The translations under genes and the position numbers were made by a program. Of a DNA stretch of 64,000 nt, positions 1 to 64,000 are shown piece after piece (within the stretch, counting starts at the first letter, position 1; each line of letters starts with the position of its first letter). The notes below the pieces were generated by a model that had not been told where the DNA came from, did no database searches, and saw only the letters and a program-made list of their open reading frames with translations. The stretch comes from a virus: IMG/VR virus record IMGVR_UViG_3300042898_003434, positions 1-64,000 of that record. The stretch is one strand, 5' to 3'.

Positions 1-59
1 TGAACCCAAACTTTTGAGTCTATAGCCTCATAACGTCTGCCAATTGTCGTAACTATATA
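1..59 (-). tRNA. degenerate tRNA-like sequence, truncated at window edge
   Basis: Reverse complement shows D-loop-like AATTGGCAGAC, stem TGAG/CTCA and T-stem start TTGGG-TTCA; anticodon loop is non-canonical and the 3' end lies outside the window. Confidence 0.35.
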
Positions 60-67
60 TGTAAAAT

Positions 68-172
68 TGATTCGCATGGTTGGATTCGAACCAACGGCAC
101 GTGCTTTATCACACTTTTGCGGTGTCATTTACCATCATAGTGAGCACTGGTCTACCTCTGAACTACATACGA
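68..172 (-). tRNA. tRNA-Ile(GAT) with 30-nt insertion (112-141) in the anticodon loop
   Basis: Acceptor TCGTATG/CATGCGA, D-arm, anticodon stem GTGCT/AGCAC, T-arm GTTGG-TTCGAAT-CCAAC; 37-nt loop collapses to canonical CT-GAT-AA if 112-141 is removed; ends A-TCA rather than CCA. Confidence 0.7.
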
Positions 173-175
173 AAC

Positions 176-251
176 TGGTGCAGTAGGCGGGACTCGAACC
201 CGCAGACCTCTTCGTTGGCAACGAAGCATTCTACCATTGAACTACTACTGC
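176..251 (-). tRNA. tRNA-Gly(GCC)
   Basis: Full cloverleaf, GCAGTAG/CTACTGC, loop TT-GCC-AA, encoded CCA. Confidence 0.95.
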
Positions 252-259
252 ATATAAAT

Positions 260-335
260 TGGTGGCGATGGTAGGACTCTAACCTACAACCTGCTGTTTC
301 GAAGACAGTCGCTCTATACATTGAGCTACATCGCC
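260..335 (-). tRNA. tRNA-Arg(TCG)
   Basis: GGCGATG/CATCGCC acceptor, loop CT-TCG-AA, T-loop variant TTAGAGT, CCA. Confidence 0.92.
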
Positions 336-341
336 ATATTC

Positions 342-416
342 TGGAGCCAGATACGAGAGTCGAACTCGTTTTTCAACTTTACAAGAGTTGCACATCACCA
401 CTTATGTTTATCCGGC
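342..416 (-). tRNA. tRNA-Thr(TGT)
   Basis: GCCGGAT/ATCTGGC acceptor, CAACT-CTTGTAA-AGTTG anticodon arm, CCA. Confidence 0.92.
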
Positions 417-418
417 AT

Positions 419-452
419 AAAAAAAGCGAAGAATTTAATCTTCGCTTTTGTT
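419..452. terminator. intrinsic terminator (probably bidirectional)
   Basis: AAAAGCGAAGA/TCTTCGCTTTT inverted repeat flanked by A and T tracts, just after the stop of 473..916. Confidence 0.75.
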
Positions 453-472
453 TTTAAATTGTAAACAAAATC

Positions 473-916
473 TTATTCTTTGTTTTCTTCTTCTAGTCTT
501 TTATATTGATTCGAGATCGCCATAATACTAGACATAAATATTTTCTTGGTAGCGGCTCTGTCGATACCAACTGCTTCTGCTTCAATGAAAGCATCTCGCA
601 TTGCTTTTTTCATCTTGTTTTCAAAATCAACTTTGATCTTTTGAACTTTTTGTCTAGCACCGGCCCGCATCTTAGATTGCTTACCACCGCCAACGCCTGG
701 ATTTTTTGGATCAAACGCTTTCTTATATTTTACACCCTTGTCATGTGTTTGAGCAAATCTGTCGTAGTGGGATTTACCACTGTCTGGACTTTCTGGTGCA
801 AACGTTTTCTTGATGCCTTTCCACATATCGGATCCCCAACCTTCATCCATTTCGTGTTCTTGAACGACTTCTTGAACGCATTCAGCTATTAGTTTCTTTA
901 GATCTTCGTTTGTCAT
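473..916 (-). CDS. hypothetical protein with N-terminal LKKLIAE leader motif
   Basis: 147-aa ORF, TATTTATA motif 15 nt upstream, followed by a terminator. Confidence 0.75.
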   Translation of the reverse strand: MTNEDLKKLIAECVQEVVQEHEMDEGWGSDMWKGIKKTFAPESPDSGKSHYDRFAQTHDKGVKYKKAFDPKNPGVGGGKQSKMRAGARQKVQKIKVDFENKMKKAMRDAFIEAEAVGIDRAATKKIFMSSIMAISNQYKRLEEENKE

Positions 917-969
917 ATATTGTGTATTTTATATAAATATACATATAATAACAAAAACATCTAATAATT

Positions 970-1057
970 TGGTAGAAGGAGAGGGATTCGAACCCACGGA
1001 AGCTTTCGCTTCGGGAGTTTAGTAAACTCCTGCTTTAAGCCACTCAGCCATCCTTCT
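970..1057 (-). tRNA. class II tRNA with ACT anticodon (tRNA-Ser(ACT))
   Basis: AGAAGGA/TCCTTCT acceptor, GGAGT-TTACTAA-ACTCC anticodon arm, long variable hairpin GAAGC-GAAA-GCTTC, CCA. Confidence 0.85.
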
Positions 1058-1068
1058 ATGTACTAAAA

Positions 1069-1154
1069 TGGTGGGCACGCTTGGACTCGAACCAAGGGTT
1101 ATCCGAAGAGGGGAGATTTACAGTCTCCTGCAATAGCCGCTATGCGACGCGCCC
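1069..1154 (-). tRNA. tRNA-Tyr(GTA)
   Basis: GGGCGCG/CGTGCCC acceptor, GGAGA-CTGTAAA-TCTCC, long variable region, CCA. Confidence 0.93.
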
Positions 1155-1160
1155 ATAAAA

Positions 1161-1269
1161 TAGTGAACCGTATAGGAATCAAACCTATCGACATTCTGTT
1201 CCATGCTTTAGCGTCATGTTGAATGTTCAACGTATTAACACCCGTAAGTGTTAAGATCAGTTTCGGTCC
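1161..1269 (-). ncRNA. tRNA-like RNA of non-canonical architecture
   Basis: Acceptor-like GGACCG/CGGTTC, T-arm ATAGG-TTTGATT-CCTAT, internal hairpins TTAACAC/GTGTTAA and ACATTC/GAATGT enclosing CATG/CATG; ends A-CTA. Confidence 0.55.
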
Positions 1270-1277
1270 AAAAAATT

Positions 1278-1316
1278 GTCATTTGAGTCAACCTCAATTT
1301 CGCCAATGACGTGGCG
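1278..1316 (-). ncRNA. compact pseudoknot element
   Basis: CGCCA/TGGCG stem whose loop GTCAT pairs with downstream ATGAC, with a TGAG/CTCA hairpin in between. Confidence 0.45.
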
Positions 1317-1325
1317 TTTGCAAAA

Positions 1326-2156
1326 TTATTCATATACTTTGATAAAATCTTTCCCATATTTTTGAATTGCATAATCAAGATACGGCTTTATCTTTTTTCT
1401 GTCGATGATTTCTAAATTGTGTTTAAATTGTGCATGTTTAGCCGCCCATTGTTTTGAGTTGTACCCTTTGACTTCGACGTAAGATTTATCCCCAACTATG
1501 AAATCGGGGTAGTATTTATGCGTCTGTGTTTCGAATTCATATTCAAATCCTTCGGTGTTTCTTTTGAATTTTATATCGTGGTCTAAAGCATAAATAACCC
1601 ACGCCAGTTCCCAAGAACTCTGACAATAGAATCCTTTATACCAACCTTGTTTACCTCTACCTCCTTTTTCTCGGAAACCTCCATTTCTTGACAAATCTCT
1701 CTTGGTATTGGAACATTTATGCGAACAAAATTTTCTCCTAGATGTCACAGGTTGAAATTTATTTCCACACCCTTTACATAGCACGGGTTTTAATTTTTTT
1801 TCGCCGTTGAACCAAGGATTTGTTTTTGATAAAATTGATTGCATCTTTTTCTCATTATCCGTCCAATGTCTGTGCCCGCCATCTTGTTGATTGAATGTTG
1901 CTGCACAAGCGGTGGAACAAAACTTGTTGTCTTTTTTGTTGTACGCCATGGAATCTCCACAGTATTTACATAGATTTGGATTATTCCTATATGCATTTTG
2001 TTTTTCAATATATTTTATTTCGTTTTTCTTTTTTAACGAAGATACTTGACAAATATTTGTACAATAGTGTATTCCTGTCTTTGACCTATTCACCTCGGAC
2101 TTTGATTTATTAAAGTCTATCCCACACTCTTCGCATTTACATTGTATCATATTCAT
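1326..2156 (-). CDS. putative free-standing homing endonuclease, PD-(D/E)xK (TnsA-N-like) with Zn-ribbon repeats
   Basis: SSWE...YYPDF...YVEVKG nuclease motif; three CxxC...(F/Y)Cxxxc units; embedded in tRNA array. Confidence 0.75.
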   Translation of the reverse strand: MNMIQCKCEECGIDFNKSKSEVNRSKTGIHYCTNICQVSSLKKKNEIKYIEKQNAYRNNPNLCKYCGDSMAYNKKDNKFCSTACAATFNQQDGGHRHWTDNEKKMQSILSKTNPWFNGEKKLKPVLCKGCGNKFQPVTSRRKFCSHKCSNTKRDLSRNGGFREKGGRGKQGWYKGFYCQSSWELAWVIYALDHDIKFKRNTEGFEYEFETQTHKYYPDFIVGDKSYVEVKGYNSKQWAAKHAQFKHNLEIIDRKKIKPYLDYAIQKYGKDFIKVYE

Positions 2157-2218
2157 ACTAATAAATAGTTAATATGGAGCGCAAAACGCTATTTGAACTT
2201 AATTATTTAAGTTTGATT

Positions 2219-2294
2219 TGGAGCATCGGACAGGGTTCGAACCTGCGACATCGAATTTGGAAAAATCGTACTCTACCAACTGAGCTACCGATGC
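2219..2294 (-). tRNA. tRNA-Gly(TCC)
   Basis: GCATCGG/CCGATGC acceptor, loop TT-TCC-AA, discriminator T, CCA. Confidence 0.93.
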
Positions 2295-2298
2295 AAAA

Positions 2299-2616
2299 TT
2301 ATTTTTTATTCAAGAAATCTTCTGGTTTCTTAGCAAACTTCTTTGAAAGAAGTGTTAAACCTTGAAGGATTTCTGGACTTATCACACCAGTTATGCCATA
2401 ACTGATTGCTTTTGTCAAGCTACTTACTTCAACTTGTTCTAAAATAAACCATGCTATTGTTGAACATATCGCAGCAGCGATGATTCGTTTGATTTGTTCG
2501 GTGCAAGTACGTTTTACACCATCCATGAAAGTTCTTGCCAACATGCCCAGTGCCCCAAGTAGAGCAACAATCCATCCGCCTCTTAAGAACTCCATGAGTA
2601 TATCTTTATCTTCCAT
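2299..2616 (-). CDS. small membrane protein, holin-like
   Basis: 105 aa, 2-3 hydrophobic helices, basic C-terminus; TATTTATA motif upstream. Confidence 0.5.
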   Translation of the reverse strand: MEDKDILMEFLRGGWIVALLGALGMLARTFMDGVKRTCTEQIKRIIAAAICSTIAWFILEQVEVSSLTKAISYGITGVISPEILQGLTLLSKKFAKKPEDFLNKK

Positions 2617-2688
2617 AAATTATAATGTATGTTTATAAATATGTTTCGTATCTAACAAAACTTCATTTTTATTTACTTTTTTTAAACT

Positions 2689-2772
2689 TGGTGGTGCCGA
2701 TGGGACTCGAACCCACGTTGTTTGTATATCTGGTTAAGAGCCAGAGCTATTCGCCGCTATAGGAACAGCACC
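2689..2772 (-). tRNA. tRNA-Lys(CTT) with enlarged 12-nt variable region
   Basis: GGTGCTG/CGGCACC acceptor, TCTGG-CTCTTAA-CCAGA, T-arm GTGGG-TTCGAGT-CCCAT, CCA. Confidence 0.85.
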
Positions 2773-2822
2773 ATGATAGTTTTTATTTATAGTCGCAACT
2801 AACAATAACGACTGTAAAATAT

Positions 2823-3005
2823 TTGGAGAAAAGCGCTCATCCTACGATCCGTAGGTAATATTGCGCCTTTCTCCAACTTTATACTAAAAATAACATGTCA
2901 CTTCGGCCTCACAACAGATAAACTATCTCTGTTGATATTGATTCCCACAAAACGGTCGCTATCGCGCCGGTGGCTATTTTAGTGCTTCGGGGTGCATTTT
3001 TACCC
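2823..3005 (-). ncRNA. structured non-coding region at the 5' end of the tRNA array
   Basis: Long hairpin 2823-2876 and a multi-stem junction 2883-2983; no long ORF; GC-richer than flanks. Confidence 0.45.
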
Positions 3006-3049
3006 ATCTAAATTGTACTGTGAAAAAACTTGAAATTGATACTTCCTCG

Positions 3050-3077
3050 ACTCTACTTACTTTTTTTTATTTGTCAA
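3050..3077 (-). promoter_or_regulatory. sigma70-type promoter facing the tRNA array
   Basis: TTGACA-16 nt-TAGAGT. Confidence 0.6.
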
Positions 3078-3098
3078 ACTTTTTTTATCAAATATCCT

Positions 3099-3135
3099 AA
3101 AATAAAAAACCCACCTCTTTTTAGGAAGGTGGGGC
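3099..3135 (-). terminator. intrinsic terminator (attenuator hairpin)
   Basis: CCCACCT/AGGTGGG stem followed by TTTTTTATTTT. Confidence 0.85.
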
Positions 3136-3163
3136 AATTTAGGTTAGACTTTTTATAATCTCC

Positions 3164-3277
3164 TTATGCCACACCTTTCGTATCACGACCTTCATTGGCT
3201 CCTAGTGTCGGTTGCGCAATAAAGCACAAGCTCCAATAGGAGTTCGAATTTTGTGATTTATGTGCTACGCTGTTCAT
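3164..3277 (-). CDS. 37-aa leader peptide of putative tRNA-array attenuator (MNSVAHKSQNSNSYWSLCFIAQPTLGANEGRDTKGVA)
   Basis: ATG..TAA ORF below the ORF-track cut-off; contains all 20 amino acids; last codons are complementary to the terminator 5' strand; TATTTATT motif at 3299-3306. Confidence 0.7.
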   Translation of the reverse strand: MNSVAHKSQNSNSYWSLCFIAQPTLGANEGRDTKGVA

Positions 3278-3393
3278 AGAAATGATGCTTTGTTATTTAA
3301 TAAATACAACGATGATATGAAAAAAATCAAATGTCAAACACTTTTTTATTAAAAAAGTAATATTTTTTCACTTTTCTTGTTAAAAACGATGAA

Positions 3394-5469
3394 TTATTTG
3401 GAAGTTGCTCTAAAAACGCCGTCCCAATCTGGGGGAAGATTACTCTTTCTAAGCTCTCCGATTCTTTCTATCATCATCTCATAATAGTGTATAAGTTCTT
3501 TATTATGTTTCATTAACACTTCTGCTGTGCTAATTGCTTTATCCCAATTTTGCATTCTGTATTGATTCAAAAACTCGGAATGTACCGAAAAAACTGCACT
3601 TGGGAAGGGCATTCCTTGGTTTTCAAGTACGGTATAAATTTTCACGCCTTCTTTTTTACCTTTGACGGCAATCCAATCTAACTCAGTTATATTCGTAATT
3701 TTTACACCGTTTTGTTCTTTTTTGTATTTTTCTACAGTATTTTCTCCCAAAATAATCAACACGCCGTATGTTTTAGTTTGGCCTTCTAGTCGCGACGCAA
3801 GATTCACCGCGTCTCCAAGTATATCATAACTAAACCGCTCTTTCGATCCCATATTTCCAACAACAACCTCTCCGGTATTTATTCCTATACCAATTGAAAG
3901 AGTTGGAATTCCTTTTGCTTTCAATTCCGCGTTGAGTTGAGTTAATGCAATATTCATTTCACGCGCAGTTTTTATTGCAAGTGTTGCTTGATCTTCGACA
4001 TGAATTGGTGCCGACCACCACGCCATCACGGCGTCTCCGATAAGTTTTCCAACGGTACCTTCATTTTTCATTACTATGGGCAACATAGCATCCATATAAA
4101 GATTGATGAGCGACGTTAATCCTTGCACGTCTTTTCCAAAATGTTCAGATAACGCGGTATACCCTCTTATATCGGAAAATAATATAGTTAATTCTTTAGA
4201 TTCCCCTCCCAATTGTAATAAATTTGGATTCTTCTGCAACTTTTCCACCATTGCTGGGGCGAGATATGTACCGAACTGCTTCTTGATTTGCATCTTAAGT
4301 TTATATTCCATCACAAATCTCATGAATATTGCTCCTACCCACGGTAAAAACAAAGCAAGTGTTGGCCAAGTATAATCCAATAAGTAACCATGTTTGTTGA
4401 AAACATAAAATCCAACTGCGGTTGGTACGCACAACAGCGCAGTTACCAATACTCCGTTGTAAACATATCCGAGATATGCAGCGGCTAAAATTAAAAGTAT
4501 TCCAAAGGTTGCACCAACGATTAGTTCATACAAATCAAACTCGGCTTTTCTTTCCAGTCTGTTTCCATCTACCAACATCTGCAAAGTTTGCATACTAACT
4601 TCATATCCTTGAGATATTCCAACCGGCGTTGCTACTGTGTTCGCCAATCCTTCAGCCGTTAATGCCATCACAACAATCTTCCCACTTGCTTTAGACCAAT
4701 CTGCGTCGGTGTATGAAATACTCTCAAATTTGTATTTAAAATTGACCCACACTCTGCCGTTTGCATCGGTGTTTATCGGCGGTGTACCTTTTACTCGAAC
4801 CGCTTGTATTCCGGCGTCATTTATTTTCGCTTGATAGCTGGGTTCTCCACCAAAGACTCGTAGAATTTCTAACGGCAGGGTTGGATATGTTTCTTTTTTA
4901 ACTTGTATAATTAAAGGTAATCGTCTCACCACCCCATCCAGTTCCGGCGCTGTTAATAACATGCCCACACCGGCAGACGACTCTCCGATTTCTTTAACTG
5001 GACCGATTGCATTCGGATAATCATATAACCAACCGTCAGATTGACCTCCAACACTTGCTAGTCCTCTTGGAACAGGAACTCCTTTGCCTTTTACAGATGC
5101 AGATTGCGACGTGATAACAGGAACTTTTTGCAGAATGTCGATGAATTCTGGGTCTCCGCCCATTCTATCTTTTTCAGCGAAAATAATAGGAAGAACGACA
5201 AGCGCAGCCTCGTTTTCAAATGCTTTCTTTATACCGTCGGCCAACTCTGTTCTTGGCCATGGCCATTGACCTTTTTCTTCCAAACTTTTCTCGTCTATTT
5301 CAATTACAACCACATTTTCACTTTTAACTTTTGGTTGTGATCGTTGATAATAATCCAACCCTTTCAATCGTATTACTTCTATTGGGTATGGATCTACTAT
5401 TCGCAATGTTATTATAGAAACCAATATAATTGCGCCCACGGCAAATAATTTTAATAGATAAGATTTCAT
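3394..5469 (-). CDS. CHASE2-domain class III adenylate cyclase
   Basis: GQWPWPR and DGVVRRLPL CHASE2 motifs, three TM helices, cyclase motifs FSDIRG, KLIGDAVM, GINTG, YDILGDAVNLASRLE. Confidence 0.95.
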   Translation of the reverse strand: MKSYLLKLFAVGAIILVSIITLRIVDPYPIEVIRLKGLDYYQRSQPKVKSENVVVIEIDEKSLEEKGQWPWPRTELADGIKKAFENEAALVVLPIIFAEKDRMGGDPEFIDILQKVPVITSQSASVKGKGVPVPRGLASVGGQSDGWLYDYPNAIGPVKEIGESSAGVGMLLTAPELDGVVRRLPLIIQVKKETYPTLPLEILRVFGGEPSYQAKINDAGIQAVRVKGTPPINTDANGRVWVNFKYKFESISYTDADWSKASGKIVVMALTAEGLANTVATPVGISQGYEVSMQTLQMLVDGNRLERKAEFDLYELIVGATFGILLILAAAYLGYVYNGVLVTALLCVPTAVGFYVFNKHGYLLDYTWPTLALFLPWVGAIFMRFVMEYKLKMQIKKQFGTYLAPAMVEKLQKNPNLLQLGGESKELTILFSDIRGYTALSEHFGKDVQGLTSLINLYMDAMLPIVMKNEGTVGKLIGDAVMAWWSAPIHVEDQATLAIKTAREMNIALTQLNAELKAKGIPTLSIGIGINTGEVVVGNMGSKERFSYDILGDAVNLASRLEGQTKTYGVLIILGENTVEKYKKEQNGVKITNITELDWIAVKGKKEGVKIYTVLENQGMPFPSAVFSVHSEFLNQYRMQNWDKAISTAEVLMKHNKELIHYYEMMIERIGELRKSNLPPDWDGVFRATSK

Positions 5470-6683
5470 CTTTGAGTAATGTTTACTTTCAGTTTTGATC
5501 CGAAATTCAATAGATAATCTTCAGTACCATTTTGATCCGTTACAGAGAATGTAGCATTTGTATCCACCTTTACTTTATAAAAAATCGTACCTTTTCCAGT
5601 GCTTATATTTAAAATCGCACTTATGCCGTCCGTAGTAAATCCGCCGTTTGTAATAACAGTTCCCATGGTGATCGCTCGGGTGGCCGCAGTTTGTAGTGCA
5701 GTAGGTATAGATTGTTTCAACAATGCATCTATAATCGCAATACCGGTTTCAGGTTGTAGTTTACTGATATCAAGAGTAACGGACGCCAATTCAACCGACA
5801 ATGAACTTGAAGCTTCTTCCGTTTGAACTTCCGCCACCGATGCTTCTTCGGATGACGTGCTGCTTTCTGAAGAATTTTCCACCTGTGCTACAGATGTCGA
5901 CTGGTTTGATACGGCAGTTGAATTACCTTTTGCATCTACTTTAGCAGATGCCGATTTTTTATTTGATGATCCGTCGTCTTCTTTACTTACTTGTACGGGG
6001 GCTTTTTTAGCTTCTTTTGCTGCCTGTGTTACCGATTTTGGCGTATCTAGTATCAACATATTGTTAACTTTTGTTTCGTCGTCGAAATTAAGAAGTACCG
6101 GTGCAGACGGTACTACATTTGACGATGCGACTAATGTGGCCTGATATGCTTTTGTTAACACCACCGTCCCAAGCCCGTTTGTAACTTGTATACTTCCCAC
6201 GACCGGTGGGCCATATTGCGCAAGTGATGGTAGTAGAATTATCAAACTTCTACCAAGCTCGTCTACGGTCAAGGAAAAGTCGGTCCCACGCACGGCCACC
6301 GACGCCGTAGGGGTGTTGATTTTTACTTCGTCTCTATTATTTTTTGCTATAAGTCCGGACGCGTATCTAATCGTTCCGAGTGAGGCTTTCAACCCCAATT
6401 TACCTTTGCCACTCGCTGGATCATATACAAACGTATCTATAACCAATTTACTGAATTCGGTGCATTGAACTCTGGTGCCGTCTACGAACGTAATACCTAC
6501 ACGAGATCTTAAAGTCTCGATAGTATCTTCCATTTCTATTTCGACATCAAGTTTACCGTCAATTTTATCGTAGTCTCTTGTCACTTGAGTAGGACCAGTC
6601 ACCTCGGTAATTTTACCGGCAGCACCGAATAAGTTGGAGCAAAATAATACCCCAACTAATATCAGTATAACTTTTTGAACCAT
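5466..6683 (-). CDS. exported FecR-domain protein
   Basis: Signal peptide; ITFVDGT and INTPTASVAVRGTDF FecR motifs; Ser/Glu-rich linker. Confidence 0.85.
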   Translation of the reverse strand: MVQKVILILVGVLFCSNLFGAAGKITEVTGPTQVTRDYDKIDGKLDVEIEMEDTIETLRSRVGITFVDGTRVQCTEFSKLVIDTFVYDPASGKGKLGLKASLGTIRYASGLIAKNNRDEVKINTPTASVAVRGTDFSLTVDELGRSLIILLPSLAQYGPPVVGSIQVTNGLGTVVLTKAYQATLVASSNVVPSAPVLLNFDDETKVNNMLILDTPKSVTQAAKEAKKAPVQVSKEDDGSSNKKSASAKVDAKGNSTAVSNQSTSVAQVENSSESSTSSEEASVAEVQTEEASSSLSVELASVTLDISKLQPETGIAIIDALLKQSIPTALQTAATRAITMGTVITNGGFTTDGISAILNISTGKGTIFYKVKVDTNATFSVTDQNGTEDYLLNFGSKLKVNITQR

Positions 6684-6686
6684 TCC

Positions 6687-7487
6687 TTATGGATTTGGCG
6701 GAGCGATACTAGTAGTAGGATCGGCTGGACCCGTTGGGCCAGTTGTTCCGCCAGTTGTCATCACAGGAGCAGCGCCGCTTGTAGTTTGCACTATGCGAAC
6801 CGTGTTTCCACTTCCTACCAAACTATATTGGAATGTTTGTTTTTCTACACCCGACTGGTATACCGTTAGATCGTTTGTGCTTCCTTGGATGGTGACTTTC
6901 TGTTCGTGACCATCTTTAGCAGCAACTCCACCCGTTGATCCGATTTGAGTTGATTTGACAGTATTGGAATTACCAGTGATACTATAATCAATGTAGTTAT
7001 AGTCGGCATCTTTGATACCAAACTTCAATACATTAGAGTTACCAGTAACATCTAATATTACGTCAGAGTTAGCCATAGTCGCTTTGCTCTCATCGGTATT
7101 AGATGTATGATCAACGGTCGTGTCTTTGTTAAACAACACACTATTACTGTCACCGGTCAAAGCAATGTTCATGTTATTGCTTGCTCCATTCAAATAGTAT
7201 TTTTGTATATTACTGTTACCTGTTGCGACCGATAATAGTTTCAAGTTGTCCGCTCCGGTAATAGAGAAGTCCGTGGTATTATTATTGCCCATCTGCCGCA
7301 TTTCAAATAAGATGTTATCTCCCGTTATGTCCGAGGGTGTTCCACTGGAGACCCCAATTTTATTGAGACTTCCGACTTGTATCAACGTTGTGCTTCCAGC
7401 GGTGGTTATTTGATTTACGTATATTTGATTTTGACCGTATGCGGTCAATCCAAAGAATATAAACATTAGTGTTAGTATTTTTTTCAT
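6687..7487 (-). CDS. curlin-like repeat (beta-solenoid) secreted protein
   Basis: Signal peptide; repeated (Q/T)GxxN motifs (QVGSLN, QMGNNN, TGNSN x3, TGDSN, QGSTN); adjacent to csgG. Confidence 0.75.
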   Translation of the reverse strand: MKKILTLMFIFFGLTAYGQNQIYVNQITTAGSTTLIQVGSLNKIGVSSGTPSDITGDNILFEMRQMGNNNTTDFSITGADNLKLLSVATGNSNIQKYYLNGASNNMNIALTGDSNSVLFNKDTTVDHTSNTDESKATMANSDVILDVTGNSNVLKFGIKDADYNYIDYSITGNSNTVKSTQIGSTGGVAAKDGHEQKVTIQGSTNDLTVYQSGVEKQTFQYSLVGSGNTVRIVQTTSGAAPVMTTGGTTGPTGPADPTTSIAPPNP

Positions 7488-7498
7488 TTTATTTATTT

Positions 7499-8290
7499 TT
7501 AAGGGTTGAATCTCCAGAGCTTCATCTTTTCACCTTGTTGTATTATATCAATAACCGCTTTGTCTATGGCGCTTCTAACCGCAATGGTGTTTGGCTCGTT
7601 TGCGGTTAAACCCAATTCCGATTCTATAGGCAACGTTCCATGCTCATAGAATCTGAATAGATTACCTGACACTGCTACACTGGAAATTGTTTTTGTTACG
7701 GCGGTACTAAGTAACACTTCCCCCGTTTGAACACTTACAAATCTTAAAGATACGGTCACAACATCTTTTCTATACTGTGCGCTGGACGATATACCGAGCA
7801 CACTTGCCCCCGCGCCACCTGTCAGGATGTTAGAATCATATCCAATGATCCCGCCTTCAGCTATTATACCGGCAAATAGCATAGGCGTGAGTTTTTCTGC
7901 ATTCCTACCTTGAAAAGTTTCCCGTGTCTGACTAATCAACTGCCTTTCTTTTATTATATTATCCAGATTTGCTCGCTCTAACACTTGAAACCACGATCCT
8001 CCACCGGCGGTTCGCAATGAATCAATCAACCAGCTTTCTGCTCCTTGTGTTACTGCCGACGAAAATGATGCATAATTATCAATGATTTTTCTTTGACCGG
8101 TTTTATCTGTATACGAGTACACAGCAATTGTTATCTTTGGTCCATCAGGCGACGGCAATGCCATCAATTCTTTTTCCAACGGAGAATGTTGACTCCTTGG
8201 TACATCCAGTATACTGGGCGTTTTTGTTACAGAAGCACAGCCGCCAAACAATAAAGATAATAATATAACCGTGATAGCATATATTTTCAT
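7499..8290 (-). CDS. csgG: curli secretion channel lipoprotein CsgG
   Basis: Lipobox LFGGC, AVYSYTDKTGQRK, SSAVTQG, WFQVLER, EGGIIGYD; start reassigned to ATG 8290 (ATGA overlap with csgF). Confidence 0.92.
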   Translation of the reverse strand: MKIYAITVILLSLLFGGCASVTKTPSILDVPRSQHSPLEKELMALPSPDGPKITIAVYSYTDKTGQRKIIDNYASFSSAVTQGAESWLIDSLRTAGGGSWFQVLERANLDNIIKERQLISQTRETFQGRNAEKLTPMLFAGIIAEGGIIGYDSNILTGGAGASVLGISSSAQYRKDVVTVSLRFVSVQTGEVLLSTAVTKTISSVAVSGNLFRFYEHGTLPIESELGLTANEPNTIAVRSAIDKAVIDIIQQGEKMKLWRFNP

Positions 8291-8754
8291 CCCTGTGGTA
8301 TAGGTGATAATGAACCGACTGGGACGGTTATTTGAGTTGTTCTTCCGCTTGCAGGATCTACGATATATAACGTAGCAAACTCGCCATTTCTCTGCCAAGT
8401 AACTGTGGATCCGCCCTGTAAGTTAATTACACCAAACGTTGCGCCAGAAGAATTGAATATCTGGTCTGTTACTTGCGATGCTAGTTGCGAGTATATTCTA
8501 GCTTGAAGATTGTTTATAAACGTGTTTAGGGGGGTGTTTGACTCTTGTATCTTAGTTTGTTCGGCTTCCGACTTGATAGTTTCTTTTATTGCTTGTTTTC
8601 GAGTTCTTGCTAAGTTTTCGACTGTCATCGCAGTATTTGAAAAATTAGCACCATTAAACGACGAAGATTTAAAAGAATATACCATGTCGCTGCCGTATAC
8701 AACTACGGTGCAAAGTGATATCAGTAAGAATGATATGTATTTTTTAATGTGCAT
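8287..8754 (-). CDS. csgF: curli assembly protein CsgF
   Basis: Signal peptide then MVYSFKSSSFNG; FINNLQARIYSQLA; TTQITVP. Confidence 0.85.
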   Translation of the reverse strand: MHIKKYISFLLISLCTVVVYGSDMVYSFKSSSFNGANFSNTAMTVENLARTRKQAIKETIKSEAEQTKIQESNTPLNTFINNLQARIYSQLASQVTDQIFNSSGATFGVINLQGGSTVTWQRNGEFATLYIVDPASGRTTQITVPVGSLSPIPQG

Positions 8755-8814
8755 TTTAAAGATAAATATCGTATATATTAGCCAGAATCACAAATTATTC
8801 ATACTTAAATATAA

Positions 8815-8846
8815 AAAGCCCACGAAGCGTTAACCTCGTGGGCTTT
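8815..8846 (-). terminator. intrinsic terminator
   Basis: AAAGCCCACGA/TCGTGGGCTTT inverted repeat with T tract. Confidence 0.75.
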
Positions 8847-8949
8847 ATTACATGATAACCAATGGCGTCAACGGTCCCAGATTTTACTGGATACCAACAC
8901 ATTTACTTAGTGTGTCGTAGTTGGCACTAGATGTTAACTTGTGCCAAAA

Positions 8950-9318
8950 TTACTTTACGATTGTCATGCGACAAGTACCCCAACCAGTCAAAACACCAAC
9001 CGTGGCATTATAAATAATATCTTCGGACGATATACCCGTTACTTTTTTATGTTGATTTGCAATTTCAACACTCCATTTCATCTTTACTTCTACACCATTC
9101 ACATCAAGTTTAATTCCCTGCGATACCTCGAATGTGTTTGGATCATATATACGATCCGTGATCAATAAAACTTTAATTTTATCATTTGAAAATGCAGTTT
9201 GTAACCTAGATTCTAGAGTTGATGCTATAGAATCGTTGTATTCTTTTTTATTATTTGTATCTTCAATGCTCGCGTTTTTATCTTCCACATCAACTATTTT
9301 TAATTTTTTCTTTGTCAT
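8950..9318 (-). CDS. hypothetical protein
   Basis: 122-aa ORF with ATGA overlap to upstream gene. Confidence 0.6.
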   Translation of the reverse strand: MTKKKLKIVDVEDKNASIEDTNNKKEYNDSIASTLESRLQTAFSNDKIKVLLITDRIYDPNTFEVSQGIKLDVNGVEVKMKWSVEIANQHKKVTGISSEDIIYNATVGVLTGWGTCRMTIVK

Positions 9319-9689
9319 ATATTTTGGTTTTTAAATGAAGTTAAAATTGCGTTTATATTATCTCTTCCTATAGGATTCATTGAATGAACTGTATATTCCG
9401 GTATATCCAATTTATTGTCCATACAATATTCTATTAGCCATTGTGCGCAATGAAATCCTGTTCTTTCTTTGTATTTGTCATATGTTGGAGCTGTGCCAGC
9501 GGCACCTTGTGCATAATGTTCAGCGCCCAAGTCATGATCAAAAGTTATAAAATCTGGCAATCCATGTTGTGTAATATACTTAACAAAATGATCATAACTA
9601 CGAACCACAACCCAAGGACCGAGTGGGATCTCTATCCACTTTACATGCGTTGGATTTCTTTCGTCGTCAAGAAATAATTTATAACTCAT
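9315..9689 (-). CDS. cyclic-phosphate-processing receiver-domain protein
   Basis: LFLDDER, FDHDLG, TG and VHSMNPIG motifs; start reassigned to MSYKLF (ATGA overlap). Confidence 0.8.
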   Translation of the reverse strand: MSYKLFLDDERNPTHVKWIEIPLGPWVVVRSYDHFVKYITQHGLPDFITFDHDLGAEHYAQGAAGTAPTYDKYKERTGFHCAQWLIEYCMDNKLDIPEYTVHSMNPIGRDNINAILTSFKNQNI

Positions 9690-10210
9690 AGAAATGTTGC
9701 TCCAGCTCTTGCTTTCTTGCAAGCGTCAATTTCATTTTCTGTTATGGGATGTAGGTGTTCTTTACTAACTCGCCACGCTGGATTCCAGTTGTTGGGATTG
9801 AAATAGTATTTTGGCTGACGTACTTCTTTACCATACATCCAACCGTAGAAATAATACTCGTTGTTAGAACTGAACTTTGCAAAAATATATTTACGATCTA
9901 TCGAGTCGTTTTCTCTAACAATTAATCCACCGGACGGGTGGGCGCTAGAACGAATTTCGTGAATACCGTCGTCCGGTATTTCGTGAAATTCATTCATGTT
10001 GTGTTTGAACTCCACGCCACAAATTTTCGACCATGCGATTTCTGCGCCATATCCAACAATACCCCAACCCAGAGCCTCAGACTTATTTGCTTTCTTGACT
10101 GTAAACGAGTTGAGTTTTGATTTTCTAGATTCGTTGTAAACATAGGTTGCATAATCTTTGGCAAATTGCATTTCCTCTGGTTTCATTTTATATATAATTG
10201 GCATTTTCAT
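9686..10210 (-). CDS. hypothetical protein, possibly restriction-endonuclease-like fold
   Basis: GYGAE...PDDG...EIRS pattern resembles a PD-(D/E)xK core; weak. Confidence 0.45.
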   Translation of the reverse strand: MKMPIIYKMKPEEMQFAKDYATYVYNESRKSKLNSFTVKKANKSEALGWGIVGYGAEIAWSKICGVEFKHNMNEFHEIPDDGIHEIRSSAHPSGGLIVRENDSIDRKYIFAKFSSNNEYYFYGWMYGKEVRQPKYYFNPNNWNPAWRVSKEHLHPITENEIDACKKARAGATFL

Positions 10211-10228
10211 AAATTTTATACATCTATA

Positions 10229-11251
10229 TTATTCTTTATACTTCTCAAGGAAGCGATTCGATATTGTCTTAAAACTCATACGACCTTTAAGAACGTCGCT
10301 GTAAATTTCACAAGCAGAACGCCAAACAATGCCTTCGGCTGGTGTACCATTGTCATAGTTTAGATTGTTGGCAATATTAAGCAAATGACTAGTATCTATT
10401 GGAACAACAGCCCCGCCAAAATCAAGACGATGTACGGTTGGAACCACATTCAGTCCATGCTTTTTTGCAAAAACGGAAAGTTCATTATGAGAAAGATATT
10501 TTCCAGTGTCTATATCAAATAGATTGAATAGATACAACTTAGATTCCGATAAACCAAGACGATTTGCTTGAATAGATGGGCCGCATATTTCTCCTTGAAT
10601 AGAAAGATTACGAGGTTCGTTACGAAGAATTTCTTCAAGTTTCAACTTGCGCGCCATTCTCCAATGAGCATTACCTTCCGTTTCCTTTAAGTCAAGGTTG
10701 CGAGAACAAACACCAAACTCATCATCGCGTCGGTATGCAGTAAAGCTTGTACCGTCCATTTTGAGTGTGCCAACGAGCACAAGACCCTTGGATACAGCTT
10801 CGTCAAGTACTCTTGGCTCAGATTGTAAACGAGTTTCATCGGTTTTATGTAGAAATGCAGGAAAGTTGCCTTTAGCCATGCCAGATAGGTGAGCGGGCAC
10901 AATAGGCTCGTATTTTTCAACGCCAACGAGCTGTGTAACATCTTGTCCCACTTCATATTCACCTAACGGAATAATAGACAGTGGCATAGCCAAGCCTTGC
11001 GACAATTGGCCACGAAGACGAATTGTACGTACTCGTAGTTTCTTACCTTCTTCTTTGCGTAGATGGTCATTCCATTGTGCAATAGGAAGAACACTATCGA
11101 TTTCAAAATAGACACATCGGTCCCCGACTTGAAACTCTGACTTTTTTACAACGCATTCCCATCCAAGAACCTTGGCGCAAAGAATAGCGTCTGCCCCGTT
11201 TATTGGAGACAGTTCCTTTATAACTTGAATTGATGCTAGTTTACGGTCCAC
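10229..11251 (-). CDS. ATP-dependent RNA ligase, DRB0094/Rnl5 family
   Basis: N-terminal OB module (RKLASIQ, YFEIDS, LRGQLSQGL); KTDETR, KMDGTS, QGEICG, EGIVWR, SFKTIS ligase motifs. Confidence 0.92.
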   Translation of the reverse strand: MDRKLASIQVIKELSPINGADAILCAKVLGWECVVKKSEFQVGDRCVYFEIDSVLPIAQWNDHLRKEEGKKLRVRTIRLRGQLSQGLAMPLSIIPLGEYEVGQDVTQLVGVEKYEPIVPAHLSGMAKGNFPAFLHKTDETRLQSEPRVLDEAVSKGLVLVGTLKMDGTSFTAYRRDDEFGVCSRNLDLKETEGNAHWRMARKLKLEEILRNEPRNLSIQGEICGPSIQANRLGLSESKLYLFNLFDIDTGKYLSHNELSVFAKKHGLNVVPTVHRLDFGGAVVPIDTSHLLNIANNLNYDNGTPAEGIVWRSACEIYSDVLKGRMSFKTISNRFLEKYKE

Positions 11252-11257
11252 GACAGC

Positions 11258-11285
11258 ACTTTATACTGCCACAGACCATTGTCAA
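11258..11285 (-). promoter_or_regulatory. sigma70-type promoter, leaderless start of RNA ligase
   Basis: TTGACA-16-TAAAGT, GTG start 6 nt downstream. Confidence 0.7.
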
Positions 11286-12031
11286 CTAGATTTTTTAGGA
11301 ACTTGCGCGTCTGGTACTATGTTTGGTACTTCAGGTGCAGGTTTTAAATCATTTGAAGAATATTTCCAAATATACCAAGTAACTGCTTGAATTGCTTGGA
11401 CGGGTACGTTGAGCTTGGTCGAAGCTTCTTGATAGGCATTTATCATTTCAATTCTCTCTTCTTTAGAGGGGGTTTTTAACCCTTTTAAGGGTAATTTTTC
11501 GCCTCTCCATATGTTTATGGCATGCCCATCTAACACCATCCGTGTTTCAACAGATTTCGGGTCCAATAAAGATTGAAAAAACACTTCAACTTTTGGCCCC
11601 GTTACTAAACTGGTGTCTCCAGTTAGTTTAATAAAATTTGCTTTGAATGCATTTTTTGGATATGCATTCACTCGTCGCGCATTGCTCATTATCCTCTCTG
11701 CCGCCATATAATTGTCTTTCCAGTTATTTCCGGGCGATAAAACCGCGACAATCGCCGCCATAACTTCAAATGGGGTTTCCGAGGTTACAAATCCTTGCAA
11801 TTCGCCAATGTATTTTTCAGTTAATTCTTCTACATCTTTTTTTGCATGATGATACCATTTTCCCCAATAGTCTTTTTCCTCGGGTGTAGCAGCATTGTAT
11901 ACATTTATTATATTATCGACCCCTTTTCCAAGTTTTACAAGAGTTGAAATTCCGACAGGGTCTTTTCTCTTTGGTTCAACCAATACTTCATCTATATACT
12001 CCGTCAGCAAGGACTTTAAAGATATATGCAT
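11282..12031 (-). CDS. helix-hairpin-helix glycosylase-like phage protein with N-terminal leader motif
   Basis: WY...AIVAVLSP...GPKV..F...LDGHA...QAVTW conserved pattern; function inferred. Confidence 0.55.
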   Translation of the reverse strand: MHISLKSLLTEYIDEVLVEPKRKDPVGISTLVKLGKGVDNIINVYNAATPEEKDYWGKWYHHAKKDVEELTEKYIGELQGFVTSETPFEVMAAIVAVLSPGNNWKDNYMAAERIMSNARRVNAYPKNAFKANFIKLTGDTSLVTGPKVEVFFQSLLDPKSVETRMVLDGHAINIWRGEKLPLKGLKTPSKEERIEMINAYQEASTKLNVPVQAIQAVTWYIWKYSSNDLKPAPEVPNIVPDAQVPKKSS

Positions 12032-12054
12032 ATTCTATAAGTATATATAAAAAC

Positions 12055-12086
12055 AAAAAAGCCCACCTTTCGGCGGGCTTTTTTGT
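12055..12086. terminator. intrinsic terminator
   Basis: AAAAAAGCCC/GGGCTTTTTT inverted repeat. Confidence 0.8.
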
Positions 12087-12973
12087 TATCCATTCCAACC
12101 TTTTGGCGGAGTGCAATAATTTCCAAATGCTTTTGGCATAACTGGCTCTTTTGCTATCTTGGGCGTGTTTTGTAAATCTACGCCCATTTCAATGAGTGCT
12201 TCTTTACTAGCATAATACACACTTATTTCTACAAGCATGTCGCCTTTTTCAAAGCTTACTCTTGTAACTTTATCTTCAAGCTTACTTCCCCAACCAGTAC
12301 CAGTATCAAACTGTTTATGACTTAATGGTGTGCTTGTGTCGGAACTAACATTCATTGAACGTAAAATTCCAGATGGCGCATTCAGACTTGTGTTCGATGC
12401 TAGAGTGGTGTTAAAATAATTAGAACAATTATTTGCAGCGGTTATTGTTCCATTCGTAGTTGTTACATTGCCAACCGTGTATGTACACGGCGCGGAAGTT
12501 GTGTATGTGAGTGGAACAGACGTTGTGTATGTGGGTGGGACCAAAGTTGTATATGGCACACGCGAATCTAGTACCCACCCAGAATAATACGGAACTTTTT
12601 CTTTGAATGTTCGCAATCCAATAACTCCTGCATTGGCGGCATTACCCTTGGTTTGCTGCACATAGCTATTACCTTTGCTTGTGAATATAAACGAGGCAGA
12701 GTTATCATCGCTGATTCTATAGCCTTTTACATCCAAGCTGCTATAAGCATCTATAATGTATCCAGTGTTGGTTTCTTCTGCCGGTTTTCCAGTTACAACG
12801 TCCAATCCATCAACCGACAATACAGCCATTACTCTGTATGGATTATCGTTCTTTATTTTAACGGTATAATTAGTACCGGAGCGAGCTTCGATGAAGCTCA
12901 TACCCTTGTGGGTATATTCTTTGCAAGCACGACCATTTACTTGGACGTGCATACTTACGTTATGCATATTCAT
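12086..12973 (-). CDS. conserved hypothetical protein
   Basis: 295-aa ORF, VLSVDGLDV..G motif, Thr-rich YTT repeats; own promoter (13027-13054) and terminator. Confidence 0.7.
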   Translation of the reverse strand: MNMHNVSMHVQVNGRACKEYTHKGMSFIEARSGTNYTVKIKNDNPYRVMAVLSVDGLDVVTGKPAEETNTGYIIDAYSSLDVKGYRISDDNSASFIFTSKGNSYVQQTKGNAANAGVIGLRTFKEKVPYYSGWVLDSRVPYTTLVPPTYTTSVPLTYTTSAPCTYTVGNVTTTNGTITAANNCSNYFNTTLASNTSLNAPSGILRSMNVSSDTSTPLSHKQFDTGTGWGSKLEDKVTRVSFEKGDMLVEISVYYASKEALIEMGVDLQNTPKIAKEPVMPKAFGNYCTPPKGWNG

Positions 12974-13026
12974 ATTTTTAACCTTTTGTTAGATGTCTAG
13001 CCGCACAATGCGGACTTCGGGTTATA

Positions 13027-13054
13027 ACTATAGATTAAAAAATGTTTTTGTCAA
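13027..13054 (-). promoter_or_regulatory. sigma70-type promoter
   Basis: TTGACA-16-TATAGT. Confidence 0.7.
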
Positions 13055-13061
13055 TATATAA

Positions 13062-14216
13062 TTAATGTTTCAACAAAAATACGTGTTTAACGTCTTTTCT
13101 TTGAGCTGGTCTATCACTGTCGCCACCGGGAAGTATGATGCAACTATATTTTCTTTCGTCATCTTCTTTTGAAGGCATTTCGTCTGTATATTTTATTGTA
13201 TCAATATTCAAATCCTTGAACTCAGGATCGTTCTTGTATGCATCAAATACTGCTTGTCTTAATCCCTCCTTTGCTTCGGGAGTAATTTTTGTTTTTCCCG
13301 ACACTGGGTCTTTTTCAAATCCTCTACCTTTAGTTGATGTTAAAAATTTCCTGAATACTGGCGATGGTACGATGACCGACTTTTTCTTAGCGTCTTTAAC
13401 TTGATCGGTACCACCCAACGAGTATGTAACTTCAATTCCCATTTGTTGACCAAGTTCAACGAATTTGCCCATCTTGGTATAGAAGTATGATTTTATTGGG
13501 AATCCCGCTTCTAGTAATTGGCGTGTAACTGCCATCGCGGATTGGAAATATCTATCACTGAAAAAATCTCCAGCGTCATTCCAACGTATTTCTAGAATCT
13601 TGTTGTCCCATTTTGCGTCTTGAGCAAGGCGTCTAGCTTCACGGAATGCTTGTTCGATATATTCAGATGGTTTCTCCAATATCAACTGAAGACGTTGTGC
13701 AAGTTTTAGGTTCTTACCATCATTCATGATATAAAAACCCTGAAGAGCATAGCAATCAACCGCACAACTACCAGCCGATGGACATGTATTTATAATTTTA
13801 AAATCGCGAGCTTCTGGATCCCAAATAATTCCTCTCAACGCGGGTATTCCGGTGTTGATCGTCATTGTGTTTTTATCTCCAGTATGCAGAGATTTTTCAC
13901 CAACGTCAAAAATTGTTTTCGGTGGCGTTGATAGTATTCTTATAAATTGATCAATCTTTACTTCCCTTGTTCCACTTTCGTCTTTTACAACCAACCCTCT
14001 AACCGTGGTACCTGTAAGTCTCGGCATATTTTTTGCAGCTTTGCCACCGGATTCATATCTATCCAACTCGGAACTTAACCAATCTTTAACAGCTTGTACA
14101 GACATGCAACGAGTCTTATTCTCTGGCGCTGATGGGTCTACATCTTTTAAATCGGTAGACTTCCAATCAATTTCGTTCATTGACTCGGCCAAAATGGATT
14201 TTAACTTAATATGCAT
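13062..14216 (-). CDS. Gp88-family (radical-SAM-like Cys motif) protein with N-terminal leader motif
   Basis: TCPSAGSCAVDCYA, IRWNDAGDF, YFYTK motifs. Confidence 0.7.
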   Translation of the reverse strand: MHIKLKSILAESMNEIDWKSTDLKDVDPSAPENKTRCMSVQAVKDWLSSELDRYESGGKAAKNMPRLTGTTVRGLVVKDESGTREVKIDQFIRILSTPPKTIFDVGEKSLHTGDKNTMTINTGIPALRGIIWDPEARDFKIINTCPSAGSCAVDCYALQGFYIMNDGKNLKLAQRLQLILEKPSEYIEQAFREARRLAQDAKWDNKILEIRWNDAGDFFSDRYFQSAMAVTRQLLEAGFPIKSYFYTKMGKFVELGQQMGIEVTYSLGGTDQVKDAKKKSVIVPSPVFRKFLTSTKGRGFEKDPVSGKTKITPEAKEGLRQAVFDAYKNDPEFKDLNIDTIKYTDEMPSKEDDERKYSCIILPGGDSDRPAQRKDVKHVFLLKH

Positions 14217-14252
14217 ACTATATAAGTATATATAAAAAGTAAAAACTTCTTT

Positions 14253-14471
14253 TTATAACCACTTTTTCACTTCGTCGCTGTTTTTATATCCACCGGCTTT
14301 AGCAGCAGCTTTGATTTCTTTGAGTTTAGCACCCTTGATTTCTTCTGCCATTATATTGATCGGGTGCATGTCATAGAACTTTTTGTCAGAGCCGAGATAA
14401 AACTTACCATCATCTGTCTCTAATCTCACAGTCTTATTGTCTATGAAAAATATAGCGTCAGTCACTTTCAT
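14253..14471 (-). CDS. hypothetical protein
   Basis: Start reassigned to MKVTD (ATGA overlap with upstream gene). Confidence 0.6.
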   Translation of the reverse strand: MKVTDAIFFIDNKTVRLETDDGKFYLGSDKKFYDMHPINIMAEEIKGAKLKEIKAAAKAGGYKNSDEVKKWL

Positions 14472-14869
14472 TGTAGTTCTTTTACCGTACCACGAAGTTT
14501 TGGACCATTCTCGACCGCTACCCAATCTTTGATCATATTGCTCATAGCTGGCTTACCTCCACCACGAACATTAACTGCAACGGTGATGTGTGGGATTTTG
14601 TTTTCACTTGGAAATCCAACTACACGCACAGCAACTACTTTATCACTGATACCAACGTGAGTAACCTCAAGGTGCTGTTCTGTGTCAAGATATTGTTTAA
14701 CAAACTCCGGTGTGCCGGGATATTTGATGGTCATATGATGACACACCATTTCCCAACCATTGTCTCGAACTAAAATAGGAAGGCGGACAGCATCCACTTT
14801 GATGTTTTTATCTGCCCAAGCAGACAATGATAATTGAGATTTTTCGTCTAGTAATATTGCGGAATACAT
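14468..14869 (-). CDS. 2H phosphoesterase (2',3'-cyclic phosphodiesterase, tRNA-ligase CPD-like)
   Basis: Two HxT motifs: HHMTI and PHITV, followed by KPAMSN. Confidence 0.8.
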   Translation of the reverse strand: MYSAILLDEKSQLSLSAWADKNIKVDAVRLPILVRDNGWEMVCHHMTIKYPGTPEFVKQYLDTEQHLEVTHVGISDKVVAVRVVGFPSENKIPHITVAVNVRGGGKPAMSNMIKDWVAVENGPKLRGTVKELQ

Positions 14870-14875
14870 ATGTTT

Positions 14876-15829
14876 TTATTTGATTGCTCTCAAGAGTTTA
14901 ATAATTGTTGCCATAAAGCAGATTTCTTTATCCACGACGGACACATCTTGAAATTGTCCATCAGCAATAATAATTATAACGTCGGCAACATTGTCGGGTG
15001 CATATTCATTCACCTTTTCAAATAATACCGTATAAAAGTCAGCGAAGCTCTTTACACTGTTATCGGCAAGTAGTTGGCGGATGTTTGTAAATGCTTGTTT
15101 TTTGTTGGAATCCTTTAGCATCTCAATTATCTTAGCTTTAATATCACCCTCCAATACATCCTCACGTGCCAGTGTCAGTACCCCATTAACCACGTTGCGC
15201 TGTGCGGTATTGATGATAGCACGAATATCTGGATAATGTGTATTGACAAGCAATATCACACCGTCTTTGTCGAACTTTACGTTTTCTTTCTTGAGAATAT
15301 TAACGAGATTAGCGGCGACATCCTTCTTTGCCGGAGGATGAATAGCAAATGCTTGACAGCGCGATTGGATTGGTTCAATGATGCGTTCATGGTAATTACA
15401 GGTCAAGATGAACCGCGTGTGCTCACTAAATGTTTCCATCGTATTTCTCAATCCGGCTTGACCGGCAGGAGTGAAATAGTCTGCTTCATCCAAAATGATG
15501 ACTTTTAGTGGATTAAACCCGATGTTACAAGCAAAGTTCTTGATTTTGACACGAACAGTATCAATGCCATTTTCATCCGATGCGTTGATATAAAGCATAT
15601 CACACTTTATGGAGTTTGTAATAAGTTTAGCAAGAGTCGTCTTGCCAGTGCCCGCGCTACCATATAACAGCAAATGTGGTAGATCATTAGTTTCAATATA
15701 TTGCTTTACTTTGGCTTTGAGTGTATCATTGCCAACATAATCATCTAGTTTGAATGGTCTATATCGTTCTGTCCAAATGCTATGAGTAGAAACTTCCGGC
15801 TCATTGTTGTCTTCGATTAAAAAATTCAT
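14876..15829 (-). CDS. clamp loader ATPase subunit (gp44/RFC-small-like)
   Basis: WTERYRP, GSAGTGKTT, NASDENG, ILDEAD, IQSRC. Confidence 0.95.
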   Translation of the reverse strand: MNFLIEDNNEPEVSTHSIWTERYRPFKLDDYVGNDTLKAKVKQYIETNDLPHLLLYGSAGTGKTTLAKLITNSIKCDMLYINASDENGIDTVRVKIKNFACNIGFNPLKVIILDEADYFTPAGQAGLRNTMETFSEHTRFILTCNYHERIIEPIQSRCQAFAIHPPAKKDVAANLVNILKKENVKFDKDGVILLVNTHYPDIRAIINTAQRNVVNGVLTLAREDVLEGDIKAKIIEMLKDSNKKQAFTNIRQLLADNSVKSFADFYTVLFEKVNEYAPDNVADVIIIIADGQFQDVSVVDKEICFMATIIKLLRAIK

Positions 15830-15830
15830 T

Positions 15831-16559
15831 TTACTTGTTGACCTTGGTTAAGTAGTAATTCGCTTCGTACTCGTCAGTCTTGAAGTTGATACTCGCCAGA
15901 CCTGCGGAATTTACCTTTAGCACAGACCCAATCGTCCCACGATTCTTTAACAGTATTTCCTTGAAAAACATTGCGCTGAAACTAACCTCCTTGGCGGGTT
16001 TATCCTTTCCTGCCAACGGTGTTACTTCCAGACGAATGCGATTGTTATTTGCATCGCCGTCGCCAATCACAAGCTCAACTTTGTCGCCTTTCTTGTTTAA
16101 TCCAAGAGTAAAAGCAGCAACGTCAGGAAGTGCGTTTTTGGCTTTGACGAACCGTTCGATGAAAGACTCGGTTAACTCGATTTCCAAATCAAAATTACAA
16201 TTGGAGTTTACAGCTGGTACCTTTGGTATAACGGACATATCCGCCAACGTGATGATAGACTCGGTGTTCTTATCTGATATCGCAAAGCTGATTGCTCGGT
16301 CATCATCCAACTTATTTACAACAACTTCAATTTCTTCGTCCAAAATCCCAAGCATTTTCTTTAATTGAGCAGTGTCGTGCACACCATACTCTCCTTTTTC
16401 AATACTCAAGTTGTTGAACTTTATGTTACCAGCCATTGTACGGTCGTCCGCAACAATACCGGTTTTTAGATGCTTTCCGTCGGATTCGAACTTTACTCGC
16501 TCAATGTTTCCATTTAAGTTGTATAGCTCAATAAACTTTACTAGACTTGATTTATTCAT
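15831..16559 (-). CDS. DNA sliding clamp (gp45-like)
   Basis: 242 aa, between PolB and clamp loader; GEYGVHD..QL and C-terminal YYL pattern. Confidence 0.7.
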   Translation of the reverse strand: MNKSSLVKFIELYNLNGNIERVKFESDGKHLKTGIVADDRTMAGNIKFNNLSIEKGEYGVHDTAQLKKMLGILDEEIEVVVNKLDDDRAISFAISDKNTESIITLADMSVIPKVPAVNSNCNFDLEIELTESFIERFVKAKNALPDVAAFTLGLNKKGDKVELVIGDGDANNNRIRLEVTPLAGKDKPAKEVSFSAMFFKEILLKNRGTIGSVLKVNSAGLASINFKTDEYEANYYLTKVNK

Positions 16560-16565
16560 GGTGGT

Positions 16566-16593
16566 ATATTATTAAAAAGGGCGTCGATGTCAA
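16566..16593 (-). promoter_or_regulatory. sigma70-type promoter, leaderless
   Basis: TTGACA-16-TAATAT, ATG 6 nt downstream. Confidence 0.7.
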
Positions 16594-16596
16594 TAG

Positions 16597-19107
16597 TCAA
16601 TTAAAATTAAAAAACTCATCGATAGTCTCGGAGTTTTCACTGTACATGTTCCAACGTAGCGCGGCGTAAAAGTCTTTGAACTTACCTTCCAATTCAGAAT
16701 TCCAAATTCGGTTTCTGTCTATATATTTATTGATAAAATTCATAATCACCTCAGGATCTTTTCCATCATCCTTGAATGCCATGCCATCCAGACCGTATGG
16801 ATTTTCTCTAAGATATACCCACTTGATCTTTCCACCGTGCATGATAGGCTCGGTGTCGGCCAATTCAAACTTTTTAAGCATATCGTTATATGCCAATGCA
16901 GCTTTGCATTGAGCTGTAGAACCGTGAGCAAAATTAAACAATTCTCGATCTGTTGGATTAAAATTAGTCTGAGCCTCAGTAGCCGATATGAACTTAACCG
17001 ACGTATTCTTAGCAATATCTTCCAATGCAAATTCTCCCATTTGACTCTTGAATTCAACCACCTTTTTGTTAACTTCCGAGTTTGGGACACCCTTTAAAAT
17101 GTCGGTAAGCACACTCTTCATGAAATCTCTAAACTTTTTTGGGTAAGAAGAGCGTACAACGTCCAAGCCTTTGATTTCAATCTCTTCCACGTCTTTGTTT
17201 AGCTCCATGTTGTATACCTTGAACATGGCGTAGCGTTTCTTGACAACCCAGAATGCCGATTTAGCCACCACGTCAGATGCAATCTTGATACGATTGTCTG
17301 TGGAGTTGAAGAACCTGACCATCATTATTTTATAGAAGTTGTTTAGGTCGTCGGATACTTCACCAATCGTTTTTATCGCAAACGGCTTAACGTCTTCAAC
17401 TTTTTCGTAATTGGCGAGGGACTTTATGTCCAAATATAAACTATCCGTGTCAATGTAAACAACATAATCCTTATCTTTTGTATTGCAACGCTTATTAAAC
17501 TTATTATTTACATACTTGGCGCTAGTTTTGATGATCTCTTGTCCAGTAAGTGTAACCGCAGCTGCGTTATCCAAATCGTAAAATCTAAAAATACTCAATC
17601 CAAGCACGCCGTAGAGTGAGTTAAGCAAAATCTTCTGTACTTGTTGGCGTCGTTTCCAAAACGTAGTTCCTTCTTTGTCGCCTTTATCCGAGCATTCTTT
17701 CATCTTGTTCTTAAACTCGACACGCTCGGAAAACCATTTCTTTAGAATGTCCGGTACACAGCCGACCTTCTTTTGGTCATATACAACACCGTTGGCACTC
17801 ACGGATAGATTGTATTCCACCATAAGCTTTGCGAAATCTTCGTAAGTATACAGCTCGTTATCAAAGATTATCTTGTCGGAACTATGCTTGACAAGCTTCT
17901 CACTATCCCAGTCTTTGATAACAGCAACCTTGGTTTCTGGGCTGATATTTAGACTCATGATCACGGACGGATACAGAGAATTGATGTCCGCACTGCAAAT
18001 CCAATCATAGCGGCCGGGTATAGGGTCTTTTACATACGCACCTTCAAACCCAACATCACCGTCCAGTTTGTCGTCGTCGGGTTTTTCGACCTCAATCTTC
18101 TTGTTCGGAGCAACCATCTTCTTTCTGCGAAGATATGTGAGCAATGCGCCCTCAAGAATTTTAGACGATACGCTAAATTCTTCGTATCCAGTGTGGCAAA
18201 CATGGCAAATGCTTTGTGCAAGCTCGATAAACTGCAACTGGTCGTTCATTTTCTTGACCAGAATAACGTCGTGTAAGTTGTATTCTATAAACTTCTTAAT
18301 ATCGGTCCTTTTCAAATTATCGATAGAACCTTCGAATTCAACTTTACCGATCTTCAATTCTTCTTTTGCGACGGTGTCGAGCCGATAATTGGTAAGACTC
18401 TTGCCGCTATACTTCTTATACAACAGCAGGTAATCTAAGCAGTTTATACCCGCAATCGTCATCTTGTTCTTATATTTATTCCAATAACAAATATTTATAG
18501 GAGACAGTTCACTCGCGGCTTCTTCACCGAGTGCTACAACCATACGAGCGTGCAAGTATGGAAAGTCGAAGCCGTCAATATTCCACCCGCTGGCAATAGT
18601 AGGATTTATTTCTCGCCATTTTTTTAAGAATTCAATTAATAAATCTTGTTCGGTACGAAATGCAATGACACTGCTATTATCTTTTTCCTCGTTACTCACA
18701 TTACCGTCTTCATCGAGAACAAGGCAATAATAGCGATTATTCTTGGCATCATATAACGCTATGGCGGTGATTTTCTTTTGTGGGTCTTGTATGTTTGGAT
18801 AACCACCGACAGAATCAACTTCGATATCTATGACTGCAATACGATGATTTACGCTAATTTCATCACTTTCTCCGTATGCATCTACCAACACTCTTGTATC
18901 TAGTGGAACGTCGGATTCAAACAAGTTTGGATCGCGAGGATTATATCTTTCAACACGCTCAAGCTTATCACCGTAAATAGATGTATACTTACCATCTCTA
19001 GCCTTCTTGAAGGCGTATGGCTTAAACTTAAATGATGTATATGAGTGTACGTCGTCCCACAAGTGTACGATACCTGTTTTTCTGTCGCAATATATTGATT
19101 GGTACAT
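16597..19107 (-). CDS. family B DNA polymerase (gp43-like)
   Basis: Exo motifs DIEV, GWNIDGFD, YNLHD; Pol motifs DINSLYPS, KILLNSLYG, YIDTDS, KKRY. Confidence 0.97.
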   Translation of the reverse strand: MYQSIYCDRKTGIVHLWDDVHSYTSFKFKPYAFKKARDGKYTSIYGDKLERVERYNPRDPNLFESDVPLDTRVLVDAYGESDEISVNHRIAVIDIEVDSVGGYPNIQDPQKKITAIALYDAKNNRYYCLVLDEDGNVSNEEKDNSSVIAFRTEQDLLIEFLKKWREINPTIASGWNIDGFDFPYLHARMVVALGEEAASELSPINICYWNKYKNKMTIAGINCLDYLLLYKKYSGKSLTNYRLDTVAKEELKIGKVEFEGSIDNLKRTDIKKFIEYNLHDVILVKKMNDQLQFIELAQSICHVCHTGYEEFSVSSKILEGALLTYLRRKKMVAPNKKIEVEKPDDDKLDGDVGFEGAYVKDPIPGRYDWICSADINSLYPSVIMSLNISPETKVAVIKDWDSEKLVKHSSDKIIFDNELYTYEDFAKLMVEYNLSVSANGVVYDQKKVGCVPDILKKWFSERVEFKNKMKECSDKGDKEGTTFWKRRQQVQKILLNSLYGVLGLSIFRFYDLDNAAAVTLTGQEIIKTSAKYVNNKFNKRCNTKDKDYVVYIDTDSLYLDIKSLANYEKVEDVKPFAIKTIGEVSDDLNNFYKIMMVRFFNSTDNRIKIASDVVAKSAFWVVKKRYAMFKVYNMELNKDVEEIEIKGLDVVRSSYPKKFRDFMKSVLTDILKGVPNSEVNKKVVEFKSQMGEFALEDIAKNTSVKFISATEAQTNFNPTDRELFNFAHGSTAQCKAALAYNDMLKKFELADTEPIMHGGKIKWVYLRENPYGLDGMAFKDDGKDPEVIMNFINKYIDRNRIWNSELEGKFKDFYAALRWNMYSENSETIDEFFNFN

Positions 19108-19113
19108 ATTGAT

Positions 19114-19141
19114 ATACTACAAGTGTCCAGTAGATTGTCAA
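19114..19141 (-). promoter_or_regulatory. sigma70-type promoter, leaderless
   Basis: TTGACA-16-TAGTAT, ATG 6 nt downstream. Confidence 0.7.
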
Positions 19142-19168
19142 GACCCGTTCAAAGAACAATCATAAATT

Positions 19169-19615
19169 TCATATGGTAATAACACTGTCGAACCCCTCTG
19201 CCTTTGTGGGTGAATGCAGTTTATTAGCTTGTTTGTCTATAACAAACTCTGGAACTTTACGAGTTCTGTGTGAATTTTGTTGTTTTGCCACATCAACCGG
19301 CGTATCAATAAAATACGCTCGCACCTCTGCATTATTTACCTTTCCAATTTCGATCCAGTCCTTACGGTCTTTTACACTAAGACTTGTGGCGTCGATTATT
19401 GTATTCTTTCCTTGAGAAAGAGAATTATCTACGCGGTGTTTTGCAACATCAAATACCCTGCCGTTTTGTGTTTGATCTCCGGCGTCTCCCGTCAACTCTT
19501 GGCGTATCGCATCAGTCTCAATCAATTGAGCATTTAAAGATGTCTTTAGTCCATTGGCATAGGTGGTTTTTCCGGAGCCGCTAATGCCAATCATTACTGC
19601 TAAAATAGGTTTCAT
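19169..19615 (-). CDS. P-loop polynucleotide kinase (AAA_33-like)
   Basis: GISGSGKTT, D.IRQEL, IIDAT, R.RKVP; promoter TTGACA-16-TATTCT at 19623-19650. Confidence 0.85.
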   Translation of the reverse strand: MKPILAVMIGISGSGKTTYANGLKTSLNAQLIETDAIRQELTGDAGDQTQNGRVFDVAKHRVDNSLSQGKNTIIDATSLSVKDRKDWIEIGKVNNAEVRAYFIDTPVDVAKQQNSHRTRKVPEFVIDKQANKLHSPTKAEGFDSVITI

Positions 19616-19669
19616 TTTGCACAGAATAGACCAGTTTTATTAAATGTCAACTAATCTATGAATCAACCG

Positions 19670-19990
19670 TTATTTATTTTTGTCTTCTTGGGATTCTTCT
19701 TTTTTACTGTCAATTCTATCCTTCTTGGTTTCGTCGGGTGCGGTAGTTTTGTCCGGTCTATAACATCTTTTTAATTTCCATCCCATCGTCGGACTTAATT
19801 CAAAATAAAATATCGTGCATTTCTTTGGTAAATTTGCAATAGTTGCACCGACAAAATTCAATGACCCGTATGAAACCGGCTCGCCCATGTCAGAATCGTA
19901 TAAAGCATATGTCGAAGCGTCTAATTTAAAATTAAAAAATGTAACTTCCCTTACGTCAATTTTTTTGAAATGCAATGGTTTTTGTTTCAT
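19670..19990 (-). CDS. hypothetical protein
   Basis: 106-aa ORF, TATTTATA motif 4 nt upstream. Confidence 0.65.
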   Translation of the reverse strand: MKQKPLHFKKIDVREVTFFNFKLDASTYALYDSDMGEPVSYGSLNFVGATIANLPKKCTIFYFELSPTMGWKLKRCYRPDKTTAPDETKKDRIDSKKEESQEDKNK

Positions 19991-20003
19991 AATATATAAA
20001 TAG

Positions 20004-20038
20004 AAAACCGCCGAAGTTTTTACGCTTCGGCGGTTTTA
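20004..20038. terminator. intrinsic terminator
   Basis: AAAACCGCCGAAG/CTTCGGCGGTTTT. Confidence 0.8.
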
Positions 20039-20061
20039 ATATAACCATTTATCCAACCAAA

Positions 20062-20448
20062 TTATACAGCAGCTTGATTGATAACTTGACTCTTGGTAGA
20101 GTCGATAGCAACTTCTGTTGTTTGTTTGACGGAAGTAGAGGCTTTTACGTCGCCAACAGCAACCGTGGCCCTCGGCGAATCTGTGGAAATAACACCCGCA
20201 GCGGTTGCAGCGGCTAGAACTTCCTCGGACGGGTTGGCCTTGGTATACACCTTACGCGGTCGACCAATTGCTGGCTTGATCTTGCCGATCAGCACGATCT
20301 CTTTTGCTTCTTCGGCTTTCTTTACGCGGAAGCGCAGAGTGATGTTAATGGCGGCTGGATATTTTACCTGAATATCCTCGATTGTAAAATGGCTTTCTGG
20401 CCATTCGATATTTGTGCGACTCTTTTCTGTTTTATTATTTTTTAACAT
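20062..20448 (-). CDS. putative winged-helix DNA-binding protein
   Basis: FTIEDI...ITLRFRV...IGRPRKVY wing motif. Confidence 0.5.
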   Translation of the reverse strand: MLKNNKTEKSRTNIEWPESHFTIEDIQVKYPAAINITLRFRVKKAEEAKEIVLIGKIKPAIGRPRKVYTKANPSEEVLAAATAAGVISTDSPRATVAVGDVKASTSVKQTTEVAIDSTKSQVINQAAV

Positions 20449-20507
20449 AATTTTATTAATGTTTAATGTTTAATGTTTACTGCGATTATTAGTTATACAA
20501 CTAAAGT

Positions 20508-21854
20508 TTAGAGACTGGCGTCTTCACCACGACTATAACCGTCGCGGTATCCATCTTTGAAATTCTGACTGTAATATTTGTTCAGCGAGAAACCGAACCC
20601 ATGTCCATGGTCGAAATCACGTTGGCCAGTCGAGAATCCAACGCGGAATTCTTCTTCCGCAGGTGAATCTTTGGCGGAATCTTCAGTATGATACTCGCCG
20701 GTGAAATATTGCTCATTAGACAGTTGCGATGCGTCGGTTTCTTTATCGGAATCACAACTGCAATTATCGCAGTTGTGATTGTCACCACAATTATCATGAG
20801 ACCCATCTTCCGCAGATTTAGTAAATTCGGGTGAATTGTATTCTTCACCAAAATAACCATCCTCGTATCCGCTCGCATAATCGCCGCCACGGGCGGTATC
20901 CAAACTATAACCATACAAACGGTGATCTAGTGTATCACTTTCGCCCACCGCATAACCTTCATCGTAAGGACCAACGCCACCGTCACCATCATGCGATTCA
21001 TCATGCTCGGACTCTTCTTCACAACTCGTTTCGTCATATGTGCGGTCTGGATCTAGATTTTCTGCATTGCTCGTATAAACAACCTTATCTAGCTCTTTTA
21101 CGATGTCTTTAATCTCGGAAACAACCAAATATTGGGTTACGCGCATCTTTGGGTGATTTTCATACTTTGGAACGCTCACAACGTCTTTTGGGTTGACCTT
21201 GACAATAAGCAGTCGATTGCCATTTACGTTAATTTCCGCACCCTTGACAAAGTGTCCATATTGAACAACGTAATCAAGAGCGCCGACATGCAGACCAGTG
21301 GAGCAATCACGCTCGTAATTTTCGTCAACCATGTTACGTGGAATAGATGGAGCACAGCCAACACGGTTGTCGAGCTTGCCACTATAAATATCCATATAGT
21401 CATTCCGAACTGCCTTGTATGCAAGGAAGCAACCATCGTCGGTTATTGGAAGACCATAATTCTCAAGGAATGTATAGGTTTCATTAACCGCACGATTACT
21501 TGGATTTTGCATGAGATTCTCAAGAAATTTGACCATGTGATCAAACTTGAATCCTTCGTGCATCATCGACAAGATACGATTGGTTAAGGTATTGTGCAGA
21601 GGGAATGAACCATAGAAAACTTGACCGTTTTGCACGGTAATTTGTCCACTGGCATACTGCGTTACTGCTTTCGCGATGTTGACAAGATTTTCAATAATGT
21701 CAAACTCGCCTTTCTTTAGCGCCTCGACTATCTTATTATAGTTTGGATGGTCGTTAGCAACAGTCAAGCACTCATCTTTTAGAAAAAGTGTGACGGAACC
21801 GTTTGTTTTGATGACGTATGGGATATTATTTTTCATGGTATTTTTATTTAACAA
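20508..21854 (-). CDS. rIIB: rIIB-like protein with acidic C-terminal extension
   Basis: PITDDGCFLAYK, CSTGLHVG, VKVNPKDVVSVP, KMRV; follows rIIA; promoter at 21861-21888 (start TTG 21854 or ATG 21836). Confidence 0.85.
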   Translation of the reverse strand: MLNKNTMKNNIPYVIKTNGSVTLFLKDECLTVANDHPNYNKIVEALKKGEFDIIENLVNIAKAVTQYASGQITVQNGQVFYGSFPLHNTLTNRILSMMHEGFKFDHMVKFLENLMQNPSNRAVNETYTFLENYGLPITDDGCFLAYKAVRNDYMDIYSGKLDNRVGCAPSIPRNMVDENYERDCSTGLHVGALDYVVQYGHFVKGAEINVNGNRLLIVKVNPKDVVSVPKYENHPKMRVTQYLVVSEIKDIVKELDKVVYTSNAENLDPDRTYDETSCEEESEHDESHDGDGGVGPYDEGYAVGESDTLDHRLYGYSLDTARGGDYASGYEDGYFGEEYNSPEFTKSAEDGSHDNCGDNHNCDNCSCDSDKETDASQLSNEQYFTGEYHTEDSAKDSPAEEEFRVGFSTGQRDFDHGHGFGFSLNKYYSQNFKDGYRDGYSRGEDASL

Positions 21855-21895
21855 AGTGATATATTATGTACGTTTTATAGTTTGTCAACTATATT

Positions 21896-24061
21896 TTATG
21901 ATTTTTCGTCAATAAAGTTTATAATATTTGCCAATGCGTTTAAAGAATTGTATTCTCCGGCAATTTCAAAGATGTCCATATATTTTGTTTCCAACGTTTT
22001 GGAAAATTCTAAAAAGTCAAAGTCAAAATCTTTCGGTTTTTCTGCTTCGATGTCAAATACATTATAAAATACAATACTGCGGCTGGAACGATGCACAGCG
22101 TTGTTGTAGAGTTTATAAAACTTTGTGAGCATAGATTTTGTGGCCGGGTTTTTTATATTGGGAATGATATAGCTGTTGCGGTTCAGTTTATCATACACGC
22201 CGTTTAAAAAACGAAGATTGTCGTACAACGAACTATTAAACAATTCATTCGCATAAACAGATTTATTTTGTTGGATATGATCGTTGACTGCATCAAATAC
22301 GTTGATCCACGTTCCTACTTTACGAAGACGGTTGTTTGTTTTATTGATGCCATACACCACATCGACACTATTATTGAGTTTGTTTGCAACGAAAATTTTA
22401 AAAACTTCTTGTAAAACACCGGATGTCTGTTTTCCTTTCCACATATCAGGCGATTCTCTAACTAAATCAATATAATAATACGTCTGTGATGGATCAATTG
22501 TAGCTTTTACACGGCGGCACGATTGATCGGTTAGTGAATATGTAATTACACTGTTGGTGATTGTCTCACGTTTCTCGCGTGGCTTAGACGGTACTTTTGG
22601 TAACGTGTCAACGTCGACCATCCACTCATCCTTCCATCCAAAATATTTTTTATGCGCGTTCAACGTTGCAAAATTGGCAGATTGATCGGATATAACAAAG
22701 CACGACGGTACGTTATCAAACGTGTATTTAGAATTGATATAATGTAAGATGCGAGAATTTTTCACGGCTTCTTTTCCTGTAAAAAAGAAAACATACTCCC
22801 GATTTAAATCGGCAGACGGATAGTATGTCTGACACTTTCTGATTGTGTGTTTTCCATTGATAAGATCGATGGAAAAAAACTTGAATGGAGGAAGGAACCC
22901 TACGGTATCACGGCACTTAGTTTCGGAGTGAACAAAATTTACGCTCTGACCTCGTCCGTTTATGATATTACCGTTAAACTTAACGTCAATTCCACCAATA
23001 ACATACTGAAGGTTTTTTAGATCAGAATCACCGTCGTTGTATTTGTGATAAATAGCCATAGCTTCCCACCGCGTTGTTGGGATTTCAACGGAAGAATGTA
23101 CCGTCTGTTTCAATTCTTCATATGCAGTGGCGATGGCTTCAATTATCCTAGCAACGGTCTTATTGTTGTCGTCATATTGAAGTTGCTCTTTGTTTGGGGC
23201 AACGTCAAGATCGCCGATATTAAAAAATAAATCGACCCCGCCGCTTGTAAGCAATGTTTCCAACTTATAGTTGGATTCGCTCGACTTGCTAAGATAAAGC
23301 GCATTTCTGATAGCAGTTGTGCTAATTGGATAACAGTAGTTGCCCATAATAGCGTTGCAATTTTTTGCAGAAAAAGAATGTGGCGATTGAGCCGATGTCC
23401 GACACGCCCAGTTTTTTCCCTTATATGAATAAACTCGTTCGGGGTAAACAATGTTTGCCCCCTTGATGATGGGACGGTTGCGGAAAGGTTCAAATGCGCG
23501 TGTAATCTTATCCACAAACATAGAAATATCTGATATCTTAACTCCAAACTTGACTTCCAAACCGGAGTGTTCGGTAGAAGCGGACGAGCTAACATGCATG
23601 ATGTTCGGGCTGCCAGCCTCATCAATAAAGCAGTTGTATACGTTCTTTTCACCGCCAAACCAACTAGTAACTGTAAAATTCTCGGTATAATTGAATGGGG
23701 TCTTGCTACCAAGGCCCATACAACCATCGCTGTCGTTATCGTTGGTCTTGGTAGACTCAAAATATGTGGTATAAATAGTGTCAACGTGTGCTGCCGAAAG
23801 GCCAGTACCAAAGTCACGAACAGAGAACCACGGTTCGAGTGTGTTTGGGGCATGAACTTCAAACATCCTACCAGTGTTACCGGCTTTTACGTGAGAGTCC
23901 CATGCATTGGCACCCAGTTCACGTGGAATGGCCAGAATTGGCTCGGAATAGAAGCCAGACAGGATTTTAAACGCCTTTGCAGACGCCTTGATCTTAAAAC
24001 GAGATGGCGCAGAGGCAATACTCGTGATTACGGGGGATGATGTTGCTTCGGTGATGATCAT
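21896..24061 (-). CDS. rIIA: rIIA-like protein (GHKL ATPase N-terminus)
   Basis: RELGANAWDSH, VRDFGTGLS, STK...GCMGLGSK; promoter TTGACT-16-TAGAGT at 24087-24114. Confidence 0.85.
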   Translation of the reverse strand: MIITEATSSPVITSIASAPSRFKIKASAKAFKILSGFYSEPILAIPRELGANAWDSHVKAGNTGRMFEVHAPNTLEPWFSVRDFGTGLSAAHVDTIYTTYFESTKTNDNDSDGCMGLGSKTPFNYTENFTVTSWFGGEKNVYNCFIDEAGSPNIMHVSSSASTEHSGLEVKFGVKISDISMFVDKITRAFEPFRNRPIIKGANIVYPERVYSYKGKNWACRTSAQSPHSFSAKNCNAIMGNYCYPISTTAIRNALYLSKSSESNYKLETLLTSGGVDLFFNIGDLDVAPNKEQLQYDDNNKTVARIIEAIATAYEELKQTVHSSVEIPTTRWEAMAIYHKYNDGDSDLKNLQYVIGGIDVKFNGNIINGRGQSVNFVHSETKCRDTVGFLPPFKFFSIDLINGKHTIRKCQTYYPSADLNREYVFFFTGKEAVKNSRILHYINSKYTFDNVPSCFVISDQSANFATLNAHKKYFGWKDEWMVDVDTLPKVPSKPREKRETITNSVITYSLTDQSCRRVKATIDPSQTYYYIDLVRESPDMWKGKQTSGVLQEVFKIFVANKLNNSVDVVYGINKTNNRLRKVGTWINVFDAVNDHIQQNKSVYANELFNSSLYDNLRFLNGVYDKLNRNSYIIPNIKNPATKSMLTKFYKLYNNAVHRSSRSIVFYNVFDIEAEKPKDFDFDFLEFSKTLETKYMDIFEIAGEYNSLNALANIINFIDEKS

Positions 24062-24143
24062 AGGTTTATTTTTTAACTATGACCAAACTCTACCACACGA
24101 ATATAAAAAGTCAAGTAGTTTTTAAAAAAAGTTGGTACTTTTA

Positions 24144-26141
24144 TTATTTTTTTTGCAGAAACTTCTTATTTAAAGTATTTGCAATATCCATCATATTTTC
24201 CAAATTTATGAAATGAGAGTCATTGCCATACATCTGTGTAAAAATGTCTTTATTGGAAAATTGACCTGCAAGAGCAAACATTGGTCGATTCTCGGCTCCT
24301 ATAAAATAACTAGTTACGTAAACTCCCATTTTACGAATAGTGTTTATTTGTTTACGAGTATGAAGCGCAGCAATCACACCGCTGTATCTACCACGTTGGA
24401 AATATGGCTCGCCGTCGGATATGTTTACAAAATAACTATCTAGCGTTGGGGTGGATGGTTCTATCATATCAAGAATGGCTTCAAATGCCAATCCTTCGGG
24501 GGTTGTACCCGATGGGAAAATTTTTGAAAACAAGTTATTTATTTTACTAAGCTTATCAACTCGGCTGTCATATGCAATAACAACATATGGTTTTTCACTG
24601 TTCTCTCTTTCGATGCCACTGCGGAACGAAATAGTAACCCCCAAATTACTCGTGGTAGACGCCGCTTTGGCAATTGCAACCAAAGTTTTCATTGTAATTT
24701 TCCAATTTGCTTCCATAGAACTAGAGGCGTCAACCGACACATGTACATGCGCATTTTTATATATGTCCGTCGTCATTCGATAAAATACATCTTCTTTCTC
24801 AAACCCAAGTCCATATACCATTCGACGATCAAACTTACCTTGTATCTGTTTATTATATTTTAATGTTTTTACCTCGCCTCGAACTTGCAATTTTGCACCG
24901 AGCATTGCTCCAGCCATCATACCTTCTCGCACCGAGTCACTGTGGTTGCTTGTCAATGCAGCGATAGTATATTTATTTATCCCGCTGTAAGGAAATCCAT
25001 CCGACTTCATCAACTCTGAGGTCATTTTTTTCACAACAATACATTCGACTGAATAGTGTGGTCCGATTCCCACAGTTTTTATTTCCACACCGTTCTTTTC
25101 CAACTCTTCTAACGCTCTCAACGACTTCGAATCAATTGACTTCTGTTTTATTTGACGATTTATAAATTCGTCTTGTTTTTCTACGGTGGATTTTAGATCC
25201 GCTTCTGCTTTTGCGTCTTTGTCGTCGGACGACTCCTCACTCGGATGCTCAGCGGGGTCGTCGTTGGTCGATTGTTCATTATCGCTTGAGGCTGTGGGCG
25301 ATTGGTCGTTTCGTAGAGAATCTTCTTTACCCGAACTATTATCTTTTTCACCGGAAGATTCCGACTTTTCGTCACTCTTCGATTTTTCTTTTTTCTTGCT
25401 GTCCTCTTCCATCTTAGAAGCAACATTTTGAAAAATAATTTCACACACATCGATGGTGGTTTCAAATCTGTCCATAAACGTTCCCAGTCTAAGTATAGAA
25501 TCAACCGCCAACATTTCACTTATCTTTCTTAAATCCGGCAATGCATCTGGGTCGGAGTTTTTATTTACTAGATTTACAATTCTAAATTTGTATGCAAAGA
25601 GTGTGCATTTTCTTAATGCGTCCGATTTTAATGCTTTGTTTATCTTTGGAGTATTGAAATATTTATCATACAAAGCATCGTAATATCCTTTGTAGCCCGG
25701 TGCCGTTTCACATGCATATGCATCAATATATCTATCCTCTACAACATTCAACATATACTTCACAAAATCTGCAACAAATGATTTTGAAAATTTACCATCG
25801 GTCAATGTATAAATTCTCGTAGGAATTTTTTGCCATAGATTTTTTAATGTCGTAAAATCCGATTTTACAATATGCATTGCCTCGTGCAAAGATAATCCGA
25901 CGGTAGAATCAACTTCGCCTTTGGAAAGTTCCCCCCCGATGTAAATTACTTTGCCGTCCGTCAACGAAGTTAATTTTTCCGTGAATTTAACAGGAATATT
26001 TTTTCCTGTAAGAATATAAACAAAGTTGGATACAGCTCTTCTATATGCTGCCAACTTTATTAAATCTAAATCTTGGTTGGTGTCTGTTACAGAAAAATCT
26101 CCATCTAACCAAAACTTAGAATGTTTTGCTTTATCTTTCAT
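24144..26141 (-). CDS. CobT-like metallopeptidase-fold / vWA protein
   Basis: HEAMH and NVVEDRYI; acidic linker; MIDAS DASSSM, GTTP, ISDGEP. Confidence 0.85.
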   Translation of the reverse strand: MKDKAKHSKFWLDGDFSVTDTNQDLDLIKLAAYRRAVSNFVYILTGKNIPVKFTEKLTSLTDGKVIYIGGELSKGEVDSTVGLSLHEAMHIVKSDFTTLKNLWQKIPTRIYTLTDGKFSKSFVADFVKYMLNVVEDRYIDAYACETAPGYKGYYDALYDKYFNTPKINKALKSDALRKCTLFAYKFRIVNLVNKNSDPDALPDLRKISEMLAVDSILRLGTFMDRFETTIDVCEIIFQNVASKMEEDSKKKEKSKSDEKSESSGEKDNSSGKEDSLRNDQSPTASSDNEQSTNDDPAEHPSEESSDDKDAKAEADLKSTVEKQDEFINRQIKQKSIDSKSLRALEELEKNGVEIKTVGIGPHYSVECIVVKKMTSELMKSDGFPYSGINKYTIAALTSNHSDSVREGMMAGAMLGAKLQVRGEVKTLKYNKQIQGKFDRRMVYGLGFEKEDVFYRMTTDIYKNAHVHVSVDASSSMEANWKITMKTLVAIAKAASTTSNLGVTISFRSGIERENSEKPYVVIAYDSRVDKLSKINNLFSKIFPSGTTPEGLAFEAILDMIEPSTPTLDSYFVNISDGEPYFQRGRYSGVIAALHTRKQINTIRKMGVYVTSYFIGAENRPMFALAGQFSNKDIFTQMYGNDSHFINLENMMDIANTLNKKFLQKK

Positions 26142-27076
26142 TAAAATGGAGGTTCGATATCTTGTTCATCGGACGAAAGTTGTGCAAGATTTGCGGGTAC
26201 AGCGACTGTGTCGGTTATAAATTTTTGAACCACTTGCTTAATCATAGTTCGTTCGCTGTCAATATCGCCATCCGATGGATATTCAGGATAAATAACCATA
26301 TCCGCTAACTCGGAAAGCGTAAATCCGTCCGAAGTAAGTTCTGCCATCTCAACAACACTGCGAGTTGACAATCCCTTGTTAACTTTCCCATCTTTAAAAT
26401 ATTGGCGAGTTATACTTGCAATCTCGGTAATTTTTTGCATAGTTTCTATATCTGCCGATGTATGTTGGTTTTTTATAATAGTCAATTCTTCTTCACTAGT
26501 CAGCATGTCCATTTCAATTTTCACCGTAAATCGATCAAGCAGCGCTCTGTCCATTACTCTAGTATTAGTGTATTCATTTCCGACATTAGCCGTAGCAAAA
26601 AAAGTAACACCGTCCGCGACTTTTACAATCGACCCATCCTTTTCGTCTAATCTAAGATATCTTTGGTTATAATCAAGAACTGTGAGTAAGATATTGGCAG
26701 CGTCTGGGTGTGCTCTGCTCAATTCATCTAAAAGTATTATGGAGTTTGGAGTAGTAATCGCGGTTACAAACGGAGACTGTTGGAAATATGTACCAGATTC
26801 TTTTGAGAAATGGGTGTTTCCGACTAAAGTTGCCCTTGGGTCTTGCGTACTGCCCAAACTTATATAAAAAAATGGATGTGTATCTTTGAGAACTTCTGCC
26901 AAACATTGAACCGACAACGTCTTTCCTTGACCAGCCGGTCCTATGATCAACGTGTTTTTTCCACGCATAGCACTTCGGATTAGATACTTCCACTTCAGCT
27001 CATTCATGATAAGCTTACTTGGTTTTAATTTATAACAATCGTTTATAAAGGCAGAGATGTCTTCTTTACTTTTCAT
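26141..27076 (-). CDS. MoxR/CobS-family AAA+ ATPase
   Basis: GPAGQGKT, LLDELSRA, ATAN.G, DRALLDRF, STR; promoter TTGACG-17-TAAAGT at 27085-27113. Confidence 0.92.
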   Translation of the reverse strand: MKSKEDISAFINDCYKLKPSKLIMNELKWKYLIRSAMRGKNTLIIGPAGQGKTLSVQCLAEVLKDTHPFFYISLGSTQDPRATLVGNTHFSKESGTYFQQSPFVTAITTPNSIILLDELSRAHPDAANILLTVLDYNQRYLRLDEKDGSIVKVADGVTFFATANVGNEYTNTRVMDRALLDRFTVKIEMDMLTSEEELTIIKNQHTSADIETMQKITEIASITRQYFKDGKVNKGLSTRSVVEMAELTSDGFTLSELADMVIYPEYPSDGDIDSERTMIKQVVQKFITDTVAVPANLAQLSSDEQDIEPPF

Positions 27077-27124
27077 TTATAGCCACTTTACCAAAAAAGA
27101 ATGTAGCCGTCAAGGTCAATGTAA

Positions 27125-27152
27125 TAAAAAACCCCGCTAAAAGCGGGGTTTT
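27125..27152. terminator. intrinsic terminator
   Basis: AAAACCCCGC/GCGGGGTTTT. Confidence 0.8.
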
Positions 27153-27172
27153 GTGATAGTTAAATATCGATC

Positions 27173-27637
27173 TCAATAATCCCCTGCCGCGTCGTTTAAT
27201 TTATCGGCACCTTCGTCATAAATATTTTCTAAGTCTTTAGGAAGAATAAATTCTTTTTTTATCTCTTCCCCCGCTTTAAATAACAACTGGGCTGTTTGGT
27301 TTCCGTTTTCGTCAAACACGTAAATGTCTTCCGGCGCAATAATTTTAATTCCCTCAACTTCAAACCCACTACCTGGGTCATGTGTTCCTCTTTCACTACC
27401 GTATTCATAATCAAACCTGTTGTCGGCGTATGCACCTTGGACTTCAACTTTAACTTCAACGTCATGCTGTGCTGGGACATCCTTCCCCATTTTCTTCGGA
27501 TCTATTGTAACATTCGTAATAAATTGCGCTTCTATATTTTCATTAAGAAGTTTCTTTTTTGTATTTAAGTGCTCAAGTACCAATTTCCTGTGCTTATTAA
27601 ACGTGGCGTCGAACGTTGATATTTTTTTTTGTTCCAT
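27173..27637 (-). CDS. hypothetical protein with TFxxTxxKHxKL leader
   Basis: 154-aa acidic ORF. Confidence 0.7.
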   Translation of the reverse strand: MEQKKISTFDATFNKHRKLVLEHLNTKKKLLNENIEAQFITNVTIDPKKMGKDVPAQHDVEVKVEVQGAYADNRFDYEYGSERGTHDPGSGFEVEGIKIIAPEDIYVFDENGNQTAQLLFKAGEEIKKEFILPKDLENIYDEGADKLNDAAGDY

Positions 27638-27638
27638 A

Positions 27639-28343
27639 TTATTTTTTTCCTTTCAACGCAGGTGTATCTTTCAGTTTGGTTGTTAGCTTGTCCGAACTTT
27701 CCATATCCTTATCAGTTTTTAAGTGTGCAGTTGTTGGCTCTGCTTTAGACTTTAACAAACGGTCAACAATCTTCTCGATCTTGTCAACGATTGAACCACC
27801 CAATTGAGCGGAACCATCTTTACCAATCGGAGCAGTTTGTTTATCAACTTTTTCGTCCGCTTTAACCGTCGAATCGTCCGCAATATCAATCTGCAATTCT
27901 TCATCAACATCATCCATTTTATCATCTTCTTTTTTATCATCGACCTTGACTGGCTTCTTTCCAAAACCCTTTAAACTCTTATCATATGCTTTTTGAACAT
28001 ATGTCTTTTCAGAATCACCCGCATGTTTCTTGACCAATTCCATAGCAGCTTCGAGAGAAACACCGCGTGCGATTTTTTTCTCGGATTCATTGGTAATAGA
28101 CACAACATCATAGCAGTCATCGGAATTTTTATTTAATTGAATTTCTTGATTTTTAGTTATTCCCACCGTTTTTCCCGTTCCGCGAGCATGCATAACTGTT
28201 GACTCTTTACCCATTGATTTATTTAATGCATCCTCACCAGTTGTATCTTTTTTATCTGAATGGATCGATGTACCAAACTGATTATTGGTAATCTCTTGTA
28301 TTATAAGTTTCTTGATGGCTTTTTTAAGAATGTCTCTGTTCAT
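27639..28343 (-). CDS. hypothetical charged protein with N-terminal leader motif
   Basis: 234 aa; LKKAIKKLIIQE; TATTTATA upstream (28364-28371). Confidence 0.7.
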   Translation of the reverse strand: MNRDILKKAIKKLIIQEITNNQFGTSIHSDKKDTTGEDALNKSMGKESTVMHARGTGKTVGITKNQEIQLNKNSDDCYDVVSITNESEKKIARGVSLEAAMELVKKHAGDSEKTYVQKAYDKSLKGFGKKPVKVDDKKEDDKMDDVDEELQIDIADDSTVKADEKVDKQTAPIGKDGSAQLGGSIVDKIEKIVDRLLKSKAEPTTAHLKTDKDMESSDKLTTKLKDTPALKGKK

Positions 28344-28439
28344 AGTGTATATATGGTTTATTATATAAATAGTTCAATACACAAAGAAACCGCCAATTTA
28401 TCGGCGGTTCTTGTTATTTTTTGAGCTTATTATAATATA

Positions 28440-30089
28440 TTATGCCTCGCAGCTCTTGCACTCCAAAATACTGCGGCCAAGTTCTTGAGCAGGGTTGGTA
28501 CCGCGTTGATAATAAAGACACTTTACGCCTTGTTCCCATGCGAATATAAGCAGTTCGTTGGCATCCTTGGCCGAGACTTTGGTGTGTATCTTTAAATTGA
28601 TAGATTGACCTTGGTCGATGAACTTTTGACGAGCAGCAGCCTGAATTATGATTTCCTTTTGAGAAATCTCGCCAAAGGTCTTGAATACATCCTTTTCGTC
28701 GTTGGTCAGAAATGTCAAATGCTGTGCACTTCCGCCCTTGATCATGATAGATTTCCAAACCTCGGCGGTATTTTTTTCGTATTTCTTCAATACTTCTATT
28801 AGGTATGGGTTCTTGTAAGTAAACTTACCTTTAGCCAAGTCCTTGGTGTAGTAGTTGGATTCAAGTGGTTCGACGGACGGGGATACTTGACCAAGAATAA
28901 ATGAACTACTTGTGGTCGGTGCAATAGCCATTGTAGTAACATTTCGCAACCCATAACCTTTTAGGAGTGGTGGCTCACCATATTCCTTGGCCATTTCTTT
29001 ACTAGCGGCAATACTCTTGTCGCGAATAAAACGATGAATTTGGGTGTTGAGCATTTTCGCTTCAAGAGATTCAAATGCGACCATTTTACTCTGTAAATAA
29101 GAGTGCCAACCAAGAGAACCAATACCAAGTGCACGTTGGTTTTTTGCGAAATTGTGAGCGGAGCGCATGAATTGAATGTTTTCAGTCGCCTTAATATAAT
29201 CTTCCATAACAGCATCTAGGAAGTATGTAAGTGTTTCAACGGCATCTGAATTCTTCCATTGCTCGTAATGAAGTAAGTTCATAGACGATAAATTACAAAC
29301 AAATGTTTCGTCCGGTGAAGAACTCAAACAGATTTCGGAACAAAGATTTGAAGCGTGAATTTTCATCTTCTTATCTTTATATACTTGGGGAGCGTTATTG
29401 TTTACATTGTCCGTAAAGAAAATATACGGGTACCCACTCTCAAACCGCTTCTTAATAACTCGTGCCCAAATTTTGCGACAATCCGTATCACCGGCAACCA
29501 TCTTTTTCATCCAATAGTCTGGCACACAAACTCCGATACTTAAATCTTGGATAGCATGGCCTTCTTCGCGAATATCAAGAAACTCGCTAATGTCAGGATG
29601 ATCTATTGGTAGATATGCAGCAAAACTGCCACGACGAACGTTTGATTGTGACACCACGCGAGTGACACCATCAAACAATTCCATAAAGTGCACAGGCCCA
29701 GAACTTGATCCACCTACACTGATGCTTGCGCCTCGGCCACGCAATTCTCCGAAATAACCAGATGTACCAGCGCCGTATTTTGTTAACATACCAACTTCGG
29801 CAGTCTTTTCAAGAATTGACGCCATGTTGTCGGATATATATGAACCGTTGCATGAAATGGATAAACCACGGCCACTGCCAAAGTTTGCCCAAATAGGCGA
29901 TGATAAACTATACCATCCCTTGTGCATATAATCTTCAAACTTGTCGGCAAATCCCTTTTTATTCAAAATCTTTTCAGCAGATTCTGCAATTTGACGAATA
30001 CGTTCAAGTGCAGTCTGGCCTTTTGCCAAATATCCTCTTTCAAGAAAGGTGATTGCTTCCTTGTTTAACCAATAAATTTCCTTTTGCAT
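28440..30089 (-). CDS. nrdA: ribonucleotide reductase class I alpha subunit (compact, no ATP cone)
   Basis: SSPIWAN, ISCN, RRGSFA, SNLCSEI, VCNLSS, AIAPT, LYY, C-terminal CKSC. Confidence 0.95.
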   Translation of the reverse strand: MQKEIYWLNKEAITFLERGYLAKGQTALERIRQIAESAEKILNKKGFADKFEDYMHKGWYSLSSPIWANFGSGRGLSISCNGSYISDNMASILEKTAEVGMLTKYGAGTSGYFGELRGRGASISVGGSSSGPVHFMELFDGVTRVVSQSNVRRGSFAAYLPIDHPDISEFLDIREEGHAIQDLSIGVCVPDYWMKKMVAGDTDCRKIWARVIKKRFESGYPYIFFTDNVNNNAPQVYKDKKMKIHASNLCSEICLSSSPDETFVCNLSSMNLLHYEQWKNSDAVETLTYFLDAVMEDYIKATENIQFMRSAHNFAKNQRALGIGSLGWHSYLQSKMVAFESLEAKMLNTQIHRFIRDKSIAASKEMAKEYGEPPLLKGYGLRNVTTMAIAPTTSSSFILGQVSPSVEPLESNYYTKDLAKGKFTYKNPYLIEVLKKYEKNTAEVWKSIMIKGGSAQHLTFLTNDEKDVFKTFGEISQKEIIIQAAARQKFIDQGQSINLKIHTKVSAKDANELLIFAWEQGVKCLYYQRGTNPAQELGRSILECKSCEA

Positions 30090-30094
30090 ATATA

Positions 30095-31069
30095 TTAAAA
30101 AATGTCGTCTGATGTGATTGATTGTGTTTTCTTGGCATACTCGACTGGGCGCTTATGAAAGAAATCAGTCATCGTGCTGCCCATTACATCCTCATCCATC
30201 CACATAGTCAATTCGATAATATCATTATCTACTTCAAATATTTTTTTGAATCCAATCATCTCCAAGGAGGAATTCAAACGATTCTTTACATATTCCTTTA
30301 AGATTTCAGCACTGATCTTTTCGTCGCTGTAATCGCCAATCATCCAATCAATGATCTTACACTCAGCTTTATATGACTCAGCGGCTTCGTGTAAGATACG
30401 AGCTTCGAGTTCGTCGTCAAACAACTCTGGTAATTCTTCTCGGATTGTATTTACGATCTTTACACCGGCAAGAGCATGTAGAGTTTCTTCTTTGGCAGTA
30501 TATGCAACTTGTTGTGCAGTATCCTTGAGCAATCCCTTGTAGCGATTGAACCAATTGATAATGTAAAATTGACTGAATAGCGACACATTCTCCACATACA
30601 GCGTGAAGAGAATAAGCGAGTATATATACTGCTTGCGACTATCTTTATAGTGCTTGTCAAGATATTTGCGAAGATACTTAACGCGGCCTTGGATAATGTC
30701 AAGTTTAAGATTTTCTTCAAATACATCCTGTAGTTGGAGTACGTCTAGAAGCTTTTCGTAAGCATTATTGTGAATAACTTCGATATTACCCATGGTAATA
30801 CCCAAATCGGACAATGCCGGATGTGGCAAATTGTCACCTAACTTGGTCCAGAATTTTTTGACGGAGATTTCTATCTGTCCAATGGCACTTAAAGCATTCT
30901 TAATGATTACTTGTTCTTCCGGTGTCATTTCAGTTTTGTACTGCTGTAAATCACTTGTAAATGTGAATTCGTTTGGTGTCCAATGACCCGACCACATAGC
31001 ATCAATATATTCTTGTGCCCAAGGGTAGCGGGTTGGTTTTCTTGCAATCTGCTCGTCAAATATGGTCAT
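30095..31069 (-). CDS. nrdB: ribonucleotide reductase class I beta subunit
   Basis: QIE, EVIHNNAY, ENVSLF, EETLH ligands; DFF..RPVEY tail; start reassigned to MTIFDE. Confidence 0.95.
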   Translation of the reverse strand: MTIFDEQIARKPTRYPWAQEYIDAMWSGHWTPNEFTFTSDLQQYKTEMTPEEQVIIKNALSAIGQIEISVKKFWTKLGDNLPHPALSDLGITMGNIEVIHNNAYEKLLDVLQLQDVFEENLKLDIIQGRVKYLRKYLDKHYKDSRKQYIYSLILFTLYVENVSLFSQFYIINWFNRYKGLLKDTAQQVAYTAKEETLHALAGVKIVNTIREELPELFDDELEARILHEAAESYKAECKIIDWMIGDYSDEKISAEILKEYVKNRLNSSLEMIGFKKIFEVDNDIIELTMWMDEDVMGSTMTDFFHKRPVEYAKKTQSITSDDIF

Positions 31070-31140
31070 AATATTTCTTATAGTTTGTTGGTGTGGCAAT
31101 AAATATGTTTTAGAAAAAGTAAATTTCTAAAAAATAAAAA

Positions 31141-32538
31141 TTATAAACTCGAATTATTTCCCTTTTCGTTATGACGATGAGAATTCCATTTATTCTTCAA
31201 TAAATTTTTTACCGAATTACTATCTTCCTGCATATTCGACTGAATTGCCATAGATTCTCTTGATTTTGCATCAAATATCTGAATATTTCCTGTGCTGGTG
31301 TCCATATTTGAATATAAAGTTATACCGTCTGGACCAAATCGATTTTTAATTACGTGGAACCTCGCGGTATTATTGGCTTTATCGTCTATATTACGCGAAA
31401 GGCTTAGTACAAAGTCGGCAGTCATGATCTTCCTGTAACTATCAGACACATTCTGTGCTTGTACGATGTCTTCACCTAAAGCAGTACGATTGGCTTGACT
31501 TGCTGTCCAAATTGGAAGTTGCAATTCACCGGCAATCTGTCTAAGTTCTTCATATATACTACCACCTTCTGAATAGCTGTTGCTATTCTTTTCTTTTTCA
31601 AGTGGACGGAGAATATCTGCATAATCCACAATAATTTCATCAATCTTGAAATTGTTTAGCGTCTGAATGCGTTCGACATGAAATTTCAAAGATTGAGCGC
31701 ACACCGTTTTCAGCGGGAAATACTTAACAAAAAGACGGCCCTTGATACTCTTCAATTTTGCCTCGACGGTGGCTTGATGGTGTTTGATATCTTGAAAATT
31801 GATTCCAGTAAAACAACAATCGTATCTCAATCCGACATAATTTTCATTTAATTCCAACGTAAAATGTGCGACGTTTTTACCCGCCGCCATAGCCTTGGCA
31901 CCGAGGGAGCATAACAACCATGATTTACCAACACCAGCGGGTGCCACCACAACACCCAGCTCCCCCGGCCCAAGGCCACCGTCCATGAGGGAGTCGACGA
32001 CATCCCATCCGGTCGGTACAACTTTACGACACATTTCACTCATGCGTGTTGCCACGTCAACGTTGTAATCGTGTCCTAAATTTCTTTCCATGCCAGCCTT
32101 CATTGCCTTATCGACTAGCGACTTGATCTTATCATAATCACCGGACTTCAAATGGTCGACGGACTCGACGATGGCTCCCTTGAGTTTTTGATTTTTGCAA
32201 AACTCCAAAAATTGTTCTTTGACAAATTGTAGATCGCTATCCTTGATCTTGAAATGAACTGCTTTCAGGTGTTCTACTACAGATGCTTTAAATTGATCTG
32301 ATTTAATAGTATCCATTCTCACGGAGAATACTTGACTACTTGGCATTCCTCGGTATTGGTTATAATACTGGATTACTTCATTTACGATCCATCGATGTGC
32401 TTCATTTTCGAAAGAATCTATTTCAACGATATCAAGGATTCGCTCCAAAAAAGATTTGTCGGTTAAAATTCCCGCGATAATCTTGATTTGAAATTCAATT
32501 CCGTATTTTTGTAGGTTGTCTATGATTACTGGTGCCAT
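31141..32538 (-). CDS. replicative DnaB-like helicase (gp41-like)
   Basis: APAGVGKS, FTLEL, IVDYAD, WTASQANR, KNRFG; promoter TTGACG-17-TATATT at 32547-32575. Confidence 0.93.
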   Translation of the reverse strand: MAPVIIDNLQKYGIEFQIKIIAGILTDKSFLERILDIVEIDSFENEAHRWIVNEVIQYYNQYRGMPSSQVFSVRMDTIKSDQFKASVVEHLKAVHFKIKDSDLQFVKEQFLEFCKNQKLKGAIVESVDHLKSGDYDKIKSLVDKAMKAGMERNLGHDYNVDVATRMSEMCRKVVPTGWDVVDSLMDGGLGPGELGVVVAPAGVGKSWLLCSLGAKAMAAGKNVAHFTLELNENYVGLRYDCCFTGINFQDIKHHQATVEAKLKSIKGRLFVKYFPLKTVCAQSLKFHVERIQTLNNFKIDEIIVDYADILRPLEKEKNSNSYSEGGSIYEELRQIAGELQLPIWTASQANRTALGEDIVQAQNVSDSYRKIMTADFVLSLSRNIDDKANNTARFHVIKNRFGPDGITLYSNMDTSTGNIQIFDAKSRESMAIQSNMQEDSNSVKNLLKNKWNSHRHNEKGNNSSL

Positions 32539-32583
32539 GATTTTGGAATATATGGTAATAGGTGGTGCCCGTCAATGAAAAAA

Positions 32584-33633
32584 TTAAGATCTGGCCGAAA
32601 TCGACAATGGCCAGAATACTTCTTGGAGCCAAACATGATAGTTTGATATGGACGCTTGCATGCGGCTTCGAGTCATTTTTTGAATGAATTGAATCTTGTT
32701 GTATTCAAAAATTCTTTCTGCTGAACTCTCGACGTTCATTTGCAACGATGGTGAGAAGTCTGGATCTTTAAGTTGCATCAATTTATAATTTCTACGAATG
32801 ATTTCATGACTATCAAGTACTTTTGCGAATATCTTCTTCTCGTTGTATTGATCCTTGCTACGAGCGAGTATTTCTTCTACCGAACTTTCTTTTTCTTCGG
32901 TAAGCATAGGAAAAGATTTAATAGCAGTCTTAAGACCGATTCCATTAACACCGTCAATGTTGTCAGAATTGTCACCTTCTAAAATTCGATAATATATAAA
33001 ATTGGTTGGATGTACACCATACTCATTAATAATATCTTGTACTCCATAGATTTTTTTCTTGATTGGACTCCAAACACTAACTCTCTCGTTTACCAATTGT
33101 AAAAAATCCTTATCGCTGCTCATGATGGTAATCTTGGCATCTTTGTGCATCTGTGTGGATATATACGCAATAGCATCATCTGCTTCAATATAGTCCACGC
33201 AAACCAAGCTAATTGGCAATTCTCGCAAGAAATCAATCAACAATGACATCTGTTGCAACATAGCCTTTTTTTCTGTGTCTGGTGTTCCCATATCCTCATA
33301 CGCACGGTTTACGCGCACCGACATTGCTCGCTTGTCTTTATATTCTGGGTATATCTTCTTTCTCTTCAAGCTACCACCTTTACCGTCAAACACAATAATG
33401 ACTCTGGTTGGTTTCAACATCTTTATAGCATAACCCATACTAGTAAGAAATCCACTTATCCCACCCACGTGCTCACCGTTATCGTTTAACGTTGGAACGA
33501 CCGTCCAGCATCTGATGAATGAATTTGTACCATCGACCACCAAGATATTACTGTTTTTGGTACGAGTAGAATTTGCAGGAGCATTAGTATGCTCTTGTTT
33601 TATTTGCTCAAATATAGATTTAAATTTATTCAT
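32584..33633 (-). CDS. 5'-3' exonuclease / T4 RNase H-like flap nuclease
   Basis: VVDGTN, VFDG, YPEYK, EADD, SSDKDFLQL, GDNSDNIDGV. Confidence 0.93.
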   Translation of the reverse strand: MNKFKSIFEQIKQEHTNAPANSTRTKNSNILVVDGTNSFIRCWTVVPTLNDNGEHVGGISGFLTSMGYAIKMLKPTRVIIVFDGKGGSLKRKKIYPEYKDKRAMSVRVNRAYEDMGTPDTEKKAMLQQMSLLIDFLRELPISLVCVDYIEADDAIAYISTQMHKDAKITIMSSDKDFLQLVNERVSVWSPIKKKIYGVQDIINEYGVHPTNFIYYRILEGDNSDNIDGVNGIGLKTAIKSFPMLTEEKESSVEEILARSKDQYNEKKIFAKVLDSHEIIRRNYKLMQLKDPDFSPSLQMNVESSAERIFEYNKIQFIQKMTRSRMQASISNYHVWLQEVFWPLSISARS

Positions 33634-33678
33634 TTAATGAGAATCGCGTGGAGGTATTTCACTCCACACGACTGTTTA

Positions 33679-34899
33679 TTATTCGTCTACCCCGTCGGCA
33701 CCCGTATCATATTCTATGTCTTCCGACATTTCAGAATTTGGAGCCTTATACTTCATAACGAAGTTTTCGCATATCTTCGCATACAAGTAATCCTTGCAAT
33801 CCGAACGTTGAGCTAGAAGTTTTGGCAAATCTTTCTTTTCAAAAATGACTGTTTCGGGTTCTTTACCTTCAACGACCATGATGAATTGAAGACTCTTTGC
33901 CTTCTTATCTTCTTCCTTCTCGTCTTCGAGTTGCTTTTTTGTCTTTTTCTCGGCAGACTTAACCTTCTTGGCATTAGTAACAATGTCCCATTCGATTAGA
34001 CGTTCCAACCAATTGCCGTAATTGTCAATACCACGGTCGAAGAAAACGTCAAATTCGACGCTTCTCATCGGCGGTCCCATGCGATTTTTGATAACAGTGC
34101 ATTTAGTTTTAATACCAATAGCTTGTTTATCTGAGTTTTTTATTTGACCAATCGACTTCAAGCGGAGTCTTAGTGATGAATGGAAAGCAATGGCCTTACC
34201 TCCGCTAGTTGTATATGGATCTCCCAAGCCAATAAATCCAACCTTCTGACGAAGTTGATTTGTAAACACTAAACAGATTCGTTGTTTAGAAATCAGTCCG
34301 GTGATTTTTCGCATCGCTTTACTGATAGCAATAGCTTTACCAGTTGCATATCCGTCCGCGCCGTGATCACTTGCCATTTCCTTCTTGGTAGAAGCTGCGG
34401 CAACAGAATCAACAAGAATTGTGACCAAACGATTTTTGTTGGATTTACGTACAAGTGCAATGATTTCTTCGATCTTATCAAAAATATCTTCGACTGTGTC
34501 AAGCGCAAGATACATCATTTTATCTGTGTCAACGCCAATCGCGATCAAGAAAGGGCGATCTACGGATGATTCGGTATCAATGAAAATAGCCAAGCCGCCT
34601 TTGCGTTGAGTTTCTGCGAGCAAGTGCGCTCCCATTAAACTTTTACCAGAGGCTTCAAGACCTGTCAGTTCAGTGATACGACCAACTGGCAATCCTGCGT
34701 TTGCGCGATTGGCAATGGCTAAGTCAACTAAACTATTTCCGGTAGAGACCCAATCAACAATTTGCGAAGGATCATCCTCCGCGTCTAAAAAAAATGCAAC
34801 TTTTCCATCACTATTTTTATTGAGTGATGCGGCCAAGGCATCTGCTAATTCATCGCGCACCGGAGTAGATTCGTCGGTGTTATTTTTCTTATCTTTCAT
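33679..34899 (-). CDS. uvsX: RecA/UvsX recombinase
   Basis: GLPVGRITELTGLEASGKS, IDTE, VDSVAA, FTNQLR, TTSGGKA, KNRMGPP; start reassigned to MKDKK. Confidence 0.92.
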   Translation of the reverse strand: MKDKKNNTDESTPVRDELADALAASLNKNSDGKVAFFLDAEDDPSQIVDWVSTGNSLVDLAIANRANAGLPVGRITELTGLEASGKSLMGAHLLAETQRKGGLAIFIDTESSVDRPFLIAIGVDTDKMMYLALDTVEDIFDKIEEIIALVRKSNKNRLVTILVDSVAAASTKKEMASDHGADGYATGKAIAISKAMRKITGLISKQRICLVFTNQLRQKVGFIGLGDPYTTSGGKAIAFHSSLRLRLKSIGQIKNSDKQAIGIKTKCTVIKNRMGPPMRSVEFDVFFDRGIDNYGNWLERLIEWDIVTNAKKVKSAEKKTKKQLEDEKEEDKKAKSLQFIMVVEGKEPETVIFEKKDLPKLLAQRSDCKDYLYAKICENFVMKYKAPNSEMSEDIEYDTGADGVDE

Positions 34900-34925
34900 A
34901 ATTTTAAATTTATAGAGGTTTATAT

Positions 34926-34968
34926 AAAAACGCCTATACACCAATTTGATATGGTGAATAGGCGTTTA
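34926..34968 (-). terminator. intrinsic terminator after SSB gene
   Basis: AAACGCCTAT/ATAGGCGTTT with inner CACCA/TGGTG. Confidence 0.7.
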
Positions 34969-34997
34969 TACTTTTTAATTAACCAAAACGACTATTC

Positions 34998-35801
34998 TTA
35001 GGAACCGAAAAGGTCTTTGAATTCGTCGGCGATATCTTTGTTGGAAGGAGCCTTGACAGCGACCTTGGTAGTCGCACTCTTGACCGGTTCGGAAACTTGT
35101 TCCGTTTCTTCAACAGTAGGAACGGGTGTTTCGCCATCTGGATCCGCTGCATTTAACCATGCGTCCATGGCGGTTGCCAATTCGTCATAAGTAAGTTCAG
35201 GAAACAATTCAGTGACGTTCTTTTGATTCTTCACCTTGTCGACAAGGTTCTTGTCGTTGATGTCGAATGCGGGGGATTGGTTTGGCTTGACGCGAATGGC
35301 TGTTTCTGGGAAGGACTTTCCGGTCTCTTCTGCGGATTTAAATTCCACTACAATATCACGACCGGCTTTTAGATCTGTAATATCGCCATAATCAGCATCA
35401 GCGCAAATGCTCAAGATTTCTTGATAGACTTGCTTACCCATGCCCCAGAACTTAACACCTTCGTGTTCTAGTCCACGAACAAGAACGGGAACATAAGTCC
35501 GCATCTTTGGTTCTAATGCACGACCACGCTTCCATTCTTCCTTATCCTTAGATTGCTTGAGTCTGTTTGCAAACTCAACAATAGGGTCGGGACGATTAAA
35601 TGAGGATGGACTCAAATAAGTCTTTCCGTTCATGTTATAGTGAAAATACAATTCGATGAATGGATTTTCGGTATTGTGAGAGTACGGGACAATGCGAACA
35701 ACTTGCTTGCCAGCGCTCGGTTTCCACAGACTTGTGGACTTTGTTGTAGTGGTCTTGAGTGCTTCAAGACGCGACTTTACTTTTGATAGATCTAATGCCA
35801 T
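34998..35801 (-). CDS. single-stranded DNA-binding protein (gp32-like)
   Basis: WKP...VRIVP...PF..LYFHY, DPI.E, DYGDITD...GRDI, acidic C-tail EFKDLF. Confidence 0.85.
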   Translation of the reverse strand: MALDLSKVKSRLEALKTTTTKSTSLWKPSAGKQVVRIVPYSHNTENPFIELYFHYNMNGKTYLSPSSFNRPDPIVEFANRLKQSKDKEEWKRGRALEPKMRTYVPVLVRGLEHEGVKFWGMGKQVYQEILSICADADYGDITDLKAGRDIVVEFKSAEETGKSFPETAIRVKPNQSPAFDINDKNLVDKVKNQKNVTELFPELTYDELATAMDAWLNAADPDGETPVPTVEETEQVSEPVKSATTKVAVKAPSNKDIADEFKDLFGS

Positions 35802-35900
35802 AATATTCCTTAACTTTTAACTTTTTAATGTTTAACTTGCCGACTGGTTGAAAAACCAGTCAGTCAATTGATGTGTAGAATGCATCAACGATTGACTATT
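35802..35900 (-). promoter_or_regulatory. putative SSB autoregulatory translational operator
   Basis: Two hairpins followed by unstructured TTAA(A)n repeats just before AAGGA and the ATG. Confidence 0.5.
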
Positions 35901-36018
35901 GTCAACTTATAATAAGAACTTTTAAATTTTTACTAGCAACTGATAACTGAGCAATCGTTAATTTATTCAATATATAAATATCGAATAACATTAACAATAC
36001 TGCACGTTTTGTATTATT

Positions 36019-36414
36019 TTACAAGAAAAAAATACGCAATAATTTTGTAGGCATAATTTTTATTTTGCCGTCGTTTACAACAATTATTGAATCTTTAAAT
36101 TTGGTCCAATCAACCTGATATGTATGAGAAAATAATCCGCCGTTCTCTTGCTTGATCAATTCATTGAGAGCGTTGATCGAATATAATATATTAAAATCTT
36201 TTTTACGATGAACAGATATTGTTTTCGGAAAATATTTGCCGTTATTTTTCTCTACGTTATACGTAAGAAAAATTTCAGTCGGGTTTTCCGAGTTTTTTAA
36301 AATATACACTTTGCCGCCGTCGATCTTGTAAAATTCTTTCATTAATTCAATATCGGATTGATATGAAGCAACGTCGGAGAAAGTGCAAAGCAACTGCGTA
36401 TTTGAGTTGTGCAT
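36019..36414 (-). CDS. conserved hypothetical phage protein
   Basis: QLLCTF...TYNV...TISVHRKK..N.LYSINALN; start probably MHNS. Confidence 0.7.
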   Translation of the reverse strand: MHNSNTQLLCTFSDVASYQSDIELMKEFYKIDGGKVYILKNSENPTEIFLTYNVEKNNGKYFPKTISVHRKKDFNILYSINALNELIKQENGGLFSHTYQVDWTKFKDSIIVVNDGKIKIMPTKLLRIFFL

Positions 36415-36415
36415 G

Positions 36416-37288
36416 TTACCCCTGTTTACCCGCAAATAGTTTCAATTCGTCTCTATCGTTCGATTTAATAGGAGCAACTTCACCACTCAAACTGACAACG
36501 GCGGCGACAGAACCGGAAGAATCTCTCCATTCTCCGTATGGAGTCGATGACCAATTTTTACTCTTTGCGAATTGTATAGTAATATCAACTTTCGGTTGAA
36601 TAGCCGGTACAACTGGCGTCGTTGGTTCTGGTCTTGGTGCCGATGCAGTTGTAGCTACTCCTTGTGAATCGTCTGTACCTTTGCTTGCAGGTTCCGTGGA
36701 TGGCGTGGATGCTGGATCCGATTGAGTGGCTGCTGGAGCTTCTGCTGATGGTTTTGAGCTTGTAGATGCCGCTGCTGCTTTTTCCGGTGCATCTGCACTG
36801 GCGGCAGTCGGCTCTGTTGCTGGCGGCAAACCGGACGGTGTTGCGTCTGGGGTGGACGCTTGCGATCCGTCCACAGGCGCTTGTTTTTCTTTAGCACTTG
36901 GATCGGTCTGAGAAGTTGTTTGTTGCGTAACTCTCTTTTGCTTTCCTCTTTTCTTGTAATAAAGATTCATACCGCCCTTGCCATGTGTAGGATCAGCAAT
37001 CGCATGAGTTCCTTTTTTCAACGCCGCATCTCTATATTCTTTGGATGGGAAAGTAACCAACCAACCTTCTTTGTTATACGCTTGTCTTTCTGGATGCTTG
37101 CCCTCGTGTCTAAGCGCTTTAATAACTTCAGACACCGTCGCATCATCAAATTTCTTTTCTATCAAACTTTCCATCAATAAAAACATATGTTCTGTATTTT
37201 GTACGTCAAACGTACCATCCTCAACCAACGGATGAACGCATATGTCTAAGATTGAACCATTAACTGCTTCTAGGATGTCTTGTTTCAT
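36416..37288 (-). CDS. hypothetical protein with Pro/Ala/Ser/Thr-rich linker
   Basis: 290 aa; TATTTATA upstream (37302-37309). Confidence 0.7.
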   Translation of the reverse strand: MKQDILEAVNGSILDICVHPLVEDGTFDVQNTEHMFLLMESLIEKKFDDATVSEVIKALRHEGKHPERQAYNKEGWLVTFPSKEYRDAALKKGTHAIADPTHGKGGMNLYYKKRGKQKRVTQQTTSQTDPSAKEKQAPVDGSQASTPDATPSGLPPATEPTAASADAPEKAAAASTSSKPSAEAPAATQSDPASTPSTEPASKGTDDSQGVATTASAPRPEPTTPVVPAIQPKVDITIQFAKSKNWSSTPYGEWRDSSGSVAAVVSLSGEVAPIKSNDRDELKLFAGKQG

Positions 37289-37347
37289 GAATTATTATAC
37301 CTATAAATATACGTATATATAACAAATATACAATATAATTATAAATA

Positions 37348-38718
37348 TCAGTTCATCTCTATCTTTTGCATTTCGGCGTAATTTTTTCCTATATAAACTT
37401 TAACCGGAAGATCGTCCGCTTCCATAATTTTTTTAAGTGCTTTTATAATATCTAGCTTATCGCCTCTATGAGCGTCAAACAATATACTATCATATGTGTA
37501 TAAGATTGGCTTAGTCTTTTTATCCGCGCAGTACCCAAGTAACTCTTTCAATGTCTTAACAGCCATCTCAGTTTCGTATGCTTGTAAAATATAATTAAAC
37601 AGCTTGTTTGGCGTTGGACTTTCAATATGACAATCTCTAATTTTACGTTTAAATACAGGAGTTTCTATATATCCATTCTGTTCAAAGAACTTCCAGCGGT
37701 GATCGATATATTCCTGCGCTTTTTTAAAATAAGGTATATACATCCACCTACCATCAATTCCACCATACATTTGATGAAAGGTCAGTCCTTTTGACACCGC
37801 AAGGTCTTCTTCGTCGGCTTCCGGCTTGTTGAAGTAGTACTTGGCAAGATATTCATATGGGTTTACGTCATAAGATATTGGATAATTTATCAAACGCGCA
37901 ACCAATCTTGGGTGGAACGCATTATAATCCATCATCACCAACATACCGTCATCTCCGTGCCTAGAAATAAAAGAATCTCTAGATCCGTTGGTCTTGTTTA
38001 GTGCCGCGTAATTGACGCCACCAAATCGATTGGAAGGTCTTCCGGTGGATGTAAATAGATTGTATTGAGAGTATACCATGTTATTACTGATATGCCTCGT
38101 CTGTTCGGGACCAAACACGTCAATAAACTTGTCAACATCGATGGCCATGCCTATTGACTCCAATTCCGCAAAACAGTTAGTCATCGTGTCGTTAACAAAC
38201 TTGAAACCGTCTTCGTTTAGATATTTCAAAGAGAACTTGTCCGCGAGGCGCAAGTTTTTAAACAACGACGCATGTTTGTATAATGGCACCGAACGATTTA
38301 TATTCGACACTTCTCTGAAGTTTTTTTTTATAAAAACGTGGGCATTTGTTTCTCGTGAAGTTTTATCTGATACGTCGCCCCTCCCAAGGTATTCGATTAC
38401 ACTCAAGTCAACAAACCCAAAGTCTTTACCAATGAGATGGATAACATCTTTCTTATTATTGACCAATTTTACCGCATTTGATTTTTTAAGTGCATTTTTA
38501 AATGCATCAAACGCTATGGGAACGGTGATTGCCTCGTTGTGATTGATTGGCAAGCACCAATATTCGTCGTCGGCGATAAACTTGATGAAAATCAGCGAGA
38601 TGGTGTTGTTGTATGAATGCTTCTCATCGTCGGACATAACCAATTCCATATAAAACGTGTCGGTAGAGACACGGTTTAACAGTAATTCTAGATTTTCAAT
38701 TGACTCGACTATGTTCAC
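37348..38718 (-). CDS. divergent family A DNA polymerase-like protein
   Basis: TSTGRPSN, motif A-like MDYNAFHPRL, motif B-like KGLTFHQMYG, FNYILQ, motif C-like YDSILFD; leaderless promoter 38725-38752. Confidence 0.8.
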   Translation of the reverse strand: MNIVESIENLELLLNRVSTDTFYMELVMSDDEKHSYNNTISLIFIKFIADDEYWCLPINHNEAITVPIAFDAFKNALKKSNAVKLVNNKKDVIHLIGKDFGFVDLSVIEYLGRGDVSDKTSRETNAHVFIKKNFREVSNINRSVPLYKHASLFKNLRLADKFSLKYLNEDGFKFVNDTMTNCFAELESIGMAIDVDKFIDVFGPEQTRHISNNMVYSQYNLFTSTGRPSNRFGGVNYAALNKTNGSRDSFISRHGDDGMLVMMDYNAFHPRLVARLINYPISYDVNPYEYLAKYYFNKPEADEEDLAVSKGLTFHQMYGGIDGRWMYIPYFKKAQEYIDHRWKFFEQNGYIETPVFKRKIRDCHIESPTPNKLFNYILQAYETEMAVKTLKELLGYCADKKTKPILYTYDSILFDAHRGDKLDIIKALKKIMEADDLPVKVYIGKNYAEMQKIEMN

Positions 38719-38753
38719 TGTGGCAACTTACCACGTGTTCGGTCGAAGTCAAG

Positions 38754-39143
38754 TCAATATCCGCGCCAATACTCAACTAGGTTTGACAAGGCGAATGATA
38801 AATCCACTTCAGTTTCAATCTTCACTCGATTAATTTCGGCTGCGTTATTTTCAGAAACACTTGACTTTTCGACAATACCGTTAACAATTTTCTTTTCTTT
38901 TGATCCCGATATTTTCCAATTTAAACTGACTACCACATACAAATTTTTGTCTAATCCGTTTATTTTAGATGGGTCTATTTCAATTATTTTATCCTCATTT
39001 ACTTTTTTTACAAAGTATCTAATTAAAATTCCCGACTGATATTGCTCCTTTGTTGGTACCGGATTATATTTTACAGGAGGATTTCGAGTTAACATGCCCG
39101 ATATAATCCCATACTCAGATGTTAATTTGTCATTATATATCAT
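38754..39143 (-). CDS. hypothetical protein in baseplate cluster
   Basis: PTKEQY..G...RYFVKKVN...IEI; start reassigned to MIYND (ATGA overlap). Confidence 0.6.
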   Translation of the reverse strand: MIYNDKLTSEYGIISGMLTRNPPVKYNPVPTKEQYQSGILIRYFVKKVNEDKIIEIDPSKINGLDKNLYVVVSLNWKISGSKEKKIVNGIVEKSSVSENNAAEINRVKIETEVDLSFALSNLVEYWRGY

Positions 39144-41440
39144 TGTTGAGTCCTCGATATTTGTCTTAATTCTGCACCAATCGAAGTTTTCCACACACCG
39201 GATGAAATAGTATGGCTGACCGATTTTATTGAAAAAATGGCATTTTTATAAGAATACTGTTCTGGTACATGATCTACTGTAAACATGCCAAGAAAAGTAA
39301 ATCCGGCTATCCCCAAAACTTCAAATTCAAAAATTGTATTTGGCATCACGGGAGTATTGACATATGCAGCGGCAGAATTCTTATCTTCCATTACGATTTG
39401 TTTCATCAGTGTGTCAGACGGTTCATTCAAATAATAATCTATTCCGCTGCTGGGAGAGCTTGAATATATGTTAAAACCCTCGTCGTTAGTATTTCTACTA
39501 AGATCACTTTTTTTATTCGTGGCGTCTGTATTTGATGTTGTGGCCGGAGATTTATAAGCTTTATCCGCCAATCTATCGTTCGAGACAAACCTTCCAAAAG
39601 AGTTTGAATCTTGTGTCGGTTTTGTTTTGTCACTGTCGTTATCCTTGGTGTCGTTCGGAGCTTTCGCGTCTCTAGCTGCAAGCTCCGCTGATCCAGCAGT
39701 AAATAACACTTGGCTTGCCATTTCAGGACTCATTTTTACATCCATGCCCGCACTTAATAAATATGCGTGATTAACTGAGCCGAGCACAATTCTAGTTAAT
39801 TCAGATGCGGTTTTTTCATTTAGCACCGGTGCAAATTTTATATCCATGACTGTTACATAATTTTGATTCGCGTTTGTGTCTGGCATCAACCTCAATTCAT
39901 TTACTCCGGAAAGTGCCTGTGATATCTTACTTAAAATCGAAGTCATCATTGATTTCACCGTAGAATTTTCTTTCGCCGAAGATTTTATAAAATCTGTAGA
40001 AATATAAACATCTTTTAAATAACCAAAATATCCAAAACTTTGTTTATAAAAATCTTTGCTAGTCGCGTCTGTTACATCGGCGTCTGAAAATATAGGAAAC
40101 GATTTTCCTTTAAATTCTGGGTCAACTCTTTCGTTTAAAATAGCTTGTAAATCATCATATTGATCAGTAAATCCAAATTCCTTCAATATAGATGGAATTC
40201 TTCCGTATTTTTTATAATGTTCACCGTTTTCAATTTCGCTTAAATTTCCAGTAGAAGCAGTCTTGCCCGTTGTTTCTTTTTTTATATATTTAGGCGCAAA
40301 TTTGTTGGGGATAATGACGTCCGGATCTATTGATTTTAAACCGGGATGCGCGCCGATTAATACATTTGTAATATCTATTTTTTGCCAACTAAATTGTTTT
40401 TCTTTTTTATTTTCGTCTAATACAACAACCGGAAATTGAGTTTCAAAAAAATGATTTAATATTTCCACAAAATAATCCATTCTGACCCACTGTCTAGTGG
40501 TTGTAAATGTTGCCCCCGACTCAAATCTAAATATACGACCATGCGACTTGGGAAAATTGGGCTGAATGTCTGACTGATCAGTATCGTTCAATGCAATAGA
40601 ATCCCATTTACTGTATTTATTAAACTCGCTGAAGCTTTCTATTTTTTCGACATTTCCATTTTTATTTTTACGTTGGAGAGTTTCTTCTCCATAATTCTGG
40701 CCTTCGAATAACCAAGCAACGCTTGTAATTGTCGTACTACACTCGTATACTCCGTTTCCAGAAAGTTTATATGCATAGTCGGTTATAATTCCCATATGCG
40801 CATCATAGTTTCCGTCTGACATTTTTGATTTTTCTAAAATAGCCTTGGGATTACCAAATATTGGGCGCAATTTGTCTACATCATAGTCAATCAATGATGC
40901 TGGGTTATAATTATCCCATCCCCATTCAACGACACATGTTACTCTCGGCGAAAGAAAATACGGAGATAAATAATTTAGTTGTTCTAACGAATATGCTTTC
41001 CATTTAATTACCGCCTTTCTGCAAACAGCAGCAAACGGTGCCGATTGTCCTCCTAAAAGCTCGACGCGTATTTCATCAACTGACGGTGGCGGTCTATGTG
41101 GAAATGTTGTCGAAGTGTCACTTGATATAGTATGAGGGTTGCCCCTAGCATCCAATCCGATAGTAGAAATTTTTTGAGTATTAAAACCAAGGCTGTCGTC
41201 AAACCCATTAACTCCAAACATCAAAAATCCATCAAGATTTTTTGATGTGTCATTTTCTTTCAAATTATTTTTAACAACCGTCGGTATTCCATTTGAAAAA
41301 AATCTTGCCCACGCAGTTTTAACCGTGTTTCGTTTTTCGGCACCATTGAATCCATAATCACTAGATCGATTTTGTAATTCTGCTACTACCCACGGTTTGA
41401 TAGGATGTAAACCCCACGGAATAAATGTGTCTTGATCCAT
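39140..41440 (-). CDS. putative baseplate hub / tail structural protein
   Basis: 766 aa in tail cluster; VEWGW and C-terminal GIAG...F.I..V.H.IS...WKT.I pattern. Confidence 0.55.
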   Translation of the reverse strand: MDQDTFIPWGLHPIKPWVVAELQNRSSDYGFNGAEKRNTVKTAWARFFSNGIPTVVKNNLKENDTSKNLDGFLMFGVNGFDDSLGFNTQKISTIGLDARGNPHTISSDTSTTFPHRPPPSVDEIRVELLGGQSAPFAAVCRKAVIKWKAYSLEQLNYLSPYFLSPRVTCVVEWGWDNYNPASLIDYDVDKLRPIFGNPKAILEKSKMSDGNYDAHMGIITDYAYKLSGNGVYECSTTITSVAWLFEGQNYGEETLQRKNKNGNVEKIESFSEFNKYSKWDSIALNDTDQSDIQPNFPKSHGRIFRFESGATFTTTRQWVRMDYFVEILNHFFETQFPVVVLDENKKEKQFSWQKIDITNVLIGAHPGLKSIDPDVIIPNKFAPKYIKKETTGKTASTGNLSEIENGEHYKKYGRIPSILKEFGFTDQYDDLQAILNERVDPEFKGKSFPIFSDADVTDATSKDFYKQSFGYFGYLKDVYISTDFIKSSAKENSTVKSMMTSILSKISQALSGVNELRLMPDTNANQNYVTVMDIKFAPVLNEKTASELTRIVLGSVNHAYLLSAGMDVKMSPEMASQVLFTAGSAELAARDAKAPNDTKDNDSDKTKPTQDSNSFGRFVSNDRLADKAYKSPATTSNTDATNKKSDLSRNTNDEGFNIYSSSPSSGIDYYLNEPSDTLMKQIVMEDKNSAAAYVNTPVMPNTIFEFEVLGIAGFTFLGMFTVDHVPEQYSYKNAIFSIKSVSHTISSGVWKTSIGAELRQISRTQQ

Positions 41441-41455
41441 ATTATAAAACCGATA

Positions 41456-41755
41456 TTATGAATTTGCCCTGTTGAATTTTGCAACGATTGTTGATATGTT
41501 GGACGGTATTCTTAATTGTTGACCAACCGCTGGCTTCATCGTACCTTTTATATAGTTTGCTTGAGCGATGACCCACCATAGTGTAGAATCTTTATAAAAC
41601 TTATTTGCTAACGAGTCAAGAAAATCCGCATCCGTTGCGGTAACATATATGTCATCCGAGTTTACCGGTATTGCCGGATATCGGGTAGTAATAAATACGC
41701 GTTTACCGTCATATCTATTTTTTATATTGTTAAAATTTATGTTATATCTGTTCAT
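41456..41755 (-). CDS. LysM-like baseplate wedge protein
   Basis: D.LDSLANKFYKDSTLWWVIAQAN...GQQLRIP. Confidence 0.8.
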   Translation of the reverse strand: MNRYNINFNNIKNRYDGKRVFITTRYPAIPVNSDDIYVTATDADFLDSLANKFYKDSTLWWVIAQANYIKGTMKPAVGQQLRIPSNISTIVAKFNRANS

Positions 41756-41757
41756 AG

Positions 41758-43905
41758 TTAAACCCTAGCCGTTACATTATAGTGGTCGGCGCTTGTAGTC
41801 GATCTTTCTTTTTCCAATAGGCTCATTCCGACATTCACATCGACCTTAGTTGGCAATTGTAAAGATTTTGTTTTTGCATCGTAATATTGTTTTCCAATAT
41901 ATTGATTGTATTGTTCGCCGTCTCCTCGAAAACTTTCCCACATAGAATCATCCGGAATGCTTATACCGACAGATGTAATTATCGATGGTTGATCTTCATA
42001 CAAGTCTCCCATTGTTAAAGTGACCATGGGGGGGTACATAAATTGAGACATGATACCGCCACCGTCGGCGGTCTTGCCTTTGGTGTATGCCGGAGGTCTC
42101 GTTAACCCAACCAAATAATTGATTCTCGACCACATCGGCACAAGTTCTTCTAAACTGTTAGCGTATACCGTAAAATTGAAATTCAAAGTTCTTTCAAACC
42201 CTTTATACATATATAATTTATCAGCTCTTCCGAGGTATTGAACAGTATCCCATTCCGGAGAATGTACTTCATTTATAGAAGTAAGCGTGGCTCTAAATGG
42301 AATGTATATGTTGTTCACCAAATCAAAAAAATGAAAAAAGATTAAATCTTTGGATTGGCCATTTCCTAATGTCAAGTCGGGTGGAATTGTGTTTCTATCG
42401 CCGGTGATTACTTCCAATACATTAATCTTGTCCGCAACACTGTTAGTATTTCCATCTTTTTTATAAGACGCAAATCCGCGTTTTGCTAATGTGATTTTTT
42501 CACTAATGGTATTGGTAAATTTTGTTTTGCCGATTTCAATAGCGGAATATCCAGCCACAACTTTTTCTAACTTAGAAACTTGTTCTTTTTTAATAGACCC
42601 TGCAATCTCGTCGGCCCCTGTAATAGCAGTGGGATATCTCTTCTCGGTCGTACCAATTTCTGGATATGTTATGTATTTCTTCGGGGTGTTGCTGTCATTG
42701 CGGTAATCCTCCACAGTCTTTAACTGTTCGGTAGATTTTCTAAATTGCGGGGGTTTGGCCCAAACATCCGTGGTAATTCCTACAGTATTTATTATATCAC
42801 GCTGTTTTTGTATACTAAAATTACGAATTCTTGCATTCTCAGAATTTGCACGATCTCCCGCAGTTAAAACACTATATCGTAATGTCGGTGTATATCTATG
42901 AAATTCACCCACGTTAATTGCGTCATCCGCAACCCCGGGCGGCGCTTTGGCGGGTGCACCAAGAAATGCGGCACTCAAAGAAGATTTTATTGTATCGATA
43001 AATCCCATTTGACTCTGCGCATCTGTTTGTGGAGTATTTTTTGCAGCCAACATTCCACCTTTATCCGTATACATTGATTCATATGCGCCAATTATTCCGT
43101 TATATTCTGGACGAATTTCCCATTTATTGTCCGCCCCGCCACCAAAACCAAACGGATTTGTACTTGGTATGAAACTCTTCAGTTTACTGACAAGAGCTTT
43201 ACCTAACGCACTTCCAAAACTTGGCGTTTTTTGGCCAACTTGGTCGGTACCAGCGTCTGGAAAAACCGTATTAAATCTATTGCGACCACTATCACCACTT
43301 TCATAGCGTATAAGTCCCTTGGCTGGTAGACCATTCATCTTTGCGTAACTAGACAAAGCCGGACCAGTCGCTGTTCCGTCCGGGTTGTTTTCTATGGCTT
43401 TGCTTTGTATACCAACAACACTCAACAATGATGTCGCAACGAAATTACCAACACCACCGCTGACAGGCAAAAATCTAACAGGTCTATCAATGAGTCCGGT
43501 AGATCCTTTAGCGGCGGTTGCGCTTAATAGACTAAGTGGGTTGTATATTCTAGTTTCATTGAAGCTGTTTTGTTTCTGTAACAGATACTGTTTTCCGATA
43601 TATAGCAAACCAGTTCCACTCGTTGCAAATTTTGAGACTCTTTGTATATCGAGTAGTGTTGACCCAAACGGCATCGCTTGAGAATCCGCCCGTGTAATAT
43701 TCTTTGAAAATTCACTACTAGCAACATCTATAAATACATACGGTTGAGAGCTACCGATCTTTATACCTGGCCCAGTCGATTGCGTATACACCGAATACTT
43801 CTTATAAATAGAATTTGATTCTTTATTAAAAGTGGCCAATCTATCCGCAGGTGTCAGTCTTTTTATAGGCGACAGTGGATTTGAGATTGTTAGGTCGGAT
43901 AGCAT
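41758..43905 (-). CDS. baseplate / tail-tube initiator-like protein
   Basis: C-terminal FRAT...W....YLGRAD..Y.Y.GFERT..F.F...PP...LT.GD domain; follows tape measure. Confidence 0.65.
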   Translation of the reverse strand: MLSDLTISNPLSPIKRLTPADRLATFNKESNSIYKKYSVYTQSTGPGIKIGSSQPYVFIDVASSEFSKNITRADSQAMPFGSTLLDIQRVSKFATSGTGLLYIGKQYLLQKQNSFNETRIYNPLSLLSATAAKGSTGLIDRPVRFLPVSGGVGNFVATSLLSVVGIQSKAIENNPDGTATGPALSSYAKMNGLPAKGLIRYESGDSGRNRFNTVFPDAGTDQVGQKTPSFGSALGKALVSKLKSFIPSTNPFGFGGGADNKWEIRPEYNGIIGAYESMYTDKGGMLAAKNTPQTDAQSQMGFIDTIKSSLSAAFLGAPAKAPPGVADDAINVGEFHRYTPTLRYSVLTAGDRANSENARIRNFSIQKQRDIINTVGITTDVWAKPPQFRKSTEQLKTVEDYRNDSNTPKKYITYPEIGTTEKRYPTAITGADEIAGSIKKEQVSKLEKVVAGYSAIEIGKTKFTNTISEKITLAKRGFASYKKDGNTNSVADKINVLEVITGDRNTIPPDLTLGNGQSKDLIFFHFFDLVNNIYIPFRATLTSINEVHSPEWDTVQYLGRADKLYMYKGFERTLNFNFTVYANSLEELVPMWSRINYLVGLTRPPAYTKGKTADGGGIMSQFMYPPMVTLTMGDLYEDQPSIITSVGISIPDDSMWESFRGDGEQYNQYIGKQYYDAKTKSLQLPTKVDVNVGMSLLEKERSTTSADHYNVTARV

Positions 43906-43933
43906 ATGTTATAAATATCGATACATGCCAGTT

Positions 43934-46900
43934 TTAGTCTCTTGCGCTGGATGCCATCGCCGAGGATACTTTTCTTCCGTCTAGATTTACAGCAATTGCA
44001 CCACTTCGCATTAAAGATATAAGTTCGTCTAACTTGCCACCAAGAACACCAACACTTGTGTCGGTTGGAGCGGCGGCGGTTGTTGGAGCGGCGGTCGGCG
44101 CGGCGGCGGATATTACCGCCAGCGCTGCCATTTTAATGGTACTCATACTTTCTACTTGGTCGTTTAGTTTAGACAGCGACAATGTTAACTTATCGACTGA
44201 CGCCGCGAATGAGTCAACTGCTCCAAAATTAGACATCGACGTGGATATCTTTTGGATAGAATCGGCAGTAAGTTGCAATTGACTTCCCATCGACGACAGC
44301 TCTTTTATTTTTTTAATCGGGTCGCCACCCAACAGTCCACCAACAAAATTACCAATACCAGCAACCGCCGATCCAGTGCCAAATGCGGCCAGTGCAATTC
44401 CGATTGCCCCAATGCCGCCCGCCGCTAGATACAAACCCCCCGCTGTGCTTGCTAGGGATGTAAGTGGCGTTATCATTTTTTCAATACCGGTTGCAAGTAC
44501 CGGCAATCCTTCTGCTAATGCAGTCGTCCCAATTCCAAATACCCCAATCGCTAGGCCAAGTACGCCAATTGCGAGCGATCCGGCGAATATGAGCGGCGCG
44601 ATATAACCAAGACCAGCAGCGGCAAGTCCCAAGCCAACGATAGCAACACCCACTTTGGCTAAGGTACCCCATTCCAATTCCGCAAATTGTTTAAATCCAT
44701 ATGCGATACCTGCAAATGCTAAGGCGAGTAAGCCCATAGAAACGATACCCGCCATCACTGTGCCCTTACCCATTGCCTTTAAACCCGAGGCAAGCAATTC
44801 AAGACCAGCTCCAGCAGGGCCACCTAAAAATGCGACTGCCGCAAGACCAATTGCTCCCACGGTCATAATTGCAAACGCTAAGGCAGCAGCGGTGAGTGAA
44901 CCAGCTCCAAGTAAAACGTCTCCCTTTGCCATCTTTTTCAACCCTTTCGCAATTCCTTCTAACGCAGCAGAAAGCTTTTCACCATCTACCATAGACAATA
45001 GTTTTGCACCAAGCACACCGGGTATCATCACTACAAGGCCAATTGAGGCCGGTATTAAATTAAGCGCACCCTTCAAAACTTCGACACCGGCCATCTTTTT
45101 TAATCCCGCCGCAAGGTTTGTTAAAAACGACTTGATTCCGGAACCGTTGTTTGACTTCATCGATCTTGAAGATTTTTCTGTTTTTTCCACTCCTTTTGAA
45201 ATATCAGGAGTGCCAGTCGTAGTGCTCGGACCCTTAACTTTTTCAACAAGCGATTTTGCAAACGACCCTACGGCCTTGAATGGTTTTGCAATCATGCTCA
45301 TGACTGCACCAACACCGCCAGAACCAAAAAAGATATTGGTAATTAAACCTGCGCCAGCAATTTGTATCAAAGTGCCAACAAATGTTCCTAAATCTTTAAC
45401 TTGTTCTTTGGCAAATTCTACAGTTTTCGACCAAGATCCAGTACCATCTACGATGGAGGCAACGCCATCTGCTATCCATTTTATAGGACTTAATACCCAA
45501 GCAAGCCCCGCTGCTATTAAACCGACCAATTGTGCTATACGAGAAAAAATAGGAACAACTATTGTTACCAGCGGGGTAATTATTGGTTCTAGTATGTTTC
45601 CAATCGCAACAACCATTGATTCCAAACTAGTTTTTAACTTTGTAATCAAGCCTTGAATTTTCTGTTGCATCAACGCTTTTTCGTTTTGTTTTACCAAGTC
45701 AGCAGAATCCAAATCGTTTATCTTCTTCAAAGCTGCTAACTCTTTTTCTTGTGCTTTTAACGTGGCTTTTTTAGCTTCGTCGCTACCCATTAATATAGCA
45801 TCACGCTGTGCTTCAACTGCCATCATCTTAGTCAAATCTTTAAGTTCCATGCCAGCCGCTTTAGCCAATGCTTCGCGCTGATACACATTCATCTTGTTGA
45901 AGTCACCCGCATTCTTTACCGTTTCCAAAGTGGCTCTGGCAGAATCCTCAACTCTTCCTTCAAACGCCAATTGTCTTGCCAATTGAAAATTAACATTTCT
46001 GCCAAGCAATGCACTTGCTTCCATTTCGTCATTTATACTTGCGCTAAAATCAAGAAGTTTTCTTTGAGAAGATACAAGCTTGTTTAATTCCATTCCCATC
46101 GATCTTGCCGCAATTGCGGATTTCATCAGTTTTGACGGGTTTGCACCTAGCATACTGAGAGTATCTTCCGATGCACTTGCCACGTCTTGCATAACCAGTT
46201 TGAAAGGAATACCCGCTTTGTCAGATATACCGGCACCAACTTTGATGATATTCATCGCGGCTTGCTCAGATGCACCACCCAACCCTTGGAATGTAGCCAG
46301 TACAGCAGCCGAATTTTCTTGAGCTACACCAAGGTTTACACTCAACAAAGAAACATTCTGCAATGCTTCTTTACTGATAAGCGATGTTCTGCCAAATGTG
46401 TCCGTTAAAGCTTGCGCGGATTTATATGCAACCTCAATTGAAACTCCCATCGAAGCAAATTCAACATTTAAAGCCTCCGCGTCTTTGCGAAGGTCTTTCA
46501 TTTGTGTGGCACTAAAACCGGTCTGTTTTCTAAATTCTTCGGCGGCTTTATCTAGTTCGACAAACCGATCATAGCCCAGTTTAATGAGTTTCCAAAAATT
46601 TAATTTGGCTGTCAACCCTTGTATCTCACTCAACAATTTACTTGCTTTCAATGCCTCGTTGTTTAAATCACCTTCCAATTTTAAATTTTTACTTTCCAGC
46701 CCAGATTTTTTTATCGATAGTTCATTTAACTCTTCATCAATCGCTTTGATTTTTTCTTTATGTATCAACTCGTGTACAAATTGTTCGTTCAACCGGTCTA
46801 TCAACCTGCCCCTTTCGTCCGTCAATGCACCATGTTTTAATTCGGCGGAAATATTTTTCATAACAATACTGTTTCCAACTAGTGCAGCAAGATTTTGTCT

Positions 46901-47440
46901 ATTTTTTAAATCGGCAATCATCTCATCAAAATGCGCGGTATTTTCTCCAGACTTATTTCGTGTTTCTTGGAGAATTGCCATTTGCTTTGCCAAATCAACT
47001 TGCTCTTCGTTGTTCTTTGTTATTTTTTCAGACAACTCTTTACGAAGTTTTTCATTCGCCTCCATGTCGTTTGTCACTCGACCCAAAGTACCCATAGTTT
47101 TTTTAATGTGCTGTTCTATGTTCAGCAACTCGGCAGCTTCTTTTTTCTTTTGTGATAAAAGCTTGAGTTCTAATCTACCCATGGATTCTATTTCAATCTT
47201 GTTCTCGGAGATTTGTGCACCTATTGACTTAATCGCTTCTTTTGTCTTATCGTACTCACCCAGCGCGTTTACTAACGATTTCTTGGTAATATCGTATTGA
47301 TTTGTTATCTGCTTCGATATATCGAATATATCCGTCAACGATTCATGGAAGTCTTTTACTCGCGATTTTGCTTCTTCGACTGATTTTTTAACATCGTCGA
47401 AGCCGTCGGCTAAATCTTTGGTTGGATCGTCCTTTGCCAT
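43934..47440 (-). CDS. tail tape measure protein
   Basis: 1168 aa; coiled coils, Ala/Gly-rich amphipathic repeats, C-terminal VNLDGRKV; after chaperone-like genes. Confidence 0.85.
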   Translation of the reverse strand: MAKDDPTKDLADGFDDVKKSVEEAKSRVKDFHESLTDIFDISKQITNQYDITKKSLVNALGEYDKTKEAIKSIGAQISENKIEIESMGRLELKLLSQKKKEAAELLNIEQHIKKTMGTLGRVTNDMEANEKLRKELSEKITKNNEEQVDLAKQMAILQETRNKSGENTAHFDEMIADLKNRQNLAALVGNSIVMKNISAELKHGALTDERGRLIDRLNEQFVHELIHKEKIKAIDEELNELSIKKSGLESKNLKLEGDLNNEALKASKLLSEIQGLTAKLNFWKLIKLGYDRFVELDKAAEEFRKQTGFSATQMKDLRKDAEALNVEFASMGVSIEVAYKSAQALTDTFGRTSLISKEALQNVSLLSVNLGVAQENSAAVLATFQGLGGASEQAAMNIIKVGAGISDKAGIPFKLVMQDVASASEDTLSMLGANPSKLMKSAIAARSMGMELNKLVSSQRKLLDFSASINDEMEASALLGRNVNFQLARQLAFEGRVEDSARATLETVKNAGDFNKMNVYQREALAKAAGMELKDLTKMMAVEAQRDAILMGSDEAKKATLKAQEKELAALKKINDLDSADLVKQNEKALMQQKIQGLITKLKTSLESMVVAIGNILEPIITPLVTIVVPIFSRIAQLVGLIAAGLAWVLSPIKWIADGVASIVDGTGSWSKTVEFAKEQVKDLGTFVGTLIQIAGAGLITNIFFGSGGVGAVMSMIAKPFKAVGSFAKSLVEKVKGPSTTTGTPDISKGVEKTEKSSRSMKSNNGSGIKSFLTNLAAGLKKMAGVEVLKGALNLIPASIGLVVMIPGVLGAKLLSMVDGEKLSAALEGIAKGLKKMAKGDVLLGAGSLTAAALAFAIMTVGAIGLAAVAFLGGPAGAGLELLASGLKAMGKGTVMAGIVSMGLLALAFAGIAYGFKQFAELEWGTLAKVGVAIVGLGLAAAGLGYIAPLIFAGSLAIGVLGLAIGVFGIGTTALAEGLPVLATGIEKMITPLTSLASTAGGLYLAAGGIGAIGIALAAFGTGSAVAGIGNFVGGLLGGDPIKKIKELSSMGSQLQLTADSIQKISTSMSNFGAVDSFAASVDKLTLSLSKLNDQVESMSTIKMAALAVISAAAPTAAPTTAAAPTDTSVGVLGGKLDELISLMRSGAIAVNLDGRKVSSAMASSARD

Positions 47441-47477
47441 TTATATATAAATACTTACATATAAATATTATAATTGA

Positions 47478-48398
47478 TCACTTTTTGACCGTTGGTGGCT
47501 TGGATATTTTATTAGAGCCACCGCCTTTAGATGCACTCTTATTGGCTTCTGCCTCGGCTTTCTTGGCTTCTACTAGTTTTTTTATGTAAAACGCACGCAG
47601 CATTGTTGGCATTTTATACACACCGTCTTGAGTAAATGCGCCATTACTATAATAACAAAGGTCAAATATCTCAGAGTGTATGTTCATTTTGCTTTCTGAG
47701 TTTATACCAAATATGTCCGGATTTATTTCTATCCGCGACTTCTTGGAAACAGAACATGATGGGCATGTGAAAGATATTTCATTTATATATCCAGGTATGC
47801 TCTTATTATAATAAGACCTGAAAGAATTACTATCCACCGCGCCTAATTGTTGATCATAAAAATCTTCTATACCATCTTTTTCGACACCGTCGATACTCAA
47901 TGTCATGCATTTTATAAATGTTAACCAACTATATTCATCATATATCTTATGCTCTGCACAAGTTGGCAGTTTGAAATATACAGTTCGTTTGCATCTAGGA
48001 AATGTATATGATAGCTTATTCACGCCTTTCTCGCATCTAGAAAAATCAAACTGAACAGATCTAAATGCAAAAGAAATGTCACCCTCGTGTTCTTGTTCGC
48101 ACGACTCGCATTTGTATTTTGTTTTAGCGACTGCACCGTAGTTTGCAATTCGTAAATTCAATAATATAGAATCACGGTCGCACTTCAACAGCGTGTCATA
48201 ATCAATACCACCCACCACAACTTCGTTCAGAAATTCTTTATCAAGGATTCCTCGTTTAGCAAAGTTTGAATTGGATAGCAATTCTTCTTGCTTTGCTGTG
48301 ATTGGGTATATACTGACCTTACCAGAAGATAATATATGCTCTTTGGGATAGAAATATCCCTCAGATGCCAACTCTATTATCTCATAGTTTAAACTCAC
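47478..48398 (-). CDS. baseplate hub assembly / tail chaperone paralog with C-terminal extension
   Basis: LASEGYFYP, TAKQEELL, two CxxC, SIDG; extra IFDLCYY...VYKMP..LR.FY segment. Confidence 0.65.
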   Translation of the reverse strand: MSLNYEIIELASEGYFYPKEHILSSGKVSIYPITAKQEELLSNSNFAKRGILDKEFLNEVVVGGIDYDTLLKCDRDSILLNLRIANYGAVAKTKYKCESCEQEHEGDISFAFRSVQFDFSRCEKGVNKLSYTFPRCKRTVYFKLPTCAEHKIYDEYSWLTFIKCMTLSIDGVEKDGIEDFYDQQLGAVDSNSFRSYYNKSIPGYINEISFTCPSCSVSKKSRIEINPDIFGINSESKMNIHSEIFDLCYYSNGAFTQDGVYKMPTMLRAFYIKKLVEAKKAEAEANKSASKGGGSNKISKPPTVKK

Positions 48399-48407
48399 AC
48401 ACAGCTA

Positions 48408-49244
48408 TCAATCAGTGATGTTTGGCCAGAAGAAGTTTGCACCAAGTGGAATAGATACTTTAGCTTGATGTCCACATGCTGGGCATGTAAATTCAAATGT
48501 CATATCCAAATCGGGTGTACTTTCTCTGATAAATCTGCGTAATGCCAAACTATCTTTTGCGGTTAATTGAGTATCAACGAAGTTTTTGACTTTGGATCTA
48601 TCAGAGTCACCTTCAATAGACTTAATTGTGTATTTAAGTCTAGTTGTGATTTCTGGAGATGCGGCATTTGCTCCCAGCTTGGCCAGCGCTTTTAATTCTT
48701 GCTCGATTTCTGATTCATCTTTGTGAGTAAGCAAACCGAACGTAATGGACTTACCTGATGTTGGCAGCGTAAATGCAAATCTGTTATCTCCCTTTGTTAA
48801 CTTGGAAGTATCGATGTCTTTTTCAACAACGTTGTCTAGATTAATATCAACCAAAGATTCAACGCCACATTCTGTGCATTTTACCTTTGTGGTATAAATT
48901 TCGCCATATGCACTCTTTCTGGCTGCAATAAATAACGAGTTTTTGTCACCAATTAAAAGGTCGTTTATTGTAACATTTGGAGTAGCGATCAACGCTTTCA
49001 AGAATTCATCAAGAACAGTTCCTTTCTTCAGCAAGTTGGCGTTGCTAAGAATATCTTCGTGCTTGGCGGTGACTTGATATATTTCAATCGTTCCGCTGGA
49101 CAATGGGCTGTTTTCTGGATAGAACAATCCCTTGGACGGCAACTTTACCGTGATTGTTGGTAAAGTTGATTTTGTTGATTCTGATTGAGCAGCCACCGGT
49201 TTTGGTGCTGCGTTATTTTTAGCGACGGGTATATTTGATTCCAT
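48408..49244 (-). CDS. baseplate hub assembly / tail chaperone (gp26-like)
   Basis: LPSKGLFYP, TAKHEDIL, LLIGDKN, two CxxC, NFFWP. Confidence 0.75.
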   Translation of the reverse strand: MESNIPVAKNNAAPKPVAAQSESTKSTLPTITVKLPSKGLFYPENSPLSSGTIEIYQVTAKHEDILSNANLLKKGTVLDEFLKALIATPNVTINDLLIGDKNSLFIAARKSAYGEIYTTKVKCTECGVESLVDINLDNVVEKDIDTSKLTKGDNRFAFTLPTSGKSITFGLLTHKDESEIEQELKALAKLGANAASPEITTRLKYTIKSIEGDSDRSKVKNFVDTQLTAKDSLALRRFIRESTPDLDMTFEFTCPACGHQAKVSIPLGANFFWPNITD

Positions 49245-49443
49245 ATTATTATAACGTTTACTTTATCATATATATGAATTACAATAAGTTTTTCATATAT
49301 ATAAAAAGTTTATTTACTATTTTTATTTTCGGTCAAGTTTTTCTTTCTACCAAGCTTTGGTATAAGTACCGATGCTATCAACGAAACTACCGCCGAAACG
49401 CCTATAATCCACATAGGAACGCTGACGGCGGTGCATGAATTGT

Positions 49444-50394
49444 CTACCACGACGCAGACGGCGTGGCTGGTCGTTTTAGTATATCACACTTACCCGTCCT
49501 AGGGTTAACTATAACCATTGCAATTATAATAACTCCCATTGATACTGCTACTATCCAGAACGGTACCATCACTGCTATATAAGCCATCCCTAGAGTAAAA
49601 ACCCCAGCAATAATAAAAGTGGGACTCTTTAAAAGTAAACCACCCACTAATTGTAGTATACCCACAATTGCTAAGGCTTTTACTATCCAGCGTAGCATTT
49701 CCATACGTTGTTCTTCTTTAGCTGAAGCAATCTTAGCTTCGGTTTCTTTTTGAATGCGTTCTATTTCAACTTGTCTTGCAGCTTCTAAACGTTGTATTGT
49801 GACTTTGTTTTCTTCTCTCAACTTACGTTTTTCTTCTTCTTTTTCTTCGATTAATCTAGTTGCGCTTTCGTAAGCAGCCGCAGCAAGCAAACCTTCTCTA
49901 ACTTTTTCTTCATATTTTTTAAGTAACTCTTCAACAGCTTTTTTTCTATCTAAGTCGACTTCTGCTCTTATATTAAGTCTTGTATCTTCGGGCAGTTGAT
50001 CCAAACGAGCCATATTTTCTTTAGCTCGTAAATGAGCAATAAGAAAGTCTAAATCTGTATCTTTTTTATTATTATCTGTAACGTAATAGATACCATAGTT
50101 AACTTTGCTTATTTCGGCAAAGTTTGCAAAGTCCACTTGTTCTCTCTTTTTATATGTTTCTTCTAACTCTTTGCGGAATTCGTCATACTCTTGCTCCATC
50201 TTAAGTTTAGCTTCTTGTAATTTTTTATCTGAATCGGCTATTTGACCCAAAGCTTCATTGGTTGCTTGACCCCCAACAATTGCTTTGTCTGGAGTACTTC
50301 CCAAACTTTTCCATGCCTCAGGCATTTTTAGACCTGGTATTATAGAACAACCGGTTAAGAATACCAATATAAATATTAGTGCATATACTCGCAT
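49444..50394 (-). CDS. lipoprotein with coiled coil and C-terminal TM helices (candidate unimolecular spanin)
   Basis: Lipobox FLTGC at residue 16, long charged helical region, 2-3 C-terminal hydrophobic helices. Confidence 0.55.
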   Translation of the reverse strand: MRVYALIFILVFLTGCSIIPGLKMPEAWKSLGSTPDKAIVGGQATNEALGQIADSDKKLQEAKLKMEQEYDEFRKELEETYKKREQVDFANFAEISKVNYGIYYVTDNNKKDTDLDFLIAHLRAKENMARLDQLPEDTRLNIRAEVDLDRKKAVEELLKKYEEKVREGLLAAAAYESATRLIEEKEEEKRKLREENKVTIQRLEAARQVEIERIQKETEAKIASAKEEQRMEMLRWIVKALAIVGILQLVGGLLLKSPTFIIAGVFTLGMAYIAVMVPFWIVAVSMGVIIIAMVIVNPRTGKCDILKRPATPSASW

Positions 50395-50433
50395 GACTAT
50401 ATAACAATTAATATTGCGCTCGGTATTTTCATA

Positions 50434-51333
50434 TTATTTCGCAACCACCGACGGTTCTCCGAGTTTGGATTTATCAACTACTAAATCAAGTGTTGAGCCT
50501 TGAAGTAGTTTATCGTCATAGAACAATTCCTCTAATTCTTGATACTTAGCTGAAACAGACGGAGTTAAATTATAATTTGCTAGATCTTCGATTCTATAAA
50601 GATTCTTTTCCATCTTGTCGTTACTGATCTTACCAGACGGTAAACGGAAATCAAAATTTCCAATTTTTTTACCGTTTAATTTTACAATGACTTTAGAATT
50701 CGGTTTAGCGGATGTCATTGGTTGATCATCACCGTCGTCTTCGGCGTCGTCTTCACTGGCATCCTCACTGTCGTCGGCACCCACGTTCGTTGATGGTGCC
50801 GCCGATGGTATCGTCGATGGTGCCGCTGCATCTTTCTTTGGACGACCCATTCCCTGAATACCTTTTGGAACATATGGTCCTTTTGGCGCTTCGGTTGGCA
50901 TTCCGTCTGGATACAGCTCTGAATTTGGGTGTCCTTTTATTGACCATCCGGTTGGTGAGTTTGTATCTTCGACTTTGAATTTATTTCCGATACCGTATGC
51001 AACACCGTCTCTGATACTGGCTGGGGTTCTTGACATTTCATCTGTGCGATGTTTCTCTAGTTCTTCACGTATCATAGCAACAATATCTTCTTTCATTACG
51101 CTAGGCGTTGCTGGTTTTTTTACAACTGGCAGTTTCTTACCTTCTTGTTTTTCTTTTGGCTCGGAATTTGACGTGAGATTTTTATCGGTCGCAATTTTTT
51201 CTGTGTGTTCTACAGAATCGGATGTCTTTTTAAATCCAGACAAGCCTTTTGACTCTTCTAGTTTTTGTTGTCTAACGACAACAGCTTCTTGTACGATCAC
51301 TTTAATTAGTTGTTTTAGTTCTGATTTTTTCAT
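50434..51333 (-). CDS. hypothetical protein with MKKSELKQLI leader
   Basis: Start reassigned to ATG 51333; GRPKK motif and acidic tract. Confidence 0.7.
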   Translation of the reverse strand: MKKSELKQLIKVIVQEAVVVRQQKLEESKGLSGFKKTSDSVEHTEKIATDKNLTSNSEPKEKQEGKKLPVVKKPATPSVMKEDIVAMIREELEKHRTDEMSRTPASIRDGVAYGIGNKFKVEDTNSPTGWSIKGHPNSELYPDGMPTEAPKGPYVPKGIQGMGRPKKDAAAPSTIPSAAPSTNVGADDSEDASEDDAEDDGDDQPMTSAKPNSKVIVKLNGKKIGNFDFRLPSGKISNDKMEKNLYRIEDLANYNLTPSVSAKYQELEELFYDDKLLQGSTLDLVVDKSKLGEPSVVAK

Positions 51334-51343
51334 AATTATAAAT

Positions 51344-51580
51344 TTATTGATTGGGTTGAGCTGGATCTGCATTAACTGTCATATACAAAATACCATTGTT
51401 ACTGTATACTTCGATGATTTCTAAATCATGAGATCCATAATGAGTAAGAATTTTTACTTCTTTTACATTTTCACCTTGAATAATATCATTTAACTTACTC
51501 GCAATATCTTGTCCCTTAGATTCGGTTATCTTACGACGAATTACTTCTCCTATTAGTTTTTTTAATTCCGATTTTTTCAT
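51344..51580 (-). CDS. small hypothetical protein with MKKSELKKLI leader
   Basis: Leader motif shared with neighbours. Confidence 0.7.
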   Translation of the reverse strand: MKKSELKKLIGEVIRRKITESKGQDIASKLNDIIQGENVKEVKILTHYGSHDLEIIEVYSNNGILYMTVNADPAQPNQ

Positions 51581-51582
51581 AA

Positions 51583-51939
51583 TCACTTTGCGTATTTTTT
51601 TTGCAACGATTCGATTTCTTTAGCAATCTTTGCTGAGTTTTGTTGGACCTTGGCTTTTTGTTGCTCTAGGTCTTGGGTCTTTCGCATAACAGGAGCTTTT
51701 AATTTTTGAATAGCACCATCGATCTTCTGATTGTCATTATTCAATTTATCTTGTTGCTTTTTCAAGTTGGCCATCTTAACTTTATCTGAGTCCGACATAT
51801 TCGAAGAGTCGTCCGCCGACTTTTTCTCGTCCTGTGGTACGTTTGATTGTAATGGAGCGTCTGTTGCTCCCAACGTTGCCTCTTTTAACTTTCTTTTTAC
51901 CATTTCTTTTATAAATTCTTTCAACTCTTCTTTATTCAT
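51583..51939 (-). CDS. coiled-coil hypothetical protein with MNKEELKEFI leader
   Basis: 118 aa, leader motif. Confidence 0.7.
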   Translation of the reverse strand: MNKEELKEFIKEMVKRKLKEATLGATDAPLQSNVPQDEKKSADDSSNMSDSDKVKMANLKKQQDKLNNDNQKIDGAIQKLKAPVMRKTQDLEQQKAKVQQNSAKIAKEIESLQKKYAK

Positions 51940-52062
51940 ATTTTATTTTTTGTTTTTTTAATTTAGTTGAAATTTATATATAATATATATATTAAGACAT
52001 TCTTAATTATACACAGGTGCGTCGGAGTATGTCAAGACAAATTAAATGTTTTTGATTTTATT

Positions 52063-52896
52063 TTACTTACCGTGCATTTTTAGCAATTGAATAGCAAGTT
52101 TCTTTATTTCGGTTGCATGATCAACTTCTTTTTTTTCATTAGGATCATTCATGTCAATTTCGCCGCCAACTTCGTCTAGTTGACCGTGCATTTTCAAAAA
52201 CGCATCGATGTGTTTTTTCATCTTCTTCGCAATACCAACTTCTTGTTTTTCTTCCGGATTACTCATGTCGGCTTCGTCATGATTTTCTTTGATATTATAC
52301 ATTTTTCTAAATGCATCATATGCATACGTAACGTCTCCGGAAAATGCATAAACACCAATGTCCTTCTTTCCGTTTGGATATTTTGCGTTAACAAATTCAA
52401 ATTTTTGACCACTCATCATAAACGGTTCTTCGTCTCTCATTTGGCTTATATATTCAACATACAAAGGGGCTTCTTCTGTAGATTCATATAAACCTTCTTC
52501 GCGGTCAGCGCAAGCAGAGCATTGATACCCCTTTTTCTTTTCCCAAGAACTTAATGCATCTGGTGTATTACATGTTGGACATTCGTGACGAGATTTGTCT
52601 TTTTTGTTATGCGAACTTATCTTATCGTTATATTTCATGCGCTCTTCCGCATCTGGATCATAATCTTCATTCTTACCTTTCTCTTCATAGGCCATCCACA
52701 TTTCACTGATTCTTTGGTCGCCCTCATTCTTTTTATTATGAATAGTCCACATTGTGGCATATGCTCTGGCTGGATTTTTTTTGTATTTAGACAACAGCTG
52801 CTTTTCTAACGCACGAGGAAACTTTGGTGGGGCAGCTTCCGTCATAGCTTCACCAATAGCTTCGTTGATAAGATTCTTTAATTCCGATTTATTCAT
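52063..52896 (-). CDS. modular hypothetical protein with MNKSELKNLINE leader
   Basis: Zn ribbon CPTC/CSAC, C-terminal tandem repeat ending LKMHG. Confidence 0.7.
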   Translation of the reverse strand: MNKSELKNLINEAIGEAMTEAAPPKFPRALEKQLLSKYKKNPARAYATMWTIHNKKNEGDQRISEMWMAYEEKGKNEDYDPDAEERMKYNDKISSHNKKDKSRHECPTCNTPDALSSWEKKKGYQCSACADREEGLYESTEEAPLYVEYISQMRDEEPFMMSGQKFEFVNAKYPNGKKDIGVYAFSGDVTYAYDAFRKMYNIKENHDEADMSNPEEKQEVGIAKKMKKHIDAFLKMHGQLDEVGGEIDMNDPNEKKEVDHATEIKKLAIQLLKMHGK

Positions 52897-53504
52897 AATG
52901 TTTTACATTTATTTGAGTGTTTTGTTAAATTTCCTTTATCCAAGCATTTACCGCAATTTGGACAAGGATACTTTTGTCTTTTTATCGCTGCTTGGGATTT
53001 TTTTGAACGAGCTAATTCTGGATCCGATAGTGTCATTTTAATTCCTTTGTTCCACGATGGTTTTCCTCGTCTTGATTTTCCTGGATCTCCAGCAGATATC
53101 TTCTTACTCACGGTATCTGAATCATACATTTCAGTCCAGTGCTTTATTTCTCCACTATTAAGTTTCATTTTGAGAGTTTTTGATGTCTTCAATTTGGTCA
53201 ATTCGGAATGAGTTCTTCCCTTACTTGCCACAGACCTTTGTTCGAACGTCCACCCGCAAAATCCAAGTTTTTCTTTTTTGGATTTTTGTCCTCCAAGTTT
53301 TCCTCCGATGGACGCCCATTTGATCCCGTCGTGATTATGTATTTTTGCATGTTCCTCCGCCGACACCGCAATAAGGTTATGTATATCATTGTTGTATGGA
53401 TTTCCGTCAACATGATGGATATGATAGCCATCTGGAATAGCGCATTTATGAGCCTCATACAAAGCTCTATAATTAACATTTGCTAATTTGTGGTGCTTAC
53501 TCAT
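52893..53504 (-). CDS. HNH homing endonuclease with NUMOD3-like motifs
   Basis: IHHVDGNPYNNDIHNL...EHAKIH; HSELTKLK, KPSWNKG; C-terminal Zn finger. Confidence 0.85.
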   Translation of the reverse strand: MSKHHKLANVNYRALYEAHKCAIPDGYHIHHVDGNPYNNDIHNLIAVSAEEHAKIHNHDGIKWASIGGKLGGQKSKKEKLGFCGWTFEQRSVASKGRTHSELTKLKTSKTLKMKLNSGEIKHWTEMYDSDTVSKKISAGDPGKSRRGKPSWNKGIKMTLSDPELARSKKSQAAIKRQKYPCPNCGKCLDKGNLTKHSNKCKTL

Positions 53505-53507
53505 GAC

Positions 53508-54026
53508 TCACCATTTTCTACAACTCCAATATCTCGCAGATGTTCTATCTTTCGCAGAAGAACATTTATGTCTTGCCCTGAAACTCTTGCGGCGCTTTGG
53601 ATTGCTCTTTTTGATTCTCATATTTGGATCACCAAAATTGACTTTCTTTACTTTTCCGGTTTTTGGATTCTTAACAAAAACTTTCGATTTTTTTACATCG
53701 CCCTTCATAGGAACGCCAAGTTTAACTTTACGACCACGATATTCTGCCTCTTCAATCTTAGCATCTGCATTAAAATCTCCATACATTTCATAGAATTCAT
53801 TGCCTTCACATGTATGCTCATCGCCCTCTGGAATCATGTCCCATTTTGGTGATTCGTAGTATTCTTCCAAATCTTCCTCCTCGTTGACTGGTACACAGTT
53901 TGGTACTTCTTTCCCATTCTTTTTCTTTGTGCCGTATGCTGTGTAGCCTTTCCAACACGGATTTTCCATTTTAGTTACTTCTTCAACAGCCTCACGGATC
54001 AAAAGTTTAAGTTCGGATTTAGTCAT
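53508..54026 (-). CDS. conserved T4-like phage protein with leader motif
   Basis: PCWKGY...GTKKKNGKEVPNCVP and VNFGDPNM...RRKSFRARHKC...YWSCRKW modules. Confidence 0.7.
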   Translation of the reverse strand: MTKSELKLLIREAVEEVTKMENPCWKGYTAYGTKKKNGKEVPNCVPVNEEEDLEEYYESPKWDMIPEGDEHTCEGNEFYEMYGDFNADAKIEEAEYRGRKVKLGVPMKGDVKKSKVFVKNPKTGKVKKVNFGDPNMRIKKSNPKRRKSFRARHKCSSAKDRTSARYWSCRKW

Positions 54027-54079
54027 AGTTTGCGATGTGTATATAAATATAACTCCCTATGTAAAAAAAGTATAAGTGC

Positions 54080-54110
54080 AAAAAAAATCCCCCTCAAAAC
54101 GAAGGGGATT
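54080..54110 (-). terminator. intrinsic terminator after tail tube gene
   Basis: AATCCCC/GGGGATT stem with T tract on minus strand. Confidence 0.7.
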
Positions 54111-54131
54111 GTATATAAAAAAGAATATATC

Positions 54132-54629
54132 TTAGTATTCCAATACGCAATAGTCCATTGCGATGGTGATGCTAACCATTAGTGGGTCGCCACCGTTACT
54201 CCAATCAAGAGCTGTGGTGTTGAAATTAACCGATGATGGGAAAGCGCCGTAAATAGACCACTTTTCAACTTTATCGCCCACTGGACCAAGAACGTCGATG
54301 GTTAGAGTCTTCTTATAGAAGTCTGCATATCCGTTACGACCAGTAACAGACTCGTGACCTAGACGTACCCATTCCATAACAGCTTGAGCTGCGGATGGAA
54401 CGATTGGGTCGTATAGAGTCACTTCAATGTCTTGCCATTCAGATTTACCCTTCAACTTACGTTTCAAGTTGATGTGGTCTAGTGTGATTGGATTGTTGTT
54501 GATTTGAGGACGACCCACGGCTTTAATTAAATAAGCTGGGATACCGTCGATACCCATGATGAAGCGGTTAGCCACCTTTGGTTCGAAGGCCGTAAAGAAG
54601 ATTTCGTTTGATGCTAGTAGTTCTGCCAT
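54132..54629 (-). CDS. tail tube protein (gp19-like)
   Basis: FEPK..NRF, GK..WQDI.VTLYDPI, VMEWVR, YKK, VEKW...GAFP. Confidence 0.9.
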   Translation of the reverse strand: MAELLASNEIFFTAFEPKVANRFIMGIDGIPAYLIKAVGRPQINNNPITLDHINLKRKLKGKSEWQDIEVTLYDPIVPSAAQAVMEWVRLGHESVTGRNGYADFYKKTLTIDVLGPVGDKVEKWSIYGAFPSSVNFNTTALDWSNGGDPLMVSITIAMDYCVLEY

Positions 54630-54660
54630 AATATTTTAAATGATTAGTTGTTATTTTACC

Positions 54661-54688
54661 TTGACAATAGATAAATAAACATTACAAT
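54661..54688 (+). promoter_or_regulatory. sigma70-type promoter for plus-strand block
   Basis: TTGACA-16-TACAAT; TATTTAT motif also on plus strand at 54723-54729. Confidence 0.6.
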
Positions 54689-54755
54689 CAAGAAATCATA
54701 TAATATTTAATAACTATTTTACTATTTATCCTTATATAAACTAAAAGTATATAAT

Positions 54756-56342
54756 ATGGCAAGACTCACAAATCCATCGAGTATTTTAAATAAAATTTGC
54801 CCAACGTGCAAAAAACAATTCATCTGCAAGAGTTGGAAACCAAAAACATATTGCTGTAAACGTTGTGCGGCGTCTTCACAAGAAGTAAAAGAAAAAAATA
54901 GAGCCGGTGTCAAAAATACATTTGATTATAAATACGGTGGTCATCCGATGTCAACAAATGCCGGTACTAAAGAAAAGTTAAAACAAACTTTAACCGATGT
55001 ATATGGAGTAAGCCACTACAGCAAGACCGACAACTTTGTTAATCAAGTACGAGAAACCAAACTTGAGAAATATGGAAATCCAAACTATAATAACGTCGAA
55101 AAAATAAAATCGACTTGTTTGGAAAAATACGGAGTAGACAATTACAGAAAAACTGAAGAATATAAAAAACAATACAGAGAAACGTGTTTGAAGAAGTATG
55201 GCGTGGCACATGCATCACAGTCAAATGATGTTAAATTTGGTGGCAAAAGTTTAACGTTTAAGCATACACACAAACTCTCTATGTTTAAAAAATTCTGTGA
55301 TTCTGACAAATTCAAAAACTTCACGCCTCTTTTTGATTTGACTGAGTATGACGGTGTAACCGTAAAATATAATCGCCCGTATAAATTTAAATGTATAAGA
55401 TGTAGTGGTGAAAATGAATATGATCTCACCAGACAGTATTTAAGATGCCCAGTTTGTGACAAAAGCATGTCCACATTTCAAAGCGAAGTGGAAGATTTTA
55501 TAAAAGAAATACTGCCAAGTGAAGCGATTGTATCAAATAATAGAGCGATCTTGTCTCCGCTTGAGATAGACATATACATACCAAATAAGAATATAGCTAT
55601 AGAAACTAATGGAGTATATTGGCACTCGGAAGTATCAGGATCAAAAAATAAAAACTACCATTTGAATAAAACTAAAATGTGTTTAACAAAAGGAATACGG
55701 TTAATCCACATATTTGAAAGTGAATGGAACCATCAAAAAGAAATAGTAAAATCTATTTTAAAAAAGATTCTGCTAATTAACACTCGACATATAAACGCGG
55801 ATGAATGTGAAATCAAAGAGATATCTCCGGAAATTAAATCGGAGTTCTTAAAAGAGAATCATTTGGATAGTAACGATAACTCGGAAGTTAGACTGGGTCT
55901 TTATTATAAGAAATTATTAATTCAAGTAATGACGTTTTCCAAGTCCAAGTTTAAAAAAGACATTCATTGGGAAATATCAAGAAACTGCACCAAACTTGGG
56001 TATCAAATTGAAGAAGGTATGACTAAGTTATTTCAATGGTTTGTGAATAGTCACAGTCCTATCACGGTATCTGCATACAGCGACCGCCGATACTTCTCGG
56101 GTGAGACTTATATTAAGCTAGGGTTCAATTTTCACTCAAACACCCCACCTAACTATCATTATATCATCGACAGCTACGATACTCTTCAAAGCCGCATAAA
56201 TTGGCAAAAAGGAAAATTAGAAAGAAAGTTATTATCATTTGACAAATCCATTTCTGAGTGGGAGAATATGAAAATGAATAACTTTGACAGAATCTGGGAC
56301 TGTGGACATTCTAAATGGATATACAACAATAAAAAATTATGA
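54756..56342 (+). CDS. putative homing endonuclease (Hef/Vsr-like PD-(D/E)xK) with T.LEKYG repeats
   Basis: Repeated (T)xLxKYGV units; EIDIYIP..NIAIETNGVYWHS, LIHIFESEW; C-terminal YSDRRY...RIWDCG domain. Confidence 0.75.
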   Translation: MARLTNPSSILNKICPTCKKQFICKSWKPKTYCCKRCAASSQEVKEKNRAGVKNTFDYKYGGHPMSTNAGTKEKLKQTLTDVYGVSHYSKTDNFVNQVRETKLEKYGNPNYNNVEKIKSTCLEKYGVDNYRKTEEYKKQYRETCLKKYGVAHASQSNDVKFGGKSLTFKHTHKLSMFKKFCDSDKFKNFTPLFDLTEYDGVTVKYNRPYKFKCIRCSGENEYDLTRQYLRCPVCDKSMSTFQSEVEDFIKEILPSEAIVSNNRAILSPLEIDIYIPNKNIAIETNGVYWHSEVSGSKNKNYHLNKTKMCLTKGIRLIHIFESEWNHQKEIVKSILKKILLINTRHINADECEIKEISPEIKSEFLKENHLDSNDNSEVRLGLYYKKLLIQVMTFSKSKFKKDIHWEISRNCTKLGYQIEEGMTKLFQWFVNSHSPITVSAYSDRRYFSGETYIKLGFNFHSNTPPNYHYIIDSYDTLQSRINWQKGKLERKLLSFDKSISEWENMKMNNFDRIWDCGHSKWIYNNKKL

Positions 56343-56626
56343 AAAAACCGCTTGCAACTTATAATATCGAAATAAACGAAACTGATAGTAGGGGTGATTC
56401 CTCCTTGATTTGGGTGGCAATCCTTGACCGCCGATTTAAGTGTGAAGTTCAACGCACTGGTACTCGCCAAGCAAACCTTTTCATATTTGATTCAAAGAAT
56501 AATGACAATATGATATATGAGTCTAGAGTTCCATTGTCATATGACGCGAAGTTTGGGCCTGATATTAGCGACGTTGCTGAATGGCAAGATATGTGTGCAA
56601 AAGTAGTCGACGGGATAATAAACTGA
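56339..56626 (+). CDS. hypothetical protein
   Basis: 95 aa, ATGA overlap; LSY.A.FGPD..DV..W. Confidence 0.65.
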   Translation: MKKPLATYNIEINETDSRGDSSLIWVAILDRRFKCEVQRTGTRQANLFIFDSKNNDNMIYESRVPLSYDAKFGPDISDVAEWQDMCAKVVDGIIN

Positions 56627-56633
56627 TAGGTTT

Positions 56634-57068
56634 ATGAACATATTCAACATCGAAAGAGCATTTAGTGATAAAACTACTAAAAAGTGGGAGAAGCTTTTTA
56701 TTTGTGTGGATTTACATGATACTATTATTCAGGGAAAATACTCGTCGAAAACCGAAGATGTGAAGTATCTACCGAACGCAATAAATGTTCTACGGAACTT
56801 GAGTAAAAGAAAAGATATTGTACTTATTCTTTGGACTAGTTCACATGTTGCTCATATAAAAGATATACTAGACCAATTGGAAAAACAAAGAGTATATTTC
56901 AAGTATGTAAACTGTAATCCGGAATGTCCTGATGATAAGCTATGTGACTTTGGGCACAAGTTTTATATGAACATAGGACTAGATGATAAATTTGGCTTCG
57001 ACGGTCTCGGTGGCGATTGGTTCCTTGTTGAAAAAGAACTAAAACGAATTGGGGAATGGAAAGAGTAA
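56634..57068 (+). CDS. HAD-superfamily hydrolase-like protein
   Basis: VDLHDTI (variant motif I), LILWTS, K...I.LDDK. Confidence 0.7.
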   Translation: MNIFNIERAFSDKTTKKWEKLFICVDLHDTIIQGKYSSKTEDVKYLPNAINVLRNLSKRKDIVLILWTSSHVAHIKDILDQLEKQRVYFKYVNCNPECPDDKLCDFGHKFYMNIGLDDKFGFDGLGGDWFLVEKELKRIGEWKE

Positions 57069-57069
57069 T

Positions 57070-57759
57070 TTAAAGTTTCTCAATAAAACATTCCAGTTCG
57101 TCTTTTGAACTAAAACGAAACGCTGATTTTTGAGACATAACATTTTTGTTGTTTTTGTCAAACATATGAGACATTGTGAATTTCCTGCTTTCGTGCATTT
57201 CTTTTTCTAAAGCTGTGCGATAATCTTGAACAGTTGATTTGCACCATTCTCCTTTGGTGGCTAGTATTTGATGTTGTTTTAAGTGTTCACCTAAATGATG
57301 CCATAGTTCTCCGTCATATGTAAAAATCCGTGGAGATGGTTTTGTTACCAAAATAAATTTAGGTAGGTTTAACAATTTCCATTTAGCGTCAAACTCGTCA
57401 CAATCAAGATTCTCGTTTTCCTTTAAAAACTCGTTATATTCACTGGATTCTATTGACCAGAATTTATTTCTGTCACAATAAACAGACTCATATTCAGGAT
57501 GTAAGTCGGTAATAATATTATTTTTATTGTCGCGCACATACATAAACTTTGCACCGGTTACTTTTGGATTTTTTGTGCAATCTGCTCCAAGTAAAAACAT
57601 TTCGTAATGTGGCCACACAAAGCAATAAAATCCACGTGTTGATGGTGGAGAATGAAAGGTTTCCGGAATACACTTGTAACCACGTTGGTTAACAGAACTT
57701 AATCCACCAAACCGTGCAAATTTAAGCTTGCTTGTTTTGCTTATGTCGTATTTAGCCAT
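57070..57759 (-). CDS. hypothetical protein
   Basis: 229-aa ORF, TTGACA upstream. Confidence 0.65.
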   Translation of the reverse strand: MAKYDISKTSKLKFARFGGLSSVNQRGYKCIPETFHSPPSTRGFYCFVWPHYEMFLLGADCTKNPKVTGAKFMYVRDNKNNIITDLHPEYESVYCDRNKFWSIESSEYNEFLKENENLDCDEFDAKWKLLNLPKFILVTKPSPRIFTYDGELWHHLGEHLKQHQILATKGEWCKSTVQDYRTALEKEMHESRKFTMSHMFDKNNKNVMSQKSAFRFSSKDELECFIEKL

Positions 57760-57806
57760 ACGATAGCAAGATTGACCAACAATTATAAAATGTCAAGCAA
57801 ATCGTA

Positions 57807-58577
57807 CTAATCTTTTATCTTAACACCAAAGTCTTTTTCAAATTGTTTTGGAGCGGCTTTATAGCTTTCAGCCGTTTCGTCTTTTGGATCTTTTAGATAT
57901 TGCCAGTTTAAACTTAATACGTCGGGTACTTTGAATCCAAAAAATTTCAATACTTGTTTTTGAATGTCAACAACCGAAGACCCGTTCCAATTTTGTCCAA
58001 TTACAACTAATCCTGCTTCTTTATCTGCTATGATGTTGTCTTCTTTAAGAGTGCTATGACGATTTTCCAACCAAGCCAAGCGTTCAATCAATTTTTGATA
58101 AATTCCATTGGTTTGTCCCCAACGAGTACTAACAAAAAATACAATTGCATCTGCTTCAAATAAAGGTTTGGTTATTTCCCACAACTCGTCGTCTTTATTA
58201 TTAAAGCTACACCAACATCTATGATTTCCAGTTGGATTTTTCGCATCGTCTTTTAATTTAGAAGCCTTTACTCCACAGTTATTTCCTTCGTGTTTACTTA
58301 CATTACCTTCACAGTCGTATATTTTTAATTTACTGGCGTCTATTACTGTGGTATTGCCTAATTGTTCTGAGATATATTCAGCTAAAATTGTACTTTTTGC
58401 TTTTTGTTTATCTCCAACCCAACGGTTGCTAGTTGTGACAAATAACACTTTATTTTTATTCTTTAAATGGTTTATTAGTTTATCAACCTCGGAAACCATG
58501 TTCTCTGATTCATTTAAATTAAAATGTTCAAACAATAGTTTTTTGTGTTTTAAAAGTGTATCTTCAAATGTATTCAT
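57807..58577 (-). CDS. flavodoxin-fold NAD(P)H-dependent oxidoreductase / iron-sulfur flavoprotein-like
   Basis: TTSNR...KST, CEG...C...CWC, ADAIVF..STRWG, KLIERL. Confidence 0.75.
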   Translation of the reverse strand: MNTFEDTLLKHKKLLFEHFNLNESENMVSEVDKLINHLKNKNKVLFVTTSNRWVGDKQKAKSTILAEYISEQLGNTTVIDASKLKIYDCEGNVSKHEGNNCGVKASKLKDDAKNPTGNHRCWCSFNNKDDELWEITKPLFEADAIVFFVSTRWGQTNGIYQKLIERLAWLENRHSTLKEDNIIADKEAGLVVIGQNWNGSSVVDIQKQVLKFFGFKVPDVLSLNWQYLKDPKDETAESYKAAPKQFEKDFGVKIKD

Positions 58578-58581
58578 TTTG

Positions 58582-59520
58582 TCAAAAGCCCCAAGTAAAT
58601 TTTATCTTGTTATGTTCGCGTGGATCCTCAATGAAGTAAACTTTAGATCTACCGCTCATGAAACTGCCAGATTGTCCTTTGAGAAATTTCATTTGGGCGG
58701 GTGATGGAGTTACATGCATTGTCATTGTATTTCCATTTCTATCTGGGCGTTGAAATGAGTTTACCGCGTTTATAAAAACAGTATATGCAATATTACCAGC
58801 CCCTTCATCCAATACATTTTCTTTTACACTGACCTTCTTGTCATATATCTTGTCGATATTGTCCTTGAGTTTATCTAAACTACCGGCATATCTTAAAATT
58901 TTAAAAACAATGTTTTCTTCAGACAACTCACCATTTGAATCAAGTCCTGCTTGTCTGTATTTATACAGTTTCTGTAACAATTTCTTTAAACCGACATCGT
59001 CGCTAGAATTTACCAAGGTGTTGATTTTCTTGTGAAACTCTTTATATTTCTTTTTGATAAGCTCTTTGTTTAAATTTAACTTTTGCTTGATCGGTTCTTT
59101 CAACCATTCATTCTTTAACACAGAATATTCAGATGAAGAAACAGCAACATGTTGTATGTCCTGAACATATAGCTCAACGTCATGTCCTTTTACGGTTATA
59201 TCGTGTTTCAAGTTCCACGCTGTCTTTATAGCGTCAAACATTGTTTGTGCATCTTCTTTGGACATATCAAGTTTTGAGTAGTCTGTTTTAATGTGCAAGT
59301 CTATGTCTGAATATATGGTCCAATTATAGTTGGTTATTGATCCAATCATAACAACGTCTTCTGCTTTTATGTTGATCTGCTTCTCTACCTTCAATTCTTT
59401 AACAAAATCTAATGCAACCTTCAATAGACCGGCGCGAACATCTTGTTTGATTCTCGGACCATCTTCATTAATGTCCCATACTTTGGGACAAAGAGTTTCG
59501 TTATATAATGGATAGTTCAT
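58582..59520 (-). CDS. Pol-beta-superfamily nucleotidyltransferase
   Basis: GSITNYNW..YSDIDLH, VELYVQD, R..GL...GE.S.EN.VFK.LR. Confidence 0.8.
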   Translation of the reverse strand: MNYPLYNETLCPKVWDINEDGPRIKQDVRAGLLKVALDFVKELKVEKQINIKAEDVVMIGSITNYNWTIYSDIDLHIKTDYSKLDMSKEDAQTMFDAIKTAWNLKHDITVKGHDVELYVQDIQHVAVSSSEYSVLKNEWLKEPIKQKLNLNKELIKKKYKEFHKKINTLVNSSDDVGLKKLLQKLYKYRQAGLDSNGELSEENIVFKILRYAGSLDKLKDNIDKIYDKKVSVKENVLDEGAGNIAYTVFINAVNSFQRPDRNGNTMTMHVTPSPAQMKFLKGQSGSFMSGRSKVYFIEDPREHNKIKFTWGF

Positions 59521-59528
59521 ATTTAATT

Positions 59529-60128
59529 TTACACGTCTGGTAAAAATGCCTTTAATTGATTAATACTACTTGCCGCGCTCGTGTGCAATATACCAATGCG
59601 ATGCAATGCTTGGTTGTCCCACACCGTTATATTTCTTTCCATGTCGTCAACCAACACATGTGTGACTCTTCCCTTTGATGGAAGAATATATTCTGGTTTC
59701 TTTTCTCCGGCAGATGCAATTATTACTTTAACAGTTGGATCAATATGCTTGCGTATCCAAGCGGTTTTTTGTTGTGCGATGTCTGCACCTTGACCAGCAC
59801 TTAAAATAACTGCCGGTGGAGTTTTGAAATTATCTTTTACAAAATCCCATAAGACTTTTGAGTCTGGCATAGGTTCTAGGTTCAACCAAAAGTTGGGTGT
59901 GTTGTTGATCAATTGCCAAAACTTTTTCTTTGCTGCTTTTTTATCGCCTTTTAGTTCTGGGGATGTATGCAAATCTTCTGGAGTAAAGCCACCGGATATT
60001 TTTTTGAATCCTTTGTTCATGTCGGTTAAAACTCCATCCATGTCCACGTAGCATTGTATTTTTAGCGGCGCACCTTCAACGGAATCCTCAACGGCTTCTC
60101 GTAACAATTCTTTTAATAATATACTCAT
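59529..60128 (-). CDS. HAD-family 5'(3')-deoxyribonucleotidase-like protein with leader motif
   Basis: DMDGVLTD, FW.NL.PMP, ILSA, K..WI, LVDD. Confidence 0.8.
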   Translation of the reverse strand: MSILLKELLREAVEDSVEGAPLKIQCYVDMDGVLTDMNKGFKKISGGFTPEDLHTSPELKGDKKAAKKKFWQLINNTPNFWLNLEPMPDSKVLWDFVKDNFKTPPAVILSAGQGADIAQQKTAWIRKHIDPTVKVIIASAGEKKPEYILPSKGRVTHVLVDDMERNITVWDNQALHRIGILHTSAASSINQLKAFLPDV

Positions 60129-60877
60129 GTTTGTTTTTTTAAAATTAATTTTTTATTTACCATATCCAAGTCGGTGGTCAATCGCCAAAAGAATCCTCCC
60201 GATTTCCATTTTTTATTTATGGTTGCACACCCCGATATATTTCCGTGATTCATATTTAATTTTTTTGCAGCATCTCTTGCCGATTTCCACGTTGCCACGA
60301 TGTTTCCGTCCGTGTCAATTTGATAAATAGACTTTGAAGTTTTCATTCCACCCGAGTTTAAGTTTTTTAATTTTTCTTTATGCTGATCGGTGTGTAAATA
60401 AACAAATTTTTTATCGCGTGCAATTTTCTTTTGTGATATAATTTTTTTAGAATTTTGACTGTGTAATTTCCCAAACATTGGATTTTTATTACCGAGCATA
60501 CGTTGACTCCTAATTTTTTTTGTACTGTCTGTACAGATTAAACCGGATACACCTTCACCACCGTCCGTCAAATTACACAATGGACCCAATCCCAAATCAG
60601 ATCGTCCAATTTTTGATATCCGACTTGCCTCTTCGTTCAATATTAAAAATTCGTCTACACTTTCTAAAATTTTATTATATATAATAAAGTTTCCATCGTC
60701 TAATATTTTTTTTATCTTATAATAAAGGTGTTTATTTCTTAATTTTTTCCCATTTTTTACCAATTTCTCGTGACTGAACATTCTATCTCCATTCCCTTTT
60801 CCAACATAAAAAGGAACATTGTCCGCCGAGTTGACGAGTATATAAACATAGAAAATCTTGTGTCTTTTTTTTCTCAT
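60125..60877 (-). CDS. GIY-YIG homing endonuclease with NUMOD3/NUMOD1
   Basis: FYVY.L...PFYVGKG..R...H, E, LCNLTDGGEG, NPMFGK.HS, C-terminal HTH ending GGFFWR. Confidence 0.85.
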   Translation of the reverse strand: MRKKRHKIFYVYILVNSADNVPFYVGKGNGDRMFSHEKLVKNGKKLRNKHLYYKIKKILDDGNFIIYNKILESVDEFLILNEEASRISKIGRSDLGLGPLCNLTDGGEGVSGLICTDSTKKIRSQRMLGNKNPMFGKLHSQNSKKIISQKKIARDKKFVYLHTDQHKEKLKNLNSGGMKTSKSIYQIDTDGNIVATWKSARDAAKKLNMNHGNISGCATINKKWKSGGFFWRLTTDLDMVNKKLILKKQT

Positions 60878-60952
60878 TTAAATTATTGCAATAAAATTTG
60901 CATATAGTTATAAATATATACCCACTCGAATAAAACTCAAGCTTTTAAGCAA

Positions 60953-60983
60953 TAAAAAAGCCCACCGATTACGGTGGGCTTTG
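60953..60983 (-). terminator. intrinsic terminator after sheath gene
   Basis: AAAGCCCACCG/CGGTGGGCTTT. Confidence 0.8.
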
Positions 60984-61002
60984 TGTTTTAACTTGCTAGT
61001 AA

Positions 61003-63990
61003 TTAGGCTCCTGGGAAGGTAGCGCCTGTTGGAAGAACCGAGAAGTCGAGAACGATGAATTCAGCGGTCTTGCTTGGTTTCAGATAAATTTGTCCGTATA
61101 GAATATTACGGTCAACTAGATCTGGTGTATTGTTACTGTCATCCATTACAACCTTGAAGGCATACAAACCTGAGCGTTGTTGAACACCATCCAAGTATGG
61201 ATTTACAATGTTCAAGAAGCGTTGGCGTGTTGATGCAACGTTTTGTTCGAATACTAGGTATCTCGAAGAAGAAGCGATGAACTTCTTCAACGCGATCAAT
61301 AGACGACGCACGTTGATGCGATCCAATGCGGAAGGTTGACGTTGCAGGGTCTTTTGGCCCCATGCTACGATACCTTGACCTGGGAATGCGGCAATCGGAT
61401 TAACTCTTCCTTCATATAGACTATCACGTTCCGAGTGTGTCAAGCGGTCGACTACTTGAACTGCGGCAGGAATACCACCACGGTTTAGACCGGCAGGAGC
61501 AAACCATTCAGCAGCTACTTGGTCGTTAGCGGCGAATACGCTCATCATAACAACCGAAGGAGGAACTGGAATTACTCTGTTAGAGTTTGTGTCAACAATC
61601 TTGACCCAAGGATAGTATGTGGCACCGTAGTTTGAATCGAACTGCGAAGCCATAGACACTACGTTTTCGATAGCGGCCGCGCCAGCAGTTTGGTTTGGAG
61701 CGATATCGAAGATATAGAATGCGTCGCCACGGTTTTCACAAACTTCTAGTACCAATGATATTAGATATGGATTGTATTGATAGTTTAGACCGGGAGTTGT
61801 GATTAGATTAAAATCAAACTCGTCGGCGTTACTTAATGCAGCCATTGCTTGTCTGTATCCGTAAGAGCCACGTGAAACGTTCGTCGAGCAATTCAAGCCT
61901 TGTTGGTTAGTTGGGATGATATCATTGCCACTTAGTACTGGAACAGATGGGCTTTGACCATCGAATCCACCTTGGAAACCAAGAATGAAGCGGCGTTTCT
62001 TAACGTTTGTATTTTCTTGAGAAGCAACGTAAACTGGACTTAGTCCGCAGTTATCTTCTAGACTGAATTCAACATTGTTGCCAACACTAGAACCGTATGG
62101 AACTGGGGCGAAGTATTGTTTGTTGTCTAGTTCAACACCGGCGGATGAACCGTTTGGATATAGAGCGGCTAGTTCAGCATCAGCTGTCGAAGGAGCCGGT
62201 TGGAACACGACGCCAGAAGCATAACGACCGGGTTGCGCCGAGTAAATCGAAGCACTGGTGTATTGCATTACTGGAACCTTGCCCAAGCGAGCATAATCGC
62301 CACTGATTGGTGCAGCATATGCACCGAAGCCGAATGGAATTGCATCTACTGGCCATGGCGATGTTGCCATTTCAATGCGGATGTATTTACTGATATTGTT
62401 GTAATCACCGAATTGAAGAATCTTACCGTTGCTATCGATATATGTGAATACATCGCCGATACGACGAGCAATATAGTTTGCACTTGTTTCGTCTAGGTTT
62501 AGATTGTCGTAGCGTTCAATGACACTTGGCTTTGCGTCAGCGTCCGTGAATGAGCGTAGAGACAAGGTGAATGTTCCGTGTTTAGAACCTGGGATTGATC
62601 CGGCAGATTTTACGTTCGAGATTTCAACTTTGAATTGAGTGTTTGTGTTTGTACCATCGGACAAGGTATGAACCTTAAACAAATCGTAAGAAGCTGCGGT
62701 TGGAGCACCAACCGATCCACTGAATGGAGCAACTTTTTGAGATTTGATGAATGGTGTTTCAGCTTGACGTAGGTCAAACAATGAATCGCCTTGGTCTGGT
62801 GTTACACCGTCAGCGAATACCATAGCATTACGGCTAGATACTTCAATCTTCCAGCTACCAGAAACAATCATATCAGCAACGATTTCAGCAGCTTTGTTGT
62901 CGAAGTGTTTATAGCTATAAGCAGATTCAATCTTTTGACCGGATGCGACTGGGGTGAAGCCAGCTTCTGCATCAGTACCGAATACCGATGTGATATATGA
63001 TGTACTTGTTGGGTCAATTGAGAATTCGTATGTGCCATATGAAGCGGATGCATAAACGCCCAAATCTAGATCGAAGTGAGTTTCGTTTAGTGCTAGTCTA
63101 AAGTCGGTTCCAACAACAGTTGCATTTTTTGCTGTTAGCACAGATCCACTGAAACCGTATAGGTTTTGACCACGGTCATATGCAGTGTTAGCTAGAACAG
63201 CCAATACAACTTCATCACGACCGGAAACAGCAGAGCCACTTCCACAACCGTCTTCAGAAGAAACACTGTCGGCGGTCCAAGAACTAACATCGAATCTTCC
63301 GTAATCTCCGGTAACTTTTCCGGCGAATGAGTATGTGTATCCACATGAACCAACTGCACCACGTGTGATGGTGGCTTGTAGTGTCAATGTATCAGATGGA
63401 TTGTGTGGCAACAATGAGTTGGATAGAGAAGCAGTAATACTACCTCCCAATAGAGCAGAACCGGTATAAGTAACGTTGTCAACAGATGCACTGATTGCTC
63501 CGATTACTTGCGTAGAACCAACATAGTATCCACTTAAGAAAGTAGCTAGTACAGATCCTTGTACGTTAAAGTTACCAGCAGAAATTTCTGTTACGGTAAA
63601 TCCAACGCTGCTACCAGTAATTGAACCTGATTCTGTGAATCTATCATAAGCGCCCGGTATAGCCGAAACTATGAGAGCTTGGTCTTGTTCATATCCGCCC
63701 AAACCACCGACGCGGCAAACGGTCACTTGACCTTGCTGACGGATATATTGTTGGGCTGTGTATGGTCCATAAAGGACTCCGTCGGGTTCACCGAAGATTG
63801 CGTTAAGATCTGCCTCGCTTGTTACCGTTGTAGGTGCAAATCCCGGTCCTTTTGGGAAGGGAGCTACGACGACGCCGCCGATAGCTGCTACTCCTTGAGC
63901 GAGGAACGATTGATCGATTTCACGAGTGAATACGCCGGGACTGACGATTCTTTCGCTTGGTTGGAATGTGCCATTTTGTTCTAGTGCCAT
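61003..63990 (-). CDS. tail sheath protein (gp18-like)
   Basis: SPGVFTREIDQS, WFAPAGLNRG, VNPI..FPG, WGQKTL, DRINVRRL, FEQN, AEFI.LDF. Confidence 0.97.
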   Translation of the reverse strand: MALEQNGTFQPSERIVSPGVFTREIDQSFLAQGVAAIGGVVVAPFPKGPGFAPTTVTSEADLNAIFGEPDGVLYGPYTAQQYIRQQGQVTVCRVGGLGGYEQDQALIVSAIPGAYDRFTESGSITGSSVGFTVTEISAGNFNVQGSVLATFLSGYYVGSTQVIGAISASVDNVTYTGSALLGGSITASLSNSLLPHNPSDTLTLQATITRGAVGSCGYTYSFAGKVTGDYGRFDVSSWTADSVSSEDGCGSGSAVSGRDEVVLAVLANTAYDRGQNLYGFSGSVLTAKNATVVGTDFRLALNETHFDLDLGVYASASYGTYEFSIDPTSTSYITSVFGTDAEAGFTPVASGQKIESAYSYKHFDNKAAEIVADMIVSGSWKIEVSSRNAMVFADGVTPDQGDSLFDLRQAETPFIKSQKVAPFSGSVGAPTAASYDLFKVHTLSDGTNTNTQFKVEISNVKSAGSIPGSKHGTFTLSLRSFTDADAKPSVIERYDNLNLDETSANYIARRIGDVFTYIDSNGKILQFGDYNNISKYIRIEMATSPWPVDAIPFGFGAYAAPISGDYARLGKVPVMQYTSASIYSAQPGRYASGVVFQPAPSTADAELAALYPNGSSAGVELDNKQYFAPVPYGSSVGNNVEFSLEDNCGLSPVYVASQENTNVKKRRFILGFQGGFDGQSPSVPVLSGNDIIPTNQQGLNCSTNVSRGSYGYRQAMAALSNADEFDFNLITTPGLNYQYNPYLISLVLEVCENRGDAFYIFDIAPNQTAGAAAIENVVSMASQFDSNYGATYYPWVKIVDTNSNRVIPVPPSVVMMSVFAANDQVAAEWFAPAGLNRGGIPAAVQVVDRLTHSERDSLYEGRVNPIAAFPGQGIVAWGQKTLQRQPSALDRINVRRLLIALKKFIASSSRYLVFEQNVASTRQRFLNIVNPYLDGVQQRSGLYAFKVVMDDSNNTPDLVDRNILYGQIYLKPSKTAEFIVLDFSVLPTGATFPGA

Positions 63991-64000
63991 ATGTTATTTT

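Follow-up and report, generated by a model that had tools for sequence, protein, structure and literature searches.

A leader micro-ORF containing all 20 amino acids and a candidate ribosome-dependent attenuator ahead of the tRNA array of a large T4-like lake phage

The window, which is the whole stretch of 64,000 nucleotides analysed here, covers positions 1 to 64,000 of an IMG/VR viral contig of 90.6 kb (~39% complete). The virus is a large T4-like myovirus that encodes a family B polymerase and a tail sheath. By polymerase, its closest cultured relative is Microcystis phage Mel-JY01, with 42% identity, and the sequence is common in lake-water metagenomes. The minus strand holds almost all genes of the window, and on this strand a CHASE2 adenylate cyclase gene (5469-3394) is followed by the leader region and then by a tRNA array with small ORFs, which runs off the contig start. 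In minus-strand order, the features of the leader region and its surroundings are:

3309..3337, minus strand: promoter P1 of the micro-ORF, with a −35 TTGACA (3337-3332), a 17-nt spacer and a −10 CATCGT (3314-3309)
3300..3306, minus strand: TATTTAT motif, nearly invariant in the family
3164..3277, minus strand: leader micro-ORF of 37 codons plus TAA, with ATG, frame and stop position kept in all 31 units
3126..3177, minus strand: predicted antiterminator, a three-helix hairpin that folds at −18.3 kcal/mol here and shows covariation
3104..3133, minus strand: predicted intrinsic terminator, stem-loop 3133-3110 and T-run 3109-3104, −12.3 kcal/mol
3050..3077, minus strand: promoter P2 (TTGACA, 16 nt, TAGAGT), sigma-70-like, with an A-tract upstream
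2790..3025, minus strand: conserved structured RNA of roughly 250 nt, between promoter P2 and the first tRNA
2689..2772, minus strand: tRNA-Lys(CUU), the first gene of the array, which runs to the window start and is cut by the contig end

Related loci were gathered via the neighbouring cyclase gene, via the peptide in viral contigs and via the peptide in metagenome contigs, which gave 36 distinct loci from lake phages with 31 distinct versions of the unit. The whole block, i.e. promoter, ORF, hairpins, terminator and second promoter, is kept at 70–98% nucleotide identity, and the cyclase proteins of the same relatives are 69–83% identical. In some relatives, 0.5–0.9 kb of other sequence separates the cyclase from the unit, indicating that the unit travels with its downstream sequence. 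The family is narrow: a profile search against 1.8 billion representative proteins returned only eight clusters, seven of which are the leader peptide itself (37–43 aa) and the eighth a weak partial match. No homology of the 37-aa peptide to a described protein family was found at the scale of Pfam and of the same 1.8 billion representatives, and the protein atlas held no usable match. GenBank phages searched at the DNA level contained no relative of the leader–terminator element. Rfam 15, with T-box and other leaders included, gave no match in the window at gathering scores, and at E up to 10 there was nothing meaningful in 2600-3500 and nothing for 3100-3300. A leader peptide homologue is absent from four more distant phage records with the same cyclase; two of them are at least 93% complete (196–218 kb), and one of these two carries 36 tRNAs. 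The hairpin model had no match in the short loci searched from those more distant phages, and the region above the 36-tRNA array contains protein genes with no obvious leader analogue.

A preliminary description, made from the letters of this DNA, had placed a 37-codon ORF at 3277-3164, and translation confirms 37 amino acids followed by TAA. The differences in peptide length that we inspected among the relatives are whole codons. The conserved codons His6, Ser8, Ser17, Ile20, Gln22 and Pro23 change almost solely at position 3, and the variable peptide positions change freely; taken together, the parsimony counts for the three codon positions (72/84/89) are flat, since they mix these two classes. 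Pairwise dN/dS is mostly 0.3–0.55 and falls below 1 in most pairs. By these comparisons the leader ORF is under coding selection, and we conclude on the same comparative evidence that it is translated. Pairwise synonymous divergence is 0.35–1.26, which we read as a possible sign of additional constraint at the RNA level. About one-third of the peptide positions are invariant (13 when close relatives are compared, 8 across the wider set), which suggests that the peptide itself has a function, be it in trans or while still nascent. AlphaFold2 gave no confident fold for the peptide (pLDDT 57). The leader ORF has no Shine–Dalgarno sequence, which is normal for this phage, as just 4 of 45 of its genes have one. 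An AGGAG located 3′ of the stop codon was rejected as a ribosome-binding site, since no conserved start follows it, Shine–Dalgarno sequences are rare in the phage and the motif forms helix P2 of the hairpin described below.

Promoter P1, sigma-70-like in appearance as is promoter P2, has an A-rich tract upstream and is conserved in all aligned relatives, in which the −10 reads CATAGT; the promoter scan missed it because the −10 of the window is weak. The TATTTAT motif is found 1–45 nt upstream of long-ORF starts 12 times against 1.1 expected (P = 4e-10), and it is probably a phage-specific promoter element. In its upstream context the leader ORF thus resembles genuine genes of the phage, which counts towards its translation. 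The assignment of TATTTAT as a ‘late’ promoter was discarded, since genes for a ribonucleotide reductase subunit and a homing endonuclease lie behind it as well as a holin-like gene. TATTTAT precedes the leader but not promoter P2. The latter, which had been flagged at the outset as a separate sigma70-type promoter downstream of the terminator, was recovered by the scan at 3077-3050. Of the 24 sequences inspected, 23 conserve it, the exception being L094, which has no clear copy. With promoter P2 located past the terminator and ahead of the array, the array would be independent of read-through, and a switch in the leader could at most add to its expression. Read-through would matter more if promoter P2 were inactive at some stage.

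The terminator has a G+C-rich stem of 8 bp with a loop of 8 nt, and the stem lies 30–41 nt from the stop codon. The competing hairpin is predicted to contain three helices. In helix P1, the last codons AAGGUG-U-GGCA (Gly-Val-Ala) pair with UGCC-C-CACCUU, leaving a single U or C unpaired; in helix P2, the AGG directly after the stop codon pairs with CCU; and helix P3, a small hairpin, varies in sequence from clade to clade with its pairing kept. An internal loop separates helices P1 and P2 and contains the stop codon, except in L094, where the stop codon follows helix P2. The terminator 5′ arm shares 7 nt with helix P1 here and 3–9 nt in every sequence examined. The pairing first noticed between GAAAGGTGTGGC (3179-3168) and GCCCCACCTTCC (3135-3124), at 10 of 12 positions, holds both in a hand check and in the folds, and the pairs proposed for the spacer reappear in the predicted fold as AGG/CCT and a small spacer hairpin. 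The same three-helix hairpin was found in all 24 distinct sequences folded, the output for one of them being truncated, with energies of −15.6 to −24.7 kcal/mol for the hairpin versus −10 to −17.6 kcal/mol for the terminator. The minimum-energy fold of the full segment alternates between the two states from sequence to sequence, as expected of a poised switch. Ten terminator-like hairpins were detected in the window, and only that of the leader has a more stable upstream competitor that would sequester its 5′ arm. The shared arm nucleotides, the covariation and the closeness of the energies agree with the initial proposal that terminator and antiterminator are mutually exclusive.

The alignments support the hairpin with compensatory changes. 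In a plain MAFFT alignment, 86.6% of the cells are paired and the covariation lies above that of all 500 shuffles. After realignment with a covariance model, which is fitted to the model and leans towards structure, 91% of the cells are paired versus 31–61% for slid controls, and the covariation score is 0.152 versus 0.068 for shuffles (0 of 500 reach 0.152), with five pairs showing changes on both sides. The terminator is likewise conserved with compensatory changes. In three sequences (L094, L098 and L100), the terminator differs, with CCCGCC/GGCGGG, and a separate CCACACCC segment pairs perfectly with GGGUGUGG in the codons, overlapping the terminator by 3–5 nt. That the pairing persists next to a different terminator indicates that pairing of the ORF end is selected itself and is not a by-product of a chance resemblance between two G-rich strands, and we regard this clade as the strongest single point for an RNA switch. 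The possibility had been raised that relatives would keep the terminator without the ORF or the complementarity; instead, all three are kept.

No conserved anti-antiterminator or 1:2 protector hairpin was found in the family. A 5-bp CACAC:GUGUG pairing, considered as a trp-style 1:2 protector, shows no covariation and is lost in L098 and L078. As there is no conserved protector, an untranslated RNA would be expected to read through by default. A long-range closing stem in the 208-nt fold of the window was also discarded, as the leader segment that it uses is deleted in relatives.

Counting confirms that the ORF encodes all 20 amino acids with 30 distinct codons, and the four Ser codons (AGC, TCA, TCG and TCC) and three Ala codons (GCA, GCG and GCC) listed in the preliminary description can be read directly from the sequence. 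It had also asked how often length-matched peptides contain all 20 residues; for 37-residue windows of the phage proteome the answer is about 1 in 1,000 draws (P ~1e-3), and 20 residue kinds occur in 2 of the 142 short ATG ORFs of the window. A single instance is thus weak evidence by itself. The hypothesis of completeness was drawn from one sequence, and the relatives represent new data. All 31 units encode 19 or 20 residue kinds within 36–40 aa (all 20 in 16 of them), and three further, more distant protein clusters also have 19–20 kinds, one of them with all 20 in 41 aa; together, these peptides span 36–43 aa.

Single-copy residues (Y, C, V and H) relocate between positions instead of vanishing. 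Tyr is always present as a single copy, at column 14 in the clade of the window, at 4 in most others and at 9 in a third clade. Arg takes the place of Cys18 in one clade, which has gained a Cys at 25, and a sister sequence has neither Cys. Val36 is replaced by Ala in two different lineages, with Val present elsewhere in each (17 or 28), and His and Tyr are exchanged in L098. A tree simulation was run with site rates derived by parsimony and with a complete root, each of which favours the null; the simulated number of kinds per tip was 18.6–18.7 ± 0.4 versus 19.5 observed (P = 0.008–0.015), and 19 or more kinds at every tip had a probability of 0.002–0.005. BLOSUM-based, frequency-based and codon-neighbour models had the same outcome, although the test is crude. 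Judged from these comparisons, amino-acid completeness appears to be a maintained property across the family, for which we would give roughly three chances in four. The residues absent from individual leaders are Glu, Leu, Cys or His; the contigs of the leaders that contain no Leu end inside tRNA arrays.

Codon diversity fared differently. Under the codon usage of the phage, the leader peptide would be expected to use 29.2 ± 1.6 distinct codons, and the observed 30 (P = 0.43) are no more than chance in the window, so that codon diversity as a notable trait of this ORF falls away. We also rejected it as a selected trait, as it does not exceed expectation in the window and any family-wide excess is at most mild. 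The preliminary description had anticipated that relatives would show antiterminator covariation and conserved codon diversity without conservation of the peptide sequence; the covariation is present, the codon diversity is at most mildly raised, and 8–13 invariant positions are not what a freely varying peptide would show. The ORF contains no codon runs for any amino acid, and most residues occur once or twice. With no codon runs, a single shortage would produce one or a few slow codons, and the sensitivity of such a leader would be modest. In the complete 297-kb relative, 28 of the 37 leader codons are readable by the array tRNAs versus ~68% expected (hand count); the difference is not significant, and a nearly complete tRNA set leaves the comparison without power.

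Downstream of the unit, a tRNA array on the same strand follows within 0.3–2.3 kb in all 26 loci that have at least 1.2 kb of downstream sequence. The array of the complete relative contains 30 tRNAs covering 18 amino acids. The array thus follows the ORF as originally described, but not directly, since a promoter and the ~250-nt structured RNA lie between them. RNAalifold predicts 44 pairs in this RNA, 26 of which have compensatory changes, and it has no Rfam match at E up to 10. It would be the first element transcribed from promoter P2 or reached via read-through. Public RNA of related phages consists of low-depth assembled contigs, and one metatranscriptome contig covers 2816-3112, running across promoter P2 to the terminator 3′ arm; such contigs are blind to RNA ends, and DNA carry-over is possible.

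We propose, with a probability of about 55%, that the unit is a ribosome-dependent leader-peptide transcription attenuator which senses general translation and heads the tRNA region. RNA polymerase would start at promoter P1 or at the TATTTAT element and transcribe the 37-codon ORF. The Gly-Val-Ala codons and the bases just past the stop would provide the 5′ side of the hairpin, and the terminator 5′ arm its 3′ side. If the last codons are free of ribosomes when the terminator is made, the antiterminator would form first and block the terminator, and transcription would continue across promoter P2 into the structured RNA and the tRNA array. A ribosome that keeps pace and occupies the last codons or the stop would instead melt helices P1 and P2 and free the terminator arm, leading to termination. 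In E. coli, a terminator 28 bp past a stop codon was ~90% efficient, and one 5 bp past it was <10% efficient (PMC4824070). Given these distances and the 30–41 nt spacing, a ribosome on the last codons would melt helices P1 and P2 and leave the terminator uncovered, the latter being outside the footprint of a ribosome at the stop. A ribosome delayed more than ~5 codons earlier would leave the antiterminator hairpin intact. Because the ORF contains every amino acid, any shortage of a charged tRNA, or slowed translation in general, would delay the ribosome and raise read-through. That the ORF is translated in vivo, that the switch works in this direction and that read-through counts despite promoter P2 are inferences.

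On comparative evidence, the unit shares four features with leader-peptide attenuators: a translated short ORF, a terminator after it, an overlapping antiterminator and an ORF end that forms part of the switch strand. It differs in three, having no regulatory codon runs, no 1:2 protector hairpin and a promoter of its own past the attenuator. It would thus work like a leader-peptide attenuator, but as a variant. The interpretation put forward in the preliminary description, a general sensor of translation, is partly supported by the architecture and the comparative tests and complicated by promoter P2 and the conservation of the peptide. The relatives bear it out in keeping the ORF, the complementarity, the covariation, the completeness and the array; promoter P2, the conserved peptide and the ordinary codon diversity speak against it. 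A pure codon sensor, in particular, does not predict a partly conserved peptide sequence.

A stronger form of the attenuator reading, towards which we are inclined to be sceptical, would treat the leader as a gauge of translation as a whole, kept complete so that a shortage of any charged tRNA opens the terminator. The shortage could come from starvation, from host anticodon nucleases or from a mismatch in codon usage. Promoter P2 looks host-type and the TATTTAT of the leader phage-type, and read-through is possibly the sole route to the array once host-type promoters are off. If true, this would provide an on-demand supply of tRNAs late in infection, and would explain the coexistence of promoter P2 and the attenuator.

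The conserved residues also fit an independent microprotein gene that has a promoter and a terminator to itself and whose 37-aa product acts in trans via a W..CFIAQP..G..EGD..G core. The hairpin over the last codons would then be a 3′-end structure for mRNA stability or translation termination, and the adjacency to the array an inherited gene order. A complete promoter–ORF–terminator unit followed by a separate conserved promoter is what such a gene would look like, 13 invariant residues and dN/dS < 1 point the same way, and the eight clusters among 1.8 billion representatives fit a lineage-specific small protein. We nevertheless consider it rather unlikely, as it leaves unexplained both the retention of 19–20 residue kinds through relocations and the constant overlap of the hairpin with the terminator arm, even where the terminator sequence is different. 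Nor does it sit well with the low pLDDT of 57, or with a synonymous divergence of just 0.35–1.26, which we read as constraint on the RNA too.

The conserved peptide core around W15–P23 could alternatively stall the ribosome in response to a particular cue, for instance a small molecule, a factor or an insult of the antibiotic kind, and so set the antiterminator through nascent-peptide arrest. The geometry would allow this, since the helix P1 strand would stay free with the ribosome stalled at the Pro codon. To our knowledge, however, the leader peptide contains no recognised arrest motif, several positions in and around the core vary, and the amino-acid completeness would have no explanation. 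Thus, although stall-sensing leader ORFs that control attenuation are known for macrolide resistance operons (PMC4335068), we regard arrest as improbable here. That the terminated transcript of ~190 nt is mainly a small regulatory or dual-function RNA, whose alternative folds serve a role in trans, seems very improbable: the fold of the full transcript is much more stable than those of shuffled sequences (z = −3.9), its structure is conserved and the released trp attenuator RNA and peptide of Sinorhizobium (rnTrpL/peTrpL) offer a precedent, but the consensus structure is weak outside the 3′ hairpins (covariation term −1.4), the long-range pairing in the fold of the window uses a leader segment deleted in relatives and no target was identified.

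Leader-peptide attenuation is the textbook way in which bacteria sense one amino acid. The attenuators of amino-acid operons, such as trp, his, leu and phe, and the multivalent thr (Thr and Ile) and ilvGMEDA (Ile, Leu and Val), sense one to three amino acids by codon runs and contain a 1:2 pause or protector hairpin; they have no promoter past the attenuator, and their targets are biosynthetic genes. Like them, the unit described here would lead from a short ORF to a terminator, with an alternative hairpin that shares the 5′ arm and with the position of the ribosome selecting between the two. It is unlike them in that its 20 amino acids occur once or a few times each, no 1:2 hairpin is conserved, promoter P2 is conserved, and tRNAs and a structured RNA lie downstream. 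In the pyrBI and pyrE attenuators of E. coli, a closely following ribosome blocks formation of the terminator, so that coupling gives read-through. The output there, as proposed here, is set by the distance between ribosome and polymerase on a leader ORF and not by one amino acid. Here, however, the stop lies 30–41 nt before the terminator and the ribosome would melt the antiterminator, so that coupling would give termination.

The nearest published biology is the trn array of Anabaena sp. PCC 7120, a long tRNA array that is induced under translational stress and co-regulated with the RNA repair gene rtcB (PMC8421152). Both are accessory arrays of many tRNA genes, the present one proposed to be on when translation is impaired. 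They differ in the site of control, which in Anabaena is the promoter, where direct repeats are bound by the repressor TrcR (PMC8421152, PMC10272220), and here would be the leader and terminator; no attenuator, leader or terminator is mentioned for trn in PMC8421152. In leader ORFs of the mef(E)/mel type, which are found in antibiotic-resistance operons, ribosome stalling is turned into terminator read-through (PMC4335068). A leader ORF there also reports a general insult to translation through read-through, but it does so with drug-bound ribosomes at peptide motifs, ahead of bacterial efflux or protection genes and with no amino-acid completeness. In the full-text literature searched, neither tRNA genes under the control of a leader peptide nor a leader with all amino acids turned up.

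If the attenuator reading is true, the logic of attenuation would no longer be confined to the sensing of one amino acid, to cells and to biosynthetic genes but would take in general translation capacity, phages and tRNA supply, with a bearing on why large phages carry tRNA arrays and when they are used. Searches for similar sensors elsewhere could also make use of amino-acid completeness as a signature. As further context in favour of the attenuator reading, a P-loop kinase, an RNA ligase and a cyclic-phosphate receiver domain are encoded 6–16 kb upstream of the unit.

Between P2, the sigma-70-like promoter that separates the leader's terminator from the tRNA array, and the first tRNA of that array lies a conserved feature:

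2790-3025, minus strand, conserved structured RNA

The RNA is found in the same place in the related phage loci L055, L063, L073, L075, L076, L080, L081, L083 and L094-L100, and RNAalifold gave 44 pairs, with compensatory changes in 26 of the 44 and a covariation term of -9.4. A search of Rfam returned no match to it at E values up to 10. Pieces of the RNA are contained in metatranscriptome contigs, and in the related loci L078, L071, L102 and L103 its first half is swapped for a second, different 5′ module. Directly 3′ of P2, at about 3010-3040 in the window and also in many relatives, there is a GTTCTTT(T)AA(C/A)AA-like stretch, which we take to resemble boxA, the element that mediates antitermination in rRNA operons.

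Two observations concern the array itself. The first is a tRNA-Ser whose anticodon the window shares with its closest relatives, while GCT occupies this array position in relatives further removed:

970-1057, minus strand, tRNA-Ser, anticodon ACT

The second is a 102-nt stretch at 71-172 (minus strand), which is matched by Rfam's tRNA model at 44 bits and in which ARAGORN called no tRNA; this would fit a tRNA that contains an insert. In L106 (G003:C1:69000-74000), a complete 218-kb relative that does not have the leader, the 36-tRNA array is adjoined by a 475-aa ORF (453-1880, minus strand), which by eye we presume to be a putative Ro/TROVE-type protein.

Throughout the window, the motif TATTTAT(A) occurs 1-45 nt upstream of ORF starts 12 times, compared to 1.1 expected, with examples at the following positions:

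54049, minus strand, TATTTAT(A) motif upstream of an ORF start
47453, minus strand, the same
43917, minus strand, the same
37309, minus strand, the same
28371, minus strand, the same
2641, minus strand, the same
2167, minus strand, the same
939, minus strand, the same

A Shine-Dalgarno-like sequence is present in only 4 of 45 genes of the phage. Taken together, the enrichment of the motif and the scarcity of Shine-Dalgarno sequences point to a phage-specific promoter motif, which would give very short leaders and Shine-Dalgarno-independent initiation.

RNA repair genes are located 6-16 kb upstream of the tRNA array, at 9315-11251 and 19169-19615 (minus strand), and within these two intervals comprise:

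minus strand, RNA ligase with PHA02142 OB domain
minus strand, cyclic-phosphate processing receiver domain
minus strand, P-loop kinase
minus strand, weak match to tRNA-ligase phosphodiesterase

The phage also carries an operon at 3394-8398 (minus strand) encoding a CsgG-like protein, a FecR-domain protein and a CHASE2 adenylate cyclase, the last of which is kept across about 50 viral contigs, down to 36% identity.
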